The notes beneath the pieces were generated by a model that ran no database searches, was not told the DNA's origin, and was given only the letters and a program-made list of their open reading frames with translations. Both the position numbers and the translations under genes were made by a program. Shown here one piece after another: positions 1-64,000 of a stretch of DNA of 64,000 bases; position 1 is the first letter of the stretch, and every line of letters starts with the position of its first letter. The DNA comes from an uncultured Gammaproteobacteria bacterium (GTDB lineage: Bacteria; Patescibacteriota; Microgenomatia; JAMCZE01), in NCBI GenBank assembly GCA_964641255.1, contig CAZXMM010000001.1:79757-143756 (forward strand). The letters are read 5' to 3'.

Positions 1-951
1 GCCGTCGTTGCCTTAGGCTGGCACCTCTTAACGATTTTTGGCAACTTTCTGGGTTCCTTTGCCGACGTGTTGCTAGTTTTGGTGTTGTCTTGGATCCTCG
101 CTTTTATCCTGGAGCCACTAGTCACTAGGTTGAGTAAACAAAAAATTTCCCCAGTGGTAGCCGCCCTTACGGTCTACTCATTTTTGGCTGTTGGGGGGGT
201 TGTTTTAGTCTGGATCATTTTGCCCACAACCATTGTCCAGCTATCACAACTATCCGAGACACTGCCTAGTTTGATTCCCCAAAACTCGGTTTGGTCAAAT
301 CAACTAGAGACTTTTCTAACCAGCTCCTTAGCCAATTCTGTCCTGGTTGTATCCCAGGTGGCTTCAACTCTGACTTCGCTAATTCTGATTTTTATACTTT
401 CCTTTTATTTCTTAATTACCAAAAACGAGATCGCCAGTTTAATTTTAAAAATTATTCCCGATCAGTACGAAGAGGACTATCTTTTTTTGCAAAATGTCGT
501 CAGTGCTACTTTTGCTTCCTTTATCAGGATTCAGGTTTTTTTGGGATTGACCTTGGGGGTGGTTACTTACATAGTACTACTGCTCCTGGGAGTGGAATTC
601 GCTCTTTCCACTAGTCTTTTTGCTGGACTTCTTGCGATGGTACCCGTCGTTGGTCCGATTCTCTTTTTAGTACCCGCCATCATTGCCGCTCTTACTAAGT
701 CGCCGCAAACAGTTATCATTGTGGCCATAGTTTTAACTTTGGCCGCCCAGCTAGTCTATAACGTCTGGGCTCCCCGACTGATGGGCAAGGCTCTTAATAT
801 TCATCCCATTGTGGTTTTGATTTCTTTTATTGTGGGCTATAAGATAGGAGGGGTTTGGGGGGCCATTTTTGCTGTTCCCGTAATCGCCTCCCTCTCAATA
901 ATTGCCAAAGATTTACTACGTTATTGGTACGAGGAGGCAGATAAGAAGTGA
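1..951 (+). CDS. AI-2E family transporter (PerM/UPF0118-like), 5' partial; the reading frame is open to the window start
   Basis: Multi-TM hydrophobic protein with the AI-2E-like C-terminal half (GPILFLVPAIIAAL...VWAPRLMGKALNIHPIVVLIS). Frame 1 has no stop from nt 1, so the gene begins upstream of the window. Stop is TGA at 949-951. Confidence 0.65.
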   Translation, partial: AVVALGWHLLTIFGNFLGSFADVLLVLVLSWILAFILEPLVTRLSKQKISPVVAALTVYSFLAVGGVVLVWIILPTTIVQLSQLSETLPSLIPQNSVWSNQLETFLTSSLANSVLVVSQVASTLTSLILIFILSFYFLITKNEIASLILKIIPDQYEEDYLFLQNVVSATFASFIRIQVFLGLTLGVVTYIVLLLLGVEFALSTSLFAGLLAMVPVVGPILFLVPAIIAALTKSPQTVIIVAIVLTLAAQLVYNVWAPRLMGKALNIHPIVVLISFIVGYKIGGVWGAIFAVPVIASLSIIAKDLLRYWYEEADKK

Positions 952-952
952 C

Positions 953-1315
953 ATGAACATTCCCCCTAAATTCTCTACTATTTGCAAAGTGGCGGGCTTA
1001 AGCAGTGAAGAAATTGACAAGCAGTGGTTGGCGACTTGGCAAGATGGCCTTTTCTCGCTTTTTAAGTGGTTGGTTAACCAGGAAAGCTTAAATGATAATC
1101 AATTAGATAGGCTAACCGAACAAATGCAACAAGCTGTCCAATTAAACGAATGCCCCAACTATCTAGCGCTATTTAAATCTATTCTGACACCCCAGCAGTT
1201 TCAAGAAACGGCAGAGCAGTTAGATGTATGTATGTTTGAAGCAATTACCCAGCGGATAAATCTCATTAAAAAGGGTGTCGATTTTTCTACCCTCCAAGTT
1301 ATAAACAGCCTATGA
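953..1315 (+). CDS. hypothetical protein (about 120 aa), first of a translationally coupled pair
   Basis: ORF 902..1315. Preferred start is ATG 953 (MNIPPKF), just after the upstream stop, with GAGGAGG 16-22 nt upstream. Its stop overlaps the next start (ATGA at 1312). No recognisable motif. Confidence 0.45.
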   Translation: MNIPPKFSTICKVAGLSSEEIDKQWLATWQDGLFSLFKWLVNQESLNDNQLDRLTEQMQQAVQLNECPNYLALFKSILTPQQFQETAEQLDVCMFEAITQRINLIKKGVDFSTLQVINSL

Positions 1316-2079
1316 GTGGATTCAATGCAACGGAAGAAGCGATAAAAACTACACTTAGTCACGCTACCGACCTAAGTCGGGCAGCTGCTCTTGGACAGGG
1401 AGGAGATGAACGAAAAAACGTTGACCTCTTAGAAAAAGGGACTCGCGATCGCAAAGTTGAACGACTATTGGGTTTTTTCCACGATACTTTGGGATTATTT
1501 GGTAGCACAAATGAGGCCACGGTTAGAACAGAAATGGCAATGATAGCAAGGCGATCCCCAAAAATAATGAAGCAGCTATCTCAAAGGCCACCTGGGGAGA
1601 TTAAAAGATTCATGGACATATATGACCCCCAGAGCAAAAATGCCGCTATATGGGATACGCAGTCAAAAACCTGGGGGCAGATTCCTTTAAGAGACAGTTG
1701 CCAATTGGACCAGAGGATACGACTGGAATTAGCTCACCTTCGGCAAGCAAATTTTCCATCGGTTAAAGGAAGTCCTGATTCAATTGTCCTAGCAAACCAG
1801 CCCGTTAATTTAACAGGCGTACGGGCAGCATTTATGGGATATAAAATACCCGGCAGTGATACAATTTACTACCGACCAAATTGGGATCTAATCCCAAACG
1901 GCAACCCACCCAAATGGGAATGGCAAGTGACTATTTTTGTACCCGATGTAAATTATAATACCCAGAGTAAAATGAGAGTGTTTGTGCTTAACGAGAAACA
2001 GGCTAAAGACCTTTGGAATGCCGCTAATCCACCTGGCGCCAAAACATTACTGCGCAACGCATTTCCTAATAAACCATAG
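1312..2079 (+). CDS. hypothetical protein (255 aa), coupled to the upstream small ORF
   Basis: Clean 255-aa ORF with a 4-nt overlap to the previous ORF. No recognisable domain. Followed by a 350-nt non-coding spacer. Confidence 0.5.
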   Translation: MSGFNATEEAIKTTLSHATDLSRAAALGQGGDERKNVDLLEKGTRDRKVERLLGFFHDTLGLFGSTNEATVRTEMAMIARRSPKIMKQLSQRPPGEIKRFMDIYDPQSKNAAIWDTQSKTWGQIPLRDSCQLDQRIRLELAHLRQANFPSVKGSPDSIVLANQPVNLTGVRAAFMGYKIPGSDTIYYRPNWDLIPNGNPPKWEWQVTIFVPDVNYNTQSKMRVFVLNEKQAKDLWNAANPPGAKTLLRNAFPNKP

Positions 2080-2433
2080 GCAACCAAGTGTAGTATTACT
2101 ACTTCCTAGCTAAGGTGCCAGGGTGCCCTTCTAGCCTTTTGACTTAGAGCGGAAAAGGGCAGCTATACGAGAGAAGTGGGCTCCCCCCCCGGGCTTTCGC
2201 GTTTACACCCTCTTGGTTCTGAGTTAGATCTCTAATTTCCCTTCCCAAAGGCTTCATGCCTTAATTATAACTTAATTCAATAAATTTTCTCTGATCCTTC
2301 ATTATCTCAACTCCGCTTAGTAAATAATTGAGAGGATCATTGCTAGCTTAGAAGACCTATTACTGAATATAGGGAAGACCTTAGTGTTAAGTACGATCTG
2401 AGCTAGCCCTTATTAAAACTCGGTCACGACTAC

Positions 2434-3576
2434 CTAACTTACAGTCTTTATACCGTCTCGCTGGCTAATAAAACTGTTGTTACTTTGAATGCTAGACTCT
2501 ATCTGTCTTGATATAGTGCCCACCGTTGTCCCCAGCTTAGTCCTGATATCCTCGAACAGAGCTGTATATTTTTTCACCTCATCACTAGCTTCTAGATCTG
2601 AACAATAACCATGTAGCAGTAGTTCCAAACCAACCCCTTTAGTGATTACTAAATCGATTAAGGCGGCAACCTCCAATGGGTAGATATTAAGCTGGGATAA
2701 TTCGTCGACATATCCAGCCATGCTGTCTGCAGACACAGGACGCTTGTCAAGCAGACAAAGAGTTATAAATTCTGTTATTCCCTCATTAAGCCATCTAAGA
2801 GTGCTCAGCGATTCTCTTTTTTTCTTAATGACTCCTCCATACTCAACATAGGTTCTTCCGGCTAATAGCGCGTGTACCAATTCATGAAAAAGAGCATGTT
2901 GTTGAAACTCGGGAAAGGCTGCAATAATTATGTAGGGCATTCGAGCAAATTTACCCGACTCACCCTTCGACATCGCTGTTGTTTTGACATCAACCCATTT
3001 ACCTACTTCATAGTCAAAATCCAGCGGATCCACAAAACTAATATCTCCTATGTATTGAAGGCGCTCAGAAAGGAGACTGACAATCTCTTGCTGGCTTAAG
3101 TTAGGAAACAAGGCTGAACAAACACCAGGCGCGCTTTCAAAAAACTGGTCAATATATTTTTGTTTATTTTCTTTAAATTGTATTTCTGCACTCTTAACTC
3201 TCTCCCAGTGGGCTGGTAAAAGTTTTTTTATAGTGGCGTGGTCAATTAATTCCAACCTTTCAGCAAATTCCTCAACAGACCGGCTTGTTTTTAAGTTGGC
3301 TAAAAGCAGACTTTCCGCATCAGATAGATTAGTGGTGGCATCTCCACTTAGAAACGCCTCTGCCCAATGCCGTTTCCAGCCTATTGCCCAATTTTTTTTT
3401 AATTTATCGTCTATATTCTTTCTCTCGTCCTTTAGTGTCTGTTCAAACGATTCATCATCTGGCGTACCATAAAACAACATGCCAAGTCTCTGCCTAAAAT
3501 CGGGAATCAATGTAACCTGTTCCACTGGAGAATAAACCTCTCGGGCAAATTCAGCTCGCGGTACTAATTTTGGCAT
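2434..3576 (-). CDS. zinc metallopeptidase-like protein, MA clan / gluzincin-type motif (HExxH ... WLNEGxxE)
   Basis: HELVH followed 26 residues later by WLNEGITEF. This closely mirrors the M1-family HExxHxW...WLNEGFA gluzincin signature. No signal peptide is evident. Confidence 0.5.
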   Translation of the reverse strand: MPKLVPRAEFAREVYSPVEQVTLIPDFRQRLGMLFYGTPDDESFEQTLKDERKNIDDKLKKNWAIGWKRHWAEAFLSGDATTNLSDAESLLLANLKTSRSVEEFAERLELIDHATIKKLLPAHWERVKSAEIQFKENKQKYIDQFFESAPGVCSALFPNLSQQEIVSLLSERLQYIGDISFVDPLDFDYEVGKWVDVKTTAMSKGESGKFARMPYIIIAAFPEFQQHALFHELVHALLAGRTYVEYGGVIKKKRESLSTLRWLNEGITEFITLCLLDKRPVSADSMAGYVDELSQLNIYPLEVAALIDLVITKGVGLELLLHGYCSDLEASDEVKKYTALFEDIRTKLGTTVGTISRQIESSIQSNNSFISQRDGIKTVS

Positions 3577-3591
3577 GTAAGTAGTATCTCG

Positions 3592-4881
3592 TTATTGTGT
3601 CCCAATTCCATAATTGGGTAGCACCTGATCAAGGCCCGATTTAACGGTTTCGAGGGCTGCCTGGTAACCCCCACCCCGCTTGGTAGCGTTAATGGCATCC
3701 AGATAGTACTGACTCACTCGAGAGTTAATTCCGGTATCACCATCGTTCGTAAAAGAAGCTAAGTACCAGCTCTGGGCAGCGGGAGCGGCGCTAATTACCA
3801 CCCCAGCTCTGGGGTCGTCAGCTAGCAGTGAAGCCATATCTACCCTTGAGTACGGTTCCCCAAATCCCCGGATCGTGGTTTGAGCAGCATATAGCTTAGT
3901 AAGAACGTCCTTACTAGAGAGATATTTCAAAAAATCGAAGGCCGCTTTGGGGTGCTTACTTTTAGCCGAGACCCCCTCAGCCCAGTAAGTAGCAAAATTA
4001 ACAGGATCGCTGCCGGGCAGCTGAGGCACAGGAATCAGCTTAACTTTTAACTCGGGGTTTAGCGCCATAATGTCAAAGTAGCGCCAAGACGGTCCGAAAT
4101 ACATCGCTAGCTTGCCCTGGGAAAAAGCCAAAGTAGAGGGATCCATAGTCTCATCCCACACCCGGTCTACACTCATAAAAGTGGTGTAATACTCAAGCGC
4201 CTTCTGGGCGGCGTCACTACTGGGGTCCCGGTTTAAATCCACTCCCGCCTGAAGCATCATAAGGGCAAGAATGTCCTGCCAATGGTCAATATTGACGGCC
4301 GTACCCAAAGCAGCACCAGCCGTTTGGATCTTCCCCCCCTCACTAACGGTCAACTTTTTGGCCGTTTCTCGAAATTCGTCCCAGGTCGTCGGGTATGTGG
4401 CGTTACCCCGGGTAAAAATGTCTTCGTTAACAAACAACGTCAGGGTTTCAATTTCTAAGGGGATAGCCATTGGTCTATTTCCTAGAAACAGGTCGTTTCT
4501 AGCGGTGGGGTAAAAAGTGGACTGAAAACTACTTGGAGAATAGATATCCGTGGGCACTGGAGTGAGTAGGCTTCGCATCATGGGTACCCAGGTATTGTGA
4601 ATCCGAACAATATCCGGTCCATCTTCGCGGGTAAGCGCGTTATTTAGTCGGTCACGGTAATTAATTGGCGACTGTTTACTATATTTAATCGTCACCCCAG
4701 GATGAGTCCGCTCATAATCGGCTACCACTGTTGCAAACACCGAATCTGGCTCCCAAAGTCCCCAATAAGTCAGGCTGGCGGTCTCGGGTTTGCGGATAAA
4801 AAAAGTCAAGGCAATGACCCCACCGATAAGAATCAGAAGGAAAAGCGCTCCAACAACAATATAAAGGAACTTGCTGTTCAT
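3592..4881 (-). CDS. ABC transporter extracellular solute-binding protein (family 1, sugar-type), N-terminal membrane anchor
   Basis: N-terminal TM helix, then LTYWGLWEP...VVADYERTHPGVTIKY. Overall pattern and length are typical of carbohydrate SBPs. No permease or ATPase genes are adjacent, so it is an orphan. Confidence 0.65.
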   Translation of the reverse strand: MNSKFLYIVVGALFLLILIGGVIALTFFIRKPETASLTYWGLWEPDSVFATVVADYERTHPGVTIKYSKQSPINYRDRLNNALTREDGPDIVRIHNTWVPMMRSLLTPVPTDIYSPSSFQSTFYPTARNDLFLGNRPMAIPLEIETLTLFVNEDIFTRGNATYPTTWDEFRETAKKLTVSEGGKIQTAGAALGTAVNIDHWQDILALMMLQAGVDLNRDPSSDAAQKALEYYTTFMSVDRVWDETMDPSTLAFSQGKLAMYFGPSWRYFDIMALNPELKVKLIPVPQLPGSDPVNFATYWAEGVSAKSKHPKAAFDFLKYLSSKDVLTKLYAAQTTIRGFGEPYSRVDMASLLADDPRAGVVISAAPAAQSWYLASFTNDGDTGINSRVSQYYLDAINATKRGGGYQAALETVKSGLDQVLPNYGIGTQ

Positions 4882-4914
4882 AGGTCTAGCCCTTACAATT
4901 AAGCTACCAGATTA

Positions 4915-6348
4915 GTGATAGTGATGCAACGAGCACGACATTTTATCCACTTTCTTTTTTTCTTTTCCCTGGGCTTTAGTGCCACGGGGTTAGTTTTAGT
5001 AACCGCAGTTTACCTGGCTTTTTCTCTGCACTTTCAGGATCGCGTTTACCCTGGAGTCACCATCGCCGAAACAGAGGTGGGAGAAATGACCCCCAGTGAG
5101 ATCGAGTATTATTTTTCAAAAAAACAATTTACCAATCTTATTATTACTCTTGACTCCAGTGTCGGATCGGTTTCGGCTAAAGCGTCGGATCTGGAAATAA
5201 AACTAGATAGTCAGTTGATGGCCACCCGAGCCATGTCAGTGGGTCGGCAAACCAAAAATCCCTACTACAACTTCTTACAAATCCTCTCTGCCTGGCAGGG
5301 CGAGATCGATCTACCTCTAGAAATTAATTACAGTGAGGAGGCAATTGTGAAGTTACTTGCCCCCTTGGCTGGGAAAATTGAAATTGCCCCCAAAGACGCC
5401 GTCTACGCTTTTACTCCTGGCGCCGGGCCAGATAAACGGGGCCGAGTCGTTGCCTTTGAAAAATCCAACAACGGGCAAGCTATTGATTATGAGCGGCTCA
5501 CTAAGACGATAACTACTGAGGCCCGCGGCTACTATTTTTCTTCTGACCCAGAAGTAGAGCATCTCACCTTACTAGTTCCTACTAAGATTGTAACCCCAAT
5601 GGTTACTTCGACTGTCGCTAACGAGTTAGGTATTAATGACTTACTCGGCACCGGGGAATCTTTTTTTTACGATTCGATCCCAGGGCGGGTTTACAATATT
5701 GGCTTGGGTACCGAGAAAGTTAACGGCCGGCTAATTGCGCCCGGAGAAATATTCTCTTTTGCCGAAGCTATCGGTACTGTCTCGGCTGTTTTTGGCTTTC
5801 AAAAGGCCTACGCAATTGTCCAGGGTAAAACCGCCCTAGACGACGGCGGGGGCGTTTGTCAGGTCTCAACCACTCTTTATCGAGCAGTGCTTAACGCTGG
5901 ACTACCAGTGACCGAACGGGTAGGTCACTCCTATCGTGTTGGTTTTTATGAACAGGGTGGGTTTAAACCGGGAATGGATGCTACGGTTTATCCACCCAAA
6001 CCCGATTTCAGGTTTAAAAATGATACCGGGAAAACCATTCTTATTCAGGCTACTTTTGACAAAATTAACTACAAATTAACGTTTGAGCTATTTGGTACTT
6101 CTGATGGTCGACAAGCCACCATTGAGGGTCCGGTTATTGTCTCGACAATTGGGTCGGGTGAGCCAATATACCAGGATGACCCGAGTTTACCCTTGGGACA
6201 GCTAAAACAGGTTGAAACCGCCCATGCTGGAGCCAAAGTTTATTTTAAACGCACCGTTGTTAGGAATAACCGGACACTCATTAATGAAACGGTGTGGACC
6301 GATTATGTTCCCTGGCCCGCTCGCTACCTTCGAGGCACTAAAACATAA
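4915..6348 (+). CDS. VanW family protein (N-terminal TM anchor)
   Basis: C-terminal GGGVCQVSTTLYRAVLNAGLPVTERVGHSYRVGFYEQGGFKPGMDATVY matches the VanW domain signature. GTG 4915 and ATG 4924 are alternative starts. Confidence 0.7.
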   Translation: MIVMQRARHFIHFLFFFSLGFSATGLVLVTAVYLAFSLHFQDRVYPGVTIAETEVGEMTPSEIEYYFSKKQFTNLIITLDSSVGSVSAKASDLEIKLDSQLMATRAMSVGRQTKNPYYNFLQILSAWQGEIDLPLEINYSEEAIVKLLAPLAGKIEIAPKDAVYAFTPGAGPDKRGRVVAFEKSNNGQAIDYERLTKTITTEARGYYFSSDPEVEHLTLLVPTKIVTPMVTSTVANELGINDLLGTGESFFYDSIPGRVYNIGLGTEKVNGRLIAPGEIFSFAEAIGTVSAVFGFQKAYAIVQGKTALDDGGGVCQVSTTLYRAVLNAGLPVTERVGHSYRVGFYEQGGFKPGMDATVYPPKPDFRFKNDTGKTILIQATFDKINYKLTFELFGTSDGRQATIEGPVIVSTIGSGEPIYQDDPSLPLGQLKQVETAHAGAKVYFKRTVVRNNRTLINETVWTDYVPWPARYLRGTKT

Positions 6349-6359
6349 GTCTTAAAGCT

Positions 6360-7430
6360 ATGGTAATTCTCGGTATTGAAACTAGTTGTGATGAAACCGC
6401 TGCCGCAATTGTAAAGAATGGTTCAACAATTCTTTCTGATGTTAAAGCTACTAGTCTCGATGTTCATATTAAATATGGAGGAATCGTTCCTGATAAAGCT
6501 GCCAGAGAACAGCTCCAAGCAATTCTCCCCATTACTCAAGAAGCGGTTGCCACTCTCCCTGGTGGGTTAAAAGCCATCGACGCCATCGCTGTAACTTATG
6601 GTCCCGGTCTCATTGGTAGTTTACTCATTGGGGTGGAAACAGCTAAAACCCTCGCCTTAAGTCTAAATAAACCAATTATACCTGTTAATCATTTGGTCGG
6701 GCATATCTATGCCAACTGGCTAACCAAAAATACTAATAGTCAAACTTACACTTTTCCAACTACTCCTCCAGCTTTCCCCGCCTTAATACTCATTGTCAGC
6801 GGCGGACACTCTGAATTTGTTTTAATGAAAAATCACGGAAATTACCAGCTGTTAGGGTCGACAAGAGACGATGCTGCCGGGGAATGTTTTGACAAGTGTG
6901 GCAGACTACTTGGGCTACCTTATCCTTTTGGAATTTACGTCAGTCAGTTAGCGGCCCAGTGGAAAGAAGGAAATTCCTTTACTCCTAAGTTCCCACGACC
7001 TATGATCTATCAACACAATTTTGAAATGTCTTTTAGTGGACTAAAAACTGCGGTCCTTAACTATATGAAAACCAACAAGTCTCTGGCAACCACCGACAAC
7101 AAAATGGCACTCTTAAAAACCGCGGTCGCTCACGAAGTAGAAGAAGCCATCACTGATGTTTTAGTAAAGAAGTTTCTCCTGGCGGCAAAAGCAAACAGTG
7201 TTCAGTCCCTAGTTTTATGTGGCGGGGTAGCTGCTAATTTAAACCTTCGAGAAAAGTTAGCTAAAGCCCTTAAAAACTCTCCTTCGTCTGTTCCCCTAGT
7301 CATCCCCGATACCAAACTCTGCACCGATAATGCTGTTGCTATTGCTGCTGCCGCTTACTTTAACTATCATCCTACTCCCTGGCAAGAAGTAACCGCTGAC
7401 CCAGGAATACGTTTTGATGCAAACAATTAG
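6360..7430 (+). CDS. tsaD: tRNA N6-adenosine threonylcarbamoyltransferase TsaD (Kae1/Gcp family)
   Basis: MVILGIETSCDETAAAIV N-terminus, the GPGLIGSLLIG glycoprotease motif and the HxxGH region (NHLVGHIY). Confidence 0.9.
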   Translation: MVILGIETSCDETAAAIVKNGSTILSDVKATSLDVHIKYGGIVPDKAAREQLQAILPITQEAVATLPGGLKAIDAIAVTYGPGLIGSLLIGVETAKTLALSLNKPIIPVNHLVGHIYANWLTKNTNSQTYTFPTTPPAFPALILIVSGGHSEFVLMKNHGNYQLLGSTRDDAAGECFDKCGRLLGLPYPFGIYVSQLAAQWKEGNSFTPKFPRPMIYQHNFEMSFSGLKTAVLNYMKTNKSLATTDNKMALLKTAVAHEVEEAITDVLVKKFLLAAKANSVQSLVLCGGVAANLNLREKLAKALKNSPSSVPLVIPDTKLCTDNAVAIAAAAYFNYHPTPWQEVTADPGIRFDANN

Positions 7431-8055
7431 GATCGATCTTAACAATCCAGATCAAACGGTCTTGCAAAAAGCGGCCGTAATTATTGCAAACGGAGGAATT
7501 GTGGTGCACCCCACTGATACGGCCTATGGACTGGCCACTAACGCCTTAAGTAGTAAAGCGGCCAAAAAAATCTTTGCTCTTAAAGGTCGGGTGGAAAATA
7601 AGGGGCTAATTGTCGCAGTCAGAGACAAAGTCATGGCCGAAGAATTAGTTACCTTTACACCCTTAGGTTACGCCCTCTTTTCTGCTTTTCTCCCTGGCCC
7701 ACTCACTCTTCTTCTTAGTAAGAAAGCTCTGGTCCCTTCTGGGGTCAGCGGAGGAAGTGACAAGTTAGCTATTCGTATCCCCAATTGTCCCGTTACCCTG
7801 CTGCTCTCCAAGCTCTGTTTGGTTCCCTATACGACTACCTCTGCTAATCCTTCCGGGGGAAGGAACCCTTACAGTCTCGCTGATGTTACTTCTCAATTTT
7901 CAAACGAGCTTCTTAGTAGCTGTGACCTCTTTCTTGACTGTGGAGTGCTTTCCCCCACCCCCCCCGCCACGATCATTGATGCTACTAAAAGCGAACCCAC
8001 CATCATAAGACCCGGGCCAATTACTTTGGAGGAAATTCGTATGGCTCTTCAGTAA
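7417..8055 (+). CDS. tsaC: L-threonylcarbamoyladenylate synthase (YrdC/Sua5 domain, TsaC-type)
   Basis: VVHPTDTAYGLATNALSSKAAKKIFALKGR is the YrdC signature. Overlaps the tsaD stop by about 14 nt (TTG 7414 / ATG 7417). The tsaD-tsaC pairing is functionally coherent. Confidence 0.8.
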   Translation: MQTIRIDLNNPDQTVLQKAAVIIANGGIVVHPTDTAYGLATNALSSKAAKKIFALKGRVENKGLIVAVRDKVMAEELVTFTPLGYALFSAFLPGPLTLLLSKKALVPSGVSGGSDKLAIRIPNCPVTLLLSKLCLVPYTTTSANPSGGRNPYSLADVTSQFSNELLSSCDLFLDCGVLSPTPPATIIDATKSEPTIIRPGPITLEEIRMALQ

Positions 8056-8057
8056 AA

Positions 8058-9269
8058 CTACTTCGTGTAGCGTTTCTTTTTGGAGATCGCGATAGGGGCG
8101 GGATTGCTCGGTTCCAAAATCACAGGGTGACGATAAGCAAGAATCATACCCCCTAGAGCAAACAGTTGGATAAACAATTTGACCGCTGATCCTAACAAAG
8201 GAATTAGCCCAATTAAATAGATAAGCAGAAGTCCTACAAACAGTGCCCACCCCCGCCTCTCACCGAAGCGAGACAACAGAAGTGTTCTGCCAATAAAGAA
8301 CGCTGCTACAAACTTCGCTCCAAGTAGAATAATGTAGCCAAGAAGAAGTAGTACTCCTGAAACTGGTAAGCCGACAATTGTCAGGGCAAACAGTACCGCT
8401 ACTACCGGAAGGGCAATGAGCGTGAGTAGTCCCCAACCAAGAGCTGCATAGGGCTGTTTTTGCATGGCTACCACTGATTTTTCAAAACCCCTAGGGAAAA
8501 GCCCGAGCAAAATAAAGCCAATGAGCAAGGTAACGACAAACCCAAAGAGGTCTACCACTGGCTGCAGCCTCTGATATAAATCAAAGAGGGGCTTTATGCC
8601 AAAGAACCCCGGGTAGTTTTCGTTCTGGCTGGTGTTTTGATAAGCAATGGTTCCTCCCACCGTGGCTCCCGGTTCCATCTCTACCTGCTTCTCCCCGGTA
8701 TATTTAAGGTTGCCCGAAATCGAAGCAAGGGGCCCCAGTAAAAATTGTTTGTCAACCACCACAAAAGCTTCGTTAGCAATTTCCGAGTTGACGTAGAGTC
8801 TACTGCCAAAGAAACGAAAACCCCTGCCTATTCTTGCAGCTGACAATTCCAAATTACCCCCGGCTGTCAAAAAACTACCGCCAATTACGGCCTGTTTAGT
8901 GACAGTACAATTGCCACAAAGCAGGAGCACATTTCTCCCCACGGGCCCATTAATGGTTACATCACCAGCGAGCACTCTTATACTATTAGTGACTTCTCCA
9001 TTCACACTCACTTTCCCTCCCACTACAAACAAATCTCCGTCGATCTTGCCATTAATTGTGACCACCCCACCTGTTAAAAAGGTGTCCCCATGAATTTCCC
9101 CATCAATTTGAATTGACTGAGCGGCTCGTATATAGTCGGATTCAATTACCGCCCCGGCAGGCAAACGTTCGTATTCGTTATTAGCGAGTACCGGCTGGGG
9201 AAGAAGTGCCAAACTTATTAGACTCAGGAGTAGTACCGCCAGAAAAAAGCGAAAGCGCATTAAGATCAT
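8058..9269 (-). CDS. secreted beta-helical repeat protein (bactofilin/DUF4097-like repeats) with a C-terminal polytopic membrane domain
   Basis: Signal peptide MILMRFRFFLAVLLLSLISLALLPQPVLA, then repeated G-x-V-x-I-N-G-x-I-x-G-D segments, then about 4 TM helices. The ORF-track start at 9380 was rejected: internal ATGs at 9267 and 9258 immediately precede the signal peptide. Confidence 0.45.
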   Translation of the reverse strand: MILMRFRFFLAVLLLSLISLALLPQPVLANNEYERLPAGAVIESDYIRAAQSIQIDGEIHGDTFLTGGVVTINGKIDGDLFVVGGKVSVNGEVTNSIRVLAGDVTINGPVGRNVLLLCGNCTVTKQAVIGGSFLTAGGNLELSAARIGRGFRFFGSRLYVNSEIANEAFVVVDKQFLLGPLASISGNLKYTGEKQVEMEPGATVGGTIAYQNTSQNENYPGFFGIKPLFDLYQRLQPVVDLFGFVVTLLIGFILLGLFPRGFEKSVVAMQKQPYAALGWGLLTLIALPVVAVLFALTIVGLPVSGVLLLLGYIILLGAKFVAAFFIGRTLLLSRFGERRGWALFVGLLLIYLIGLIPLLGSAVKLFIQLFALGGMILAYRHPVILEPSNPAPIAISKKKRYTK

Positions 9270-9342
9270 ATGGCTTTGGAGATTAACTAAGAGGATAGTA
9301 GTTGAGCTCGTTTTCTTTGTCAAGGTAGTATAAAATAGAGCT
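9270..9342. promoter_or_regulatory. divergent promoter region between the beta-helix protein gene and valS
   Basis: 73-nt AT-rich spacer. It contains TTGAGC (9302-9307), an 18-nt spacer, then TAGTAT (9326-9331), about 11 nt before the valS ATG, giving a short-leader arrangement. Hexamers are weak matches only. Confidence 0.25.
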
Positions 9343-11628
9343 ATGGAACCAAAGTACGATCCTAACAGTGTCGAGAGCAAGATCTACCAGATGTGGGAGA
9401 CGGGCGGCTATTTTAAACCCGCTATTAACCCCAAAAAGAAGCCCTTTACAATTGTCCTTCCTCCACCCAATGCCAGCGGCAAAATGCACACCGGTAATGT
9501 TTTGATGATTGCTATTGAAGATCTTTTAGTCCGTTACCACCGAATGAAAGGTGATCCCACCTTGTGGGTACCGGGAACCGACCACGCTGGAACAGAAACG
9601 CAAATTACCTTTGAGCGAGAATTAAAGAAGCAGGGTCACTCTCGTTTTGAATATGACCGAGAAACACTTTACCAAATGATTTGGGATTTCGTAATGCAAA
9701 ACAAAACGCTAATTGAAAGCCAGGTTAGACAAATGGGAGCTAGTGTTGATTGGAGTCGCTATACTTTTACCCTCGATGACAGGGTGGTAAAGACTGTACG
9801 CCAAACCTTTGCCAAGATGGCCGCGGAAAACCTCGTCTACCGCGATGACTACATTGTTAATTACTGCCCGATTTGTGGTACCACTTATGCTGATATCGAA
9901 GTGGAAATGAAAGAGCGAGTGGACTCTCTCTATTATATGAAGTATGGTCCCTTTACAATTGCGACGGTTAGACCAGAAAGTAAATTTAGAGATACCGCCC
10001 TCGCCGTGAATCCTAAAGACAAACGCTACAAGAACTACTTGGGTCAAACGCTGGAAATTATGGGACTGCTTGGACCAATCTCAATGACCGTTATTCCCGA
10101 TCCCGAAGTGGACCCAAAGTTTGGTACCGGCATTATGAAGGTAACCCCCGCTCATGATCCCCACGACTTCGAGCTAGGTAAAAAGTTTAATTTGCCAGTC
10201 ACTCCCATTATCGATCTCCAAGGGAGAATGGATTTTTCCTGGTATCTAAAGACCACCGGACAATCAGCAAAGTACCGAGCTCGGGCCGAAAATTACCACG
10301 GTAAAAAAGTGGTTGAGGCCAGAAAAATCATGGTTGAGGACCTAAAAGCCGACGGCCTGCTCATTAAAGTTGATGAAGCTTATACCCACTCGGTGCCAGT
10401 TTGTAAAGCGGGCCACGACATTGAACCAACTATTTTGCCTAACTGGTTTATCAGGGTTGAGAGCCTGAAAAAACCGGCCACCAAAGCGGTCACCAGGGGG
10501 AAAATAAAGATTTATCCGCCCTGGAGAAAAATTACTTACACTCGGTGGATGGAAAACATGCACGATTGGGCCATTAGTCGACAAAACGTCTGGGGAATTC
10601 GCATTCCGGCCTGGTATGATGTTTCCCAAAACCCCCAGATTACTGTGTCTTTCTTAAGTAAAACCCACGAAGTCGTATCAGGAACCCTTTCAGAACTGCT
10701 AAAAAACTACTCGTTTGAGGAAATTGAATCCGGTCTCCAAAAACTTATGGCACCAAAAGACGCCCGCCATATTATTAGTGAAAATAAACCAGCTGGTCAG
10801 TTTCTTCAATCCACCGATACTTTTGACACCTGGTTTTCATCCGGCCAGTGGCCGCTTGTAACTCTTGGTTACCCTAATTCTCTTGACTTTAAGTATTTCT
10901 ACCCCACTAGTGTTTTGGAGACAGGCTGGGAAATTCTCTCCCGCTGGGTCTCAAGAATGATCATGTTTGGCATCTATTTAACTGGCGATGTGCCCTTTAC
11001 CTCGGTCTATCTTCATGGACTAGTACGAGCTCTGGATGGACGAAAAATGAGTAAGAGTCTGGGGAACGTCATTAATCCTGATGACTACATCAGAGAATTC
11101 GGGGTTGATGCTCTCAGAATGGGACTGATTGCTGGTACCGCTAATGGTAGAGATTTTAATTTTCCTAAAGACAAAATCATTGCTTACCGCAACTTTGCTA
11201 ATAAGCTTTGGAACATTGGTCGTTTTATACTTTTGAGCTTTGAAAATAAAGACGTTCCATTTTATGAACCAGGGATGAGGGGACTCACCGCAAGTGACAA
11301 AGCTATTCTTAAACAGTTAAGTAGTACCATCAAAAAGGTCGGGGTCAGTCTCGAAAAATTTCGTTTCGCTCAAGCCGCAGAAATCATTTATCAATTTACC
11401 TGGCATGAATTTGCCGATAAATATTTAGAGGCTTCCAAAGAGCGGATCAGAAATGGTGACTTCGTTGTTCTATCAATTCTTCGCCATGTTTATCTAAGCT
11501 GTCTTACACTGCTTCATCCCTTTATGCCCTTTGTCACTGAGGAAATCTGGGGTAAGATGCCAACCAAAAGTAAGATCCCCCTAATCATTTCTTCTTGGCC
11601 GAATTTAAAACACTCTTTGGCGACATGA
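9343..11628 (+). CDS. valS: valyl-tRNA synthetase (class I aaRS), compact form lacking a long C-terminal coiled coil
   Basis: N-terminus follows the ValS pattern (Y-P-xx-VE-x-Y-x-WE-x-GYFKP ... PPPNASGKMHTGN ... GTDHAGTETQ). KMSKS is present (RKMSKSLGNVINP). 761 aa. Confidence 0.75.
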   Translation: MEPKYDPNSVESKIYQMWETGGYFKPAINPKKKPFTIVLPPPNASGKMHTGNVLMIAIEDLLVRYHRMKGDPTLWVPGTDHAGTETQITFERELKKQGHSRFEYDRETLYQMIWDFVMQNKTLIESQVRQMGASVDWSRYTFTLDDRVVKTVRQTFAKMAAENLVYRDDYIVNYCPICGTTYADIEVEMKERVDSLYYMKYGPFTIATVRPESKFRDTALAVNPKDKRYKNYLGQTLEIMGLLGPISMTVIPDPEVDPKFGTGIMKVTPAHDPHDFELGKKFNLPVTPIIDLQGRMDFSWYLKTTGQSAKYRARAENYHGKKVVEARKIMVEDLKADGLLIKVDEAYTHSVPVCKAGHDIEPTILPNWFIRVESLKKPATKAVTRGKIKIYPPWRKITYTRWMENMHDWAISRQNVWGIRIPAWYDVSQNPQITVSFLSKTHEVVSGTLSELLKNYSFEEIESGLQKLMAPKDARHIISENKPAGQFLQSTDTFDTWFSSGQWPLVTLGYPNSLDFKYFYPTSVLETGWEILSRWVSRMIMFGIYLTGDVPFTSVYLHGLVRALDGRKMSKSLGNVINPDDYIREFGVDALRMGLIAGTANGRDFNFPKDKIIAYRNFANKLWNIGRFILLSFENKDVPFYEPGMRGLTASDKAILKQLSSTIKKVGVSLEKFRFAQAAEIIYQFTWHEFADKYLEASKERIRNGDFVVLSILRHVYLSCLTLLHPFMPFVTEEIWGKMPTKSKIPLIISSWPNLKHSLAT

Positions 11629-11842
11629 AACTACACTGATCGAATTTTGGATTTATTCCACGACTCTTTTCGGGCCTTTACTTTATTGATAGCTAGGCAG
11701 AAAAATACGAAAAAAAGGTACATTATGTTTCCAAAACTTGGCAATAAAGGCGACGCTTAGGGGCTATCTCTTGGGTCGCTAGTTTCATGTAGACTAGCTA
11801 CTAAGACTGTTCGCAGCCCAATAAATCTACTACAATAATTGG

Positions 11843-12361
11843 GTGAATCTAGTTAAACTTTTGGCCACACTACGAAATTATCGGCAACTTTTTTTAGTCG
11901 GGTTGACACTAATCAGTGTACTAGTTTTAGTCTTGAATTTTTTGCAACCCTTTTCTTCCTTTGACTATCACCGCCAACAAGTTTTACTAACTCCCCACTC
12001 TCCCTTTGCTCACCTGGCTTTAGCTGAAGACTTTCAAAGCCACAATCAAACCAAACTGGCTAAGCTGGAGCTAGCCTTTATTACTAGCTTACCGCCCAGC
12101 GAGACCGCCCTACTAACCGATAGCCTTCTAAGGCTAAAGCGGCAGACAAAAGATAAAGATGGTTTGATCCAAAAACTTAAATCCCAAAGTTTGGTTTATG
12201 ACCACTATCCAAATTACCGTGACCTAGCCATGCAACATGCGCTCTGGTGGTGGCAACTTAAAAACAACCAGGAGGCGTTCCGTTTTTTTAGGCAAGCCGA
12301 GTCTTTAGATCCCAACAATTCAAGTGTGCAATCTCTGAAGCGGCTAATCACTTCGCAGTAG
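11843..12361 (+). CDS. hypothetical membrane-anchored protein (172 aa), possibly a TPR-like helical repeat
   Basis: One N-terminal TM helix. No motif recognised. Confidence 0.4.
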   Translation: MNLVKLLATLRNYRQLFLVGLTLISVLVLVLNFLQPFSSFDYHRQQVLLTPHSPFAHLALAEDFQSHNQTKLAKLELAFITSLPPSETALLTDSLLRLKRQTKDKDGLIQKLKSQSLVYDHYPNYRDLAMQHALWWWQLKNNQEAFRFFRQAESLDPNNSSVQSLKRLITSQ

Positions 12362-12363
12362 TT

Positions 12364-13056
12364 TTAGGTGGCTGACCCAGGAGTATCAGTAGTAGTTTCA
12401 CCTGGAGGAGGAGTCACAGTCGCGCCTTGCCCCTCTGTTACCGCCGCCGCCTCCTCGACTTTAGCCGCCTCTTCCTCTGCTAATTCCTTCTGGGTTTCCT
12501 GTGATACTGCGGAGGCAACTGAAAGAACCACCTCATCGGCTCCAGTTAGAATGGTAACCCCCACAGGCGCCGTTAGGTCACCAACAACAATGCGTTGGTC
12601 AACCATAGTCAGAGAAGAAGTATCGACAACGATCGCTTCTGGAAGGTTAGTGGGCAAAGCCTCCACCTCTATCTCATTTAGGGTTTGCAGAATAATGCCC
12701 ACACTACTAGTTACCGCAGGGGACTCCCCGACCAGCTGAAGAGGAACACTCGCCCGGATTTTTTCAGTTAAGCTAACGACTTGGAATTCAACGTGGAGTG
12801 GTAAACGGGTGGTGGGGTGATACTGAACGTGCTTAATTAAGGTCGGGTGTTTCTCGGTAGCGTAAGATAGCTCTATTAGTCCCGTGGCCCCGGCCCGCTT
12901 ATAAAGCGCCAAAAACTCTGCTAGGGATAAAGACAAAGAACTGGATTTGATTTCCCGACCGTACACACTGGCAGGCAAAAGTCCACTTGCCCGTTCTTTT
13001 TTAACCTTTTTCCCAGTAATAACTCTTATGCTGGCCTTTAGTGGGATCGCTTTCAT
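12364..13056 (-). CDS. rplY: 50S ribosomal protein L25 / general stress protein Ctc, with an acidic Ala/Thr-rich C-terminal tail
   Basis: MKAIPLKASIRVITGKKVKKERASGLLPASVYGRE ... HVEFQVV matches L25/Ctc. The stop is 2 nt from the stop of the convergent upstream ORF. Confidence 0.8.
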   Translation of the reverse strand: MKAIPLKASIRVITGKKVKKERASGLLPASVYGREIKSSSLSLSLAEFLALYKRAGATGLIELSYATEKHPTLIKHVQYHPTTRLPLHVEFQVVSLTEKIRASVPLQLVGESPAVTSSVGIILQTLNEIEVEALPTNLPEAIVVDTSSLTMVDQRIVVGDLTAPVGVTILTGADEVVLSVASAVSQETQKELAEEEAAKVEEAAAVTEGQGATVTPPPGETTTDTPGSAT

Positions 13057-13064
13057 AAGCTTAG

Positions 13065-15707
13065 TTACTTCCTTAAAAATTCTATTTCTAATATTTGGTC
13101 ACTACCAAGATCTGTATTATAGAGAACTCGCTGCGGGAAGACAAGCGCTCCCGCTACAATCCCAGTGGTGTCTCTCACTTTTCCAGCTCCGGCGATTTTC
13201 TTCCAATTTTGGGGGAACTCGACAGAAATATCGAGTGGGTCGGCACTCGTTCCCCCTTGCTTTAAAATTACCTGCCGGTAGGCGACACTCGCTTGTCTTT
13301 TAGTTATTGGCAGTGTCCACCGGTAAGTAAGTGTAATCTCTCGACTGCTTTTAATCGGAACTAGTACTAGCATGCCTACACTCAGATAAGAGTTGGTAGT
13401 TGATAGCGCTAGCGCCCCACTGGCCTCTACTGAAGTATGAACTAAAAATTTATCGGGTGGTACTTTGGCTAAAACATCTGCTGACAAAGTCGAAGAGATA
13501 GTCGCTGTTTTATCACCACTCATTGTTACCCCCGTTAGACGAGCCTTGGCTGGTAGCAAAAATCGCAGATAATTTTTATAATCGCCCGCTGGCCAGGCAA
13601 GAGATGGTGATTCGTTTTTCAAGTGGACCACGACCTTGGTCTCGGTGTCTCCACCCTCACCAATTGTAGTACTGACCCGCATTGCCCGTTTTACAAAATA
13701 ATTAGCTTTGTTGGCACCAAAATTAGCTTCCACTAGCATTAAACAGTTGGAGATGGCTGTACCACAAGAATGTCTGGTGATACTCCCCGACCAGCTGTTG
13801 GCTTCGACCCGCTCCTGGGCGGTACGATTATTGAAGAACAACATAATATGTTGTTCTCGTAGTCCCCGCTCTAGCGCTTGGGCAACTGCCAGATTGTTGA
13901 CTTTAGGGTCGTGAAGTAGGGTTTGGAGTAAGCTTTGTCCCACTGCTCCCAAATAATCACGTTTTTTGGTGGATCCCGGGAAAAAATTAATTTCTGAGGC
14001 GAACTCGGCTTTTTGAAAAAAATTTTCCGCTGTCACCTGATCGGCAAAATCCACCAGTGGTAGAGGTCCGGTTGCTCTAAGCAAATACTGAACCGCCTGA
14101 AGGTCGATCGCGATTACCCCATCCACCCTTTGTCCTGTTTCTTTTTCTAAAAAAAACTCCAATCGTTTAGCCGTTAGGGGAAAGTCTGGAGAAAAGTTTG
14201 CGTCTCTTAAAAACCAAGAGTTTTGTCCTAAAAAGTGAACAATCTCTGCCGGCGGGACCACTCGACCCTGAAGCTGACCATCGGCAGAATAGACATCATG
14301 GAAAACCAAATCTTTTACCACCCCCTCCTCTATTGTCAAAATAGCAAACGACCCAATAAATCCGCCGGTCGGTCTCAGCTCGGCACTGTTCTGAAAAACG
14401 AGCAAGTAGGTTCGACTTTGTTTAGTGGTCTTGAGATTGCCAGGGGACGAAATGGCTAGTAGTTCTGGTAAAACAGTTAAGATCCGGTCGGCAGAAATTA
14501 ATAATCCCCTAGCTCTAGCAATATCATCTGGGGCCCTAGTGACCAATTGAACCGGAAAACCAAGCCAGCTAAAAATACTACCCAGTGTTTGGATTTCGTT
14601 TGCTTTGAGCAAACCCTGGGCTAGTCCTAGTTCGTGATTAAGAGCCAGTAACTCTGGGTGTAAAGTCGCTACCTGCTGGGGTAACTCCTCCCGGTTATTT
14701 CCCGAAAAGATATCTCGAGCCAAATCAGTTACGTTCTTTTGCAGAATAGCCCCACGCTTAACTACTCCAGCTATCCGACTGCCCGACTCTCCAATCTCTA
14801 CAACTGGAGCTAAAATTGTTTGTCCCCATAGGCTAAGAGCCGAGACTTCCGTAGTGACAAACTTACCCCGAAGAAACACTCGTTCCGCCTCACCAGCTTG
14901 GTATGATGCTTGAAGAAATTCCCCCCGCCCTAAGGCGATCCGAGCCTGCAAAAGATGACTCACCCCACCACCATAAGCTAGCAGCGCCACTAAAAATGGA
15001 AGTACCAGAAAAAACACAGTCATTAGGAGCACCGCCCGCCAGCCAAGAACCAATCTGCGCCTGCCCCAATTGAAGCGATTTGGCTTTTGCTGACTAGCTC
15101 TAACGGACTTTTGACTTTTTTCCAAAGAAGCCATAACACTTTGGGTATTATGTAATCCTCGCAAGCGCAGGAAGGCTTCCCAACTTTCGGCCTGCTGACG
15201 ATTTCCTCCATAATGGTGCCCCGGACCCCCGCGAACCACAATAGTTTGTCTTTTCTTGGTCCACTGACCAAAACTAGCGTTGATACAGTCCTGTAAAAAG
15301 GCTTTGGGGGCGACAAGCACATTTTCGATTTCGCCAGCAAGGACCAGTGTCAAAACCTCGACCCGTTCGCCACTTGCCAACCTTAATAGTCGCTGCTCAA
15401 TTTCACTAGATAGACCGAGGCAGAGAAAAACAACCTTGGTTTTGCTACGCCTCGCTAGTGGCAAAACTTCTTGCCAAATTTTTGCTACCAAAGCGAGGCG
15501 ATCTTTAGGACTAACCAGCAGATAACAATAGTGGGGGGTCTCTAGAGCGTGCCATTTCTCGCTGGAATGCTCTAATAGTAGGGTACGTAACCCAGAAGCT
15601 TTTAGCTGTTCATTAAGATTGTGGGCTAGAACTCCCTGTCCAACAATTACCGCTAGGGGGTGCTTTTCATCGCGCTCAAAACGGATTGTTGGCTGGGCAG
15701 ACTGCAT
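13065..15707 (-). CDS. DUF4012 domain protein (880 aa): cytoplasmic N-domain, TM helix, large extracytoplasmic DUF4012 region
   Basis: YLLVFQNSAELRPTGGFIGSFAIL carries the hallmark ELRPTGGFIGS motif of DUF4012. One TM segment (LMTVFFLVLPFLVALLAYGG). Confidence 0.65.
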   Translation of the reverse strand: MQSAQPTIRFERDEKHPLAVIVGQGVLAHNLNEQLKASGLRTLLLEHSSEKWHALETPHYCYLLVSPKDRLALVAKIWQEVLPLARRSKTKVVFLCLGLSSEIEQRLLRLASGERVEVLTLVLAGEIENVLVAPKAFLQDCINASFGQWTKKRQTIVVRGGPGHHYGGNRQQAESWEAFLRLRGLHNTQSVMASLEKSQKSVRASQQKPNRFNWGRRRLVLGWRAVLLMTVFFLVLPFLVALLAYGGGVSHLLQARIALGRGEFLQASYQAGEAERVFLRGKFVTTEVSALSLWGQTILAPVVEIGESGSRIAGVVKRGAILQKNVTDLARDIFSGNNREELPQQVATLHPELLALNHELGLAQGLLKANEIQTLGSIFSWLGFPVQLVTRAPDDIARARGLLISADRILTVLPELLAISSPGNLKTTKQSRTYLLVFQNSAELRPTGGFIGSFAILTIEEGVVKDLVFHDVYSADGQLQGRVVPPAEIVHFLGQNSWFLRDANFSPDFPLTAKRLEFFLEKETGQRVDGVIAIDLQAVQYLLRATGPLPLVDFADQVTAENFFQKAEFASEINFFPGSTKKRDYLGAVGQSLLQTLLHDPKVNNLAVAQALERGLREQHIMLFFNNRTAQERVEANSWSGSITRHSCGTAISNCLMLVEANFGANKANYFVKRAMRVSTTIGEGGDTETKVVVHLKNESPSLAWPAGDYKNYLRFLLPAKARLTGVTMSGDKTATISSTLSADVLAKVPPDKFLVHTSVEASGALALSTTNSYLSVGMLVLVPIKSSREITLTYRWTLPITKRQASVAYRQVILKQGGTSADPLDISVEFPQNWKKIAGAGKVRDTTGIVAGALVFPQRVLYNTDLGSDQILEIEFLRK

Positions 15708-15740
15708 TCTTTTATTCTAACACCCACCATACAGACTTTA

Positions 15741-16181
15741 TTACTGGTAACTATCTAGTGTTTCGTTGACTAGTAGATCGGCCCGCTGGTTTTTCCCCCG
15801 TAATACATGGGAAAAAGAGTAGGAAGAAACGCTGCCGCTCACAACCAAGCTCTCAAGTCTGGCTTGTACTTGCCGCACTAGCTCTCGCAGTCGTGGTTCT
15901 TTCACTTTAAACACCCCACTAATTTGGTTAACCACTAGTAGGGAGTCAAGAAAAAACCTCAGGCTCGGTTTTCCTAACAATACCTGGACGGACAGCCAAT
16001 CAAGTGCTTTAATCACCGCGTAATATTCGGCCTCGTTGTTTGTGCCGATGCCTAAATATTTCCCGCATTTATACTGCAAATTTTCCGCGTGGTCGAAGAC
16101 CACAAAAGCGCAGGCCGCCGGGCCGGGATTACCCCTGGCCCCGCCGTCACAGTAGATGGTTAGGCTATTGGTCGTGGTCAT
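15741..16181 (-). CDS. rnhA: ribonuclease HI
   Basis: IYCDGGARGNPGPAACAFVV ... GIGTNNEAEYYAVIKAL gives the RNase H type-1 catalytic motifs (D, E..N). Confidence 0.8.
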   Translation of the reverse strand: MTTTNSLTIYCDGGARGNPGPAACAFVVFDHAENLQYKCGKYLGIGTNNEAEYYAVIKALDWLSVQVLLGKPSLRFFLDSLLVVNQISGVFKVKEPRLRELVRQVQARLESLVVSGSVSSYSFSHVLRGKNQRADLLVNETLDSYQ

Positions 16182-17484
16182 TAAAAACCTGGCCCCTTTT
16201 CGCTATAAACTCCCTAACTAAACTGACAAACTCCTTAGGACTGGGTAGAACGCTGCCCCCAACAAAACGGGAGACAACCGCTAGACTGAGGATAACAATT
16301 ACAGCTTCGGTAGTAAATGTTATTAGCGCGGCCCCAGCGTAAGAATACGAGGGAATCACTAAAAAGTTAAGGCTCACATTAAAAATCAGAGCGATAACCG
16401 CAATCGCGAATGAGTGCCACTGCTTACCTAGGGCGATAATAGTATAGCCATTTAGGTGGTTAAAGTAGGAAACCACTAGGGCCAGGGACAAAATTCGTAG
16501 GGGAGTAACGCTGGGGGCAAACTGACTACCCACCGTAATATAAATCGCTAGGGGAGAGAGCACAAAGTTAACAATTGCCACTCCAATACCCAAAAAGGTC
16601 AACACTACAAATGAACGCTTATAAAAATCTCGGACCCGGTGGGGCTCGGTATGGGCTAGGCGCGACAAGGTGGGCAACACCGCATTAGCAAAATAGGCCG
16701 CCCCCAAAACCAGTACTTCATAAATTCGGTAGGCCGCCCCATAATAACCCACTGCTTCTTGACCCTTATAAAGAGATAGAATCACCGTATCTACGCGATT
16801 ATAAATTGTAAATACAGCGAGGATCCCCCCCATTGGCAAAGCCTCGATAACTAACGCTCTGGTTGTCGAGTGAATTAGACTTGGCTTAAGAGCAATAATT
16901 CGTCGGGCAAGAATAGCAGCGACAGTAGCCGCCACAATGTCGCCAGCTAAAAAGGCGAGAATAATCGCCGGCAAACCAGCTTGCAAAAAAACTAGTGGGA
17001 CGAGAATAATTAGCACCGTGGCGTTAGCACTAATTTCTGAAATTGCAGAGTTATGCAGTTTCAAATGCACCTGGAAAACAATTTGGAAGGATGTTTTCAG
17101 CGATAGAGCGATGAGATAGAGCGAGGCCAGACTGGTGAGGAATTTAATCGGCCCACTGTAGGGGAGAAGGTGGATACTGATAATAGCGGCGGTAGCTGCC
17201 AGAGTGGCTAGCCCCAGTCGGATAACCAGCACGTTACCGATAATTTCCGCGGCTTTACCCAAATTCCGACTCGCCTCGCGAACCGTAATGAGGGTTAACC
17301 CCCAATCACCAACTGCCCCAAAGAGAGTTACAAATACCAGAACAAAGGTGTAGGTGCCCAAACCCTCTGGACCCAGGTACCGTCCCAAAATAGCGGAAAT
17401 GACTATCCCGAGTCCGGTAGTACCCACTTTACCTAGGAGTTGGGCAAGCGTGTTGAGAGCAATCTTGTTTGATAGACTAGCCAT
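16165..17484 (-). CDS. polysaccharide/oligosaccharide flippase (MOP superfamily, Wzx/MurJ-like)
   Basis: About 12 TM helices and 439 aa. N-terminal pattern is typical of Wzx-type exporters. Overlaps the rnhA start by 17 nt and the upstream ligase gene by 8 nt. Confidence 0.65.
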   Translation of the reverse strand: MASLSNKIALNTLAQLLGKVGTTGLGIVISAILGRYLGPEGLGTYTFVLVFVTLFGAVGDWGLTLITVREASRNLGKAAEIIGNVLVIRLGLATLAATAAIISIHLLPYSGPIKFLTSLASLYLIALSLKTSFQIVFQVHLKLHNSAISEISANATVLIILVPLVFLQAGLPAIILAFLAGDIVAATVAAILARRIIALKPSLIHSTTRALVIEALPMGGILAVFTIYNRVDTVILSLYKGQEAVGYYGAAYRIYEVLVLGAAYFANAVLPTLSRLAHTEPHRVRDFYKRSFVVLTFLGIGVAIVNFVLSPLAIYITVGSQFAPSVTPLRILSLALVVSYFNHLNGYTIIALGKQWHSFAIAVIALIFNVSLNFLVIPSYSYAGAALITFTTEAVIVILSLAVVSRFVGGSVLPSPKEFVSLVREFIAKRGQVFNDHDQ

Positions 17485-18769
17485 GCCCGTATTGTATCTT
17501 TTTGGATTGGCGGTAGGCTAGGCCTAAGACAAGAGCCAAGAGAAGCTGTGCCTGCTGAATGGTTAAAAAATAGTGATCATTTAGACCCAGCACTAGAATT
17601 ACCCCGAGGCTACAAAGAATGGGCACGCGGGTAGGAGAGACCAGTACGGTTTTAACCCCCCAGTGCACCACTATTAAAAACGCCGCCAGCCCCACGAGCC
17701 CTATTTCCGAGACCAGCAAAAAATAAATATTATGCACGGGCTGATAAAAGAGGGCCAGATTAGCAATTTTAGCGGAAGATTGGGCTGTGATAAGAGGAGC
17801 TGTGCCGAGTCCGTGTCCCCATACTGGAGCTGCTACGATTGCCTGGCTACTGGTAGCTAGCAAACTGGCTCGAATGGTCCAGGCCTCGCTATCCTGCAAA
17901 GGGGAAATGGACAAAAGACTAAAAGCCCCCACGGTAAGAAAAAAACCCGGTACTAGCCAAACGAGGTGACGCTTTTTTTGTTTTAGAGCCACAATGGTGA
18001 GTAGTAGACCAACTGTACCTACCAATATGGCAGTACGGGAAAAAGACATACAGAGCGTACCAAAAGCGCAAACAAGAGCAAGAGTGATGATTTTTCCTCG
18101 TGCGGCAATATTGCGGGAATTATGCAAGAATTCGTATAGAAAGAAGGGAAGAAGACACGCAATAAAGCCCCCCAGCACATTAGGGTGGGGGAATAGCCCG
18201 TAAGGACGCAGGATTAAAGCACCACTAGAGAGGGTAGTATTGGCAATGCCGAGAGTGGCAGCGCTAAAAGTTCTCTCACCCAGAAAATACCATAGCCCAC
18301 CCACAGAAGCTTGACGGAAAAACTGTAACATCGTAAGAGTTGATAACACCATGATGGGAATAGCTAAAAGAAACGTAAGTTTTGATAAAGTAAAGAAATC
18401 GGGAAGTCGTTTGGCTACAAAATAACCAAACCACATTAGTTCCCCAGCTTTGATCCACTTATACAAAGACACCATAGGGGAGAGGGAGGTTAAAATATTA
18501 ATGGCGATAAATCCCCCTACTATTAATAGTGGGGTAACAACTCTAGCCTTCCCTAGGTATCGGGGGAAGTACCCCTTACTTCGGATAATTTCTGCAGTCA
18601 CCAGACAAAGAATAAGAGCGTCAGTAACAAAGAGGGTAGGAGCAAAGTAGTCAACCCTAACTCCACCAATGTAAGCCCATTGTGGCCAAAAGTGTAGCCC
18701 TGCTTGAGTGGGGAGAAGAAGGACAAGAGCGACTAAAACGAACGACTCGATTTTTTTAATCCTGTTCAC
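17477..18769 (-). CDS. O-antigen ligase/polymerase family membrane protein (Wzy_C-like)
   Basis: Polytopic membrane protein with RPYGLFPHPNVLGGF ... SRTAIL ... GHGLGT ... HNIYFLLVSEIGLVG, characteristic of the O-antigen ligase domain. Confidence 0.6.
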   Translation of the reverse strand: MNRIKKIESFVLVALVLLLPTQAGLHFWPQWAYIGGVRVDYFAPTLFVTDALILCLVTAEIIRSKGYFPRYLGKARVVTPLLIVGGFIAINILTSLSPMVSLYKWIKAGELMWFGYFVAKRLPDFFTLSKLTFLLAIPIMVLSTLTMLQFFRQASVGGLWYFLGERTFSAATLGIANTTLSSGALILRPYGLFPHPNVLGGFIACLLPFFLYEFLHNSRNIAARGKIITLALVCAFGTLCMSFSRTAILVGTVGLLLTIVALKQKKRHLVWLVPGFFLTVGAFSLLSISPLQDSEAWTIRASLLATSSQAIVAAPVWGHGLGTAPLITAQSSAKIANLALFYQPVHNIYFLLVSEIGLVGLAAFLIVVHWGVKTVLVSPTRVPILCSLGVILVLGLNDHYFLTIQQAQLLLALVLGLAYRQSKKIQYGHG

Positions 18770-18781
18770 GCCCTAATACTA

Positions 18782-19297
18782 CTACACCGGCTGCACCTTT
18801 GGTTTGACAACCACTCGCCGTTGCCGACCCTCACCCTCTGATTCCGTCATTACGTCACTTCGGGCCTCAAGGGCCAAATGGATAATCCGCCGTTCCACTG
18901 GAGGTAGAAAGGGGAGATAGACCGGCTGACCAGTGGACAGCGCCTGCCGGGCGTAGCCCTCGGCCATAGCCTGCAACTGTTCTTGGCGACGAGCACGATA
19001 GTCGCCCACCTCGACTAGGAGCCTGGCCCACTCGCCAGATTGCCTAAAGACAAGTAGCCCAAGAATCATTTGGAAGGAGGACAGGGTCTCTCCGTGGTAC
19101 CCAATAAGTAGTCCAGATTCATCAGTATGGACCACAACTTGATAGATTCCGTCTTCCGAAAGTTCCACAGTAACAGCGGCAGGGATTTCTAAATTGTGGA
19201 GTAGTTGCTCAGCAGAACTCTTTACGACTTCAGAAATATCTTCTTTAGCCTGAGTGATTGTTTTAGTAGTTTTGGTAGTTTTGGTAGCTTTTGGCAT
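18782..19297 (-). CDS. jag: Jag/KhpB-type RNA-binding protein (KH plus R3H domains)
   Basis: R3H motif RRIIHLAL. Sits immediately downstream of yidC, as in the conserved rnpA-yidC-jag arrangement. Confidence 0.75.
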   Translation of the reverse strand: MPKATKTTKTTKTITQAKEDISEVVKSSAEQLLHNLEIPAAVTVELSEDGIYQVVVHTDESGLLIGYHGETLSSFQMILGLLVFRQSGEWARLLVEVGDYRARRQEQLQAMAEGYARQALSTGQPVYLPFLPPVERRIIHLALEARSDVMTESEGEGRQRRVVVKPKVQPV

Positions 19298-19310
19298 ACG
19301 CTTTTTGGAT

Positions 19311-20093
19311 TTATCTTTTAACTAAGCCCCGCAATTGTACCATGGTACTAGCTAATGACCCAAGTCCCGTTAAGCGGTACTGCTGAACTATAGCTATCAA
19401 ACTACTAACAGACCAATAAAGCGCTAGCCCAGCGGGGAAATTGGGCTGAGTACCAAGGAATAGAAAGAACAGGGGAAACATCCAGGCCATTGACCCCTGG
19501 GCCTCAGCAAATTCTTCCATAAAGCCCGGCTCCTTTTTTACTTCGCCCTTGGCTGGGGCTTTGGAAGGGACTGGAACGGTCGCTTTGGCAGGCATCATCA
19601 TCTTGGTTTGGACAAACTGGGTTAAAGCCGCCACAATAACTAGAATTCCCGGAAGATTAAAAGGAATGTTCGGCAAGCGAAACACGTCGGGCTTACCCAT
19701 ATCCCAGATAATGAACTGGCGGTTATAGTTGCCCCGAAGAATTGTGCCCATAGCCGAATAAAGACCAATGATTACAACTAGCTGAACCAGGGCGGGGACA
19801 CAGCCGCCGGCGGGGTTGACCCCGTGCTCTTTAAACAGTTCCATCTGCGCCGCGGCAAAAGCCTGTTGATTGCCTTTATGCTTTTCCTTAAGGGCACTCA
19901 GGTGGGGCTGGATCTCGGCCATTTTTTTCGTGTGGTGGGCCTGTTGCTTAATAAAGGGGTAGAAAATCAGGCGAGTAAGAATGGCTATTTCGACAATCGC
20001 TAAACCCAAATTGCTAAGACCAATGGTGTTGTAAACAAGCAAAATGATTTGGAAAAAGGTGTTACCAAAAAGGCTAAGAAATTCAAGATTCAT
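19311..20093 (-). CDS. yidC: membrane protein insertase YidC/Oxa1 family (short form)
   Basis: FYPFIKQQAHHTKKMAEIQPHLSALKEKHKGNQQ ... GCVPALVQLVVIIGLY matches the YidC core. Conserved synteny. Confidence 0.85.
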   Translation of the reverse strand: MNLEFLSLFGNTFFQIILLVYNTIGLSNLGLAIVEIAILTRLIFYPFIKQQAHHTKKMAEIQPHLSALKEKHKGNQQAFAAAQMELFKEHGVNPAGGCVPALVQLVVIIGLYSAMGTILRGNYNRQFIIWDMGKPDVFRLPNIPFNLPGILVIVAALTQFVQTKMMMPAKATVPVPSKAPAKGEVKKEPGFMEEFAEAQGSMAWMFPLFFLFLGTQPNFPAGLALYWSVSSLIAIVQQYRLTGLGSLASTMVQLRGLVKR

Positions 20094-20097
20094 AGGT

Positions 20098-20334
20098 CTA
20101 TTTTAACTCATCCACTCCGCCACCATTCCAAGGGTTACAGCGGATAATGCGTCTGACTCCTAAATAAAGTCCAGTGATTGTACCATAGCGCTCTACTGCT
20201 TGATACGTATACTCACTGCAGCGCGGAGTGAAACGGCAAGTCTGTCTGGCTAAAAACAGCCATTTTAAAAGTCCGGTGTCAAAAGACAGGAACTTTTGGT
20301 AAAAGCGAATAGAAAGAAGCACTAGCTGTTTCAT
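20098..20334 (-). CDS. yidD: membrane protein insertion efficiency factor YidD
   Basis: CRFTPRCSEYTYQAVERYG ... RCNPWNGGGVDE is the YidD signature. Confidence 0.85.
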   Translation of the reverse strand: MKQLVLLSIRFYQKFLSFDTGLLKWLFLARQTCRFTPRCSEYTYQAVERYGTITGLYLGVRRIIRCNPWNGGGVDELK

Positions 20335-20339
20335 GACTG

Positions 20340-20687
20340 TTAGAAAAGATTAGCCTTCTTTAAGACCAGTTCAATTTCAGCTTTTAGTTCGGATACCTGT
20401 CTCGTAGTGGCGACCGTCTTTGCAAAGAAGATGAGATCAAGATTGCTGGGCAGAGAGGAAAGCAGGGGAGCCAAAGCGTGGACTAGCTTTCGTTTTACCC
20501 TGTGACGTACCACTGATCGAGAGTCTATCTTTTTAGTAACAATGAAGGCGGCTTGGGCAGCGTCACCCACTCTTGTAGGATTAACTCTGAAAGTCAGTCC
20601 AAAAGAGACAGAGTCAATCCTCTGGCCATTTTTTTGCACCTGAAGAAATTCTTGGCGAAGAGGGAGGCGGTTCTTTCTTGGGAGCAT
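20340..20687 (-). CDS. rnpA: ribonuclease P protein component
   Basis: MLPRKNRLPLRQEF ... basic RNR-like region. Lies directly downstream of rpmH. Confidence 0.85.
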   Translation of the reverse strand: MLPRKNRLPLRQEFLQVQKNGQRIDSVSFGLTFRVNPTRVGDAAQAAFIVTKKIDSRSVVRHRVKRKLVHALAPLLSSLPSNLDLIFFAKTVATTRQVSELKAEIELVLKKANLF

Positions 20688-20694
20688 GGTACAA

Positions 20695-20850
20695 CTATTT
20701 TTTACCGGCCCGTTTGACAGTGAGCGTCTTGCGACCTCTCAGAATCCGGCGCTTTAGGACCTTTTTGCCACCGGCTGTCGCCGTGCGCGCCCGATACCCG
20801 TGCTTGCGCATTCGTTTAAGTTTCTTTGGCTGATAAACTCTCTTTGGCAT
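20695..20850 (-). CDS. rpmH: 50S ribosomal protein L34
   Basis: Not in the ORF track because it is under 60 aa. Reverse-strand translation gives [51 protein letters not shown], which matches the L34 consensus. Confidence 0.9.
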
Positions 20851-20859
20851 AGTTGGACT

Positions 20860-20889
20860 ATTATCTCAGTAAGAGGTCACTTTTCCAAG
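20860..20889 (-). promoter_or_regulatory. putative sigma70-type promoter of the rpmH operon
   Basis: On the minus strand: TTGGAA, a 17-nt spacer, then GATAAT, ending about 9 nt before the rpmH ATG. Hexamers found by eye only. Confidence 0.3.
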
Positions 20890-20907
20890 TCGGTAAATGT
20901 AGTCCTA

Positions 20908-23070
20908 TCACTTTAGGCTCTCCAGCTCTGTAGCTAAGGCCTGAAAGAGGTTTTTATAAAAACGTAGTGCTCGATAATCACTGCTGCTACGAATCAATCC
21001 GCCAAAAAGCCGAGAAATACTCTCGGGCATATTACGATTATCTGTTCGCGCTAGCCCAGACTCACACACCTCAACAAATTCCGGTAGAATACTTGCTACC
21101 CAACTTTGGTTTCCGTCTAAAAAACCCCTTAGCCCGGGGCTAAGGGTAGACATTAGACGGTCTCGTGCTTCTTTTACTGGGTACAGTTGTTCTAGTCGTT
21201 TTGCCACGTTTTGGGGTATTTCTATAGCCAAATTGGGCTGGGCTAGAATTCGATTTCGCGTCACCGCGAGGGGGATTCTGGGATAAATCATGTTATCTAG
21301 TTGGTCATTAATGTCCCTCTTTCGCTTGGTCCCCCATAATACCGCTAGTTTTCGATGCAGCTCACTCAAGATCTCTTTTTGTTGGACTCCCCCCAGAGTG
21401 CCGAGTGCAATCTTAGCTAATGCTAATTGAAACTCCCCATTGCTTAGGTCCTCTCCACCCCAAGCCACTGCACCATCAGTAAAAAAATTACTTATCTGTT
21501 TTTTTGATTTTGGAGTTAATAACCCCCAGACCCTCAAAGCCTCGGCTTCCCAATTAGTGGTAGCCAGTAGTCGCTCGGTAAAAGGGTGGTCTGCATCGGT
21601 TATAACTAGTGAGGTACGAAGGGTACTTTTGTTAAAGGCGGATACCCCAATATTTCCCGAACTGGGTAATTCCTCAAGCGTCACTAGTCCATGGTCTGGC
21701 CCCACCGCGTCAGCAAGTCTAGTTGAACCGGCACCTAAAGTCACAAAATCTGCAATGGTTTGCTGGGTTTCCTGAGAAATTTCACCAACACGAACTTCCA
21801 GCTGGGCCACCTGATTAGGATCCTCGCCCAACTGCTTATCGGTAAGAACCACTAGGTCGGTCCTAGCTTCGTCAGGCTTGATTAATACAATTTCATCCCT
21901 CTGCATTACTTCTTTAACCTTTTTCTCACCTTCCTGAATCAAAATTTGGGTTATTGTTGTAGCCCGAAGTCTATTTCTGGCATTAAATCTGGCTACCAGT
22001 TCCGACTCTTGATCTGCCCTGTCTTGACCGCCTAGGTTAAAATCATTCTCTCCGGTTCGCAATCGCTCGGAAATTTGAGAGTCTAACGCTCGCAGCAACT
22101 CTTGAAAGTCCTCCTCGACGCCACCAACGTGTTCGGGTATAAAATTTCTCGCTAACCACATCGGGTCGGCCCCAAGCTCCCAAAGCATTGCCAACCGATC
22201 GGTTATTTGCTGGGCCGCAAACTGGGGATCAATTTTTCCGCCCAAACAATCAATCACATCAGAATGATTGGCTAGTGAGTGAGCAATTGTTTGATTGATT
22301 TCTCTGGATATGTAGCTCGTACCGGCATAGGCAAGCGCTTCAATATAGAGCGTGGCTGCATTGTTTTCATGAAGTTTCTTCAGCGGTGCCTCTTTAGCTG
22401 CTAAAGATCTTTGGTAAAAATAATTAATTGCAGCTCCAGCCAAAGACCACCCTCCCAGAGTCACAAGCGCATAGGCTAGTCTCAGTACAGGATTGGCATT
22501 TTGTCGCATCCACCATTTAGCAGCGTTTTCAAGCACCAGTGTAGCCTCTGCAGTATCTGCTGCCTGACCAAGATGGACTTGTTCGTGAAACAATGTGTCA
22601 ATATCTTCCCCGGGGACTAATCTTCGAAACCAATCTTTTAGTCCTAAATTGTCCAGCTGCGTTGAAACTAAAATAACATTGTTCCACCAATCAGCTAAAC
22701 CAAGCGCAGAAGCCCCGTCGCTTTTTCTTTGAATTAAGCCTTTCTTTGTTTCAACCCTTGGTCCGTCACCGCCGAGATTAGCCGCCTTAATTGATAAGGC
22801 AAATGGATCAAAGCCCAACCAGTTAACTTCCAAATCCGTCTTTTGCCCAACAGCCTGCACCACCTGGTCGTGTAGCCCTATCCAATCATCAGAACCGAGC
22901 CGGTCAATAACTGCATAATAGGGAGAGAAGTGGATGAGTTTGTCATTAGTTTCTGCCTCCAATCTAGAGGCGACCTCACTTAACCGATCCGCGTTTATAG
23001 AATGGGAGGTCAACTCCTCACCTTCCGCGTCTGCACCCACTTCATAATCACCAATTTTTTCATCAGCCAT
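20908..23070 (-). CDS. large hypothetical protein (720 aa) with one HExxH motif, located between rpmH and dnaA
   Basis: Long clean ORF. Acidic N-terminus, FHEQVHLGQ (HExxH), no TM helix or signal peptide, no other recognisable domain. Confidence 0.5.
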   Translation of the reverse strand: MADEKIGDYEVGADAEGEELTSHSINADRLSEVASRLEAETNDKLIHFSPYYAVIDRLGSDDWIGLHDQVVQAVGQKTDLEVNWLGFDPFALSIKAANLGGDGPRVETKKGLIQRKSDGASALGLADWWNNVILVSTQLDNLGLKDWFRRLVPGEDIDTLFHEQVHLGQAADTAEATLVLENAAKWWMRQNANPVLRLAYALVTLGGWSLAGAAINYFYQRSLAAKEAPLKKLHENNAATLYIEALAYAGTSYISREINQTIAHSLANHSDVIDCLGGKIDPQFAAQQITDRLAMLWELGADPMWLARNFIPEHVGGVEEDFQELLRALDSQISERLRTGENDFNLGGQDRADQESELVARFNARNRLRATTITQILIQEGEKKVKEVMQRDEIVLIKPDEARTDLVVLTDKQLGEDPNQVAQLEVRVGEISQETQQTIADFVTLGAGSTRLADAVGPDHGLVTLEELPSSGNIGVSAFNKSTLRTSLVITDADHPFTERLLATTNWEAEALRVWGLLTPKSKKQISNFFTDGAVAWGGEDLSNGEFQLALAKIALGTLGGVQQKEILSELHRKLAVLWGTKRKRDINDQLDNMIYPRIPLAVTRNRILAQPNLAIEIPQNVAKRLEQLYPVKEARDRLMSTLSPGLRGFLDGNQSWVASILPEFVEVCESGLARTDNRNMPESISRLFGGLIRSSSDYRALRFYKNLFQALATELESLK

Positions 23071-23165
23071 TGTGACAATTATATAGCCTAGCTAATAAAC
23101 AAAATAATACGGACTCAAAAAAAGCTAAAATTTTCGCTGACCCGCTCATTACCTCCTTGCTTTTT

Positions 23166-23174
23166 TGTGGATAA
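23166..23174 (-). promoter_or_regulatory. DnaA box (TTATCCACA on the minus strand) in the dnaA promoter region
   Basis: Perfect 9-mer tgtggataa, 21 nt upstream of the dnaA ATG. Consistent with DnaA autoregulation. Confidence 0.5.
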
Positions 23175-23194
23175 CTTTTTAAGATGCCGGTACT

Positions 23195-24604
23195 ATGGCT
23201 ACTAATGACGAGCTTAGCAAAATCTGGCATATTGTTCTTGGGGAACTAGAAGTAGAGCTGGGTAAAAGCAACTTCTCCCTCTATCTTAAAAACTCTGCTC
23301 TCCTAGCTCTTTCTGATGGGATAGCTACAATTGGTTTTCCCAGTAAGATTACGGGTGACCAGGCCAGCTCCAGATATTACGCCTTAATCCAAAATACTTT
23401 ACAAAAAATTAGCAAGGTGTCTCCTCTTAGTCTGATCTTCGAGGTTGATAGCAGCCTAGGGACCAAAAACCAGCACCCAGACAACAGTGACAGTTTTGGT
23501 CCCATTTTTAGTCTGCCCAAGGACGACTCCACCGCCTATACCGAGGCGGTTAAACGCTCTAGGTTGCGCCAAGATTTCAGCTTTGACGAATTTTGTGTCA
23601 GCACCAGTAACCAGCTCGCTTTTGCGGCCGCCCAGTCGGTGGGGAAAAATCCCGGCAAAAACTATAACCCGCTTTTCCTTTGGGGAGGTGTTGGGGTGGG
23701 AAAGACCCACTTAATGCAGGCAATTGGCCATGAGATTTTGCGCAAGAACCCCCGAGCTAGAGTCGTGTACGCTCCTGGTGAACAATTCACTAACGAAATA
23801 ATTGAGGGGATTAGGACCAAAAACACTCGGGAGTTTAAGGAAAAGTACCGAAGCGCTGACGCTCTACTGATTGATGATATCCAGTTTCTCTCGGGAAAAG
23901 ATACCGCGCAGGAAGAATTTTTCCATACTTTTAACGCCCTGCAGCAAAATGAAAAACAGGTGGTCCTTACTTCGGACCGCAAACCGGTAGATATCAAATT
24001 TATCGAAGATCGTCTCAGAAGTCGTTTTGAGGGTGGTCTAGTAGCGGACATATCCACACCAGACTCAGAACTCAAAACCGCTATCTGTATATCAAAAGCC
24101 CATAAACGAGGAATAGAGCTATCCAGTACCTTGGCTGCAGCCATTACTAATAATGTAGATAATATTCGAAGCCTGGAGGGTACCCTCCAACGGGTAGTCA
24201 CTGAGTCAGAAATCAGAAACACCCCCATTACCGAAGACCTTATTGTTCGGGTCCTGGGTCTTCCAGAAAATTTGAGTCAGGGTAATGGTGGAGTGGGAAA
24301 CCGACTGGACAGTCGACTAGTTTTAGATACGGTCTGTGCCTTTTATAATCTCCCAATCAAATTAATTAAGGGCGAAAAACGGGATAAACCCATTGCTCAG
24401 CCACGCCAAATCATTATGTACCTGCTCAAAAAAAACACTGGAATGACTCTTGAGGAAATAGCTGATTTTTTGGGAGGCCGTGACCACACCACCATCATGC
24501 ACGGAGTTAAAAGGGTAGAGGGACTACTACAAAACAACGACCGAATTCGAGGCGAGATCAGCCAACTAGAAAACCGTCTTCATTTGTTACACCAAACCTC
24601 CTGA
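23195..24604 (+). CDS. dnaA: chromosomal replication initiator protein DnaA
   Basis: Walker A GGVGVGKTHLM, the AAA+ box and the C-terminal helix-turn-helix DNA-binding domain (IAQPRQIIMYLLKKNTGMTLEEIADFLGGRDHTTIMHGV). Confidence 0.95.
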   Translation: MATNDELSKIWHIVLGELEVELGKSNFSLYLKNSALLALSDGIATIGFPSKITGDQASSRYYALIQNTLQKISKVSPLSLIFEVDSSLGTKNQHPDNSDSFGPIFSLPKDDSTAYTEAVKRSRLRQDFSFDEFCVSTSNQLAFAAAQSVGKNPGKNYNPLFLWGGVGVGKTHLMQAIGHEILRKNPRARVVYAPGEQFTNEIIEGIRTKNTREFKEKYRSADALLIDDIQFLSGKDTAQEEFFHTFNALQQNEKQVVLTSDRKPVDIKFIEDRLRSRFEGGLVADISTPDSELKTAICISKAHKRGIELSSTLAAAITNNVDNIRSLEGTLQRVVTESEIRNTPITEDLIVRVLGLPENLSQGNGGVGNRLDSRLVLDTVCAFYNLPIKLIKGEKRDKPIAQPRQIIMYLLKKNTGMTLEEIADFLGGRDHTTIMHGVKRVEGLLQNNDRIRGEISQLENRLHLLHQTS

Positions 24605-24622
24605 TATCCTTTTGACCTTTCC

Positions 24623-24860
24623 TGGGGATTACCTGTGCATAAATTATTCATCGTTGGGGATATGTGAACAATTTTTGGTGACTATCAACATATCCCCATT
24701 TTAGGTCAATTTATCCCCAAAATTATCCACAATAGTCTCTCCAAGTTATCCACAACGAAAACTACCCATATGTTAGGGCCGTCAACAAGCCGCAATTCAA
24801 ATCTCTACACAAATCCCCACTGCCTACTACTATTACTACTAATAAGAAACTACTAAACCT
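24623..24860. promoter_or_regulatory. candidate oriC: DnaA-box cluster plus an AT-rich unwinding element between dnaA and dnaN
   Basis: Two perfect TTATCCACA boxes (24723-24731, 24746-24754), TTATCCCCA (24711-24719) and a TATCCCCA partial (24691-24698). On the opposite strand, TAATCCCCA (24623-24631) and ATATCCCCA (24655-24663). An AT-rich tract follows (actactattactactaataagaaactactaaa, about 24820-24860). Confidence 0.55.
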
Positions 24861-24913
24861 TCGGTTGCAAATAACCTTGTAAGACAATAAGATGTGACTA
24901 CTTTGTAATCGTT

Positions 24914-26059
24914 ATGGAAATTGAAATACTCCAGGAAAATTTAGCCACTGCCCTTAGTAAAGTTTGTCGCTTGATCACCTCTCGGCCGCCGATTCCTATT
25001 CTTACCCACGTATTCCTCGAAGCTAAAAGCGGCCAATTAACCCTTATTGCTTCGAACACAGAGACTACGGTTACTGCCCAAATTGGGGCCAAAGTAGTTA
25101 GTGAGGGGGCGTTTACCTTGCCAGCCAAGATTTTGTTCGAGTTGGTATCTTCCCTGCCTGCAGACAAGCTGCTTTTAAAAGTGGCAGAGGCTCAACTCGA
25201 GATTAAGGCCAAAAGTTTTCGGGGCAAGCTAAGTGGGACTAGTGGGGAAGAGTTTCCTAAACTTATTCCTCTGGACGATCAAAAAAAAGGAACCATGCAG
25301 CTTAGACGAGAGGATTTTGAAGGCATGATTTCTCATACCGTCTTTGCTGCTGCTACTGATGAGAGTAGGGCAGTCCTAACTGGTGTCCTGGTGCGGCTTT
25401 CTAAAGACACGGTTACTCTTGCCGCAACAGACGGGTTTCGTCTGTCACAGGTTACACTTAGTGATGTAAAAACTGTGGGTTTAGAAAACGAAACATTTAT
25501 TATCCCCGCCCATTCTTTATCAGAAATGCTGCGTTTTCTTGCTGATGGAACAGAAAAAGAGACGGCCCAGATCTCCCTGGATATTTATGGTGACAGTCAG
25601 GTTGCACTGTCTTTTGGTGACTCAAAAATTTATTCACGCCTGATTGCGGGTAAGTTTCCTAATTTTGAGTCAATTATCCCGACTTCCTTTGAGGGGAAAT
25701 TTACCCTAGAGAGCGAGGCGTTTAGTAAGACCCTTCGGCTTGCGGCAATTTTTGCCCGAGAAAGTGCCAATATTGTCAAACTGACCCTAACTCCAAAAAC
25801 TTCGGTGGTGTCGTTGTCAGCTAACGCCGCCCAAGTAGGGGAAAATGAAACCACGACAGAAATTGTGTGGGACAAGACTCCGTCTGAAGCTCTCACCATT
25901 GCCTTTAACTACCGCTATCTTTTGGATTTTGTCGGTAACATGGGCAAGGATAAAGAGCTGACATTTGAACATACCGGGCCACTAGCTCCGGGAGTGTTTA
26001 GGGTCAAAGGCAACGCTAATTATTTCCACGTAGTAATGCCGGTTCGGGTGCAAGGCTAG
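24914..26059 (+). CDS. dnaN: DNA polymerase III subunit beta (sliding clamp)
   Basis: N-terminus MEIEILQENLATALSKV. Three-domain, roughly 380-aa clamp pattern. Conserved dnaA-dnaN synteny. Confidence 0.9.
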   Translation: MEIEILQENLATALSKVCRLITSRPPIPILTHVFLEAKSGQLTLIASNTETTVTAQIGAKVVSEGAFTLPAKILFELVSSLPADKLLLKVAEAQLEIKAKSFRGKLSGTSGEEFPKLIPLDDQKKGTMQLRREDFEGMISHTVFAAATDESRAVLTGVLVRLSKDTVTLAATDGFRLSQVTLSDVKTVGLENETFIIPAHSLSEMLRFLADGTEKETAQISLDIYGDSQVALSFGDSKIYSRLIAGKFPNFESIIPTSFEGKFTLESEAFSKTLRLAAIFARESANIVKLTLTPKTSVVSLSANAAQVGENETTTEIVWDKTPSEALTIAFNYRYLLDFVGNMGKDKELTFEHTGPLAPGVFRVKGNANYFHVVMPVRVQG

Positions 26060-26070
26060 AATGGCTGACT

Positions 26071-26856
26071 ATGGATGTCTTAACCTCGACCAATAACCCC
26101 CTCGTTAAACGCATTAAAAAGCTGTTACTTGATCGGGTATATCGCTATGAAGAGGGAGCCTTTTGGTGTGATGGGGTGAATTTCGTTAGTCAGGCAATTG
26201 ATAATGGTTGGGAAATAGACACTCTTGTGTTTGTTCCCCAAAAAATAGACAGCGACTTTAAAAGAGCGGTTTGGACTAAGGCGTTGGGTGTCAAAAAAGT
26301 AGCTGTTTCTGAATCTGTCTACCAGGCACTCTCGAGTAAAAAAGACATTCAAGGTGTGGGGGCGATTATTAAGATGAAAACGGGCGACACTCTTGAGCGG
26401 GGATTAGGAGTAGTTCTTGAACATCTCCAAACACCCGGTAATCTCGGTACCATTATGCGAACTTGTTTGGCGTTTGATATTAAATGCCTCTATCTTATTG
26501 CTCCAAGTGTAGATCCCTTTAATCCCGATACGGTAAGGGCATCAATGGGGGCGCTGTTTGGATTAAAAATTGTAGTGATTGCTGACTTTGCAGGTTTTGC
26601 CAGTCAAATTAAGAAGAACCTGCGTTACTGCATCGGTACCTCACTTCAGGAAGCAACGCTCCTGTCTAATTACTCAAGACAGCTAGAGGGAACGGAACTT
26701 ATTTGGTTTGGTAATGAGGCCAAGGGACTATCAATAGAAGCTAGGCGGTTATGCCAGGATAGTCTTAAAGTGCCGATTAGTCCCATAGTAGATTCTTTAA
26801 ACGTTGCCGAGTGTGCCGCCATCATTCTTTACACCCTGCTCCACGGGAGTAGATGA
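26071..26856 (+). CDS. SpoU/TrmH-family RNA 2'-O-methyltransferase
   Basis: LEHLQTPGNLGTIMRTCLAFD ... VDPFNPDTVRASMGALF ... LNVAECAAIILY are SPOUT class motifs. The 3' end overlaps the convergent VirB4-like gene by 60 nt. Confidence 0.8.
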   Translation: MDVLTSTNNPLVKRIKKLLLDRVYRYEEGAFWCDGVNFVSQAIDNGWEIDTLVFVPQKIDSDFKRAVWTKALGVKKVAVSESVYQALSSKKDIQGVGAIIKMKTGDTLERGLGVVLEHLQTPGNLGTIMRTCLAFDIKCLYLIAPSVDPFNPDTVRASMGALFGLKIVVIADFAGFASQIKKNLRYCIGTSLQEATLLSNYSRQLEGTELIWFGNEAKGLSIEARRLCQDSLKVPISPIVDSLNVAECAAIILYTLLHGSR

Positions 26857-28872
26857 CGACGCCGCAGTAGGCGTAGTATCGACCTGTGCGGAGGGGGTGG
26901 GGCCATCTGGATTAATCATTGGTACTTCGGGATTATTGTCTACACTCGCTTCGGAAGCGGCCCGCTCTGCCGCTTCTCTTTTTTGAGCTAAGTCACGAGG
27001 ATTAGTACTGATAAGATTGTACTCTTCTGGCGAAGCAACAACTCGCATGGCAACGTGGGAGGATCCGGCAAAAAATAGTCCTTCGCCAACGTTTGAGGAG
27101 AGGAGAAGGCTTTTCTCTCCCTCGGATAGATAAAATACCTCTGAAACTTTATCAATCGCCGCGGGAGACTGTTTCATTAAAATTTGAATCGAGCTATTAG
27201 TCACCACAGTTTTACCAAGGTCTGTTGCCAAAAAGTCCTCGATATCTTGGGTAATCGTTGTCAGGCCAAGATAATATTTTCTGGCTCGCTTGGCAAAGTT
27301 CCATAAGAATTCAGCTGAGGCTTGGTTTTTCATCAGGTACCAGGCCTCATCCACGATTAGGATACGCCGATGTAAATCTTTCTTAACGGAGTTCCATACA
27401 AAGTCCATGATGATAAAGATAGCGAGACTTCTTAATTGGTCCTCGAGATTCTTAAACGAGAAGACTGTAAAGGGGTTATTAAGTTGTAGGTTGCTTCGTT
27501 GATTAAAAATTGTGCCAAAGCTTCCTTTGACGAATTTTTCGAGACGCAGAGCAATATTTTGGGCTTTTTCTGTTTCCATTCCCACCAAAACTTTATAGAA
27601 GTCTTCCAAAATTGGCGGTTCCTTGCTGTGGGTTTTTATATCATAGGTGATTCCCTTTTCGTGATAGGTAAGCTCTAGGGCGTTATGGATAATGGCGTCT
27701 TCCTCGGCCGTAGTGTCACCGACCATGATTTTAATAAGTCGCGTGAGAGTGAAGCCAATTTTATATTGCAAGTCATTTTCTTGGGGATCGTCGTTGGTAC
27801 CAGCCAAATCAAAGGGGTTGATATGGGTATTACTACTAAAGGAGAAAGAAATATAATCACCACCCACTGATCTGGCTAGAGTTTCGTACTCTTCTTCCGG
27901 ATCAATAATGATGACTCTCGTGTCAAACATTAAGGCTCGCAGGGCTTCGAGTTTCACTAAGAAACTTTTCCCTCCGCCGGATTTACCCAAAACTACTTCG
28001 TTAGCATTTTCCAGACTAAAACGGTCGAAGATGATGAGTGACTCATTATGTTCATTGATACCGTAGAGCACCCCCTCATTAGCTGTCAGCTCTGAGGAGG
28101 TAAAAGGAAAGGTAGTGGCAAGGGAAGTAGTGTCCATGTTCCGGGTGATCATGAGATTGTCCTGACAAAGGGGCTGGGTAGTTTTAAAGCCGTCCTCCAT
28201 TTGCAGAGTGGCCTTTTTGCCATTAAGAAGGAGTGATCCTAGAGTAGAGGCTACTTGCTTACTGATTTGGTCGAGGTCGGCTACTGAAGTAGCTGAAATA
28301 GTGAAGTAGAGACCAAACTGAAAGAACCGCTCCGCTCCTTTAGCTAATTGTTCCTGCAAAGCCAGGGCATCGTCTAGAGCTACTTGAACACCAGGATCAA
28401 TGACTCGTCCCCGTTTAATATCACTTTCGATGGTCGCTTCCATCTCGGCAATTTTTCGTTTTAGGTCGGACAAAATATCCCGAGATTCAACTGGATAGAT
28501 AAACATGCCAATATCAATCGAGGAGTCAAAATCAATAATGGGGTCTAACCAGTTGGCAGCAACAAAGCGGGGATAGCCAGCGATAAAAAGTGTTCTTAGA
28601 TAAGTATCACCTATTTTGATGTGGTCAAAGTCCACCTCGATCTTTTCTGGAGCGATTAAGTCTACAACCGACTCAAAAGCTTCACTTGGTTTCATAGTGG
28701 CAGGATCTGGTTTCGTAGTGACCAAAGACGCGTCACTCGTAGGAATCCCAGCGATGGGTTCCCACTCGGGTTCGGCTTTTGGGACATCGCTAACTTTTGC
28801 TCGCCCTGGTTTTGCTAAATCGGCAGCAATTTTAGCAACCGGTGCTTTCTTTTTTAAAAAGGGTAGATTCAT
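26797..28872 (-). CDS. VirB4/TraC/TrbE-family T4SS ATPase, middle and ATPase domains
   Basis: GYPRFVAANWLDPII (VirB4 middle-domain motif), Walker A LGKSGGGKSFLV and Walker B RILIVDEAWYLM. A low-complexity Pro/Thr/Ser C-terminal tail follows. Confidence 0.8.
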   Translation of the reverse strand: MNLPFLKKKAPVAKIAADLAKPGRAKVSDVPKAEPEWEPIAGIPTSDASLVTTKPDPATMKPSEAFESVVDLIAPEKIEVDFDHIKIGDTYLRTLFIAGYPRFVAANWLDPIIDFDSSIDIGMFIYPVESRDILSDLKRKIAEMEATIESDIKRGRVIDPGVQVALDDALALQEQLAKGAERFFQFGLYFTISATSVADLDQISKQVASTLGSLLLNGKKATLQMEDGFKTTQPLCQDNLMITRNMDTTSLATTFPFTSSELTANEGVLYGINEHNESLIIFDRFSLENANEVVLGKSGGGKSFLVKLEALRALMFDTRVIIIDPEEEYETLARSVGGDYISFSFSSNTHINPFDLAGTNDDPQENDLQYKIGFTLTRLIKIMVGDTTAEEDAIIHNALELTYHEKGITYDIKTHSKEPPILEDFYKVLVGMETEKAQNIALRLEKFVKGSFGTIFNQRSNLQLNNPFTVFSFKNLEDQLRSLAIFIIMDFVWNSVKKDLHRRILIVDEAWYLMKNQASAEFLWNFAKRARKYYLGLTTITQDIEDFLATDLGKTVVTNSSIQILMKQSPAAIDKVSEVFYLSEGEKSLLLSSNVGEGLFFAGSSHVAMRVVASPEEYNLISTNPRDLAQKREAAERAASEASVDNNPEVPMINPDGPTPSAQVDTTPTAASSSTPVEQGVKNDGGTLGNV

Positions 28873-28879
28873 ATTATTG

Positions 28880-29563
28880 CTATGACGCGGTACTGTTACT
28901 ATTACTTGTCTTCGTAGTCACGGGGGGTGGGGTAGGACTAGCAGCGGTGCGGTGATTGTAGATATCATGAAACAGGTCGATTAATTCCACAGTAGTTAGT
29001 TGTCTAGCCCGAAGCCCCAGTCGTCCGAGCTGTCTTAAAATATGATCCCGCTTGGGTAGTAGTGCGGTTTTAGCTTTTTCGACAATAGTTTCGGCCGGGA
29101 GTGGAAGACCGGTCGTTTTTTTCTTAAATAGTCCGCCGGCGCTGGAAGCCACCCCAAGCTCCAAAAAGCTAAAAGGAATGGCAATGTAAAATTTTTTATC
29201 GAGCACGTTGTTATTTTTTACTGTATTTGCAATGAAATCGCGATATTTTGCGATCTGATCAGCCAGGAGAGGATTTTTTTGTTTTTCTCGAGCCTCTTCA
29301 AGGAGAGCCATATAGGCTGAAACATCCTTTTGTTGGCTACGTACCACAATTTGAATGGAAAAATTGAGCGAGTTTAATAGACCAGCGTAAGCGTAGATAA
29401 TCGACTCCTGTTCTTGTTCTGACAGCAGGCCAAAATTAACCGCCGACACGGCAATTATTAGAGCCACCGAGCCGTCTTTGATGATAACCAGGTCGTCAAC
29501 AATATCCGCCACCTGCAGATGATCTTGTGTAGTTCCTTTAATAGCTATTTTAGTTACATCCAT
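28880..29563 (-). CDS. VirB4-family N-terminal domain, encoded as a separate 227-aa ORF
   Basis: TTQDHLQVADIVDDLVIIKDGSVALIIAVSAVNFGLLSEQEQESIIYAYAGLLNSLNFSIQIVVRS follows the conserved N-terminal pattern of Gram-positive-type VirB4 homologues (PrgJ/TcpF/ConE). Its stop at 28880-28882 lies 7 nt upstream of the ATPase ORF start at 28872, in a different frame. Confidence 0.6.
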   Translation of the reverse strand: MDVTKIAIKGTTQDHLQVADIVDDLVIIKDGSVALIIAVSAVNFGLLSEQEQESIIYAYAGLLNSLNFSIQIVVRSQQKDVSAYMALLEEAREKQKNPLLADQIAKYRDFIANTVKNNNVLDKKFYIAIPFSFLELGVASSAGGLFKKKTTGLPLPAETIVEKAKTALLPKRDHILRQLGRLGLRARQLTTVELIDLFHDIYNHRTAASPTPPPVTTKTSNSNSTAS

Positions 29564-29577
29564 ATGCGCTAGCGTTA

Positions 29578-30834
29578 CTAGGTTACCGCTATCTTGGGTT
29601 TGATTTCTAGTGGTGGCATGACCCCACCACTGAGAGTAATTTCCAACAGATCAAAATTAAAATTCTGTTTTTCCAGCTCTAAATAGTAGGTACCATTCTC
29701 TAGGGGAGTGCTCCCGATAAACTGGCCGACCTTGTTAGCTTTAAGTGCCCGAATCGAATTGCCGGCTTTGTCTTTGATGATAATGATGGTTCCGTCAATT
29801 GGGTTATTGTTTTGGTCGAGGACCACCCCGTTTATGACATTAGGTATTTCTGTAAGAGTGATGGGGGTAGGAGGCTTGATCACCTTATCGACTACCCGAA
29901 TCTGAGGTGGGCGGCGTTCAATAACTGGCATTTGATAGGCAGTAGTAGTTAGTGGGGCAACTCGCTGGCTGGTAATTTGCGACCGAAGGTTGGTTATTTG
30001 GCTGCTCAGTTTGCTCTTTTCTAGAGTCAAGGCGTCTAATTTTTCTTGCTCTCGGGGCGATAGTTTACCTACCAAAACCAGACTGTTTTTAAGCTCGTCA
30101 ATTTGCATCATCAGCGCCTTGCTTTGGTTGACAAGCTCGTCAACTAGCGCCTCGTTCTTAGTCAGTTCTGAGGCGTTCTTCTCGAGTTTTTCCGCCGAGG
30201 TGGCACGACGTCTTGCCTCCAAAGCGTCAATTGTCACCACCTCCTTAGGGGGAATGTTGTCCTTTGGCTCATTTAATTTTTCCTGACGGATTTTTTCTAG
30301 GGCATCGATAGACACAATGGTTTGTCTCGACAAGTCCTCTTGAACCGGTGGGGTTACTGGGGTGGTATCAGTAAGAGGTAGGGTCGTGCGGTTGGCCATT
30401 AATTGTTGTACGTTGATTTCTCCACCACCCTCAGGTGGTTTTGGGGCGCTAGTGTTTTGTGGTTGGGCCATAGTAATCGGTGTAAAGTTTAATTGCGGGG
30501 CGCTGGGTAATGATTTTTTTTCAGTTGGAGCTGCTGTTTTGGAACCTTGTCGTTTCCAAATATAGACAGTTGGTTTATAGATAGCTCTAAAAAAATTAAC
30601 CAACCAAATGTCTAGTGGCCTTTCTTCGATGGGCAAAAAGGCCAGAGCGACCCCAAAGAGGGCAAAAAAGATGGCGAAGGGATACTTAAGAACCGGATGC
30701 CAATTGGCAATATAGAAAACATAAGCCAGTATGGCCCCACCAGCTAGTTCTCCAAACTGTTTGAGGGTCATGTCACCGACCAGTTTGAACTTAAATCCAG
30801 TAATGTCTTGGGGGACAGCGTGTTGTTCCATCAA
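29578..30834 (-). CDS. PrgI/VirB3-like T4SS membrane protein fused to a coiled coil and a C-terminal carboxypeptidase-regulatory-like beta-sandwich domain
   Basis: N-terminus VPQDITGFKFKLVGDMTLKQFGELAGGAILAYVFY resembles the PrgI family (VPKDIR.YE.KF.GPFT.K.F..IAGG). Next come two TM helices, a Pro/Thr linker, a roughly 150-aa heptad-rich coiled coil (ELKNSLVLVGKLSPREQEKLDALTLEKSKLSSQITNLRSQ), then NGVVLDQNNNPIDGTIIIIKDKAGNSIRALKANKVGQFIGSTPLENGTYYLELEKQNFNF. Confidence 0.55.
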   Translation of the reverse strand: MMEQHAVPQDITGFKFKLVGDMTLKQFGELAGGAILAYVFYIANWHPVLKYPFAIFFALFGVALAFLPIEERPLDIWLVNFFRAIYKPTVYIWKRQGSKTAAPTEKKSLPSAPQLNFTPITMAQPQNTSAPKPPEGGGEINVQQLMANRTTLPLTDTTPVTPPVQEDLSRQTIVSIDALEKIRQEKLNEPKDNIPPKEVVTIDALEARRRATSAEKLEKNASELTKNEALVDELVNQSKALMMQIDELKNSLVLVGKLSPREQEKLDALTLEKSKLSSQITNLRSQITSQRVAPLTTTAYQMPVIERRPPQIRVVDKVIKPPTPITLTEIPNVINGVVLDQNNNPIDGTIIIIKDKAGNSIRALKANKVGQFIGSTPLENGTYYLELEKQNFNFDLLEITLSGGVMPPLEIKPKIAVT

Positions 30835-30931
30835 TAATTACCCGAACGATGATTCTCCCTCAGGCGAAGAAATACAGTGGTCGGGCAGTACTAAAATATC
30901 GTTATTCTTAGACTATCCTAACAACCCAAAT

Positions 30932-31423
30932 ATGAAAAACAAGGGGCGGAGATTTTCACAAAGTAATATAATACCTTTATCGATGAACGAAGACTGTTTC
31001 CACCTGGGCGTAAAAGCGTTAATTAGGAACTTGTCTGGGAAGATCCTCCTGTTGAAGGTTAACCCGGCTCAGTTAAAAAATTATTCGGGGGAAGCCTATT
31101 GGGACATTCCAGGAGGCAGAGTCCAAAGAGGGGCGTCAGTGGAAGAAACTTTAAGACGCGAGGTTGAAGAAGAAACTGGGATTACCAACATTAAAGCCAC
31201 CAAACTCGTAGCTACCATACTTTCAAATATAAGGATTCCGGTACAAAACGGTGACGTGGGACTTCTCCTTTCTGTTTATAGTTGTCAGTTGAGCGAAGAG
31301 CCAAGTACAATTAGGTTAAGCGGCGAACACACTGAAGCGGGGTGGTTTTTCCCGAAAGAGGCGTCGGAGCTATTAAAAGTGAAATACCCCGAGGAGTTTA
31401 CCGATATGGTTGCCATTTTATAA
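30932..31423 (+). CDS. NUDIX hydrolase
   Basis: Nudix box GGRVQRGASVEETLRREVEEETGI (GX5EX7REUXEEXGU). The ORF-track start at 30731 was rejected because it overlaps the divergent PrgI-like gene. ATG 30932 is preferred, with ATG 30983 possible. Confidence 0.7.
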   Translation: MKNKGRRFSQSNIIPLSMNEDCFHLGVKALIRNLSGKILLLKVNPAQLKNYSGEAYWDIPGGRVQRGASVEETLRREVEEETGITNIKATKLVATILSNIRIPVQNGDVGLLLSVYSCQLSEEPSTIRLSGEHTEAGWFFPKEASELLKVKYPEEFTDMVAIL

Positions 31424-31466
31424 TCATTCGGTGGGAACGCTTCGGGTGTGGGACTATTAGCCCGAC

Positions 31467-32696
31467 TTAATTAACCAAAAAGATGGCAATTGCCCCGGTT
31501 GCCATTATGACGAGAGCAACTACGGTAAGCAGGTTAGTCCACAACCCATTTTTGTAAGTTCCCATAATTTTTGAATTATTGGCTATTAAAAGCAGGAGTG
31601 CGATCATAACGGGGGACACTAGCCCATTTAAAACCGCCGAGTAAAAGAGATAGGTGATGGGGGAGATACCAATCAGATTGAGAAGAAAACCCAGTAGTGT
31701 TGAGCTAATAATAATGATGTAAAACCCTGGCGCCTGCTTAAACTTCTTATTGAGTCCTTCATGAAAGCCAAAGGTTTCTGATAAGGCGTAACTTGCTGAT
31801 CCCGCCAGAACCGGGATAGCGAGCATTCCCGTCCCCACAATTCCCACCGCAAACAGGACAAAGGCGAGGTCTCCGGCTAGTGGACGAAGGGCGGCGGCGG
31901 CGTCAGCCGCTGAGGTAATGGTATGTTGACCAGCTGCAAAAAGAGTAGCAGCGGTGGTGGCGATGATGAAATACATAATGAGATTGGAAATGAACATACC
32001 AATAACCGTGTCCTTTTGTTCGGCTCGAATCCCCATCCTGGTGACGTGTCTATGTTGGAATATTTCCGTTTGGGCTTCGTCGCTAGTCTGCCAGAAAAAT
32101 AAGTAAGGAGAAATGGTGGTGCCAAAGATGGCAAGTACAGTAAGGACAAAGTCTCTATTTGGGGTGAGGGTTGGTAAAAGTGTACTGGTAATAATCGCTC
32201 CATAGTCATGGTTGATAAGGAAAAAAGTGACCACATAGGCAAAGAGAGCCAGGGTGAGCCACTTAAAGACCACCACAATTTTTCCGTACTGGAGCTTGAT
32301 AATAAGATAGATGATAAGACAGGAAAGCACTAGAGTTACTGGGAGAATGGGTAGGGGGACGAGGAGATTAATGGCGGCTGCCATGCCTGACAAATTGGCT
32401 CCAATGTTAAAAGTGTTGGCCACAAACAAGAGTCCACTCAAGACTATGACTATAGGTTTGGGGTAGTGGTCCTTGGCGATTTGGGCCAGCCCTTTTTTAG
32501 TAACGAGTCCAATTCGACCACAGGTTTCTTGAACCGCCGCCATGAGGGGGAAAGTAAAAATAGCCGTCCATAAAAACCCATAGCCAAACCGGGCTCCGGT
32601 TATAGAGTATGTGGCTATCCCTGAGGGGTCGTCATCAGCTGCTCCGGTAATTAGTCCCGGTCCCAGACGCGCTAGGAATTTTTTTAGACCTTTCAT
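31467..32696 (-). CDS. mntH: NRAMP-family divalent metal (Mn2+/Fe2+) transporter
   Basis: GPGLITGAADDDPSGIATYSITGARFGYGFLW ... MAAVQETCGRIGLVTKKGLAQ are NRAMP consensus motifs. Polytopic, 409 aa. Confidence 0.8.
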   Translation of the reverse strand: MKGLKKFLARLGPGLITGAADDDPSGIATYSITGARFGYGFLWTAIFTFPLMAAVQETCGRIGLVTKKGLAQIAKDHYPKPIVIVLSGLLFVANTFNIGANLSGMAAAINLLVPLPILPVTLVLSCLIIYLIIKLQYGKIVVVFKWLTLALFAYVVTFFLINHDYGAIITSTLLPTLTPNRDFVLTVLAIFGTTISPYLFFWQTSDEAQTEIFQHRHVTRMGIRAEQKDTVIGMFISNLIMYFIIATTAATLFAAGQHTITSAADAAAALRPLAGDLAFVLFAVGIVGTGMLAIPVLAGSASYALSETFGFHEGLNKKFKQAPGFYIIIISSTLLGFLLNLIGISPITYLFYSAVLNGLVSPVMIALLLLIANNSKIMGTYKNGLWTNLLTVVALVIMATGAIAIFLVN

Positions 32697-32710
32697 TATA
32701 AGAAATAATT

Positions 32711-33745
32711 CTACTGTACCCTAGGATCACTAGCCAGGGGTTGGGCATTTTCCCAATCGGCGGCAAATTGTTCTACCATGATTAAAACAGCGCTAACATC
32801 ACGGAAAATAATTCCCAGCTCTCTATTTTCGTCCAAACTATTAGTGGTCATGTTAATAGATCCAAGATAGGCCCGCTCCCCATCGATAATGGCTGCCTTG
32901 GCGTGGAGGTAGGGCTTAGTAAAAGTTCGGACTTCCACCCCTGCGTTTACTAATTCATAAGCACTTCGACTGTTAGCTGGGATCTGCTCTAAGCTTGGAA
33001 GTAAGACTCTCACAGAAGTCTCCTTGTGTTTAGCTTGGAGAATAGTCATTATCTGAGGATCATCGATGACCTCAGTAACAAGATCGATACTTTGGCCGGC
33101 GGAATTAAAAAGTAATTCTAGCTTGGCTCGAGAGTTAATCGGGCTAAGTAGTAGATCACTGTTGTCAGTCGCGTCATAATTATTCCCAGTCCAGTCAGCG
33201 GTAAAAACGGCAGTGGCCTCTCTTAGACTACTAGCGTCAATTAGGCAGAGGTTGTATTCGCGGTTACTGATAAAGGCACTTTTTGTTAGGTTTTGGTTGA
33301 GGATACAGAGAATCTGACCATCAATTATTAGTGTCTTTTGGTGAGTAAAAGGAAAATCTTTACCCCCCCATTTAACTTCGATGTTAGCTTTTTCAAGTTC
33401 TGGTTTGATTTTACGGTTAAGATTACTCCCCCCAAAGGGATGTTCTTCGAGAATAACTTTAACATCCACTCCTCGACTGTCGGCTTCCTTTAGAGCGGCT
33501 ACAATTTCTGGATCGGATAATAAATACATAGTCATCCAGACGGATTGTTTAGCTGAGTGGACGTAGTCAAGTAGTGGTGAGGGGTCACTATCTGGTTCAA
33601 TAAATAGGTCTACTGGAGAAGCTAAGCCAAGAACATCACTCTGACTGTAGTGATAGTGTTTTTCGACTGGATAAGCCAAGGCCGCTACCACACTAAGAAT
33701 TCCGAAGAAGAAGAGATATAGAGCCATTTTTAGCTGGCGAGACAT
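32711..33745 (-). CDS. phospholipase D family protein with two HKD motifs (cardiolipin-synthase/PLD-nuclease superfamily), N-terminal signal/anchor
   Basis: HKD motif 1 FTHQKTLIIDGQ and HKD motif 2 YLHAKAAIIDGERAYLGSINMT. N-terminal hydrophobic segment. Confidence 0.7.
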   Translation of the reverse strand: MSRQLKMALYLFFFGILSVVAALAYPVEKHYHYSQSDVLGLASPVDLFIEPDSDPSPLLDYVHSAKQSVWMTMYLLSDPEIVAALKEADSRGVDVKVILEEHPFGGSNLNRKIKPELEKANIEVKWGGKDFPFTHQKTLIIDGQILCILNQNLTKSAFISNREYNLCLIDASSLREATAVFTADWTGNNYDATDNSDLLLSPINSRAKLELLFNSAGQSIDLVTEVIDDPQIMTILQAKHKETSVRVLLPSLEQIPANSRSAYELVNAGVEVRTFTKPYLHAKAAIIDGERAYLGSINMTTNSLDENRELGIIFRDVSAVLIMVEQFAADWENAQPLASDPRVQ

Positions 33746-33768
33746 ACCTGATGATACAATAGATTGCT

Positions 33769-34797
33769 ATGATTTTAAGTAGGCTCCACTCGCTTTTAAA
33801 ACGCCACTTCAAAAAGGTGGTTATTTTACTGGTTTGTCTTCTTGTGGGATTCTTCGGAGTGCGTCATTTTACCAAAGCTGCCGACCAAGCTATTTTAACG
33901 ACTAAAGTTAGTCGGGAAGACCTTAAAGAAACTTTGGTTCTGTCGGGCGAAGTCAGCGCTGAGCAGCAGGTGGTGCTGCGTTTTCAAACCTCTGGTTACT
34001 TGAGTTGGGTGGGGGTCAAAGAGGGAGACCCTGTCAAGAAATGGCAAGCCCTCGCTTCATTAGATCGGCGAGGGGTGGAGATGCAGTTAAAAAAGGACCT
34101 AAACGACTATTTGAGTGAGCGCTGGGATTTAGACCAGACTCGAGAGGACAATAGGGACAATGTTTATACCGATTCAGTCAAACGCCTTATTGATCAGGCT
34201 CAGTTTGGGGTTAATAACTCTGTTTTGGATGTACAAATCCAGGATCTGGCTTTACAATTTTCTAGTCTTTGGAGTCCAATTGACGGCATTGTTACCAAAA
34301 TGGCGGCTCCCTTTGCCGGGGTGAATGTTACTCCCAGCCAATCTGAGATCCAAGTCGTTAACCCGGCCACTCTTTACTTTTCGGCACTAGTTGACCAGAC
34401 CGAGCTTACAAGCCTAGCGGCTAGTATGGCTGGCGAACTCACTTTAGACGCGTTTCCCAACGAAGTAGTTAGGGGTAATATTTATGCTATTGCGTTTTCT
34501 CCAAAAGCTGGCGAAAGCGACACGGTTTACGAAGTTAAATTTTCCTTACCCCAAAGTGGGGCGGCTCAACACTACCGCTTGGGAATGACTGGGGACTTGA
34601 GTTTTGAGATTGCCAGTAAGACAGGTGTTTTGGTGGTTCCCCCGAAATTTATCAAATCAGAGAAAGGTAAAAAATATTTACTGGTTCTGCGGGGAGACCA
34701 AAAGACTAAGGTTTTTGTTGAGCTAGGAATGGAAACTGACGAGGCCACGGAGGTTACTGGTGGTATATTTGAGGGCGACACTATCTACGAAAACTAA
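33769..34797 (+). CDS. HlyD-family periplasmic adaptor (MacA-like membrane fusion protein)
   Basis: N-terminal TM anchor, coiled-coil/lipoyl-like segments and a typical efflux-adaptor layout. Directly upstream of a MacB-like ABC ATPase and FtsX permease. Confidence 0.65.
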   Translation: MILSRLHSLLKRHFKKVVILLVCLLVGFFGVRHFTKAADQAILTTKVSREDLKETLVLSGEVSAEQQVVLRFQTSGYLSWVGVKEGDPVKKWQALASLDRRGVEMQLKKDLNDYLSERWDLDQTREDNRDNVYTDSVKRLIDQAQFGVNNSVLDVQIQDLALQFSSLWSPIDGIVTKMAAPFAGVNVTPSQSEIQVVNPATLYFSALVDQTELTSLAASMAGELTLDAFPNEVVRGNIYAIAFSPKAGESDTVYEVKFSLPQSGAAQHYRLGMTGDLSFEIASKTGVLVVPPKFIKSEKGKKYLLVLRGDQKTKVFVELGMETDEATEVTGGIFEGDTIYEN

Positions 34798-35471
34798 TGA
34801 TTCGTTTACAAAATGTTTACAAAACTTATAAATTGGAGGGCGAAGATTTTAGCGCTCTGAAAAACATTACACTAGAAATCAAAGAGCGGGAGTTTAGTGC
34901 TATTGTTGGTCCTTCTGGGTCGGGCAAGTCTACCCTAATGCACATTATTGGGTTGTTGGATCAGCCCTCATCGGGTAAAGTGGTAATGGCGGACAAAGAC
35001 GTCTCGACACTGTCTGATGACGAACTTTCTCGGGTACGCAACGAGTATGTTGGTTTTGTCTTCCAGCAGTTTAATCTTATCAATAAGCTCACCGTATTAG
35101 AAAATGTATTGCTCCCCACTATCTACCACCGTCAAGGAAGTGGTGGCGATTTTACTACCAGAGCAGTAGAACTATTGACCCGTTTTGGGATTGCTTCTAA
35201 AGCTAAGTCGTACCCCAACAAAATTTCCGGCGGCCAGCAACAGCGAGTGGCTATAGCCCGGGCTCTCATAATGAACCCTAAATTAATTTTGGCCGACGAG
35301 CCTACAGGTAATTTGGATACTAAAACTGGTGATACCATAATCGCTTTACTGGAGGAGCTAAACAAAACTGAAAAAGTTACCGTGGTTATTGTAACCCACG
35401 AGCTAGACGTTGCTCGGCGAACCAAAAGACAAATTTATGTTAGGGATGGCCAAATTGTTAGCACCCCATGA
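34797..35471 (+). CDS. ABC transporter ATP-binding protein (MacB/LolD-like)
   Basis: Walker [19 protein letters not shown] signature [15 protein letters not shown] and Walker [12 protein letters not shown]. Confidence 0.85.
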
Positions 35472-36670
35472 ACTATCTTTTGTTTGTTATTAGGTCGGCT
35501 GTCGAAGATTTTCGTCGCAACAAAGTGCGTACCGCCCTGACGTCGCTGGGAATCTTAATCGGGGTAGCCTCAGTTGTTTTGTTGCTCGCTTTTGGTTTAG
35601 GATTAAAAAAATATATTCAAAACCAATTTGAGAGTCTAGGAACCAATTTAATCTATGTTCTTCCTGGTGGGGTGTTTCAAAATGGCGGTTTTAATGCCGA
35701 CGCTACGTTTGAATCGACTTTTGATGAAAAAGACGTCCGTAGCCTAGAGCGCTTGCCAAGCGTTAATTATATTGCCCCGGTCTATCAAAAAAATAGTTCA
35801 GTTTCCTATGGAGCCGAAGAAAAGTTTACCCCGGTTTTTCTGGCGACAGCAAAAGTGTTTACTGCTCTTAACCTGGAACCAACTGCTGGTAGGGTTTTTT
35901 CTGAGGTGGATTTAAACAAGCGGGCCAAAGTAGCGGTTATTGGTCCAACTCTGGCTACCGAGTTATTTGGCGATACGGAGACGGGAGTTGGCAAAACTAT
36001 TCAGGTGGGAGAGCAGGGTTTTAAGGTGGTAGGAGTCCTAAAAGCTAAAGGAGGAGGAGGGTTTGGAGGACCCAGTTTCGATACCTATGTTTACGTTCCT
36101 TACAAATCTGCGCCCAGTTTAAACCCAGCTAAAAAATTTCTCTCGATTTATGCTCAGGCAGTGGACAGTGATTCCATCAGTCAAGCCAAAGCGGAAATAA
36201 GTGAAGCACTTCTTAAGCGCTACGACAAAGACGACTTTTCAGTTATCGAATCAACGGAATTTTTGAATGCGATCAGTTCTATTTTTGGGGTGCTGAATTT
36301 GGTGTTAGTAGCCATCGCCGCCATCTCTCTTATTGTTGGGGGAATTGGTATCATGAATATCATGTACGTCTCGGTGATAGAGCGCATTCGGGAAATTGGT
36401 ATCCGGCGAGCCATTGGGGCTACTAGAAGAGACATCCTTTACCAGTTCTTAGCAGAATCGGTTATTTTATCCCTGCTTGGGGGACTACTTGGCCTGCTTC
36501 TTTCGTTTGGGGTGGTAGCCGCAATTCAACCATTTTTCCCTGCCTACATTGATGGTCTATCGGTGGCCATTGCCCTGGGGGTTTCCTCGGCCATAGGTAT
36601 TGTTTTTGGGGTGTTCCCGGCTCGCAAGGCCTCAGAGCTAAGTCCAATCGAGGCCATCAGGTATGAATAA
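35468..36670 (+). CDS. ABC transporter permease, FtsX/MacB-type
   Basis: N-terminal TM helix, large extracytoplasmic domain and three C-terminal TM helices (FtsX fold). Overlaps the ATPase stop by 4 nt. Confidence 0.8.
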   Translation: MNYLLFVIRSAVEDFRRNKVRTALTSLGILIGVASVVLLLAFGLGLKKYIQNQFESLGTNLIYVLPGGVFQNGGFNADATFESTFDEKDVRSLERLPSVNYIAPVYQKNSSVSYGAEEKFTPVFLATAKVFTALNLEPTAGRVFSEVDLNKRAKVAVIGPTLATELFGDTETGVGKTIQVGEQGFKVVGVLKAKGGGGFGGPSFDTYVYVPYKSAPSLNPAKKFLSIYAQAVDSDSISQAKAEISEALLKRYDKDDFSVIESTEFLNAISSIFGVLNLVLVAIAAISLIVGGIGIMNIMYVSVIERIREIGIRRAIGATRRDILYQFLAESVILSLLGGLLGLLLSFGVVAAIQPFFPAYIDGLSVAIALGVSSAIGIVFGVFPARKASELSPIEAIRYE

Positions 36671-36704
36671 TCTAAGTAAGATATAAAATTTTGCTGAAAA
36701 GTAG

Positions 36705-38066
36705 ATGGCTAAGATTGCTTTCATTCATTATCGTTCGGGTGAGCGAGACGGCGTTTCGCTAGAGATTGAAAAGCGAAAAAAGGTTTTAGAGGAACTAGGG
36801 CACGAGGTGCTTCTTATCAGTGGTTTTGACCCCCGCTTTACTAAAGACGGAGCAGAGGGAATTTACTGCATCCCCAATTTAGATATCAAAAAGAGACTGG
36901 CAGCCTTTTTGCGAGAAACCTGTTTTCAGGAAAAAATCCTGGATAACACTCTTGCTTGGTTGTTGTTTCATTTTGAAGAAGGGTATATCTACGAACGATT
37001 GAGTAGGATCCTTCAGAAGACAAAACCGGATTTAGTCTTTGTTCATAATATTTTCAGTCACGCTTTCCACCTCCCGGCTACTCGGGCGCTTGTCGCTGCC
37101 TTTGAAACTCATTCGACAAAAGTTGTGGCTGTCCACCATGATTTTTTCTGGGAACGGTTCTTTTTCAATCGCCCCAAATATCGGTTTATAGCTGATATTA
37201 TTGCCAATTTGCCGCCTAAAAAAGACTTTATTGTCGAAGATCAGGTTATCAATTCACTAGCTAAAGAGGAGTTTGAAAAGCGACGGGGCGTAAAAACTCA
37301 CCAAATCCAAGACTACTTTGATTTTTCCCAACCACTTCCTGAAAAAGACGCTTTTAACGGTGACTTACCAGAAAAGATTGGAGCCGGTCCAAACGACCTA
37401 ATCATTCTTCAGGCCACCAGGATTACTGAGCGAAAGACCATCGAGAACGCTATTTTATTTGCCAGCGAGTTACAAAAGGCGATCGCTGGGTTGCGAGATG
37501 GGTTTGCGTTTTCGGATAAAGAAATCTCTTGTACTAGCAAGGTTTTTTTGCTGCTCCCCAATTTTATTGAGGCGGAGGCTATCCCCTATTTCCGTAAGCT
37601 CAAGCTGCTGGCCGAAGATCTAGAGGTTAACTTTGTTTGGCTAGGTGAGCAGTTTTCTCTCAATCGGCACAAAACCCCCGAAACTAAGCTCTATTCGTTT
37701 TGGGATGCCTACACTTATGCCGACCTAGTGACCTATACATCAGCCCTCGAAGGTTATGGCAACCAACTTCTGGAAGCGATGTGGGCCAAAAAACTCTTAG
37801 TTAACTTCGAATACCCCGTCTTCACTAAAGATATTAAGGCGCTGGGTCTTAAGTTAGTATCGCTAGGTAACAAAATGGTTCGCCGTAACGGTCTATCTTT
37901 TGTTCCTGGCCAAACAATTGCCAGAGCTGCCAGCGAGACTCTTACACTCTTGCGAGACGAAGATAGGCTTAAAAGCTGGACCGAGTTTAATTTTCAGTTG
38001 GCCAAGAAAAACAACGACATTTCCTTATTAAGAGAGGACCTAGAAAGACTACTCCTGCGGGCATAG
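36705..38066 (+). CDS. glycosyltransferase family 4 (retaining GT-B); donor and acceptor unknown
   Basis: GT4 E-x7-E motif EGYGNQLLEAM in the C-terminal half. 453 aa. Convergent with the amylosucrase-like gene, overlapping by 18 nt. Confidence 0.5.
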   Translation: MAKIAFIHYRSGERDGVSLEIEKRKKVLEELGHEVLLISGFDPRFTKDGAEGIYCIPNLDIKKRLAAFLRETCFQEKILDNTLAWLLFHFEEGYIYERLSRILQKTKPDLVFVHNIFSHAFHLPATRALVAAFETHSTKVVAVHHDFFWERFFFNRPKYRFIADIIANLPPKKDFIVEDQVINSLAKEEFEKRRGVKTHQIQDYFDFSQPLPEKDAFNGDLPEKIGAGPNDLIILQATRITERKTIENAILFASELQKAIAGLRDGFAFSDKEISCTSKVFLLLPNFIEAEAIPYFRKLKLLAEDLEVNFVWLGEQFSLNRHKTPETKLYSFWDAYTYADLVTYTSALEGYGNQLLEAMWAKKLLVNFEYPVFTKDIKALGLKLVSLGNKMVRRNGLSFVPGQTIARAASETLTLLRDEDRLKSWTEFNFQLAKKNNDISLLREDLERLLLRA

Positions 38067-40046
38067 CCATACGATAGCAAACGGTTTTAAGGTCAACGAC
38101 AGTTGGCCATTGGTTACTAGGTAGGTTTGTTTAGAAATCACGTCATAGACTTTGACAGCGGCTATTTTTAGTTTCAACGACTGGGTATGAGAAGAAATAT
38201 TGTGCAAGGCAATAATAGTTTCCGAGTTGTCTGGGGCAGTGCGGGTGAGGCCAAAAATATGACGGTTGGCAGTCACCAGCATTACCTGTTTACCACCCGG
38301 ATGAAAAGCCTGGTGGGCTGACCGAACTGTCAACAAATGGAGAATGTCGGGAAGAATCTGATTAATAAGCGACTGTGGTCTTGCCAGTTGCTCGTTTAAA
38401 TCTTCCACAAAGAGTCTGCCCCGATTTAATTCACGGGGGTTGCCGGTTTGGAGATAAAACCTAAAATCATTAAAAGCCCCAAACGGGCCAGTGAGATAGA
38501 GAAATGGAATACCTTTAAGTGGTAGCCCTAAAGCAAAGGCCGCCACGATTTTTTTGGCATTACCTTTCCAGACGCTTGTATAGGTGGAAATGGTTTCGTA
38601 GACCACCGTTTTTTCTCCGTCCGTACTATGGATAGATTTTAAATTGACAAATCGAGGCTCTTCTTTATGCAAAGACTTAAAATCTTTAAGAAACGTGGTC
38701 GGCAGAGCTAGTGGGTCGGAATGCGGCAATTGCATCCGCTTTTGCAACTCGGCTTTACCACTCTTACTGTAATAATTGGCAATAGCGGTAATTTCCCTCT
38801 CAGTTAGCGCCGCCTTGCCTTTAATACTTTTGGGAGCGCGGCAGGGGTTAAGGGAAGTTCCATCGTGGGTCATGCCACATACCACGGCTTGGACTGTTTC
38901 AAAAGATGGGGTTTGAAAATGGTCTAGAGCTTGAGAAAAGGTGGTGGCGTCTTCAGAAATGAGGGTGTGAGGTATCAGCCCGCAGGGTAAAAAGTTATAA
39001 CACATTTGAGCTTTTTGGTCGCCAGCGCTACTTAGGTAGCGAGCGCTGTCTTGGGGGGGCTCCATGCTTTCCGCCAGTAGTTTGACCGAGGGTGAAAGAA
39101 GGACAGCCAGCAAACTAAACAATTCAACAATCTTATGGGTTTTGGGATGATGGGCACAACTTGTTCCCCATTCTTTCCAAACATAGGGAATAGCGTCAAG
39201 ACGTAGAGTGCTAGCTCCCTGAAGAATATAAAAGAACAATATTTCCACCATTTTTAAAAACACCGTGGGATTTTGATAATTTACATCGGGTTGATGGTTG
39301 GAAAAGGTCATATAGACCCAAGAAAAACTACCATTGTCTTTTCTGACTCTAATGAAGGGATCATGGGCTCGCGGGCGATAGATAAGGTGCTGATATTTCT
39401 TGCGAATTTCCGTCAGCTTAGCCATATCGCTTTGGTCGTCCTCACTAAAGGCAATGAAAAAATCTGCAAATTGGGGGTCATTAGCAAGAAACTTCTGAAA
39501 CCAGACAGAATCCTTGGAGAGGTGATTGATGACAAAATCGAGAGCAAAGTTAAACCGCTTGGCGATGTCAGCAACGTCGTCCCAATTTCCCATGGCAGGG
39601 TTAACAGCAAATGGGTCAGCAACGTCAAAGCCACCATCCCTTTGGGGGGAAGTATAAATGGGCAACAAATGAACCGTGAGATTTGAGGCGACCGCTTGGT
39701 AGTGCTGGTCTAAGAATTGTCGCAGCACTTGGAGTGGATAAATCTCAGGATTTTTACTTTTGAGATGGTCACCGTAACAGATTAAATAAAAAGTCTTTTC
39801 TGACCAACTCGCCCCAGTTCCCAGTTGCTGATCACGCTTCATGAGTTGGGGCGACTTACGTTTTTGCGCTTCGGTTAAAATTGTTTCCAAATCAGCTAAG
39901 ATTTTTGGGGTTTGGGCTAATCCCCAGACTTCACTAAGTAGTTTTTCTACCTTAGTTTTTACCTTAGGATCAAAAGTGGGTACTGAAGTGGCGAATAGAG
40001 GCAGATTGCGAAGTGGTAGCTCAAGATTGTACTTTGGGCTTTCCAT
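38049..40046 (-). CDS. GH13 alpha-amylase-family enzyme, amylosucrase/sucrose-hydrolase-like
   Basis: GH13 region I DFVINHLS. Region II LRLDAIPYVWKEWGTSCAHHPKTHKIV closely mirrors amylosucrase [25 protein letters not shown]. 665 aa. Confidence 0.65.
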   Translation of the reverse strand: MESPKYNLELPLRNLPLFATSVPTFDPKVKTKVEKLLSEVWGLAQTPKILADLETILTEAQKRKSPQLMKRDQQLGTGASWSEKTFYLICYGDHLKSKNPEIYPLQVLRQFLDQHYQAVASNLTVHLLPIYTSPQRDGGFDVADPFAVNPAMGNWDDVADIAKRFNFALDFVINHLSKDSVWFQKFLANDPQFADFFIAFSEDDQSDMAKLTEIRKKYQHLIYRPRAHDPFIRVRKDNGSFSWVYMTFSNHQPDVNYQNPTVFLKMVEILFFYILQGASTLRLDAIPYVWKEWGTSCAHHPKTHKIVELFSLLAVLLSPSVKLLAESMEPPQDSARYLSSAGDQKAQMCYNFLPCGLIPHTLISEDATTFSQALDHFQTPSFETVQAVVCGMTHDGTSLNPCRAPKSIKGKAALTEREITAIANYYSKSGKAELQKRMQLPHSDPLALPTTFLKDFKSLHKEEPRFVNLKSIHSTDGEKTVVYETISTYTSVWKGNAKKIVAAFALGLPLKGIPFLYLTGPFGAFNDFRFYLQTGNPRELNRGRLFVEDLNEQLARPQSLINQILPDILHLLTVRSAHQAFHPGGKQVMLVTANRHIFGLTRTAPDNSETIIALHNISSHTQSLKLKIAAVKVYDVISKQTYLVTNGQLSLTLKPFAIVWLCPQE

Positions 40047-40114
40047 GTAGCCCTATCTTAGGGCCTTTTTTGACACTTAACAAGGGCTGAGGAACAGTAT
40101 AAGATGGGGTCGCA

Positions 40115-41398
40115 ATGTCACTTTTTAGCAACGCCCTTATTCAGCTAAAAAACGCCTCAACCCCAATCGCTACCGACCGAACCCTCGACAATGTTTTGGC
40201 CAGTCTGACCAGTCCCAAAAGGGTGATTACTGTTACCTTTCCAATAATCATGGATAGTGGTGAGAGGATAGTTCTGACTGGCTACCGGGTACAGTACGAT
40301 GATTGTCTTGGTCCTTATAAGGGCGGGATCCGTTTTAGTCCCCATGTCTCTCTGGACGAAGTGCAAGCATTGGCCTTCTGGATGACGTTTAAAAATGCGG
40401 TAGCCGGCAATCCTTTTGGTGGAGGCAAGGGAGCGGTAATTGTCGACCCCAAAAAATTATCGGCGGCAGAACTAGAGCAAGTGTCTCGGGGTTATTGCCG
40501 GGCACTAGTCCCTTGCGTTGGATCTTTCATTGACGTCCCCGGCCCGGACCTTGGCACTAACGAAACAGTCATGGATTTTTTTGCCAAAGAGTACGGCCGG
40601 CTCATGAAGGACTTAACAAAAGAGGAAAGACTAGCGGTGGTAACTGGTAAGTCTTTAAATTACCACGGTAGTTGGGGGCGCACCGAGTCAACTGGTTTTG
40701 GTGGGGCGTATGTTCTAGAGCAGGCACTAGAGTTAATAGGCAAGGACATTTTTCCTCGAGGTAAAAAACTCACCGTAGCGATTCAGGGTATGGGTAATGT
40801 CGGATTCTTCTTAGCCAAGAAACTTGACCCGGATAAATTTTCTCTCCTAGCCATCTCTGACTCTACGGCCGGAATTAAAGCCTCGGGTAATGGTTTAGAT
40901 CTTGCTAAGGTCCAGTCACTCAAAGGGAAATTTGGCACCCTTAGCCAAGTTAAGGAGGCGGGCTACGACGTTATCTCTAATCGTGAGCTACTGGCTCTAC
41001 CAGTGGATATTTTAATTCCGGCTGCGCTGGAAAATCAGATTACACCCGATAACGCTAACGAAATAAAAGCCAGGTTAATTTTAGAAATGGCCAATGGCCC
41101 CACTACTCCAGAAGCGGAGTCGGTTTTAGAAAAAAATGGAGTGATAATTATCCCCGACATTTTAGCTAATAGCGGCGGGGTATCGGTTTCTTATTTTGAG
41201 TGGCTACAAAACATAAGGGGCGAGCGATGGGCGTTTAGCAAGGTTGATAGTTTACTTAAGAAAAAAATGCGTCGAGCCACCAGGGCAGTCTTAGCGACCA
41301 GTAAGCGCTATGGGACGTCAATGAGATCGGGAGCTTTTATCTTTGCAATTGAGACAATTAAAAAAAAGGCCTCGCCCGACCGGGCCACTTGTACTTGA
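40115..41398 (+). CDS. gdhA: glutamate dehydrogenase (Glu/Leu/Phe/Val dehydrogenase family)
   Basis: GGGKGAVIVDPKKLS catalytic-lysine motif. Rossmann motif IQGMGNVG. Confidence 0.85.
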   Translation: MSLFSNALIQLKNASTPIATDRTLDNVLASLTSPKRVITVTFPIIMDSGERIVLTGYRVQYDDCLGPYKGGIRFSPHVSLDEVQALAFWMTFKNAVAGNPFGGGKGAVIVDPKKLSAAELEQVSRGYCRALVPCVGSFIDVPGPDLGTNETVMDFFAKEYGRLMKDLTKEERLAVVTGKSLNYHGSWGRTESTGFGGAYVLEQALELIGKDIFPRGKKLTVAIQGMGNVGFFLAKKLDPDKFSLLAISDSTAGIKASGNGLDLAKVQSLKGKFGTLSQVKEAGYDVISNRELLALPVDILIPAALENQITPDNANEIKARLILEMANGPTTPEAESVLEKNGVIIIPDILANSGGVSVSYFEWLQNIRGERWAFSKVDSLLKKKMRRATRAVLATSKRYGTSMRSGAFIFAIETIKKKASPDRATCT

Positions 41399-41441
41399 TG
41401 GGAGATTTGCTAAAATTAGTTCTAACTCCTGCCTCGAAAGT

Positions 41442-41756
41442 ATGATAGTTGCACTTCTTGTTTTACTAGTGGCCCTGTGGTTCTTGGGTTTTATCAGTTT
41501 GCCTATGTTTCCCATCAGCAACTTTGTTCTTTTTACTCTTTTTGGCGTTGCTATTACTTTGTATCAAGTAATTATTTTTTTGATTATTCTTTGGTTAATC
41601 GATCTCTTGCCAGGCTTTTTTAAATATCTTGCTGGAGTACTACTACTTCTCTGGGTGCTGTCTGTGTTCGGAGTGATTACTATTATCAACTTTCCTCACA
41701 TCATAGTTTTGACAATTATTTTTGGACTAGTGTACTTTCTAATTGCCGGCCCTTAG
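41442..41756 (+). CDS. small polytopic membrane protein (about 104 aa), hypothetical
   Basis: Strongly hydrophobic (MIVALLVLLVALWFLGF...). The ORF-track start at 41343 overlaps gdh and was rejected. Confidence 0.35.
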   Translation: MIVALLVLLVALWFLGFISLPMFPISNFVLFTLFGVAITLYQVIIFLIILWLIDLLPGFFKYLAGVLLLLWVLSVFGVITIINFPHIIVLTIIFGLVYFLIAGP

Positions 41757-42878
41757 TCAAATCTCTTGGCTCGCCTTTAACATTTCGGTAAGAATTTGTA
41801 GTTTTTTAGCGCCCTCCAAAAAATAGGGTTGGCCAAAATCAACAATTTCTATTGGGAAATATTCCACATCCACCAGCTCACCTTCATAGAAGGTGTACTT
41901 TCCCACCACACCTTCTTTGGTTTTTTGCGACCACTCCTGGTCAAAAATGAAATTGCCATGACCGTAGGTGATAAGCTTCCCTTGATAAAATTCGATTGGT
42001 TTTATCCAGTGGGGGTGGTTACCAATGATTAGGTCTGCCCCGAAATCGATTGCTAGTTGACCAAGTTCTCTTTGTCTTTCTTCCGGGGGGGTAACATATT
42101 CGGTGCCCCAATGAAACTCGACAATAATAATGTCAGCCCCTTTGTCAGCTTCTTTAATTTCTCGTTCCATCCGGGCGATATCTACCTCCTCTGGTACTGG
42201 CTGTGACCAGGGGATATCGTTATAACCCAAAAAGGCCAAGGTTTTACCCTTAGCGGTGAGATACTTTGGATTTTTGATTCCAAACGGTATGATACCCGCA
42301 CTCCGTAAGGTTTGATCGGTGCTTGCTAAGCCGCGCTCGCCAAAGTTCCCGGTGTGATTATTCGCTAGGGAGGCAACGTCGACTCCGGCGAATGTTAGGC
42401 CGCTAACAAAATCAGAGTGTCCGCAGAATATCATCCCCTCTTTTCTTACTGGACAGTCAGCAAGAAGGGGAGCTTCTAGGTCGATTAAAGTAATATCTCC
42501 ACTCCTTAAAAATTCGGCAGTTTTGGCAAAGGTCCATTTGGGATCTTTGTACTGCACCATAGTTTTAAAATTAGTCATTCGGGCCGGTATTACGTCCCCA
42601 GTAGCAATGAGGGTGAGAGTTTTTTCTGCCGCCAGAGTCGCTACCCAGGAATGATCGGAGGCAAAAATTTCCCCAAGTGACAAGTGGGGTAGAATCTTTG
42701 TCGAGACTTCAGAAGGAATTGTTTTTTGAGTTTGGACTAAAGAGTCGGGGGGGCGCAAAGTAGTCTGCCCAAAAAACACTAAGACACTAACAAAAACAAG
42801 GATCAGGGCAATAAACATGAACCTATTGTACCCCTTTTGGCAAAGTGGACTTTGAGGGAAAACGGTAATTGTGTACAA
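41757..42878 (-). CDS. CapA family protein (poly-gamma-glutamate-synthesis-type metallophosphatase fold), N-terminal TM anchor
   Basis: GNHPHWIKPIEFYQGKLITYGHGNFIFD and VVEFHWGTEY are CapA/PGA_cap signatures. Confidence 0.7.
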   Translation of the reverse strand: MYTITVFPQSPLCQKGYNRFMFIALILVFVSVLVFFGQTTLRPPDSLVQTQKTIPSEVSTKILPHLSLGEIFASDHSWVATLAAEKTLTLIATGDVIPARMTNFKTMVQYKDPKWTFAKTAEFLRSGDITLIDLEAPLLADCPVRKEGMIFCGHSDFVSGLTFAGVDVASLANNHTGNFGERGLASTDQTLRSAGIIPFGIKNPKYLTAKGKTLAFLGYNDIPWSQPVPEEVDIARMEREIKEADKGADIIIVEFHWGTEYVTPPEERQRELGQLAIDFGADLIIGNHPHWIKPIEFYQGKLITYGHGNFIFDQEWSQKTKEGVVGKYTFYEGELVDVEYFPIEIVDFGQPYFLEGAKKLQILTEMLKASQEI

Positions 42879-43576
42879 TGGGTCAGATGAAAAGAGTTGT
42901 TCCCATTGCTATCCTTGTCATTATTTTACTAGTCTTGGCCTCTTTGTTTTTTCGAAGAGGTCCACAAATGCAGGAGCAGCTGGGACTAAAACAAACCAGC
43001 GAGGCGCTACCACCCAAGAGTGCTGGGATGGTAGACAAGAGTTATGTTTCTGGAGATAATCTGACTTACAATAACAGTATCCCTATGAATATTGACACCA
43101 ATAAGACTTATCAAGCAGTACTTCATACTACGGAAGGGGACATTGTTGTCTCTCTTAACGCCCAAGCAACCCCGATTACTGTCAATAATTTTGTTACCCT
43201 GGCGGAGAAAAATTTTTACAACAATACCATTTTTCACCGGGTGATTAAGGGCTTTATGATCCAGGGTGGCGACCCCAAAGGAGACGGCACTGGTGATCCT
43301 GGATATAAATTTGCTGACGAGCCGTTTACGGGTGATTACACTCGGGGGACGGTAGCCATGGCTAATTCTGGACCAGACACCAATGGTAGCCAGTTTTTTA
43401 TCATGCATGCTGACGCCGAACTTCCTAAAAATTATGTCATTTTTGGCACCGTCACTTCTGGTTTAGAAGTAGTCGATAAAATAGCCGAAGCTCCGGTTGA
43501 AATTAGCCGTTCTGGTGAACGGTCTCAGCCAGTAACTCCGGTTAGGGTAACTTCGGTGACCATCGAAGAAAAGTAG
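42869..43576 (+). CDS. peptidyl-prolyl cis-trans isomerase, cyclophilin type, membrane-anchored
   Basis: FHRVIKGFMIQGGDPKGDGTG ... GTVAMANSGPDTNGSQFFI is the cyclophilin signature. N-terminal TM helix. Confidence 0.85.
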   Translation: MCTMGQMKRVVPIAILVIILLVLASLFFRRGPQMQEQLGLKQTSEALPPKSAGMVDKSYVSGDNLTYNNSIPMNIDTNKTYQAVLHTTEGDIVVSLNAQATPITVNNFVTLAEKNFYNNTIFHRVIKGFMIQGGDPKGDGTGDPGYKFADEPFTGDYTRGTVAMANSGPDTNGSQFFIMHADAELPKNYVIFGTVTSGLEVVDKIAEAPVEISRSGERSQPVTPVRVTSVTIEEK

Positions 43577-43584
43577 GTAACATA

Positions 43585-44277
43585 ATGAAAAAGGTTGTTT
43601 TTATAACAGGTGCCTCCAGGGGTATTGGCTTTGCCTCCGTTACAAGATTTGTAGCTGAGGGTTGGCAAGTGGCCGGCTTCTATAAAAATGCTCCGGGCCC
43701 ACAAATGGCAGGGGTGAAGTGGTATCAGGTAGATATTAGACAGTCGCAATCGATCAAAGACTCTTTCGCCACAGCCATGAGTGATTTCGGTCAAATTGAT
43801 TGTCTGGTGAACAGTGCCGGTGTAATGCTTTACAAACAGCTTACTGACTATGATGATGAGTCACTCGAAGAAGTAGTGAGTATCAACGAAAAGGGTACCT
43901 ATCTTTTTACTCAAGCAACGCTTGGGCATATGCGTCAGGGCTCAATCATAAATTTAAGCTCAACGGTCGCCCACGTTGGCAGTAGCGATCCAATCTATGC
44001 CGCAACCAAAGGAGCCATTCTTTCCTTCACTAAGGCGATGGCCAAGGCACTAGCTCCCAATATTCGCGTTAACTCGGTTGCTCCGGGGGCGACGATGACA
44101 GATATGATGAAAAATCATGACCCCAAACGACTAGAAGAGCTAAAAGAAGCCTCGCTCTTAAAAAAAATAGCTCAACCCGAAGAAATAGCGGCTGGGATCT
44201 ATTTCCTAGCGTCAGAGGACGCCTCTCATATTACTGGTATCTGCTTAGACATCAATGCTGGCTATGTTCTTCGTTAA
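43585..44277 (+). CDS. SDR-family oxidoreductase (FabG-like)
   Basis: TGASRGIG cofactor motif and the YAATK catalytic tetrad region. Confidence 0.85.
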   Translation: MKKVVFITGASRGIGFASVTRFVAEGWQVAGFYKNAPGPQMAGVKWYQVDIRQSQSIKDSFATAMSDFGQIDCLVNSAGVMLYKQLTDYDDESLEEVVSINEKGTYLFTQATLGHMRQGSIINLSSTVAHVGSSDPIYAATKGAILSFTKAMAKALAPNIRVNSVAPGATMTDMMKNHDPKRLEELKEASLLKKIAQPEEIAAGIYFLASEDASHITGICLDINAGYVLR

Positions 44278-44349
44278 TTTCTTTTCTTCTTCGAACAAAT
44301 ATGTGTACAATGATAGGACTTACACAAGAAAGAGGAGGTGAATTGATAT

Positions 44350-44586
44350 ATGGCAAAAGATAATAAAGCGGGACTATTTGCGCTCGGCGCTGTTGGAGCC
44401 CTCGCGGGTGCCGCCGCCGCCCTGTTTATGCGCAAGAAAGAAAATCGACAAAAAGTAGAAAAAGCTTTGGGTACTATTGAAAAAAGAGGTGGGGAAATGG
44501 TAAAAATGGCGGAAAAGGAGATGGCCAAAATGCAAAAAGGAATCAAATCCACGAGTAAAAAGTCAAAAAAAAGTAAAAAGCGCTGA
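44350..44586 (+). CDS. YtxH-like small protein (Gly/Ala-rich N-terminal helix, Lys-rich tail)
   Basis: GLFALGAVGALAGAAAALFMRKKENRQKVEKA resembles the YtxH/DUF948 family. GGAGG RBS lies 8 nt upstream. Confidence 0.45.
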   Translation: MAKDNKAGLFALGAVGALAGAAAALFMRKKENRQKVEKALGTIEKRGGEMVKMAEKEMAKMQKGIKSTSKKSKKSKKR

Positions 44587-44617
44587 CTTGCATTATGGTC
44601 TCTTGAGATAAACAAAA

Positions 44618-44643
44618 TCCTGCCTTGGGGCAGGAATTTGTTT
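44618..44643 (+). terminator. rho-independent terminator-like hairpin
   Basis: tcctgcc-ttgg-ggcagga stem-loop followed by a tttgttt T-rich tract, 32 nt after the stop of the YtxH-like gene. Confidence 0.5.
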
Positions 44644-44654
44644 GGAGGGAAGTT

Positions 44655-44942
44655 ATGACTAAAAACGAAGAGTATTTTCAAAACATGCTGCGCCTGAATA
44701 AGGAACAGTTTGCAAATTTTACTGCCATTCATCAAGCCTACACCCTGGATCCAAGAAGTAACCAGGAAAAGTTTAATGAGGTGGGAAGAGATATCCTGGA
44801 TATCATTCGGGACTGGGAAGACAAGTTGTGCAATCATTCCGAAAGTGGTAAATATGCCAAGTTTTCGGCCCAGTTGTCGGATAAGTTTTGGGGTCTTATC
44901 AGAGAGAAGTTCCCCAAAATTGACTACGTTGGAGTAAAGTAG
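44655..44942 (+). CDS. hypothetical protein (about 95 aa)
   Basis: ORF 44625..44942. ATG 44655 (MTKNEEYF) is preferred, with GGAGGG 8 nt upstream. No motif recognised. Confidence 0.4.
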   Translation: MTKNEEYFQNMLRLNKEQFANFTAIHQAYTLDPRSNQEKFNEVGRDILDIIRDWEDKLCNHSESGKYAKFSAQLSDKFWGLIREKFPKIDYVGVK

Positions 44943-44951
44943 TAGCTACTA

Positions 44952-45635
44952 ATGAGATCAATTAAGCACCCCAAACAGGTAAGTTGGTTAAGAGATGTAA
45001 TTTTGGGAGGCCAAGACGGACTCGTTAATGTTTTTGGTGTTATCTTGGGGGTGACGGCCGCTAGTGGTGACCAGCGAATTTTGATTGCTGCTAGTCTGGC
45101 GGCCGCATTCGCTGAGGCCATTTCTTTAGGTGCAGTAGCTTACACCTCGGCCATGGCGCAGCGGGATTACTATCAAAAAGAACTAGAATTGCAACGACAA
45201 GAAATAGAGTCTAAGCCTGGTGAGGAACAAGCAAAAGTAAGAGTAATTTATGAAGCCAAAGGGTTTAGCGGCGACATTCTTGAGCGGGTAGTAGCGACCA
45301 TCACAAGTAATAAACAGATTTGGACCCTAGTTCTTCTTGAGGAGGAACATGGTCTTTCTCCTCTAGATACCGAACGAATTGTGGTTTCCGCTTGCGTAGT
45401 TGGGCTAGCCGCTTTTATTGGTTCACTTATTCCTCTGGGCCCATTTGTCTTTCTCGCTCGGGAGAGTGCGGTGCCAATGGCAGTATTAGTCTGTTCGCTT
45501 GCATTATTTATCCTTGGGGTCTCTGAATCGAAACTCTACGTAGGTAAATGGTGGAAAAATGGACTTAGGATAATGATTATTGGTATGGGTGCCGCCGCCG
45601 CCGGCTATTTGGTGGGCAAAATTTTTAGTGTATAG
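44952..45635 (+). CDS. VIT1/CCC1-family iron/manganese transporter
   Basis: LRDVILGGQDGLVNVFGVILGV at the N-terminus, an acidic central loop (EEEHG) and C-terminal TM helices, as in the VIT family. Confidence 0.7.
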   Translation: MRSIKHPKQVSWLRDVILGGQDGLVNVFGVILGVTAASGDQRILIAASLAAAFAEAISLGAVAYTSAMAQRDYYQKELELQRQEIESKPGEEQAKVRVIYEAKGFSGDILERVVATITSNKQIWTLVLLEEEHGLSPLDTERIVVSACVVGLAAFIGSLIPLGPFVFLARESAVPMAVLVCSLALFILGVSESKLYVGKWWKNGLRIMIIGMGAAAAGYLVGKIFSV

Positions 45636-45644
45636 TTAGCCTCT

Positions 45645-46253
45645 ATGTTTGAAACAATTTTTGATTTGGAAACTAAAAAGTTTTTTGACGATATTGGCGA
45701 GTCTGATCCCAGCAAACTGGGTGTTTCCATTGTGTCACTCTATTTTCGAGAATTGGATGGTGACTTTAAAGAAATAAGTGGTACCATGATGAGCTTTTGG
45801 GAGAGCGAATTTAATCAGATGTGGAAATATTTTTATGATTCCCAGCGAATAATAGGATTTAATACTGTTCGCTTTGACGTTCCAGCCCTAAGGCCCTATG
45901 CCCCAAAAGATTTTGCCAGGTTGCCTCACTTTGATATTTTAGAGAAACTTAAGCTGGAATCGGGACACCGCGCTTCATTAAATAAGATTGCCATCGATAC
46001 CTTAGGGGACTCTAAGATCGATCACGGAGCCAACGCTATTGAATATTGGAACAAGGGAGATGAAGTTAGCTTAGGACTGTTAAAAAAATACTGCGAGTAT
46101 GATGTTGTTTTGACGAAGAACATTTACGACTTCGGAAGTCAAAATAAATATCTTAAATTTACTGACCACTGGAATAATCCAAGAACCGTGACTATCGATT
46201 TTTCTTATCCTACTGATTTTGCTCCTGAAGCTAAACAAACTAGCCTATTTTGA
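45645..46253 (+). CDS. DEDDy-type 3'-5' exonuclease domain protein
   Basis: Exo I IFDLETKK (D-x-E), Exo II GFNTVRFDVP (D), Exo III YCEYDVVLTKNIY (Y-x3-D). Confidence 0.55.
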   Translation: MFETIFDLETKKFFDDIGESDPSKLGVSIVSLYFRELDGDFKEISGTMMSFWESEFNQMWKYFYDSQRIIGFNTVRFDVPALRPYAPKDFARLPHFDILEKLKLESGHRASLNKIAIDTLGDSKIDHGANAIEYWNKGDEVSLGLLKKYCEYDVVLTKNIYDFGSQNKYLKFTDHWNNPRTVTIDFSYPTDFAPEAKQTSLF

Positions 46254-46265
46254 TACAATGGGCCT

Positions 46266-46790
46266 ATGTTAAAGCGCCAGTTTCCACCACCGACTCTTTA
46301 TTATGGTTCGGTCTACTTTGACAATAATTATGTTTTGGTGCCAAATATTTTTGTTCGACCCAGTATCGACGAAGTGTTCGCTCTAGCCAACTCTATTGTC
46401 TTACTTAATGCTCCTAGGTACCAAAAGATTCGGGCTAGAAAGCTCGAGTATGTTGACAGCTTTGTAATAGATGACGACTTTTACCATCCGGTTCCCCAAG
46501 AAAACCAAAAAGAATGGACACCGGAATTTAACCGAGAGCAAGTTGTTGGCGGCGAAGCCGCCATCCCTAACGCCCTGGTCACAATTTTGATTGGCAAAAT
46601 TACCAATAAGCGAGATAAAAAGTTTTTCCCCAAAGGAGACGCTTTCTTCCTTGATGAGTGGTATCATACTTCTGATCCAAAAGAGGCTCGTGAGTTGATG
46701 AAAAAGTCAGACCTGCCACTTTTTATTCCCGCTCAGTGGGCCCACCTTTATAAGCCAACCGAAGAAGTGATTTGGAGCGGATGGAACTAA
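46266..46790 (+). CDS. hypothetical protein (174 aa)
   Basis: No motif recognised. Lies between the two nuclease genes. The downstream gene overlaps by 19 nt or starts 3 nt after it. Confidence 0.4.
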   Translation: MLKRQFPPPTLYYGSVYFDNNYVLVPNIFVRPSIDEVFALANSIVLLNAPRYQKIRARKLEYVDSFVIDDDFYHPVPQENQKEWTPEFNREQVVGGEAAIPNALVTILIGKITNKRDKKFFPKGDAFFLDEWYHTSDPKEARELMKKSDLPLFIPAQWAHLYKPTEEVIWSGWN

Positions 46791-47653
46791 CTATGGCTAA
46801 AGATAAATTTTCTGCCACCTGGGTATCCCACTCTTCAATCACAGACTTTTTGAATTGTCCTCGGGCCTATTATCTCAAAAACATGTGGAAACGCCCCGAG
46901 ACTAAACACAAAGTGCAAATTGTCACCCCCGCGTTATCTTTAGGCTCAGCCATTCATGAGGTGGTGGAGGCACTGTCCATTTTGCCAACAGACCGGCGCT
47001 TTGACGAAGGTCTCATTCCCAAGTTTGAGCAAGTTTGGGTTAGCTATAGTGGTAAGGTGGGAGGGTTTTTGGATGCCGATACCGAACACCACTATAAGGA
47101 GCGGGGACTAGCGATGTTGAGGCGAGTAACAAAGCACCCGGGACCACTTAAAAATTTGGCTGTCAAAATCAACATGGAACTGCCCCATTTTTGGTTATCG
47201 GAAGAAGAAAATATTATCCTCTGTGGCAAAATTGATTGGCTGGAGTACTTTAAAGAACAAAATGCGGTCAGAATCATCGATTTTAAAACTAGCAAAAGTG
47301 AAGAAAGGAAAAGCTCGCTCCAGCTGCCAGTGTACATGCTACTGGCTACCAATTGCCAAACGAGGAGGGTGGCGGGGGCAGCCTATTGGTATTTAGAATC
47401 TAGCGATGAAATTACCGAAAAAGTACTGCCACAGTATGACAGCGCTTTGGGAGAAGTCCTCAAGATTGCACGGTCAGTTAAGTTAGCTCGCAGCTTGGCC
47501 AGATTGACCTGTGCCACTAATGGCTGCCACTTTTGTGAACCGCTGGAAAAAATTTTCCGTGGCGAAGCACAGTTTGTTGGACAAAATGCTTTTGGTCAGG
47601 ATTTGTTTCTAATTCCCGAAGTTACCAAAGAAATGGCAGACACCATTTTATAA
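46772..47653 (+). CDS. PD-(D/E)XK nuclease, RecB-family / Cas4-like, with a four-Cys Fe-S cluster signature
   Basis: N-terminal Cys (FLNCPRAYYL), GKIDWLE ... IIDFKTSK (D ... D/E-x-K), LQLPVYMLL (QxxxY) and C-terminal CATNGCHFC. The start could alternatively be ATG 46793 (MAKDKF). Confidence 0.6.
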   Translation: MERMELTMAKDKFSATWVSHSSITDFLNCPRAYYLKNMWKRPETKHKVQIVTPALSLGSAIHEVVEALSILPTDRRFDEGLIPKFEQVWVSYSGKVGGFLDADTEHHYKERGLAMLRRVTKHPGPLKNLAVKINMELPHFWLSEEENIILCGKIDWLEYFKEQNAVRIIDFKTSKSEERKSSLQLPVYMLLATNCQTRRVAGAAYWYLESSDEITEKVLPQYDSALGEVLKIARSVKLARSLARLTCATNGCHFCEPLEKIFRGEAQFVGQNAFGQDLFLIPEVTKEMADTIL

Positions 47654-47689
47654 AATTCTCTTGCAATCTTGTGCTACAATCGTTAGTAG

Positions 47690-48328
47690 ATGAATAAAAA
47701 TTTAATTTACGTGTTGGTCACAATTGTTCTTCTTGTTCTTCTTGGCGGAGCGGGTTACCTGTTTTTAACTAACACTACTACTCCAGCGGCAATGATGGCA
47801 GACAAGCCCCAGGTAGTGGTAGATACTCCTCAAACACTCACAGATTTACTTGCTCTTGGTGAGTCACAAAAATGCAGCTATCAGGATCAAACCGAAAAAA
47901 CAAATGTGAGGGGAGTAACCTATATTGCCGCTGGTAAAATCCGCAGTGATTTTATCACTAGTGTCTCTGGTCAGGAGACCGGGGGGCACATGCTGCTAAC
48001 TAATAGTGTCGCTAATGTTTGGATGGATGGCCAAAAAACTGGTTTTAAGATGGCCCTGGATACTATCGGTGACACAACCGTCAACACTGAAGCTAGTAAA
48101 ACAGTAGACTTAAATAAAGCCATGAATTTTAAGTGTGAACCGTGGACCGTGGATGAAAAAGTATTTACCCTTCCCGGCGGTGTGAGTTTTTCTGAGCTAC
48201 CGACTTCAAAAATGTCGCCAGACGACAAAGAGTCCGCGTCCGGGGCTGCCAATAGCCAGTGTGTCGCCTGTAGCTATCTTACCGGTGAGGAGAAAGCTCA
48301 GTGCCTGGTCGCACTTAAATGTAATTAG
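47690..48328 (+). CDS. secreted/membrane-anchored hypothetical protein with a Cys-rich C-terminus
   Basis: N-terminal TM helix or signal anchor. C-terminus reads CVACSYLTGEEKAQCLVALKCN. Confidence 0.45.
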   Translation: MNKNLIYVLVTIVLLVLLGGAGYLFLTNTTTPAAMMADKPQVVVDTPQTLTDLLALGESQKCSYQDQTEKTNVRGVTYIAAGKIRSDFITSVSGQETGGHMLLTNSVANVWMDGQKTGFKMALDTIGDTTVNTEASKTVDLNKAMNFKCEPWTVDEKVFTLPGGVSFSELPTSKMSPDDKESASGAANSQCVACSYLTGEEKAQCLVALKCN

Positions 48329-48369
48329 TTGTCCCCCGTTCTTCTTCTCTTGTGTTAGCATAGCAATGA

Positions 48370-49683
48370 GTGAAAAAAATCAACACCATTTTTATTGCCA
48401 ATTTGTCAGAAATTTCTCTAAACCTGGTGCACTTTATGCATCCCCAGGAGGTCGAAGCGGAGATTTCCGAAGACCATGACTTGTGTGATCGCTTTCTTTT
48501 TTCCCTGCCAAATAATTCGTTACTCCTGACTCCCTATCTGCTGGATCAAGACTTTTTTACAGATAGCTGCACACTTCTGCGACTAAGAAATATTATTAAT
48601 TTGGCTCCCAAAACCATTGGTCAGTCCATTTGTGAGGCCATAAATGCCGATGCCGATCTTTTTGAAAAGTTAGTCGTAACCATTAAAAATAATCCGGGAG
48701 TGGCTATTGTCTCCTACGCTGCCACCAGTGAGTTTCTAGCGCTAGTGGAGCAGCTACGTAAAAGACAACTGGTGTTTACCACTCCCGAAGCTCCAAGTGC
48801 TCAGGGCCACTGGGTTTATGATTTTTTTGGTTCCAAGTGCGGCTTTCGTCAGGCTAAAATGCCGGCTCCCCCGGGGTTCATCTGTTCTAATAGAGAAGAA
48901 CTACTGGGTTGGAGCGAATATTTTTTAAAGGAAACTGCCGGGTGTGTCATTAAAACCAATCGGGGATTAGCTGGGGCTGGACTACGAATTATTAGAAAAA
49001 CCGAAGTCGGCAAAAGCCCACGGGAATTTGTGGCCCAGATTTTAGACTCTGAAAATTACTGGCAAGATTTCCCATTAGTAGTTGAAGAATTTCTCCCGCC
49101 TGATATCACAATATGTGGGGGGGCACCCAACATCGAGCTAAAGATACAAGGTGGTCGAGTGACTCCACTTTACGTATGCAGTATGCGAATCAGTAACGAG
49201 GGAGTATTTCAAGGAATCGAATTTGGCAAGGATAGTGTCCCGGTGATCATAGCCAGGCAACTGCGGGTCTTTGGTTTAGAATATGGGCAAATACTTAAGC
49301 AGTATAACTATCGGGGGTTCTTTGAAATGGACTTTGTCTGGACTAGGGGCCAAAGGCTAGTTCCTATAGAGAGTAACTTGCGTCGGACTGGTGGAACTCA
49401 CGCTTTCGAGTTAGCCAGGCGACTGTTAGGAAATGACTTTTATCGCCATTTTTATCTTACTACTAACAACCGTTCTCCGATCCCTGCTTTAAAAAAACTT
49501 TCCTATCATGAGGTGCGTTCTAGGGTTGCCCCCCTGCTGTTCCCAATCGCTACAAGCAAGACAGGGGTAGTTCTTACTGTAACTAAGGGTATTGGTCACG
49601 GGCGGCTGGGTTATGTCGTCATTGGCAAAACGCGGCAGCAAGCCCACCAAATAGAAACGGCGCTACTTAGCTTACTCACATGA
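48370..49683 (+). CDS. ATP-grasp fold enzyme (ligase), substrate unknown
   Basis: GCVIKTNRGLAGAGLRII (Lys/Gly-rich loop), VVEEFLPPD and GFFEMDFVWTRGQRLVPIESNLRRTGG (E-x-N-x-R, Mg-binding motif of ATP-grasp enzymes). Confidence 0.5.
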   Translation: MKKINTIFIANLSEISLNLVHFMHPQEVEAEISEDHDLCDRFLFSLPNNSLLLTPYLLDQDFFTDSCTLLRLRNIINLAPKTIGQSICEAINADADLFEKLVVTIKNNPGVAIVSYAATSEFLALVEQLRKRQLVFTTPEAPSAQGHWVYDFFGSKCGFRQAKMPAPPGFICSNREELLGWSEYFLKETAGCVIKTNRGLAGAGLRIIRKTEVGKSPREFVAQILDSENYWQDFPLVVEEFLPPDITICGGAPNIELKIQGGRVTPLYVCSMRISNEGVFQGIEFGKDSVPVIIARQLRVFGLEYGQILKQYNYRGFFEMDFVWTRGQRLVPIESNLRRTGGTHAFELARRLLGNDFYRHFYLTTNNRSPIPALKKLSYHEVRSRVAPLLFPIATSKTGVVLTVTKGIGHGRLGYVVIGKTRQQAHQIETALLSLLT

Positions 49684-50890
49684 ATTTAGCTTTTGCACTT
49701 CGTCCCCGAACTCTGGATGAATTTTTTGGACAAACCCACTTGGTGGGTCAGGGAAAGATTATTAACAGGCTAATTACTGGGGGACAACTCTTTTCAATGA
49801 TTTTGTGGGGGCCACCCGGAAGTGGAAAGACGACTTTAGCAAAAATAATTGTCCAGTCACTTAAGACTGAATTTTTTGAACTATCGGGTGTTACTGCTGG
49901 GAAAGAGGAATTGTTGAAAGTGATTGCTCTGGCTAAGGAAAATCAAAAACAGGGTAAATCCACTATTCTTTTCATCGATGAAATCCACCGCTGGAACAAG
50001 TCCCAACAAGATGCCCTTCTCCCTTATGTAGAAAATGGTCTACTCACTCTTATTGGCGCGACAACCGAAAACCCCTCGTTTGAAGTTATTAGTCCACTTC
50101 TTTCAAGAGCAGGGTATTTGTTTTAGAGGGGCTAGCCGCAAGAGACTTAGAAAGAATTATTGACCAGGCTCTAAGTGACAAAGAAAGGGGGCTGGGAAAA
50201 TTAAACAAAAAAATAAACCAAGCTGGAAAGGAGCTCATTGTTCGGCTCTCGGGTGGGGATGCCCGCATTGTTCTTAATGCTCTAGAGATGGCAGCGACTG
50301 CTTATGATGAGAAGGTGATTACAGAAGGCATCATTCAAGAGATTTTCCAGACAAAATCAGCTGGTCTTTACGACAAAAAAGCGGATGAGCATTACAATGT
50401 AATTTCTGCTTACATCAAAAGTGTTCGGGGATCTGATCCTGACGCCGCCCTCTACTATCTGGCCCGAATGTTGGCAAGCGGAGAAGACCCAAAGTTTATC
50501 GCCAGACGCATGATCATTCTGGCCTCCGAGGATATTGGTTTGGCTGATCGGGGGGCACTAATTCAGGCAAATGCGTGCTTTGAAGCGGTCAGTAAAATTG
50601 GTATGCCGGAAGCCCAACTTACTCTTGCCCACGGAACACTTTATTTGGCTACTGCCAAAAAATCCCGAGGGGTGGCTAACGCTCTGGAAAAAGCTAAAGA
50701 AGTGGTGGTGCAATTTCCCAGCGAACCTATCCCGCTTTTCCTGCGTAATGCCCCGACCAAGCTAATGAAAAATCTGGGTTATGGTAAGGAGTATCGTTGG
50801 GGAGAAGATTATGTAGGTCCCACGGTCAAACGGTCTTTTTTACCAGATAGGATAAAAGATAAGAAATTTTACGAAGAAGCATCCAAATAG
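49680..50890 (+). pseudogene. rarA: replication-associated recombination protein A (MgsA/RarA, AAA+), disrupted by a frameshift near 50110-50115
   Basis: ORF 49680..50126 holds Walker A GPPGSGKTTLAKI, Walker B ILFIDEIHRWNK and ends ...LLSRAGYLF*. The RarA consensus continues in the next frame from about 50104 (RVFVLEGLAARDLERIIDQAL ... GDARIVLNALE) into ORF 50288..50890. A missing A in gcagggtat relative to gcaAgggtat explains the break. Confidence 0.7.
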
Positions 50891-50912
50891 TATTTTTGAC
50901 AGCTAAGGTATT

Positions 50913-51398
50913 TTGTCATACACTAGCTCTAACTTGAAAAACTTTCTTGTTATAGGGATCGTTTTTATCCTTGTTCTTATTGGCGGAGTGGTCTTTACTC
51001 TTAACCGCTACGGCTCTAATTTAAGAATAAGTCAACCGCAGACTACAAAAACGCCAACTATTACTGATTCAAAGACCCCAAACCCGACCCTCTCCAACCC
51101 GGCCTCAGAAAATTGTCTTGCCAAGGGGGGAACCTTAACTATGCAACAGCGAGGAGATGGGGGAGAGTATGGACTGTGTAATTTTGAAGATGCCTATGCC
51201 TGTGAAGAGTGGGCTCTTATGAGAGGTGATTGTCCGGTGGAAGGAGTAAAAACTACCGGTTTTGATACAGTGGCTCAAAAATATTGTGCTTGGGTCGGAG
51301 GACACACTCTGGCGGAGCCAAATGCCAAATGCACTTTTAAGGACGGCAAGGTTTGTCTCAATGACGACCTCTATAGTGGCAAGTGTTTGCCCAACTAA
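50913..51398 (+). CDS. DUF333-like secreted protein (putative-hemolysin-type Cys motif), N-terminal TM anchor
   Basis: NPASENCLAKGGTLTMQQRGDGGEYGLCNFEDAYACEEWALMRGDCP matches the DUF333 pattern (NPASVYC..GG ... G.C.F.DGS.CEEWA..RGEC). A second degenerate copy follows. Confidence 0.55.
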   Translation: MSYTSSNLKNFLVIGIVFILVLIGGVVFTLNRYGSNLRISQPQTTKTPTITDSKTPNPTLSNPASENCLAKGGTLTMQQRGDGGEYGLCNFEDAYACEEWALMRGDCPVEGVKTTGFDTVAQKYCAWVGGHTLAEPNAKCTFKDGKVCLNDDLYSGKCLPN

Positions 51399-51973
51399 AC
51401 TTCTTCCTCAGTTACTTCATTAGGAAATAGTAAGCGAAAAGGGTAGCCCACGTAGTTTCTCTTAATTATCCCACAGTCAAATTTCTTTAGAAAAGCCACC
51501 ATCTCACTCGTTATTTCCGCTGGTGCTTTTCCCTTGCTGTCCGCCTTAAGTTCAATTTCCAAAAAGTCCCCCAAGCCTTTAACCGAGTCAATCGCAATTT
51601 CAAGACCTTGATAGAGCCAAATGCTTCGGACTTTATCAACAACAGTGAGAGATTTCAAATTAAGAGCTGTAAAAATATTCTTAAGCTGCTTAATGTCCCC
51701 AATAGAAGATTCATACTCGTCGCAATGGTGACAGCGACCATTTTTGTCGATGTGCCAATTTTTGTAATTGATGGAAAAATTACCTGATGAGTTTCGCAAC
51801 CTTAGCCATTCTTTTGTGGGTCGTGTTCCTAAGAAGTTGCGGTGCGCCGGAGTGAAATATTGATCAACTTGGTGTTTTTTACCCACAAATTTGCCGTTCT
51901 TTTTTAGGAATTGAATTAATCTTTTGGTTCTTTCAACGCGAACTTGAATTTCGATTTCAATCGAACTAGCCAT
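51395..51973 (-). CDS. CYTH-domain protein (class IV adenylate cyclase / triphosphatase fold)
   Basis: N-terminal SIEIEIQVRV (the ExExK-type motif) and typical 190-aa size. Overlaps the convergent DUF333 gene by 4 nt. Confidence 0.65.
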   Translation of the reverse strand: MASSIEIEIQVRVERTKRLIQFLKKNGKFVGKKHQVDQYFTPAHRNFLGTRPTKEWLRLRNSSGNFSINYKNWHIDKNGRCHHCDEYESSIGDIKQLKNIFTALNLKSLTVVDKVRSIWLYQGLEIAIDSVKGLGDFLEIELKADSKGKAPAEITSEMVAFLKKFDCGIIKRNYVGYPFRLLFPNEVTEEEV

Positions 51974-52268
51974 GGTCGTTTTAAAACTTTATCCAATAAT
52001 TTACCACGCCCACTATCATGACAATGGTGAGAACTACGGTGGTTATAAAAAACCAATTTGCCCCGCTCCCCGGTAAGATTTCCAAGCTGAATAAACCCAA
52101 AAGGGCTAAACCATTAGATTAATAATTAGTGCCCACTCTGGATACTTAGCCGCCAGAGCAATGTTAGCGGCAATTGTAAACGTAGGAAGGATAAACTGGG
52201 TGGCAACATCAACTGAGCTCCTTTTAATTGTCATAGAAATTGACTCTACCACTACGACCTTGATGCTA

Positions 52269-52988
52269 CTAGAGTGGATAAGGTGTCCCATCAAACCTTA
52301 GAAATCTTCCATTAAAAGCTTCGTTCCAGTTATTAGTTATATCGACAATCATTCTTGCTTGATCAAAGGGCAGCGATTTGCCAGCGGGATTCATATCGGT
52401 TTTTACACTTCCTGGGTGGACAGTAAAAGTCCTGACATTTTTAGGTAGATCGAAGACTGAACAAAAAGTGAGCATATTTAGAGCGGTTTTGCTGGCTCGA
52501 TAGCCATAGTTTCCATTTGTGTTTTCGTTCTCGTCATGATACGAGGCTCTACCACTAGAAATATTGATCACATAACTAGGGTCGCAAGACAATAAGGGTA
52601 GGAAATTTTTTAAAACCATCATGGGAGAAATCGTATTAATATCGAAAATTTTTTGCAGTGTTTGGCGGTCCAGTGAGGTTAGATTGCAGACTAATTCCTT
52701 GTGGCCGCCAGTAACTGAGTCTTTGTTCGCCCCTGCATTATTTATTAGAAAATCGATTTTGTTTGCTACGACAAGGACACTTTGCACCGCATCTTTTATT
52801 GACTTGTCGTCTGACACCTCGATAAGAATGGGGATTACTTTTGGATTTTTCTTGAGTTGAGGATCGAAATCTTGTAAGTTTCTGACCCCCGCAAACACTG
52901 TAAAGTCCTGGGTTGAAAAATAGTCTACAAATCCTCTTCCGAGCCCGCGGTTGCTCCCAGTTATAAAAACCGTTTTCATAAAGCGCAA
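52269..52988 (-). CDS. SDR-family oxidoreductase
   Basis: VFITGSNRGLGRGF cofactor motif and YRASK active-site region. Confidence 0.8.
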   Translation of the reverse strand: MRFMKTVFITGSNRGLGRGFVDYFSTQDFTVFAGVRNLQDFDPQLKKNPKVIPILIEVSDDKSIKDAVQSVLVVANKIDFLINNAGANKDSVTGGHKELVCNLTSLDRQTLQKIFDINTISPMMVLKNFLPLLSCDPSYVINISSGRASYHDENENTNGNYGYRASKTALNMLTFCSVFDLPKNVRTFTVHPGSVKTDMNPAGKSLPFDQARMIVDITNNWNEAFNGRFLRFDGTPYPL

Positions 52989-53012
52989 AGAGCCATCAGT
53001 AACAAAAGCTGG

Positions 53013-53399
53013 TTAACTTGTTTTTTCCTTGCTCTCCCACAGGCCAATGATATTGCCTTCGGTGTCCAGAGCCTTGGCATAGTAGCCCATGTCAGCTACT
53101 TGCTGTTTGGCCATGACTTCTTTGCCGCCGGCAGCGACCACTTTTTTCATCGCTTCTTCAATCGAGTCAACATTCATCACGACCACAGTTGCTTTGGAAG
53201 TGTCGTCCCTGGCGGTTATGGCGCCATTAATCGCTCCAGGAGCGCTGGGTCCTGTTTCTCCAGTCGGAGTGGTTACTGCCATGGCGTATTGACCAGGTGT
53301 CCCATAGTCGGTAAGTTGCCAACCAAACACGTCTTGGTAAAACTTTTTGGCTCGTGCCATGTCATCGGCGGGGATTTCAAAGTGTACGACTCCGTTCAT
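53013..53399 (-). CDS. VOC-family protein (glyoxalase/bleomycin-resistance fold)
   Basis: MNGVVHFEIPADDMARAKKFYQDVFGW is the VOC beta-alpha-beta-beta-beta start. 128 aa. Confidence 0.7.
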   Translation of the reverse strand: MNGVVHFEIPADDMARAKKFYQDVFGWQLTDYGTPGQYAMAVTTPTGETGPSAPGAINGAITARDDTSKATVVVMNVDSIEEAMKKVVAAGGKEVMAKQQVADMGYYAKALDTEGNIIGLWESKEKTS

Positions 53400-53438
53400 A
53401 GAATAGCCCGTTTCTAATCAGCCCGTGTAATTATCTAA

Positions 53439-54398
53439 TTAGGCTGAGAATAAATGATCCTGCAAAGAGTGGATGCTGTCAAGGTCGTGAATAGACACGG
53501 GGATAATAACTCGTTTAAGTTTCCGAAGTTGTTTAATTTTTTCTTTTAAAACCGCGCCTGAGACCAAATCAGTCTTTGTCAGAATGATAAGCTCTTTTTT
53601 CATTAGAAGTGTCTGACTAAATTTTTCCAGTTCCGCTCTGACCGTTTTGTAATCAGCAATAACATCTTCCGATTCGCAAGAGACACAGTGGGCAAGTACT
53701 TTAACTTTTTCAATGTGTTTTAAGAAGCGAATTCCCAGGCCCCTTCCCTCAGCTGCTCCCTCAATCAGTCCTGGTAGATCGGCAAGGATCAGACGTCTGC
53801 CATCGGGGAGGTCGGTCGTTCCCAAGTTGGGTTCTAGAGTAGTAAATGGATAAGCTCCGACCTTAGCCCTGGCAGCGGTTAGTTCATTAAGAAGACTACT
53901 CTTGCCCGTACTCGGTAGGCCAATAAACCCGACGTCAGCAATCAGACGGAGAATTGCTTTAAGAGTTTTTTCTTCTCCTGGGAGCCCGCTTTGGGCTTTT
54001 TCTGGGGTAGTATTACGAGCCGATTTTAGGTCGTTATTTCCCAGTCCACCAATGCCCCCTTTACAGATTAAGATACGCTCACCAACTGTAGTAACCTCAG
54101 TCACTTCTCCGGTTTCTTCGTTAGTGAGCTGGGTGCCTACAGGGATAAGCAGGGTCAGGTCTTTGCCACTTTCTCCTGCCTTTTGGTTAGCCCCCCCCGG
54201 TCCCCCGTCTTGGGCTTCAAACTTGGGTTGATGGGAAAAGCGCTCCAGAGCGGTCAGATCAGACGTACCCACGAGATAGACGTTCCCTCCGCTGCCCCCA
54301 TTGCCGCCGTCAGGCCCCCGGCGGTAATGATAAAAGGAGACTTTTCCGGCTCCACCGTGTCCGGCTTTGAGAGTGATTGTGACCTCATCAACTAGCAT
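53439..54398 (-). CDS. obg: GTPase Obg/CgtA
   Basis: MLVDEVTITLKAGHGGAGKVSFYHYRRGPDGGNGGSGGNVYL (Obg fold). G-domain motifs GLPSTGKSSLL and DLPG. Start moved to the internal ATG at 54398, because the ORF-track start at 54485 adds a non-conserved extension. Confidence 0.85.
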   Translation of the reverse strand: MLVDEVTITLKAGHGGAGKVSFYHYRRGPDGGNGGSGGNVYLVGTSDLTALERFSHQPKFEAQDGGPGGANQKAGESGKDLTLLIPVGTQLTNEETGEVTEVTTVGERILICKGGIGGLGNNDLKSARNTTPEKAQSGLPGEEKTLKAILRLIADVGFIGLPSTGKSSLLNELTAARAKVGAYPFTTLEPNLGTTDLPDGRRLILADLPGLIEGAAEGRGLGIRFLKHIEKVKVLAHCVSCESEDVIADYKTVRAELEKFSQTLLMKKELIILTKTDLVSGAVLKEKIKQLRKLKRVIIPVSIHDLDSIHSLQDHLFSA

Positions 54399-54473
54399 GA
54401 GGTCATTATAGTCCTTTAAGCTTAAAAAGGGTTCGTCGTAATTTGGCGGCTTTTTTGCTATAATAGGAACACT

Positions 54474-54794
54474 TTGAAAGCACAAATTATCCTCTCAGCC
54501 GCTAATATTTGTACTCGTTGTGGCAAACCTCGTGTTGTAGCAAGAACCTGGATCGAAGAGATCGAAACTTACAATGGTAAATCTAAGGTTACCCACACCC
54601 AAACGGTCTGTCCCGATCCTACTTGCCAAAAAATTGTTGAAGAACGGTTGGCGGAACGGATAGAAAGTAGCGCAAAAGCCGAAAAAGAAAGAGCGGAGCG
54701 TAAAGAGCTGAGTAATAAAAACGCTACTCCCAAAAACCGCGTACACATTAATTTATCTAGTGGTAGTAAAAAGTCCAAAGCAAAGAAGAAATAA
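54474..54794 (+). CDS. small Cys-containing (CxxC ... CxxxxC, zinc-ribbon-like) basic protein
   Basis: CTRCGKPRV ... CPDPTCQK, then a Lys/Glu-rich basic tail. Immediately upstream of the DUF2130-like gene. Confidence 0.4.
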   Translation: MKAQIILSAANICTRCGKPRVVARTWIEEIETYNGKSKVTHTQTVCPDPTCQKIVEERLAERIESSAKAEKERAERKELSNKNATPKNRVHINLSSGSKKSKAKKK

Positions 54795-54808
54795 CCTAGG
54801 ACTTCTTC

Positions 54809-55945
54809 ATGACCGATCAAACTTTTCTTTGTCCCCACTGTCAAAAAGAGATTGCCCTGACAGAAGCGCTTTCGCACCAATTGCAAGACCGGTTACAAAA
54901 AGACTACGACCTTAAATTAGAAGAGCAAACCGCTGTAATCGCTAAAAAAGCCGAAGACAAATTACGAACGCAAGTCGAAACCGAGCTCAGAGATAAAGCC
55001 AATCAACTGGCTGAGCTGCGAGAGCAGAGCAAACGCGACCGAGCCCAAGTTTTAGAGTTAATGAAACTAACTCGAGAATTAAAGAAACAAGGCGAAGATC
55101 AAGAACTCGAGTTTCAAAAAAAACTAGCTGCAGGTGAGGAGGCCATTCGGCAGCAAGCGCGTAAAAGAGCCGACGAAGAATATCGACTAAAAGAGCTCGA
55201 GTTTCAAAAAAAACTAGCTGATGTTACCGCAGTAAATGATGAATTAAGGCGCAAGCTCGAGCAGGGTTCCCAGCAAACGCAAGGAGAAATTCTCGAATTG
55301 GACCTGGAAACAACGCTTCGGAATACTTTCTTAAATGATGTAATTGCCCCGGTTGAAAAGGGGGTGCGCGGCGCTGACGTCCAGCAAATTGTTAAAAGCC
55401 CTAAGGGGTTTATTTGTGGAACTATTCTTTGGGAATTTAAAAACACTAAGGCGTGGACGGACAGTTGGACCGCCAAGTTACTGGAAGACATGCGTAGTAC
55501 AAAAGCTGTTGTGGGAATAATTATTACGACTACCCTACCAAAAGATAGTAAGTCAGAGATGGAAGAGCGTAATGGGATTTGGGTGTGTACTCCTAAACTA
55601 GTATTGCCTCTAGCCACTCTGATTCGGCAAAAGATATTAGACGTTGCCTTCCAAAAAGCCATATCTGTGAATAAGGCTAGTAGGGCAGAACAACTCTATG
55701 AGTATGTAATGAGTATTGAGTTTAAGCAGCAAGTAGAAGCGATTGTTGGGGCAACCAGTCAAATGCAAAGTCAAATTGCCAATGAGCGGCGAGCTATGGA
55801 AAAGATTTGGAAAGAGCGTGAGGCTCAATTGACTCGGATAATCAGTTCAACAGCGGGTGTCTACGGTAGTATCCAGGGCAAAGTCGGTTCGTCCCTCCCC
55901 CCAATTCGTAGTCTTGAATTGCTTCCCGGTGGAGATGATAATTAA
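54809..55945 (+). CDS. DUF2130-like protein (N-terminal CxxC, long coiled coil, conserved C-terminal domain)
   Basis: FLCPHCQKEIALTE, an extended coiled coil, then GEILELDLETTLRNTFLNDVIAPVEKGVRGADVQQIV, resembling the DUF2130 core. Confidence 0.55.
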   Translation: MTDQTFLCPHCQKEIALTEALSHQLQDRLQKDYDLKLEEQTAVIAKKAEDKLRTQVETELRDKANQLAELREQSKRDRAQVLELMKLTRELKKQGEDQELEFQKKLAAGEEAIRQQARKRADEEYRLKELEFQKKLADVTAVNDELRRKLEQGSQQTQGEILELDLETTLRNTFLNDVIAPVEKGVRGADVQQIVKSPKGFICGTILWEFKNTKAWTDSWTAKLLEDMRSTKAVVGIIITTTLPKDSKSEMEERNGIWVCTPKLVLPLATLIRQKILDVAFQKAISVNKASRAEQLYEYVMSIEFKQQVEAIVGATSQMQSQIANERRAMEKIWKEREAQLTRIISSTAGVYGSIQGKVGSSLPPIRSLELLPGGDDN

Positions 55946-55949
55946 ATCT

Positions 55950-57008
55950 ATGTTTAGCCAAAGAGGCAACCTACTCGTTGTTATTTTTGTTGCGGTTATC
56001 ATCGCTGTCACTCTTCTGACTGCTAGCCGCCTTGTTTACCAGTATTACAGCACTGGACAAAAGGAATCGAAAACCCGGAGCTTAAATTTAAGACCCACTC
56101 CTTTAGTGACCGGGATAGACAAAGATCAAAAAATTGAAAACTGGAAAACCTATTCAAATTCGCAGTATGCCTTTTCATTTTCCTACCCACCAGAATTAGT
56201 TTTCCAAGAAACTGTTGGTGATGCTACTTTGTTGCAAGTCATGTTCAATGATTCAGCAAAAAGTGGCCTGCCCCCGCTTTCAATTGAAGTGCGTGATGCA
56301 AAAAGTCTTGAGGAGGAGGTTGATTATCGACGCTGGAGAGTTATTGGGCACCTTGCTGACAAGATCGACTACCAAGAGAGTGTTACTGTTTCTAGCCAGC
56401 AGGGCATCAAGCTTGGTTATCAATTACTTTCCCCCAAAGAGACAAGACTATATGACGTTAGTGTAATTGTACCTTTTGGTGGACACTTTTATACTATCAG
56501 TGGGGAAAGTATGCTGGTACAGCAAATCATCACTACATTTTCCTTTACCGATCAGCAGAAAGCATCGGCACCAACGACGACACTAAACATTTTTTTCAAT
56601 AATAGTAAACTGAACAACGATCCTAATTTTTTGGAGTGCGGACGGGTCTACCCAGTTAGCAGAACCGTTCCCAAAACCAAAGCTGTTGCGACAGCCGCTC
56701 TACATGCCTGGCTTGCGGGGCCAACAGAAAAAGAGATCGCTGATGGTTATTCTGGGGGAACCCACGGTGATGTAACCCTTCGATCGGTAGCGGTTACAGG
56801 TGGGGTGGCCACGGCTGATTTTCATTTTGCATCCTCGCCAGAGTTTGATGGGCCACCAATCAGTCGATATATCCAAGGAACCTGTGGGACGGAATCGTTT
56901 GTGTCCCAAGTCACCACTACTCTTAAACAATTTCCTACTATAAAGGAGGTGCACTTAGCGGTAGATGGTAGTACCAACGAATTTTCCACTTGGGCAGGCA
57001 GTCCCTAG
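55950..57008 (+). CDS. membrane-anchored protein with a C-terminal GerMN (germane) domain
   Basis: TM helix near the N-terminus. C-terminus reads AVATAALHAWLAGPTEKEIADGYSGG ... ATADFHFASSPEF ... TLKQFPTIKEVHLAVDGS, a GerMN-like pattern. The start was set to ATG 55950, just after the DUF2130 stop. Confidence 0.55.
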   Translation: MFSQRGNLLVVIFVAVIIAVTLLTASRLVYQYYSTGQKESKTRSLNLRPTPLVTGIDKDQKIENWKTYSNSQYAFSFSYPPELVFQETVGDATLLQVMFNDSAKSGLPPLSIEVRDAKSLEEEVDYRRWRVIGHLADKIDYQESVTVSSQQGIKLGYQLLSPKETRLYDVSVIVPFGGHFYTISGESMLVQQIITTFSFTDQQKASAPTTTLNIFFNNSKLNNDPNFLECGRVYPVSRTVPKTKAVATAALHAWLAGPTEKEIADGYSGGTHGDVTLRSVAVTGGVATADFHFASSPEFDGPPISRYIQGTCGTESFVSQVTTTLKQFPTIKEVHLAVDGSTNEFSTWAGSP

Positions 57009-57017
57009 ACAGTAAAA

Positions 57018-57053
57018 AGCCAGCGAGGTTTTTTAAAATACCAGTCGCTGGCT
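57018..57053. terminator. bidirectional terminator-like hairpin between convergent genes
   Basis: agccagcga - ggttttttaaaatacca - tcgctggct: a perfect 9-bp stem with a T/A-rich loop and flanks. Confidence 0.5.
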
Positions 57054-57062
57054 CGAAATTTC

Positions 57063-57290
57063 CTACACGGATGGAGTCATATTTTCCTCTCCCGCCTCAA
57101 CCTCTGTGACCATAGTCATAACAACCGCTTTCATTTCTTCTGGTGTTTTACCGGCCATTTCCGGATGAGCTTCCATCACGTGGGCTTGAACATCGGCGTG
57201 ACCCATAAAAGCGTCTACCGCACTGTTCATATCCTCCGCTTGCAGTGTAGTTGTAAAACCGTCTGGACAAGTGAGTTTAAAGTTTTTCAA
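57063..57290 (-). CDS. DUF1059-like small protein
   Basis: MKNFKLTCPDGFTTTLQAEDMNSAVDAFMGHADVQAHVMEAH resembles DUF1059 (MK.F.C.D.G..C.F ... H.H). Confidence 0.5.
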   Translation of the reverse strand: MKNFKLTCPDGFTTTLQAEDMNSAVDAFMGHADVQAHVMEAHPEMAGKTPEEMKAVVMTMVTEVEAGEENMTPSV

Positions 57291-57310
57291 TAGTATTCAC
57301 CTCCTTTAGC

Positions 57311-59200
57311 TTAGTCTGCTCCTCCTCCACCCCCGCCTCCTCCTCCACCCCCGCCTCCTCCGCCACTCGAAAAACTTCCCCCTCCACCACTGCTCATTGT
57401 CGTACCTACAGAGGCAGTAAGGTTAGACATACTTTGGGTAAGGGCGGTTCCAAAATCGAGTCCAAGTCCTGAGGCGCCTGAGGTGAAATCAACCTCAGTT
57501 CCTTTGCTACTATACACATGATACCAGGTGGGAATATAGGTAGTGGCTCCCTCTTGTCCCAGAATGAGGGGAAGATATTTAGAAACCTGTTTGGCAACAC
57601 CAAGGGCGGTACCGTAGACAAGCATTTCTTCCCAGATAACAAGAGCGTGGGGTAACTCATCTTTAAAGTGGGAAAAGTCTCGTAGAAAATTTCTAAAGCC
57701 CTCCCACCGTTTCGCTTCCAGAGAAGCCTCTTTGGTCCAACGGTAAAATACTCTGCCCCAAAAGGCAAAGAGAAACGCCCCACCAATTACTGCCCAGATA
57801 GCGAGGGCCATAAAAGCAATATCGGTCATAATCATAAACAGGATGGAGAGAAGGGAAACTACCAATACATTACTGATCACAAAACGAGTGCGCCATTTCT
57901 TGCCTCCTGGTTCCAAAAATTTCTGGCTATCTGCCATGTCCTTAACCGTTTCCATCCAGCCAGTCCAAAAAGCTCTTGTGGTGGTGGGGCTCTTTTTCAT
58001 TTGAGATTTTAAATCGTCAAGGGAAATTTCATCTTCTGTTGTCAGGCTAAAGACAAAATCAAAAAGTTCTTGCTCATAGCTATTGAGGGGGCCATTGGGT
58101 TTATAGCGAGAATCTCCTTTAACGATAAAGTAATCAAAGTCCCGTTTACTGCCGATCCCCAAGATCCCTTTAGTATATTTTTGTCGGCTGTCAATACGAA
58201 TGTGGTGACGTCTGGCTAGGTCCAAAAGCGTAGCTGAGAAGGAGTTGGTGGATACTAAATGATTTTGAGAAACGAGTGCTTCTACCAAAGCGGGTGGGCG
58301 AGTGCTGGGGGGATTATGAATATACTGCGGAACTGAAACATCATACTCTCTTCCGTGTCTTACCCAGATAAGAGTCCAAAACCCGATCCAGCCCAAAATA
58401 CCAAGAAGGACCCCAACGGCGGTAAACTGGGCCACGGTGTGCCAAAAGAGAGTGTCTTGTCTGAAGCGGTCTTCTTCAGCTTTAATGCTAGCTAGATCTT
58501 TGCCAGAAACGCTAGGTCCAGTAATAACACTGGCGGGGAAAACAAATCTGGTTTCCACCATTTGCTTTTTGTCGAGATTATTAACAGTAAACTCTACACT
58601 TTTCCCGTCAAGAATAGCCGAGTTTCCTTGAAGGGGGCCATGACCCCACACGTAGAGATTTTCTTTGCCTACGTCCGTGGGAAGAGATATACGGATTAAC
58701 ACTTTGTCTGTACGAGCGTCCCAGTCCGGGCCGATCATTTTCCAATAAAATTCAGCGACGTCTTGATACTTCGTTACCCCACCCAGAAGAGTGTAAGAAA
58801 GGGTAAAGGTTTTTTCTTCGTTCGCTGAGGAGTGGTAAGCCTCGATGTGTTCGACAGCTCCGTTTCGTTCTGCCGCAAATTTATGAGTTGGCCTGGCGGA
58901 GTTTGCGGTAGGAATAGCTTCGTAAGGAATTACTACCCCGTTGCCAGTCTCACTAAAGGACACCCCATTAATAACTTGCGACTGGGTCAGGGGAATATCC
59001 CAAAACACTCTACTAAAGCTGCCGTCAAAGCTAAAGGTGCGCGCCTCGGTAATATCGACACTGCCATCAGCACTAATAGTTGCGTCAATAACCACCGAGG
59101 GGAAGAAAAAGGTTTTGTTAGCGGCCAAAGCGGCCCCTGGGAAAAGAAAACCTAGTGTTAGAAGCAGAAGGGCAAAGAAAAGTGCAAAGAGAGTTTTCAT
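57311..59200 (-). CDS. DUF2207-family membrane protein with a C-terminal poly-Gly tail
   Basis: Signal peptide MKTLFALFFALLLLTLGFLFPGAALA, a large extracytoplasmic domain, three TM helices and a terminal SSGGGGSFSSGGGGGGGGGGGGGGGAD. Confidence 0.65.
   Translation of the reverse strand: MKTLFALFFALLLLTLGFLFPGAALAANKTFFFPSVVIDATISADGSVDITEARTFSFDGSFSRVFWDIPLTQSQVINGVSFSETGNGVVIPYEAIPTANSARPTHKFAAERNGAVEHIEAYHSSANEEKTFTLSYTLLGGVTKYQDVAEFYWKMIGPDWDARTDKVLIRISLPTDVGKENLYVWGHGPLQGNSAILDGKSVEFTVNNLDKKQMVETRFVFPASVITGPSVSGKDLASIKAEEDRFRQDTLFWHTVAQFTAVGVLLGILGWIGFWTLIWVRHGREYDVSVPQYIHNPPSTRPPALVEALVSQNHLVSTNSFSATLLDLARRHHIRIDSRQKYTKGILGIGSKRDFDYFIVKGDSRYKPNGPLNSYEQELFDFVFSLTTEDEISLDDLKSQMKKSPTTTRAFWTGWMETVKDMADSQKFLEPGGKKWRTRFVISNVLVVSLLSILFMIMTDIAFMALAIWAVIGGAFLFAFWGRVFYRWTKEASLEAKRWEGFRNFLRDFSHFKDELPHALVIWEEMLVYGTALGVAKQVSKYLPLILGQEGATTYIPTWYHVYSSKGTEVDFTSGASGLGLDFGTALTQSMSNLTASVGTTMSSGGGGSFSSGGGGGGGGGGGGGGGAD
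57321..57364 (-). repeat. tandem 18-nt repeat (cctcctccacccccgcct x2 plus partial) encoding the Gly15 run
   Basis: Direct tandem duplication visible in the plus-strand sequence, inside the 3' end of the DUF2207 gene. Confidence 0.7.
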
Positions 59201-59258
59201 TACTCAATATTCTATCTCACTGAAGACAAAAACCGCTACCGCCTGTTACAATGAGCTG

Positions 59259-60032
59259 GTGAATATCCTGCAGACACTCATTCTCGCAGTTGTTGAAGGA
59301 ATAACAGAGTTTCTCCCTATCTCCTCAACCGGTCACCTTATTCTCACCAGCGATCTCTTGAAAATAGTCCAAACCGATTTTTTTAAAAGCTTCGAAATTG
59401 CTATTCAGCTTGGTGCAGTTCTCTCAGTTGTAGCGCTGTATGCTAGAACACTCCTGAGGGAGAGACAGGTCTGGAGAAATATCTTTGTAGCGTTTATTCC
59501 TACCGGAGTTCTGGGACTGCTTCTTTACAAAGTGGTTAAAACATATCTACTGGGTAACGAACTCGTTGTCGTTATTTCCCTATTGGTTGGTGGGGCTTTC
59601 CTTATTTTTGTTGAAAAAGTAGTTAAGTTTGAAAAGCACCACATTACTGATATTGGGAAACTTGGCTTGCGTGATTCGTTTGTCTTGGGTCTTTGTCAAA
59701 GCCTTGCCATGATCCCGGGGGTGTCTCGCTCGGCAGCCACCATTGTGGGGGGAATGTTTTTGGGAATGAGTCGCACTGCAGCCGCAGAGTTTTCCTTTTT
59801 GCTCGCTATTCCTACTATGGCTGCAGCGACTATGCTTGATCTAGTGCAAAGTAGCTGGGCTTTTACAAATGAGGAATACTTTCTCTTAGCCCTTGGTTTT
59901 GTTGGTTCGTTCTTTACTGCCCTCATTGCGGTCCGACTCTTTATTCGTTACGTTCAGACGCATAACTTTGTCATTTTTGGAGTTTACCGTATTGTTCTCG
60001 CTATAGTAGCTTACTTTATTTTAGTACGGTGA
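59259..60032 (+). CDS. uppP: undecaprenyl-diphosphate phosphatase (UppP/BacA)
   Basis: ILAVVEGITEFLPISSTGHLIL and the PGVSRSAATIVGGMFLGMSR motifs. The ORF-track N-terminal extension (58941) overlaps the DUF2207 gene and was rejected. GTG 59259 is the likely start. Confidence 0.85.
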   Translation: MNILQTLILAVVEGITEFLPISSTGHLILTSDLLKIVQTDFFKSFEIAIQLGAVLSVVALYARTLLRERQVWRNIFVAFIPTGVLGLLLYKVVKTYLLGNELVVVISLLVGGAFLIFVEKVVKFEKHHITDIGKLGLRDSFVLGLCQSLAMIPGVSRSAATIVGGMFLGMSRTAAAEFSFLLAIPTMAAATMLDLVQSSWAFTNEEYFLLALGFVGSFFTALIAVRLFIRYVQTHNFVIFGVYRIVLAIVAYFILVR

Positions 60033-60490
60033 ACAGAGTCCTCGTCTATAGTTTCTTTGCCCCCTCAAATAAAAGCTTCAAAATACTACGCGACCTAAAA
60101 CTAATTAATGGCGACAAGTATTACATTGGCAGTCTTAAGACTCTTATCAAAATGATTAGCAGGGAAAACTATGATTACATTCTGGGGTTGGGAGACTATA
60201 ACAAATTGGCAAAGCAGATAAGAGTCGAGACAATATTTGTTAATAGATATGGCAAAGAGGTAATTGATTCTTTGGGGCGAGAAAAGTGCTACCCCTCTTG
60301 GAGTCTATCCCATGAATCACTAAGAGTTTCTGATAAGGAAACAAATGGGAACTGCAACCGGGCAGCATATTGCGTTGAGAGTGCATTGAAACAAAATGCT
60401 TTACCCAGTAAACATGCCTTTCTCCATATTCCCAGCAGTTTTGACCTAATGGCTGCGACTGGTATGATAGGGGAACTATGGCCGAAATAA
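60029..60490 (+). CDS. pyroglutamyl-peptidase I-like (peptidase C15 fold), minimal 153-aa form
   Basis: VLVYSFFAPSNKSF (compare Pcp VLVTGFEPFGGEK), RVETIF (catalytic-Glu region), NGNCNRAAYCV (Cys-Asn nucleophile region) and AFLHIPSS (His region). Confidence 0.4.
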   Translation: MNRVLVYSFFAPSNKSFKILRDLKLINGDKYYIGSLKTLIKMISRENYDYILGLGDYNKLAKQIRVETIFVNRYGKEVIDSLGREKCYPSWSLSHESLRVSDKETNGNCNRAAYCVESALKQNALPSKHAFLHIPSSFDLMAATGMIGELWPK

Positions 60491-61077
60491 TTCCTTCAGA
60501 TTCAAAATACCTTCCCTTGACTCAGCAAAAATACAGTTGTGTTCCTACCTGTATCCAGATGGTAATGCTTCGACACAATATTCCCCTGATGCCCGCTGAA
60601 CTTATTGGCTATGAGCTGGGGCTGGTAGTTCCCCAGATGGATGCCAAGCTGTTTTGGAAACCAAGGACTGGAGCGAGGCCAGCGGCGGGATACGGCACCC
60701 AACTAAGTAAAAAGGAATACGGACCAAACTTGGTATTTAGAAAACTGGGAATTCCTTTAGCCATGAATTGGTCTCTTGTTAATTCCTTCAGGTCACTGGA
60801 GAGCTTTAAGGAATATTTGGGTAAGTTCGAAAATTCACAAAAAGATATTTTGCTTTGCTTTGATTGGGGAGATTTGCACGGGGATAGGACCTACCATAAT
60901 GGACACGTGTGTTTACTGGATAAAGTAGAAGGGGATCAAATTAGAATAGTAGATCCTGATCCCTTTTCTCCCAAGTGGCAAACTTGGAGCCAAGAAGAAA
61001 TGCTTAGTGCAATGAGATATCATGGGGTGGACAAAATGGCTGGATGCTGGGAGATTACTGACCTTTCTGGGAAATAG
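60478..61077 (+). CDS. papain-like cysteine peptidase domain protein (C39-like)
   Basis: QQKYSCVPTCIQMVMLRH (Gln/Cys region) and YHNGHVCLLDKVEGDQIRIVDPD (His ... Asp region) match the C39-like order of catalytic residues. Overlaps the previous gene by 13 nt. Confidence 0.4.
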   Translation: MAEIIPSDSKYLPLTQQKYSCVPTCIQMVMLRHNIPLMPAELIGYELGLVVPQMDAKLFWKPRTGARPAAGYGTQLSKKEYGPNLVFRKLGIPLAMNWSLVNSFRSLESFKEYLGKFENSQKDILLCFDWGDLHGDRTYHNGHVCLLDKVEGDQIRIVDPDPFSPKWQTWSQEEMLSAMRYHGVDKMAGCWEITDLSGK

Positions 61078-61603
61078 CTTCGTCTAAAAGAACCCCGTTT
61101 AAGTAAATGGTTACCGTAGTCATAGCGGGAAATTGCAGTGCGGTCTGGGTGATTTGTTCTTTTAGTCTTGGTTCATCGCATGCTCCACCCAGTTGTATCG
61201 ATCCGGTGAGATACACATCTCCGTGTTTTTCTGTTTGAATAACTTTATCAACACTAAGATCTGAATTCGACAAAGAATTGTAGTAGCCAAGCTCTTCCGG
61301 CGACTTCTCCTTTAAGGAAAAGAGTCCGTCCAATCCTCCACGAATAAGATCCTTGGTGGGACCAATTTCTACTATGATAGGGACTAAGCTATCGCCACAG
61401 CCCACAAGTTTGCCAAGCTTGCCGTTATCTCCTGTAGCTATGACGTAGGCTTTAACTTTCATTTTAGGAAACCCGGTTTCGGTAAGATTGTCCTTGGGCC
61501 GGACAGTTCTAGTGGGGTTAGTAGTTCTGAGCAAAAAGAAGCTAACAGCGGCACCGCTGCCTAAAAAAAGGAGAGTAATAAATATAAAAAATGGGTATCT
61601 CAT
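61055..61603 (-). CDS. secreted GerMN-like domain protein
   Basis: Signal anchor, then KAYVIATGDNGKLGKLVGCGDSLVPIIVEIGP ... ALQFPAMTTVTIYLNGVLLDE, a GerMN-like pattern. Confidence 0.45.
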   Translation of the reverse strand: MRYPFFIFITLLFLGSGAAVSFFLLRTTNPTRTVRPKDNLTETGFPKMKVKAYVIATGDNGKLGKLVGCGDSLVPIIVEIGPTKDLIRGGLDGLFSLKEKSPEELGYYNSLSNSDLSVDKVIQTEKHGDVYLTGSIQLGGACDEPRLKEQITQTALQFPAMTTVTIYLNGVLLDEAISQKGQ

Positions 61604-61620
61604 AGGAAAACCCTGGTCAG

Positions 61621-62421
61621 TTAAATTAAATTTAGGTCTGGGTTTATGATGGGCGTAAGCGTCTCGAAGGGAATGTTTACATGTCTTACTCCTGCTGAGT
61701 AGGGAGCCACCTGAGACGGATCAAAAATGAGGATCAAGTCAGATTCACCGATGTTAAATTTGGTGAAGTTTTTAGCACTGGGAGAAGCACCGCTAGCGAC
61801 CAAAGAGGTTATTCCCGGGTCGGGACCGAGTTGGGTATTAAGCTCCGCAATAGCAAGGTCAGATAAAACTTGCGCAAAATTTGCTTTGTCTGCAAACATA
61901 TCCGCAATTTGTAGTTCTTTTTTAAGCACCAGACTGTAGGTGATAGTAGTGTGCACAGTATCAGGGTGAGCCATGTGGTAGTAGTACTGAGAAATGGTGA
62001 AGTCTAAAGAGATAAAGGAACTATCAACACGGTTGGCTAGGTAGCTAATAAAAAGCTGATTGGCGGGGTCGCTTCCCGTTGTCTCTTTGCTTTGCTCATT
62101 GGCCTCTTTTTTAAATTCGGTCACGGTTGAATCTACCAAGGTCTGAATGCGGGTGTTAATCTCTTTTTCTAAAACAGAGTCAAAAACTCCGGCTACTTGG
62201 GGGTAGGCAAGTTTAACAGTCCAGGTATTATTTGGATCAGTTTCCTCACTCGTAGTTTCCAGGATGTGAACGTCAGTAGCGGTGGGCAGACCAACCCGGG
62301 AAACCTGGGGAGCGTTTTTTGTTGCCTGGACCGTGTAGAGAATAAGAAAGATAGTAAAGGCTATTACGACAAAGGCAACGAACAGTTTCTTAGCTAGCCT
62401 GTTGGGTATAGCTTTTTTCAT
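61621..62421 (-). CDS. secreted hypothetical protein, possibly a DUF3298/DUF4163 (RsiV-like) fold
   Basis: N-terminal TM anchor. Pattern VKLAYPQVAGVFDSVLEKEINTRIQTLVD ... ISLDFTISQYYYHMAHP. The family assignment is tentative. Confidence 0.35.
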   Translation of the reverse strand: MKKAIPNRLAKKLFVAFVVIAFTIFLILYTVQATKNAPQVSRVGLPTATDVHILETTSEETDPNNTWTVKLAYPQVAGVFDSVLEKEINTRIQTLVDSTVTEFKKEANEQSKETTGSDPANQLFISYLANRVDSSFISLDFTISQYYYHMAHPDTVHTTITYSLVLKKELQIADMFADKANFAQVLSDLAIAELNTQLGPDPGITSLVASGASPSAKNFTKFNIGESDLILIFDPSQVAPYSAGVRHVNIPFETLTPIINPDLNLI

Positions 62422-62447
62422 CGCCGGCTAAGTATACCAAATGAGCA

Positions 62448-62666
62448 CTACTTTTTAATTATCTTTCCCCAGTGAATTGAGTTCCAAATTCTCTCGTGGA
62501 GAAAATACAAAATAGTGGCGATGATATTGGAGATACTGACTATCGAAACCGTAGTAACAATATCACGCGTAATAAACTGCACAATAATTGACTGACTAAC
62601 AATGATCGTCAGTCGGTAAGTAATGGTTTTTACCAATGAGCGTGATGTCTTTTCGTGCAGTTTCAT
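62448..62666 (-). CDS. DUF2061-like small membrane protein
   Basis: SRSLVKTITYRLTIIV ... LYFLHERIWNSIHWG matches the DUF2061 pattern (R.I.KaitwR ... YY.HERiW). Confidence 0.5.
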   Translation of the reverse strand: MKLHEKTSRSLVKTITYRLTIIVSQSIIVQFITRDIVTTVSIVSISNIIATILYFLHERIWNSIHWGKIIKK

Positions 62667-63617
62667 TTAACTAACTATATTTTTGGGATCCCCCCTAATA
62701 TATGACTCGATATTACCGATAATAATGTCCGGGAGGTTGTGAAGAGAATCGTTTGTTAACCAACCCAAATGAGGAGTCAAGACGACACTTGGGAGCTGTA
62801 AAAGGGGGTTTGTCCTTTCCCACTTTACGATAACATCCAGTCCCGCCCCAGCTATTTTTTTATCTTTCAAGACTTCATAAAGCGCTAATTCGTCAACCAC
62901 CCCTCCTCTAGACGTGTTAATTAATATTGCAGATGGTTTCATGAGCCCTAACAGTTCCTTAGAAATTAGTCCATTAGTCTCTTTGTTTAAAGCAAGGTTT
63001 ATTGAAATTACGTCGCTTAGCTTAAATAGATCTTTAAGATCCGCCGGTGTGACATCCTTAACCTTTTTATATTTTCTATCCCAGCCAACAACTTTCATGT
63101 CCAATCCATTTCCCATTTTGGCTACCCGCTGGCCTATAGCTCCTAATCCTATTACCCCCAAGGTCTTTCCCTGGAGATCAAAACCGCTGTAACTATTAAC
63201 GTGATCGGTATTGCCTGGATCGGTTTCAAAAGGGCGATCGCGCATAGCGGAGTTTCCTAGGGGGATCTTTCTGTTGACCGCAAAGATTAAACCAATGGCC
63301 AATTCGGCTACTGACTGGGTAGCAAATCCGGGAACATTAGATACCACAATTGACTTATTTTTTGCTGCAACCAAGTCAATGCCATTATAGCCGGTGCTGT
63401 TAAGACTGATGAACTTTAAATTCTTGGTCGATTCCAAAACCCTTTGTCCAAGCGGAGCTATAAAACAATCGACAATTGCAATGTCTGCGTTTTGTAATCT
63501 TTTGATCGCTGTTTCCTCGTCACTGGTATTATCAAAAACCTCAAGCTCACCCAGTGACCGGAGCTTAGAAATATGTGTTTCCGTCAGGAATGATTGATTG
63601 AGAACGACAATCTTCAT
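62667..63617 (-). CDS. D-isomer-specific 2-hydroxyacid dehydrogenase (glycerate/phosphoglycerate dehydrogenase-like)
   Basis: NAD-binding GKTLGVIGLGAIGQRVAKM. Catalytic region SRGGVVDE ... HLGWLT. Confidence 0.8.
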   Translation of the reverse strand: MKIVVLNQSFLTETHISKLRSLGELEVFDNTSDEETAIKRLQNADIAIVDCFIAPLGQRVLESTKNLKFISLNSTGYNGIDLVAAKNKSIVVSNVPGFATQSVAELAIGLIFAVNRKIPLGNSAMRDRPFETDPGNTDHVNSYSGFDLQGKTLGVIGLGAIGQRVAKMGNGLDMKVVGWDRKYKKVKDVTPADLKDLFKLSDVISINLALNKETNGLISKELLGLMKPSAILINTSRGGVVDELALYEVLKDKKIAGAGLDVIVKWERTNPLLQLPSVVLTPHLGWLTNDSLHNLPDIIIGNIESYIRGDPKNIVS

Positions 63618-63678
63618 TTGCTAATTATAGCAACTACTCCAGCTACCGACGGGTAGTAGCTTAACAAATCGTGACCAA

Positions 63679-64000
63679 TTAACTCCCGACCCTAATTCTG
63701 CTTGGGGTAATTTCGATACTATCATTTGCTCGGTTGAAAATAATTTTGAAGTTGTCAAAAAAACCCTCTTGGCCAAGAAGACCACGAACGTTGGCCCCCT
63801 TCATAAAGCCAACTGGGATAGTGACTGAGTGATTAGTTCCTATCACCTCAACAGCAATTTTTGTTAGATAAACAGTCACGGTGTCCTTGCCAATTCCTCC
63901 AAATTGTTGTTTGGACACTTTCCTGAGATCAACCCCCACTGCTTTAGCAATCTCAATGTCGAAAAGAGACATATCTGCCCCAGAATCAATGAGAGCTTCA
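63679..64000 (-). CDS. retropepsin-like (clan AA) aspartic peptidase domain protein, 5' partial because it continues past the window end
   Basis: Reverse translation of the last 30 nt gives ...EALIDSGADMSLFDIEIAKAVG, with the D-S-G-A catalytic motif. The rest matches bacterial single-domain retropepsin-like proteins. No stop before the window end. Confidence 0.5.
   Translation of the reverse strand, partial: EALIDSGADMSLFDIEIAKAVGVDLRKVSKQQFGGIGKDTVTVYLTKIAVEVIGTNHSVTIPVGFMKGANVRGLLGQEGFFDNFKIIFNRANDSIEITPSRIRVGS

Follow-up and report, generated by a model that had tools for sequence, protein, structure and literature searches.

The window analysed here, a 64-kb stretch of DNA, belongs to a Microgenomates chromosome (Patescibacteria, with a tiny genome) and contains the oriC-proximal dnaA/dnaN genes together with a GC-skew switch. 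Roughly 20 kb from dnaA/dnaN and oriC lie three co-directional plus-strand genes, recovered in our ORF listing at the positions given by an earlier note on this DNA: (i) exo (45645..46253, 202 aa), encoding a predicted stand-alone PolB-type DEDDy 3'-5' exonuclease of Pfam family PF13482 (RNase_H_2); (ii) a middle gene (46266..46790, 174 aa), encoding an orphan protein with a predicted alpha/beta fold; and (iii) a nuclease gene (46793..47653, 286 aa), encoding a putative solo Cas4/AddB-like PD-(D/E)XK enzyme with a four-cysteine signature of the Fe-S type. Two start candidates exist for the nuclease, a TTG at 46772 and an ATG at 46793, with the end at 47653 in either case. Because all aligned homologues begin with M-[AP]-K-D-K and an independent gene call also starts at 46793, this ATG is most likely the true start, leaving a 2-nt gap to the middle gene and no overlap. 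The earlier description of three tightly packed genes is thus accurate, as is its 12-nt gap between exo and the middle gene, whereas the overlap that it proposed is most likely this 2-nt gap.

An unrelated VIT1 transporter gene lies upstream, only 9 nt from the trio, and the tight packing is therefore a property of the genome rather than of the trio; VIT1, exo, the middle gene and the nuclease probably form one transcript here, merely owing to genome compactness. In a promoter and terminator scan of the 43.5-50.5 kb region, promoter-like sites occurred at chance level, and the sole good hairpin (44618-44635) is situated 5' of the gene run. An Rfam search combined with a tRNA scan returned no RNA genes. 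The earlier statement that the region lacks a CRISPR array and cas1/cas2 was borne out: tandem- and direct-repeat scans detected no CRISPR-like array within the 64-kb window, and the precomputed Pfam annotation spanning approximately 44 kb of it contains no cas genes.

The exo product exceeds the PF13482 threshold (31.9 bits against a cut-off of 22) and matches phrog_403, the 'DNA polymerase exonuclease subunit' family of PHROGs. The Exo I, II and III motifs that had been read from the single sequence (DLET, FDVP and YCEYD), and with them the DEDDy assignment, held up on comparison with 27 homologues, in which D7/E9 (FDLET), N73 with F77-D78, and Y149 with D153 (YCEYD) are all invariant. A profile of the family recovers the exonuclease domain of Pol delta (E 2.6e-9), with YCEYD aligning to the Exo III motif YCLKD of the yeast enzyme and the Exo II motif also in register. 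Structural comparison of the AF2 model (pLDDT 92) using Foldseek ranked family-B polymerase exonuclease domains at the top, followed by RNase T; a probability of 1.00 was assigned to the exonuclease domains of Pol delta, HSV Pol, Tgo Pol and Pol II, pointing to an RNase H-like fold. No match to PF00929, the DnaQ/epsilon (DEDDh) family, was obtained at E<=0.1, and the Exo III motif carries Tyr149 and no His. Homologues sharing 50-70% identity are found across Ames-, Woese-, Gottesman-, Shapiro-, Collier- and Levybacteria. We classify this protein as a stand-alone family-B-polymerase-type (DEDDy) 3'-5' exonuclease, its activity being predicted from sequence comparison and the structural model.

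The most distinctive feature of this family lies at its extreme C-terminus. The protein ends in the pentapeptide QTSLF (46236..46250, plus strand), within a tail that AF2 models as disordered (pLDDT <50 for residues 198-202), and all 81 complete homologues from 82 loci terminate in Q-x-x-L-F-COOH behind a variable linker. Among the approximately 1,935 other predicted proteins encoded in the fetched loci, none has such an end. In three homologues the terminus reads QLGLF, which is also the end of E. coli Pol II. Published work gives the consensus for clamp binding as QL[S/D]LF or QxxLF, and describes the use of QMGLF by B. subtilis DnaE (PMC12309361). The tail is accordingly a predicted docking motif for the DnaN beta sliding clamp, whose gene is present in the same window, outside the trio (24914..26059, plus strand; Pfam DNA_pol3_beta domains); its product matches solved beta clamps (E 2e-36), with its C-terminal HVVMPVR aligning to the clamp sequence HVVMPLR. 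We regard this predicted clamp-tethered exonuclease, conserved across Microgenomates, as the result worth keeping from this locus. A literature search on clamp-binding PolB-like exonucleases and on Patescibacteria proofreading yielded no paper describing the exo family.

Comparison with known systems brings out both shared and distinct features of this protein. It shares its DEDDy motifs and RNase H-like fold with family-B polymerases (Pol delta, E. coli Pol II, archaeal PolB) and with the stand-alone 'PolB-exonuclease-like' proteins of PF13482/PF10108; in contrast to the polymerases, it has no polymerase domain, its 202 aa being taken up by the exonuclease domain and, after a short linker, the clamp motif. 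The closest functional analogy is DnaQ (epsilon), which in E. coli and mycobacteria is likewise a separate 3'-5' exonuclease polypeptide with a clamp-binding motif (PMC3664792; PMC11348249). However, DnaQ is a DEDDh enzyme of PF00929, whereas exo is DEDDy and PolB-like, does not match PF00929 and lacks a C-terminal segment for binding alpha. MrfB/YprB of Bacillus subtilis, which acts in mitomycin repair, belongs to the same Pfam family, PF13482, and 'YprB-like' is the name given to the homologues in some sources. Proteins of the MrfB type contain TPR repeats and are paired with or fused to the MrfA/YprA helicase (PMC3985635; bioRxiv 10.1101/2025.09.15.676423); exo, on the other hand, is a single-domain protein without TPRs, has no helicase neighbour in 82 loci and bears the clamp motif instead.

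The third protein had been described as a Cas4/RecB-like PD-(D/E)XK nuclease with DFK and QxxxY motifs and four cysteines, and our analysis supports this: it passes PF12705 (PDDEXK_1; 81.5 bits against a cut-off of 22, profile positions 2-241 of 247), and D148, D163-F-K165, Q177 with Y181, and C22, C240, C245 and C248 do not vary among 31 homologues. The predicted Fe-S ligands are encoded at 46856..46858 (Cys22, of the CPR motif) and 47510..47536 (Cys240-x4-Cys245-x2-Cys248), both on the plus strand. Both Cas4 profiles, however, fall below threshold (PF01930, 22.5 bits against 22.7; TIGR00372, 29.6 bits against 65). The spacing C-x4-8-C-x2-C, present in 97 of 97 homologues, differs from the canonical C-x2-C-x5-C of Cas4, AddB and Dna2, and the C-terminus bears an additional conserved extension, at whose end acidic residues are followed by [IV]L. 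Searches recovered more than 5,241 clusters of homologues, assigned to Patescibacteria wherever the source gives a name, with 50-70% identity across many Microgenomates lineages; no cas genes occur among the neighbors of 80 homologues. With both Cas4 cut-offs missed, no array and no cas neighbors, the earlier conclusion that this is not a CRISPR adaptation module also stands.

We assign this protein as a solo Cas4/AddB-like PD-(D/E)XK enzyme with four cysteines, for which Fe-S binding is predicted from the conserved residues. It shares the PD-(D/E)XK core, QxxxY motif and four cysteines with solo-Cas4/pfam12705 nucleases and with the nuclease domains of AddB and RecB. Solo-Cas4 proteins are over-represented in CPR genomes, where their inheritance is vertical (Hudaiberdiev et al. 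2017, PMC5704561), and the nuclease resembles them in being stand-alone, common in CPR genomes and vertical. Relative to Cas4, AddB and RecB, it combines sub-threshold Cas4 scores and a different cysteine spacing with the extra C-terminal extension, and has neither a fused or adjacent helicase nor cas1/cas2; relative to AddAB/RecBCD, it is a 286-aa single-domain protein with no SF1 helicase fused to it or among its frequent neighbors.

The earlier impression that the middle protein has no recognizable motif is confirmed, as nothing in Pfam, NCBIfam, PADLOC or PHROGs matches it. Its own family is exceedingly small: about seven sequences among 15 billion proteins, only three clusters among 5.8 billion, and only three matches when 1.84 billion representatives were searched exhaustively with HMMER. 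Neither a search of all six family members against Pfam (E<=1) nor of the family profile against PDB sequences (E<=10) returned any match. AF2 nevertheless yields a confident alpha/beta fold from six sequences (pLDDT 84, pTM 0.83), for which no significant match was found in the PDB or among viral structures. Between relatives the protein is 65-72% identical, on par with the neighboring proteins, and the gene is therefore real. It adjoins exo in four of five contexts, on either side. The middle gene is thus a young, lineage-specific orphan that tends to accompany exo, and its product may be an accessory factor of the exonuclease.

The earlier proposal of a three-gene module did not survive the co-occurrence analysis, the check by which the note itself had proposed to judge it. 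The middle family has only about seven members, and the complete trio was found solely in the source genome and in one relative, whose proteins are 61-70% identical and whose genes are likewise co-directional, with the same 12-nt and 2-nt gaps. The three genes do not form a conserved functional unit. The idea that other clades keep a conserved third gene between the two nucleases was likewise rejected, since the genes found there encode cupins and membrane proteins with no relation to the middle protein.

A looser association of the two nucleases, in contrast, deserves consideration. They are no more than 8 kb apart in 18 of 82 exo-centered and 11 of 80 nuclease-centered loci, approximately 10-fold above the one or two loci expected by chance in genomes of roughly 1 Mb; such pairs span four clades of the exo tree, and the nuclease is always 3' of exo. 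Since proximity is far above random and this order is constant, functional coupling could exist. One explanation would be a two-nuclease DNA-end-processing module, in which a clamp-tethered 3'-5' exonuclease and a Cas4-like 5'-3' nuclease act on both strands of a DNA end or gap—a helicase-less analog of the dual nucleases of AddAB/RecBCD—with the middle protein bridging or regulating them in this lineage. The co-directional, closely spaced arrangement shared with the relative and the frequent proximity of RarA are compatible with this, and precedent for cooperation is provided by COG2251, in which a Cas4-like DUF83 domain and a PF13482 exonuclease occur in one polypeptide (PMC3985635). In our case, however, the two Pfam-level domains reside in separate and usually unlinked genes, and neither product is recognized by the NCBIfam models for such fusions. 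Approximately 75-85% of loci lack a partner inside the 8-kb range; where pairs exist, their orientation is mixed and often convergent, hence not that of operons, and the genes between them (cupin, membrane proteins) are unrelated. Nearly all genomes are without the middle gene. Moreover, both nucleases sit among housekeeping genes (RsuA, FtsEX, PheST, IF-3, GyrA, RarA), with no helicase among the frequent neighbors of exo (82 loci) or the nuclease (80 loci), and because GyrA, RsuA and RarA reach about half the frequency of the exo-nuclease pairing, the signal is of a size that residual synteny could produce. We therefore consider a dedicated two-nuclease module unlikely.

Two further explanations fare worse. 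An anti-phage or anti-plasmid cassette degrading invading DNA with both nucleases, as the earlier note had allowed, draws on PADLOC matches of the nuclease to Cas4, Argonaute-associated Cas4-like nuclease and DruK models, and on published speculation about defence roles of solo-Cas4 in small genomes (PMC5704561). These matches are weak (best E 1e-8) and reflect generic domain similarity, while PADLOC gives nothing for exo or the middle protein. The surroundings are housekeeping rather than defence islands, the base composition of the trio does not deviate from that of its surroundings, conservation is high and appears vertical, and the clamp-binding tail indicates replication and repair. A phage origin of either nuclease was rejected after tblastn against 50,697 phage records, which returned no match for exo and a single match at 24% identity for the nuclease. 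The defence reading thus appears highly improbable. Alternatively, exo could be an RNA-processing enzyme akin to RNase T or oligoribonuclease, unrelated to DNA metabolism and adjacent to the nuclease by coincidence. RNase T structures are significant in Foldseek (E ~4e-4, TM ~0.5) and the Pfam name conveys only an RNase H-like protein; yet the best matches in both sequence and structure are exonuclease domains of family-B DNA polymerases, the chemistry is DEDDy rather than DEDDh, PF00929 is not matched, and the invariant tail is of the clamp-binding type, which together render this explanation very unlikely.

We favor, with a probability of roughly 60%, the reading of this locus as an ordinary stretch of Patescibacteria chromosome, in which two independent, vertically inherited DNA-maintenance nucleases flank a lineage-specific orphan. 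Both nucleases likely function in ordinary DNA replication and repair. Of the earlier suggestion of a DNA end-processing, repair or defence cassette, end-processing or repair therefore persists as the likely role of each enzyme singly, while the cassette, with the trio in only two genomes, and the defence function are largely unsupported. Most likely, exo would dock on DnaN through its disordered C-terminal pentapeptide and remove nucleotides from the 3' ends of primers or repair intermediates, as an in-trans proofreader or 3'-end editor. The nuclease would most likely process 5' ends or single-stranded DNA during recombination and repair, a predicted substrate and polarity, and any role of the middle protein, possibly as an accessory of exo, is conjectural. 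A more specific version holds exo to be a PolB-derived, clamp-riding exonuclease that would proofread or edit 3' ends in trans for the Microgenomates replisome—a functional analog of DnaQ/epsilon drawn from a different exonuclease lineage—with the middle protein as its lineage-specific accessory; we offer this tentatively and deem it, on balance, doubtful.

Collectively, the trio as a cassette is ordinary and gives no ground for a defence or CRISPR-like system. Both the solo nuclease of the Cas4-like type and the middle protein, an orphan in fold, add to the uncharacterized but conserved proteins of CPR bacteria. Many Microgenomates, organisms with minimal repair repertoires that are not culturable alone, encode this highly conserved PolB-like exonuclease with its strict C-terminal clamp peptide. 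If exo binds DnaN and edits 3' ends, it would explain replication fidelity or 3'-end clean-up in these reduced genomes, and a new lineage would join the short list of clamp-tethered exonucleases.

Three co-directional open reading frames occupy the plus strand as the earlier note had described: an exonuclease gene (exo; 45645-46253, 202 aa), a middle gene (46266-46790, 174 aa) and a Cas4-like nuclease gene running from ATG 46793 to 47653. We favored this ATG over TTG 46772 based on an N-terminus conserved among homologs as M-[AP]-K-D-K… and on an independent gene call. The resulting gaps of 12 nt (exo to middle gene) and 2 nt (middle gene to nuclease) preserve the tight packing noted earlier, though not the proposed overlap. 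An unrelated VIT1 iron-transporter gene (44952-45635; PF01988, E 1e-53) ends just 9 nt ahead of exo, and most genes of the window are equally packed; the close spacing is therefore a property of the genome and no evidence for a module. The genes dnaA (23195-24604, 469 aa) and dnaN (24914-26059, 381 aa) adjoin a sign change in GC skew at about 24-26 kb. The window thus probably spans the chromosomal replication origin, placing the trio in an ordinary chromosomal stretch about 20 kb away.

Several other features of the window were recorded. Directly beside dnaN, a type-IV-secretion-like cluster (26797-30834, minus strand) encodes a 691-aa VirB4/TraG-type P-loop ATPase, a TraC-like protein and a PrgI-like protein. 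Downstream of the trio, one frameshift near 50105-50126 breaks a RarA/MgsA gene (49680-50890) into ORFs of 148 and 200 aa; a sequencing error, a pseudogene and a programmed shift are all conceivable explanations. The copy in L002, a relative carrying the trio, is intact (394 aa). The segment between the nuclease and RarA (47690-49683) has genes for a membrane-anchored, Cys-rich protein of 212 aa and for an ATP-grasp-like protein of 437 aa (PGM1_C); it is variable, since L002 has a staphylococcal-nuclease-like gene on the opposite strand in the matching space. An 18-nt tandem repeat (CTCCTCCTCCACCCCCGC, 2.7 copies, 57319-57366) lies within a minus-strand 629-aa ORF with no Pfam match.

The assignment of the first gene product as a DEDDy 3'-5' exonuclease was borne out by family searches. 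It passes the Pfam PF13482 cut-off (31.9 bits against 22), matches PF10108 ('PolB-exonuclease-like') weakly, and retains D7, E9, D78, Y149 and D153 invariantly across 27 homologs. Searched against all PDB sequences, the family profile found no match but the DNA polymerase delta exonuclease domain (E 2.6e-9), with YCEYD aligned to the Exo III motif YCLKD. AlphaFold models the protein with confidence (pLDDT 92), and the model's nearest structures are family-B polymerase exonuclease domains (Pol delta, HSV-1 Pol, Tgo Pol, E. coli Pol II), with RNase T ranking after them. Identification as DnaQ, which is defined by PF00929 and a His in Exo III, was rejected, as exo lacks a PF00929 match and carries Tyr instead; a MrfB/YprB-like identity was likewise rejected, as exo has neither the TPR region nor the helicase partner. 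About 2.8-4.2 kb past the 3' end of the window (L166 973-2376) lies a further gene of this contig, whose 467-aa product joins a DnaQ-like RNase_T domain (PF00929) to GIY-YIG/UvrC_M/Cho_C domains; besides the PolB-like exo, the genome thus carries one or more exonuclease domains of the DnaQ type.

The earlier note overlooked one feature of exo, a C-terminal motif. All 81 complete homologs from the 82 exo-centered loci end in Q-x-x-L-F-COOH behind a poorly conserved linker, and 16 of them carry QMGLF, while this ending is absent from all ~1,935 other proteins predicted on the ~1.9 Mb of Patescibacteria sequence retrieved. The bacterial clamp-binding motif is QL[S/D]LF, more generally QxxLF; PolC carries QLSLF at its C-terminus, and B. 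subtilis DnaE has QMGLF (PMC12309361). E. coli epsilon (PMC3664792) and mycobacterial DnaQ (PMC11348249) are, like exo, separate exonucleases bearing a clamp-binding motif, in both cases acting in proofreading. Given these precedents, the conserved tail, which is predicted to be disordered, and the canonical beta clamp (DnaN) encoded in the window, we infer that exo is a clamp-tethered 3'-5' DNA exonuclease.

The third gene product is a PD-(D/E)XK nuclease with four cysteines, in agreement with the earlier reading. It matches PF12705 (PDDEXK_1) strongly at 81.5 bits, falls just under the cut-off of the Cas4 Pfam model (22.5 against 22.7 bits) and far under that of TIGR00372 (29.6 against 65). 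D148, D163-F-K165 and Q177..Y181, together with C22, C240, C245 and C248, are invariant in 31 homologs, and the C-terminal triad C-x4-8-C-x2-C is found in 97 of 97. The closest solved structures were cyanobacterial PD-(D/E)XK proteins at E 0.13, none of them a close match. With >5,241 clusters this is a very large family, and its conservation across CPR classes is good (55-70% identity). It fits with the 'solo-Cas4 / pfam12705 Cas4-like' proteins, which Hudaiberdiev et al. (PMC5704561) described as enriched in CPR genomes, inherited vertically and without a known function. The extreme C-terminus (47600-47653) comprises an acidic stretch followed by [ILV][LI] in 93 of 97 homologs (…E-[DE]-S-x-[IV]-L) and may be a docking peptide; a distant paralog (L024 15810-16604, from a GTDB locus) ends in DDIPF, a classic SSB-tail sequence.

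The middle protein, earlier described as having no recognizable motif, indeed matched no family or PDB sequence. A word-indexed search of 5.8 billion clusters recovered only itself and two relatives, and an exhaustive HMMER search of 1.84 billion representatives added three more. Identity between relatives (65-72%) is comparable to that of its neighbors (57-70%). The alpha/beta model is confident (pLDDT 84, pTM 0.83) from just six sequences, with no significant match in PDB or viral predicted structures. The family has a conserved C-terminus (…P-T-E-E-[VI]-x-W-[ST]-G-W-N-COOH; G172 and N174 invariant), and further invariant polar residues (R58, K59, D130, H160, Y162, E167) are candidates for an active or binding site. 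The gene order is VIT1-exo-middle-nuclease in the window and L002, exo-middle-454 aa-VIT1 in L084, and middle-109 aa-exo in L003, with no nuclease nearby; L083, encoding a 27%-identical relative, lacks exo and has a nuclease 3 kb off on the opposite strand. The middle gene thus tracks exo, on either side, rather than the nuclease, a weak signal as all loci are close relatives.

The suggestion of a three-gene cassette is largely not supported by co-occurrence, the yardstick the earlier note itself had chosen: the complete trio is confined to the source genome and L002. Exo relatives are present in 343 species, and we examined 80 species-level loci from GTDB genomes plus those of the window and L002. 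The nuclease lies within 8 kb of exo, invariably on its 3' side, in 18 of these 82 loci, which fall into four clades of the exo tree; reciprocally, exo is present in 11 of 80 nuclease-centered metagenome loci, mostly convergent. The proximity is real, as random placement in ~1-Mb genomes would yield 1-2 loci. Still, GyrA, RsuA and RarA each lie near exo in 8-10 loci, which makes the signal comparable in size to residual synteny between core genes. Common neighbors of both genes are of housekeeping type: RsuA-type pseudouridine synthase, FtsE/FtsX, PheS/PheT, IF-3, trigger factor and RarA. In the exo-centered set, exo and nuclease are variously adjacent on one strand, 1-1.8 kb apart on one strand, or convergent, and the intervening genes (antisense cupin, membrane proteins) are unrelated to the middle protein. 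Genuine cooperation between exo and nuclease is thus doubtful, kept in consideration by the COG2251 proteins, in which PF13482 domains are fused to Cas4-like DUF83 domains (Majorek et al., PMC3985635).

A defense role is unlikely. PADLOC returned generic Cas4-domain matches for the nuclease but none for exo or the middle protein; tblastn against 50,697 phage genomes yielded no match for exo and one marginal match for the nuclease; and the base composition of the trio equals that of its surroundings. Scans of the window for CRISPR-like arrays, tRNAs and Rfam families found none, and the annotated flanks hold no cas or recognized defense genes; the earlier exclusion of a CRISPR adaptation module holds. 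Named homolog sources are Patescibacteria (among them Gottesman-, Woese-, Collier-, Ames- and Shapirobacteria), setting aside generic annotation labels and evidently mislabelled record titles. Many GTDB-representative MAGs around exo homologs (L003-L082) are titled 'uncultured Gammaproteobacteria', 'Atribacterota', 'Methanoperedens' and the like despite typical Patescibacteria genes, and look like mislabelled records or mis-binned contigs.

The trio is best read as two separate conserved DNA-maintenance enzymes that, in one small clade, have come to lie together with a lineage-specific orphan. The one finding that is somewhat new is the invariant, Microgenomates-wide clamp-binding-type tail on a PolB-like stand-alone exonuclease, of which we found no account in the literature searched. 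The tail offers a simple testable prediction on replication fidelity or repair in these reduced genomes.
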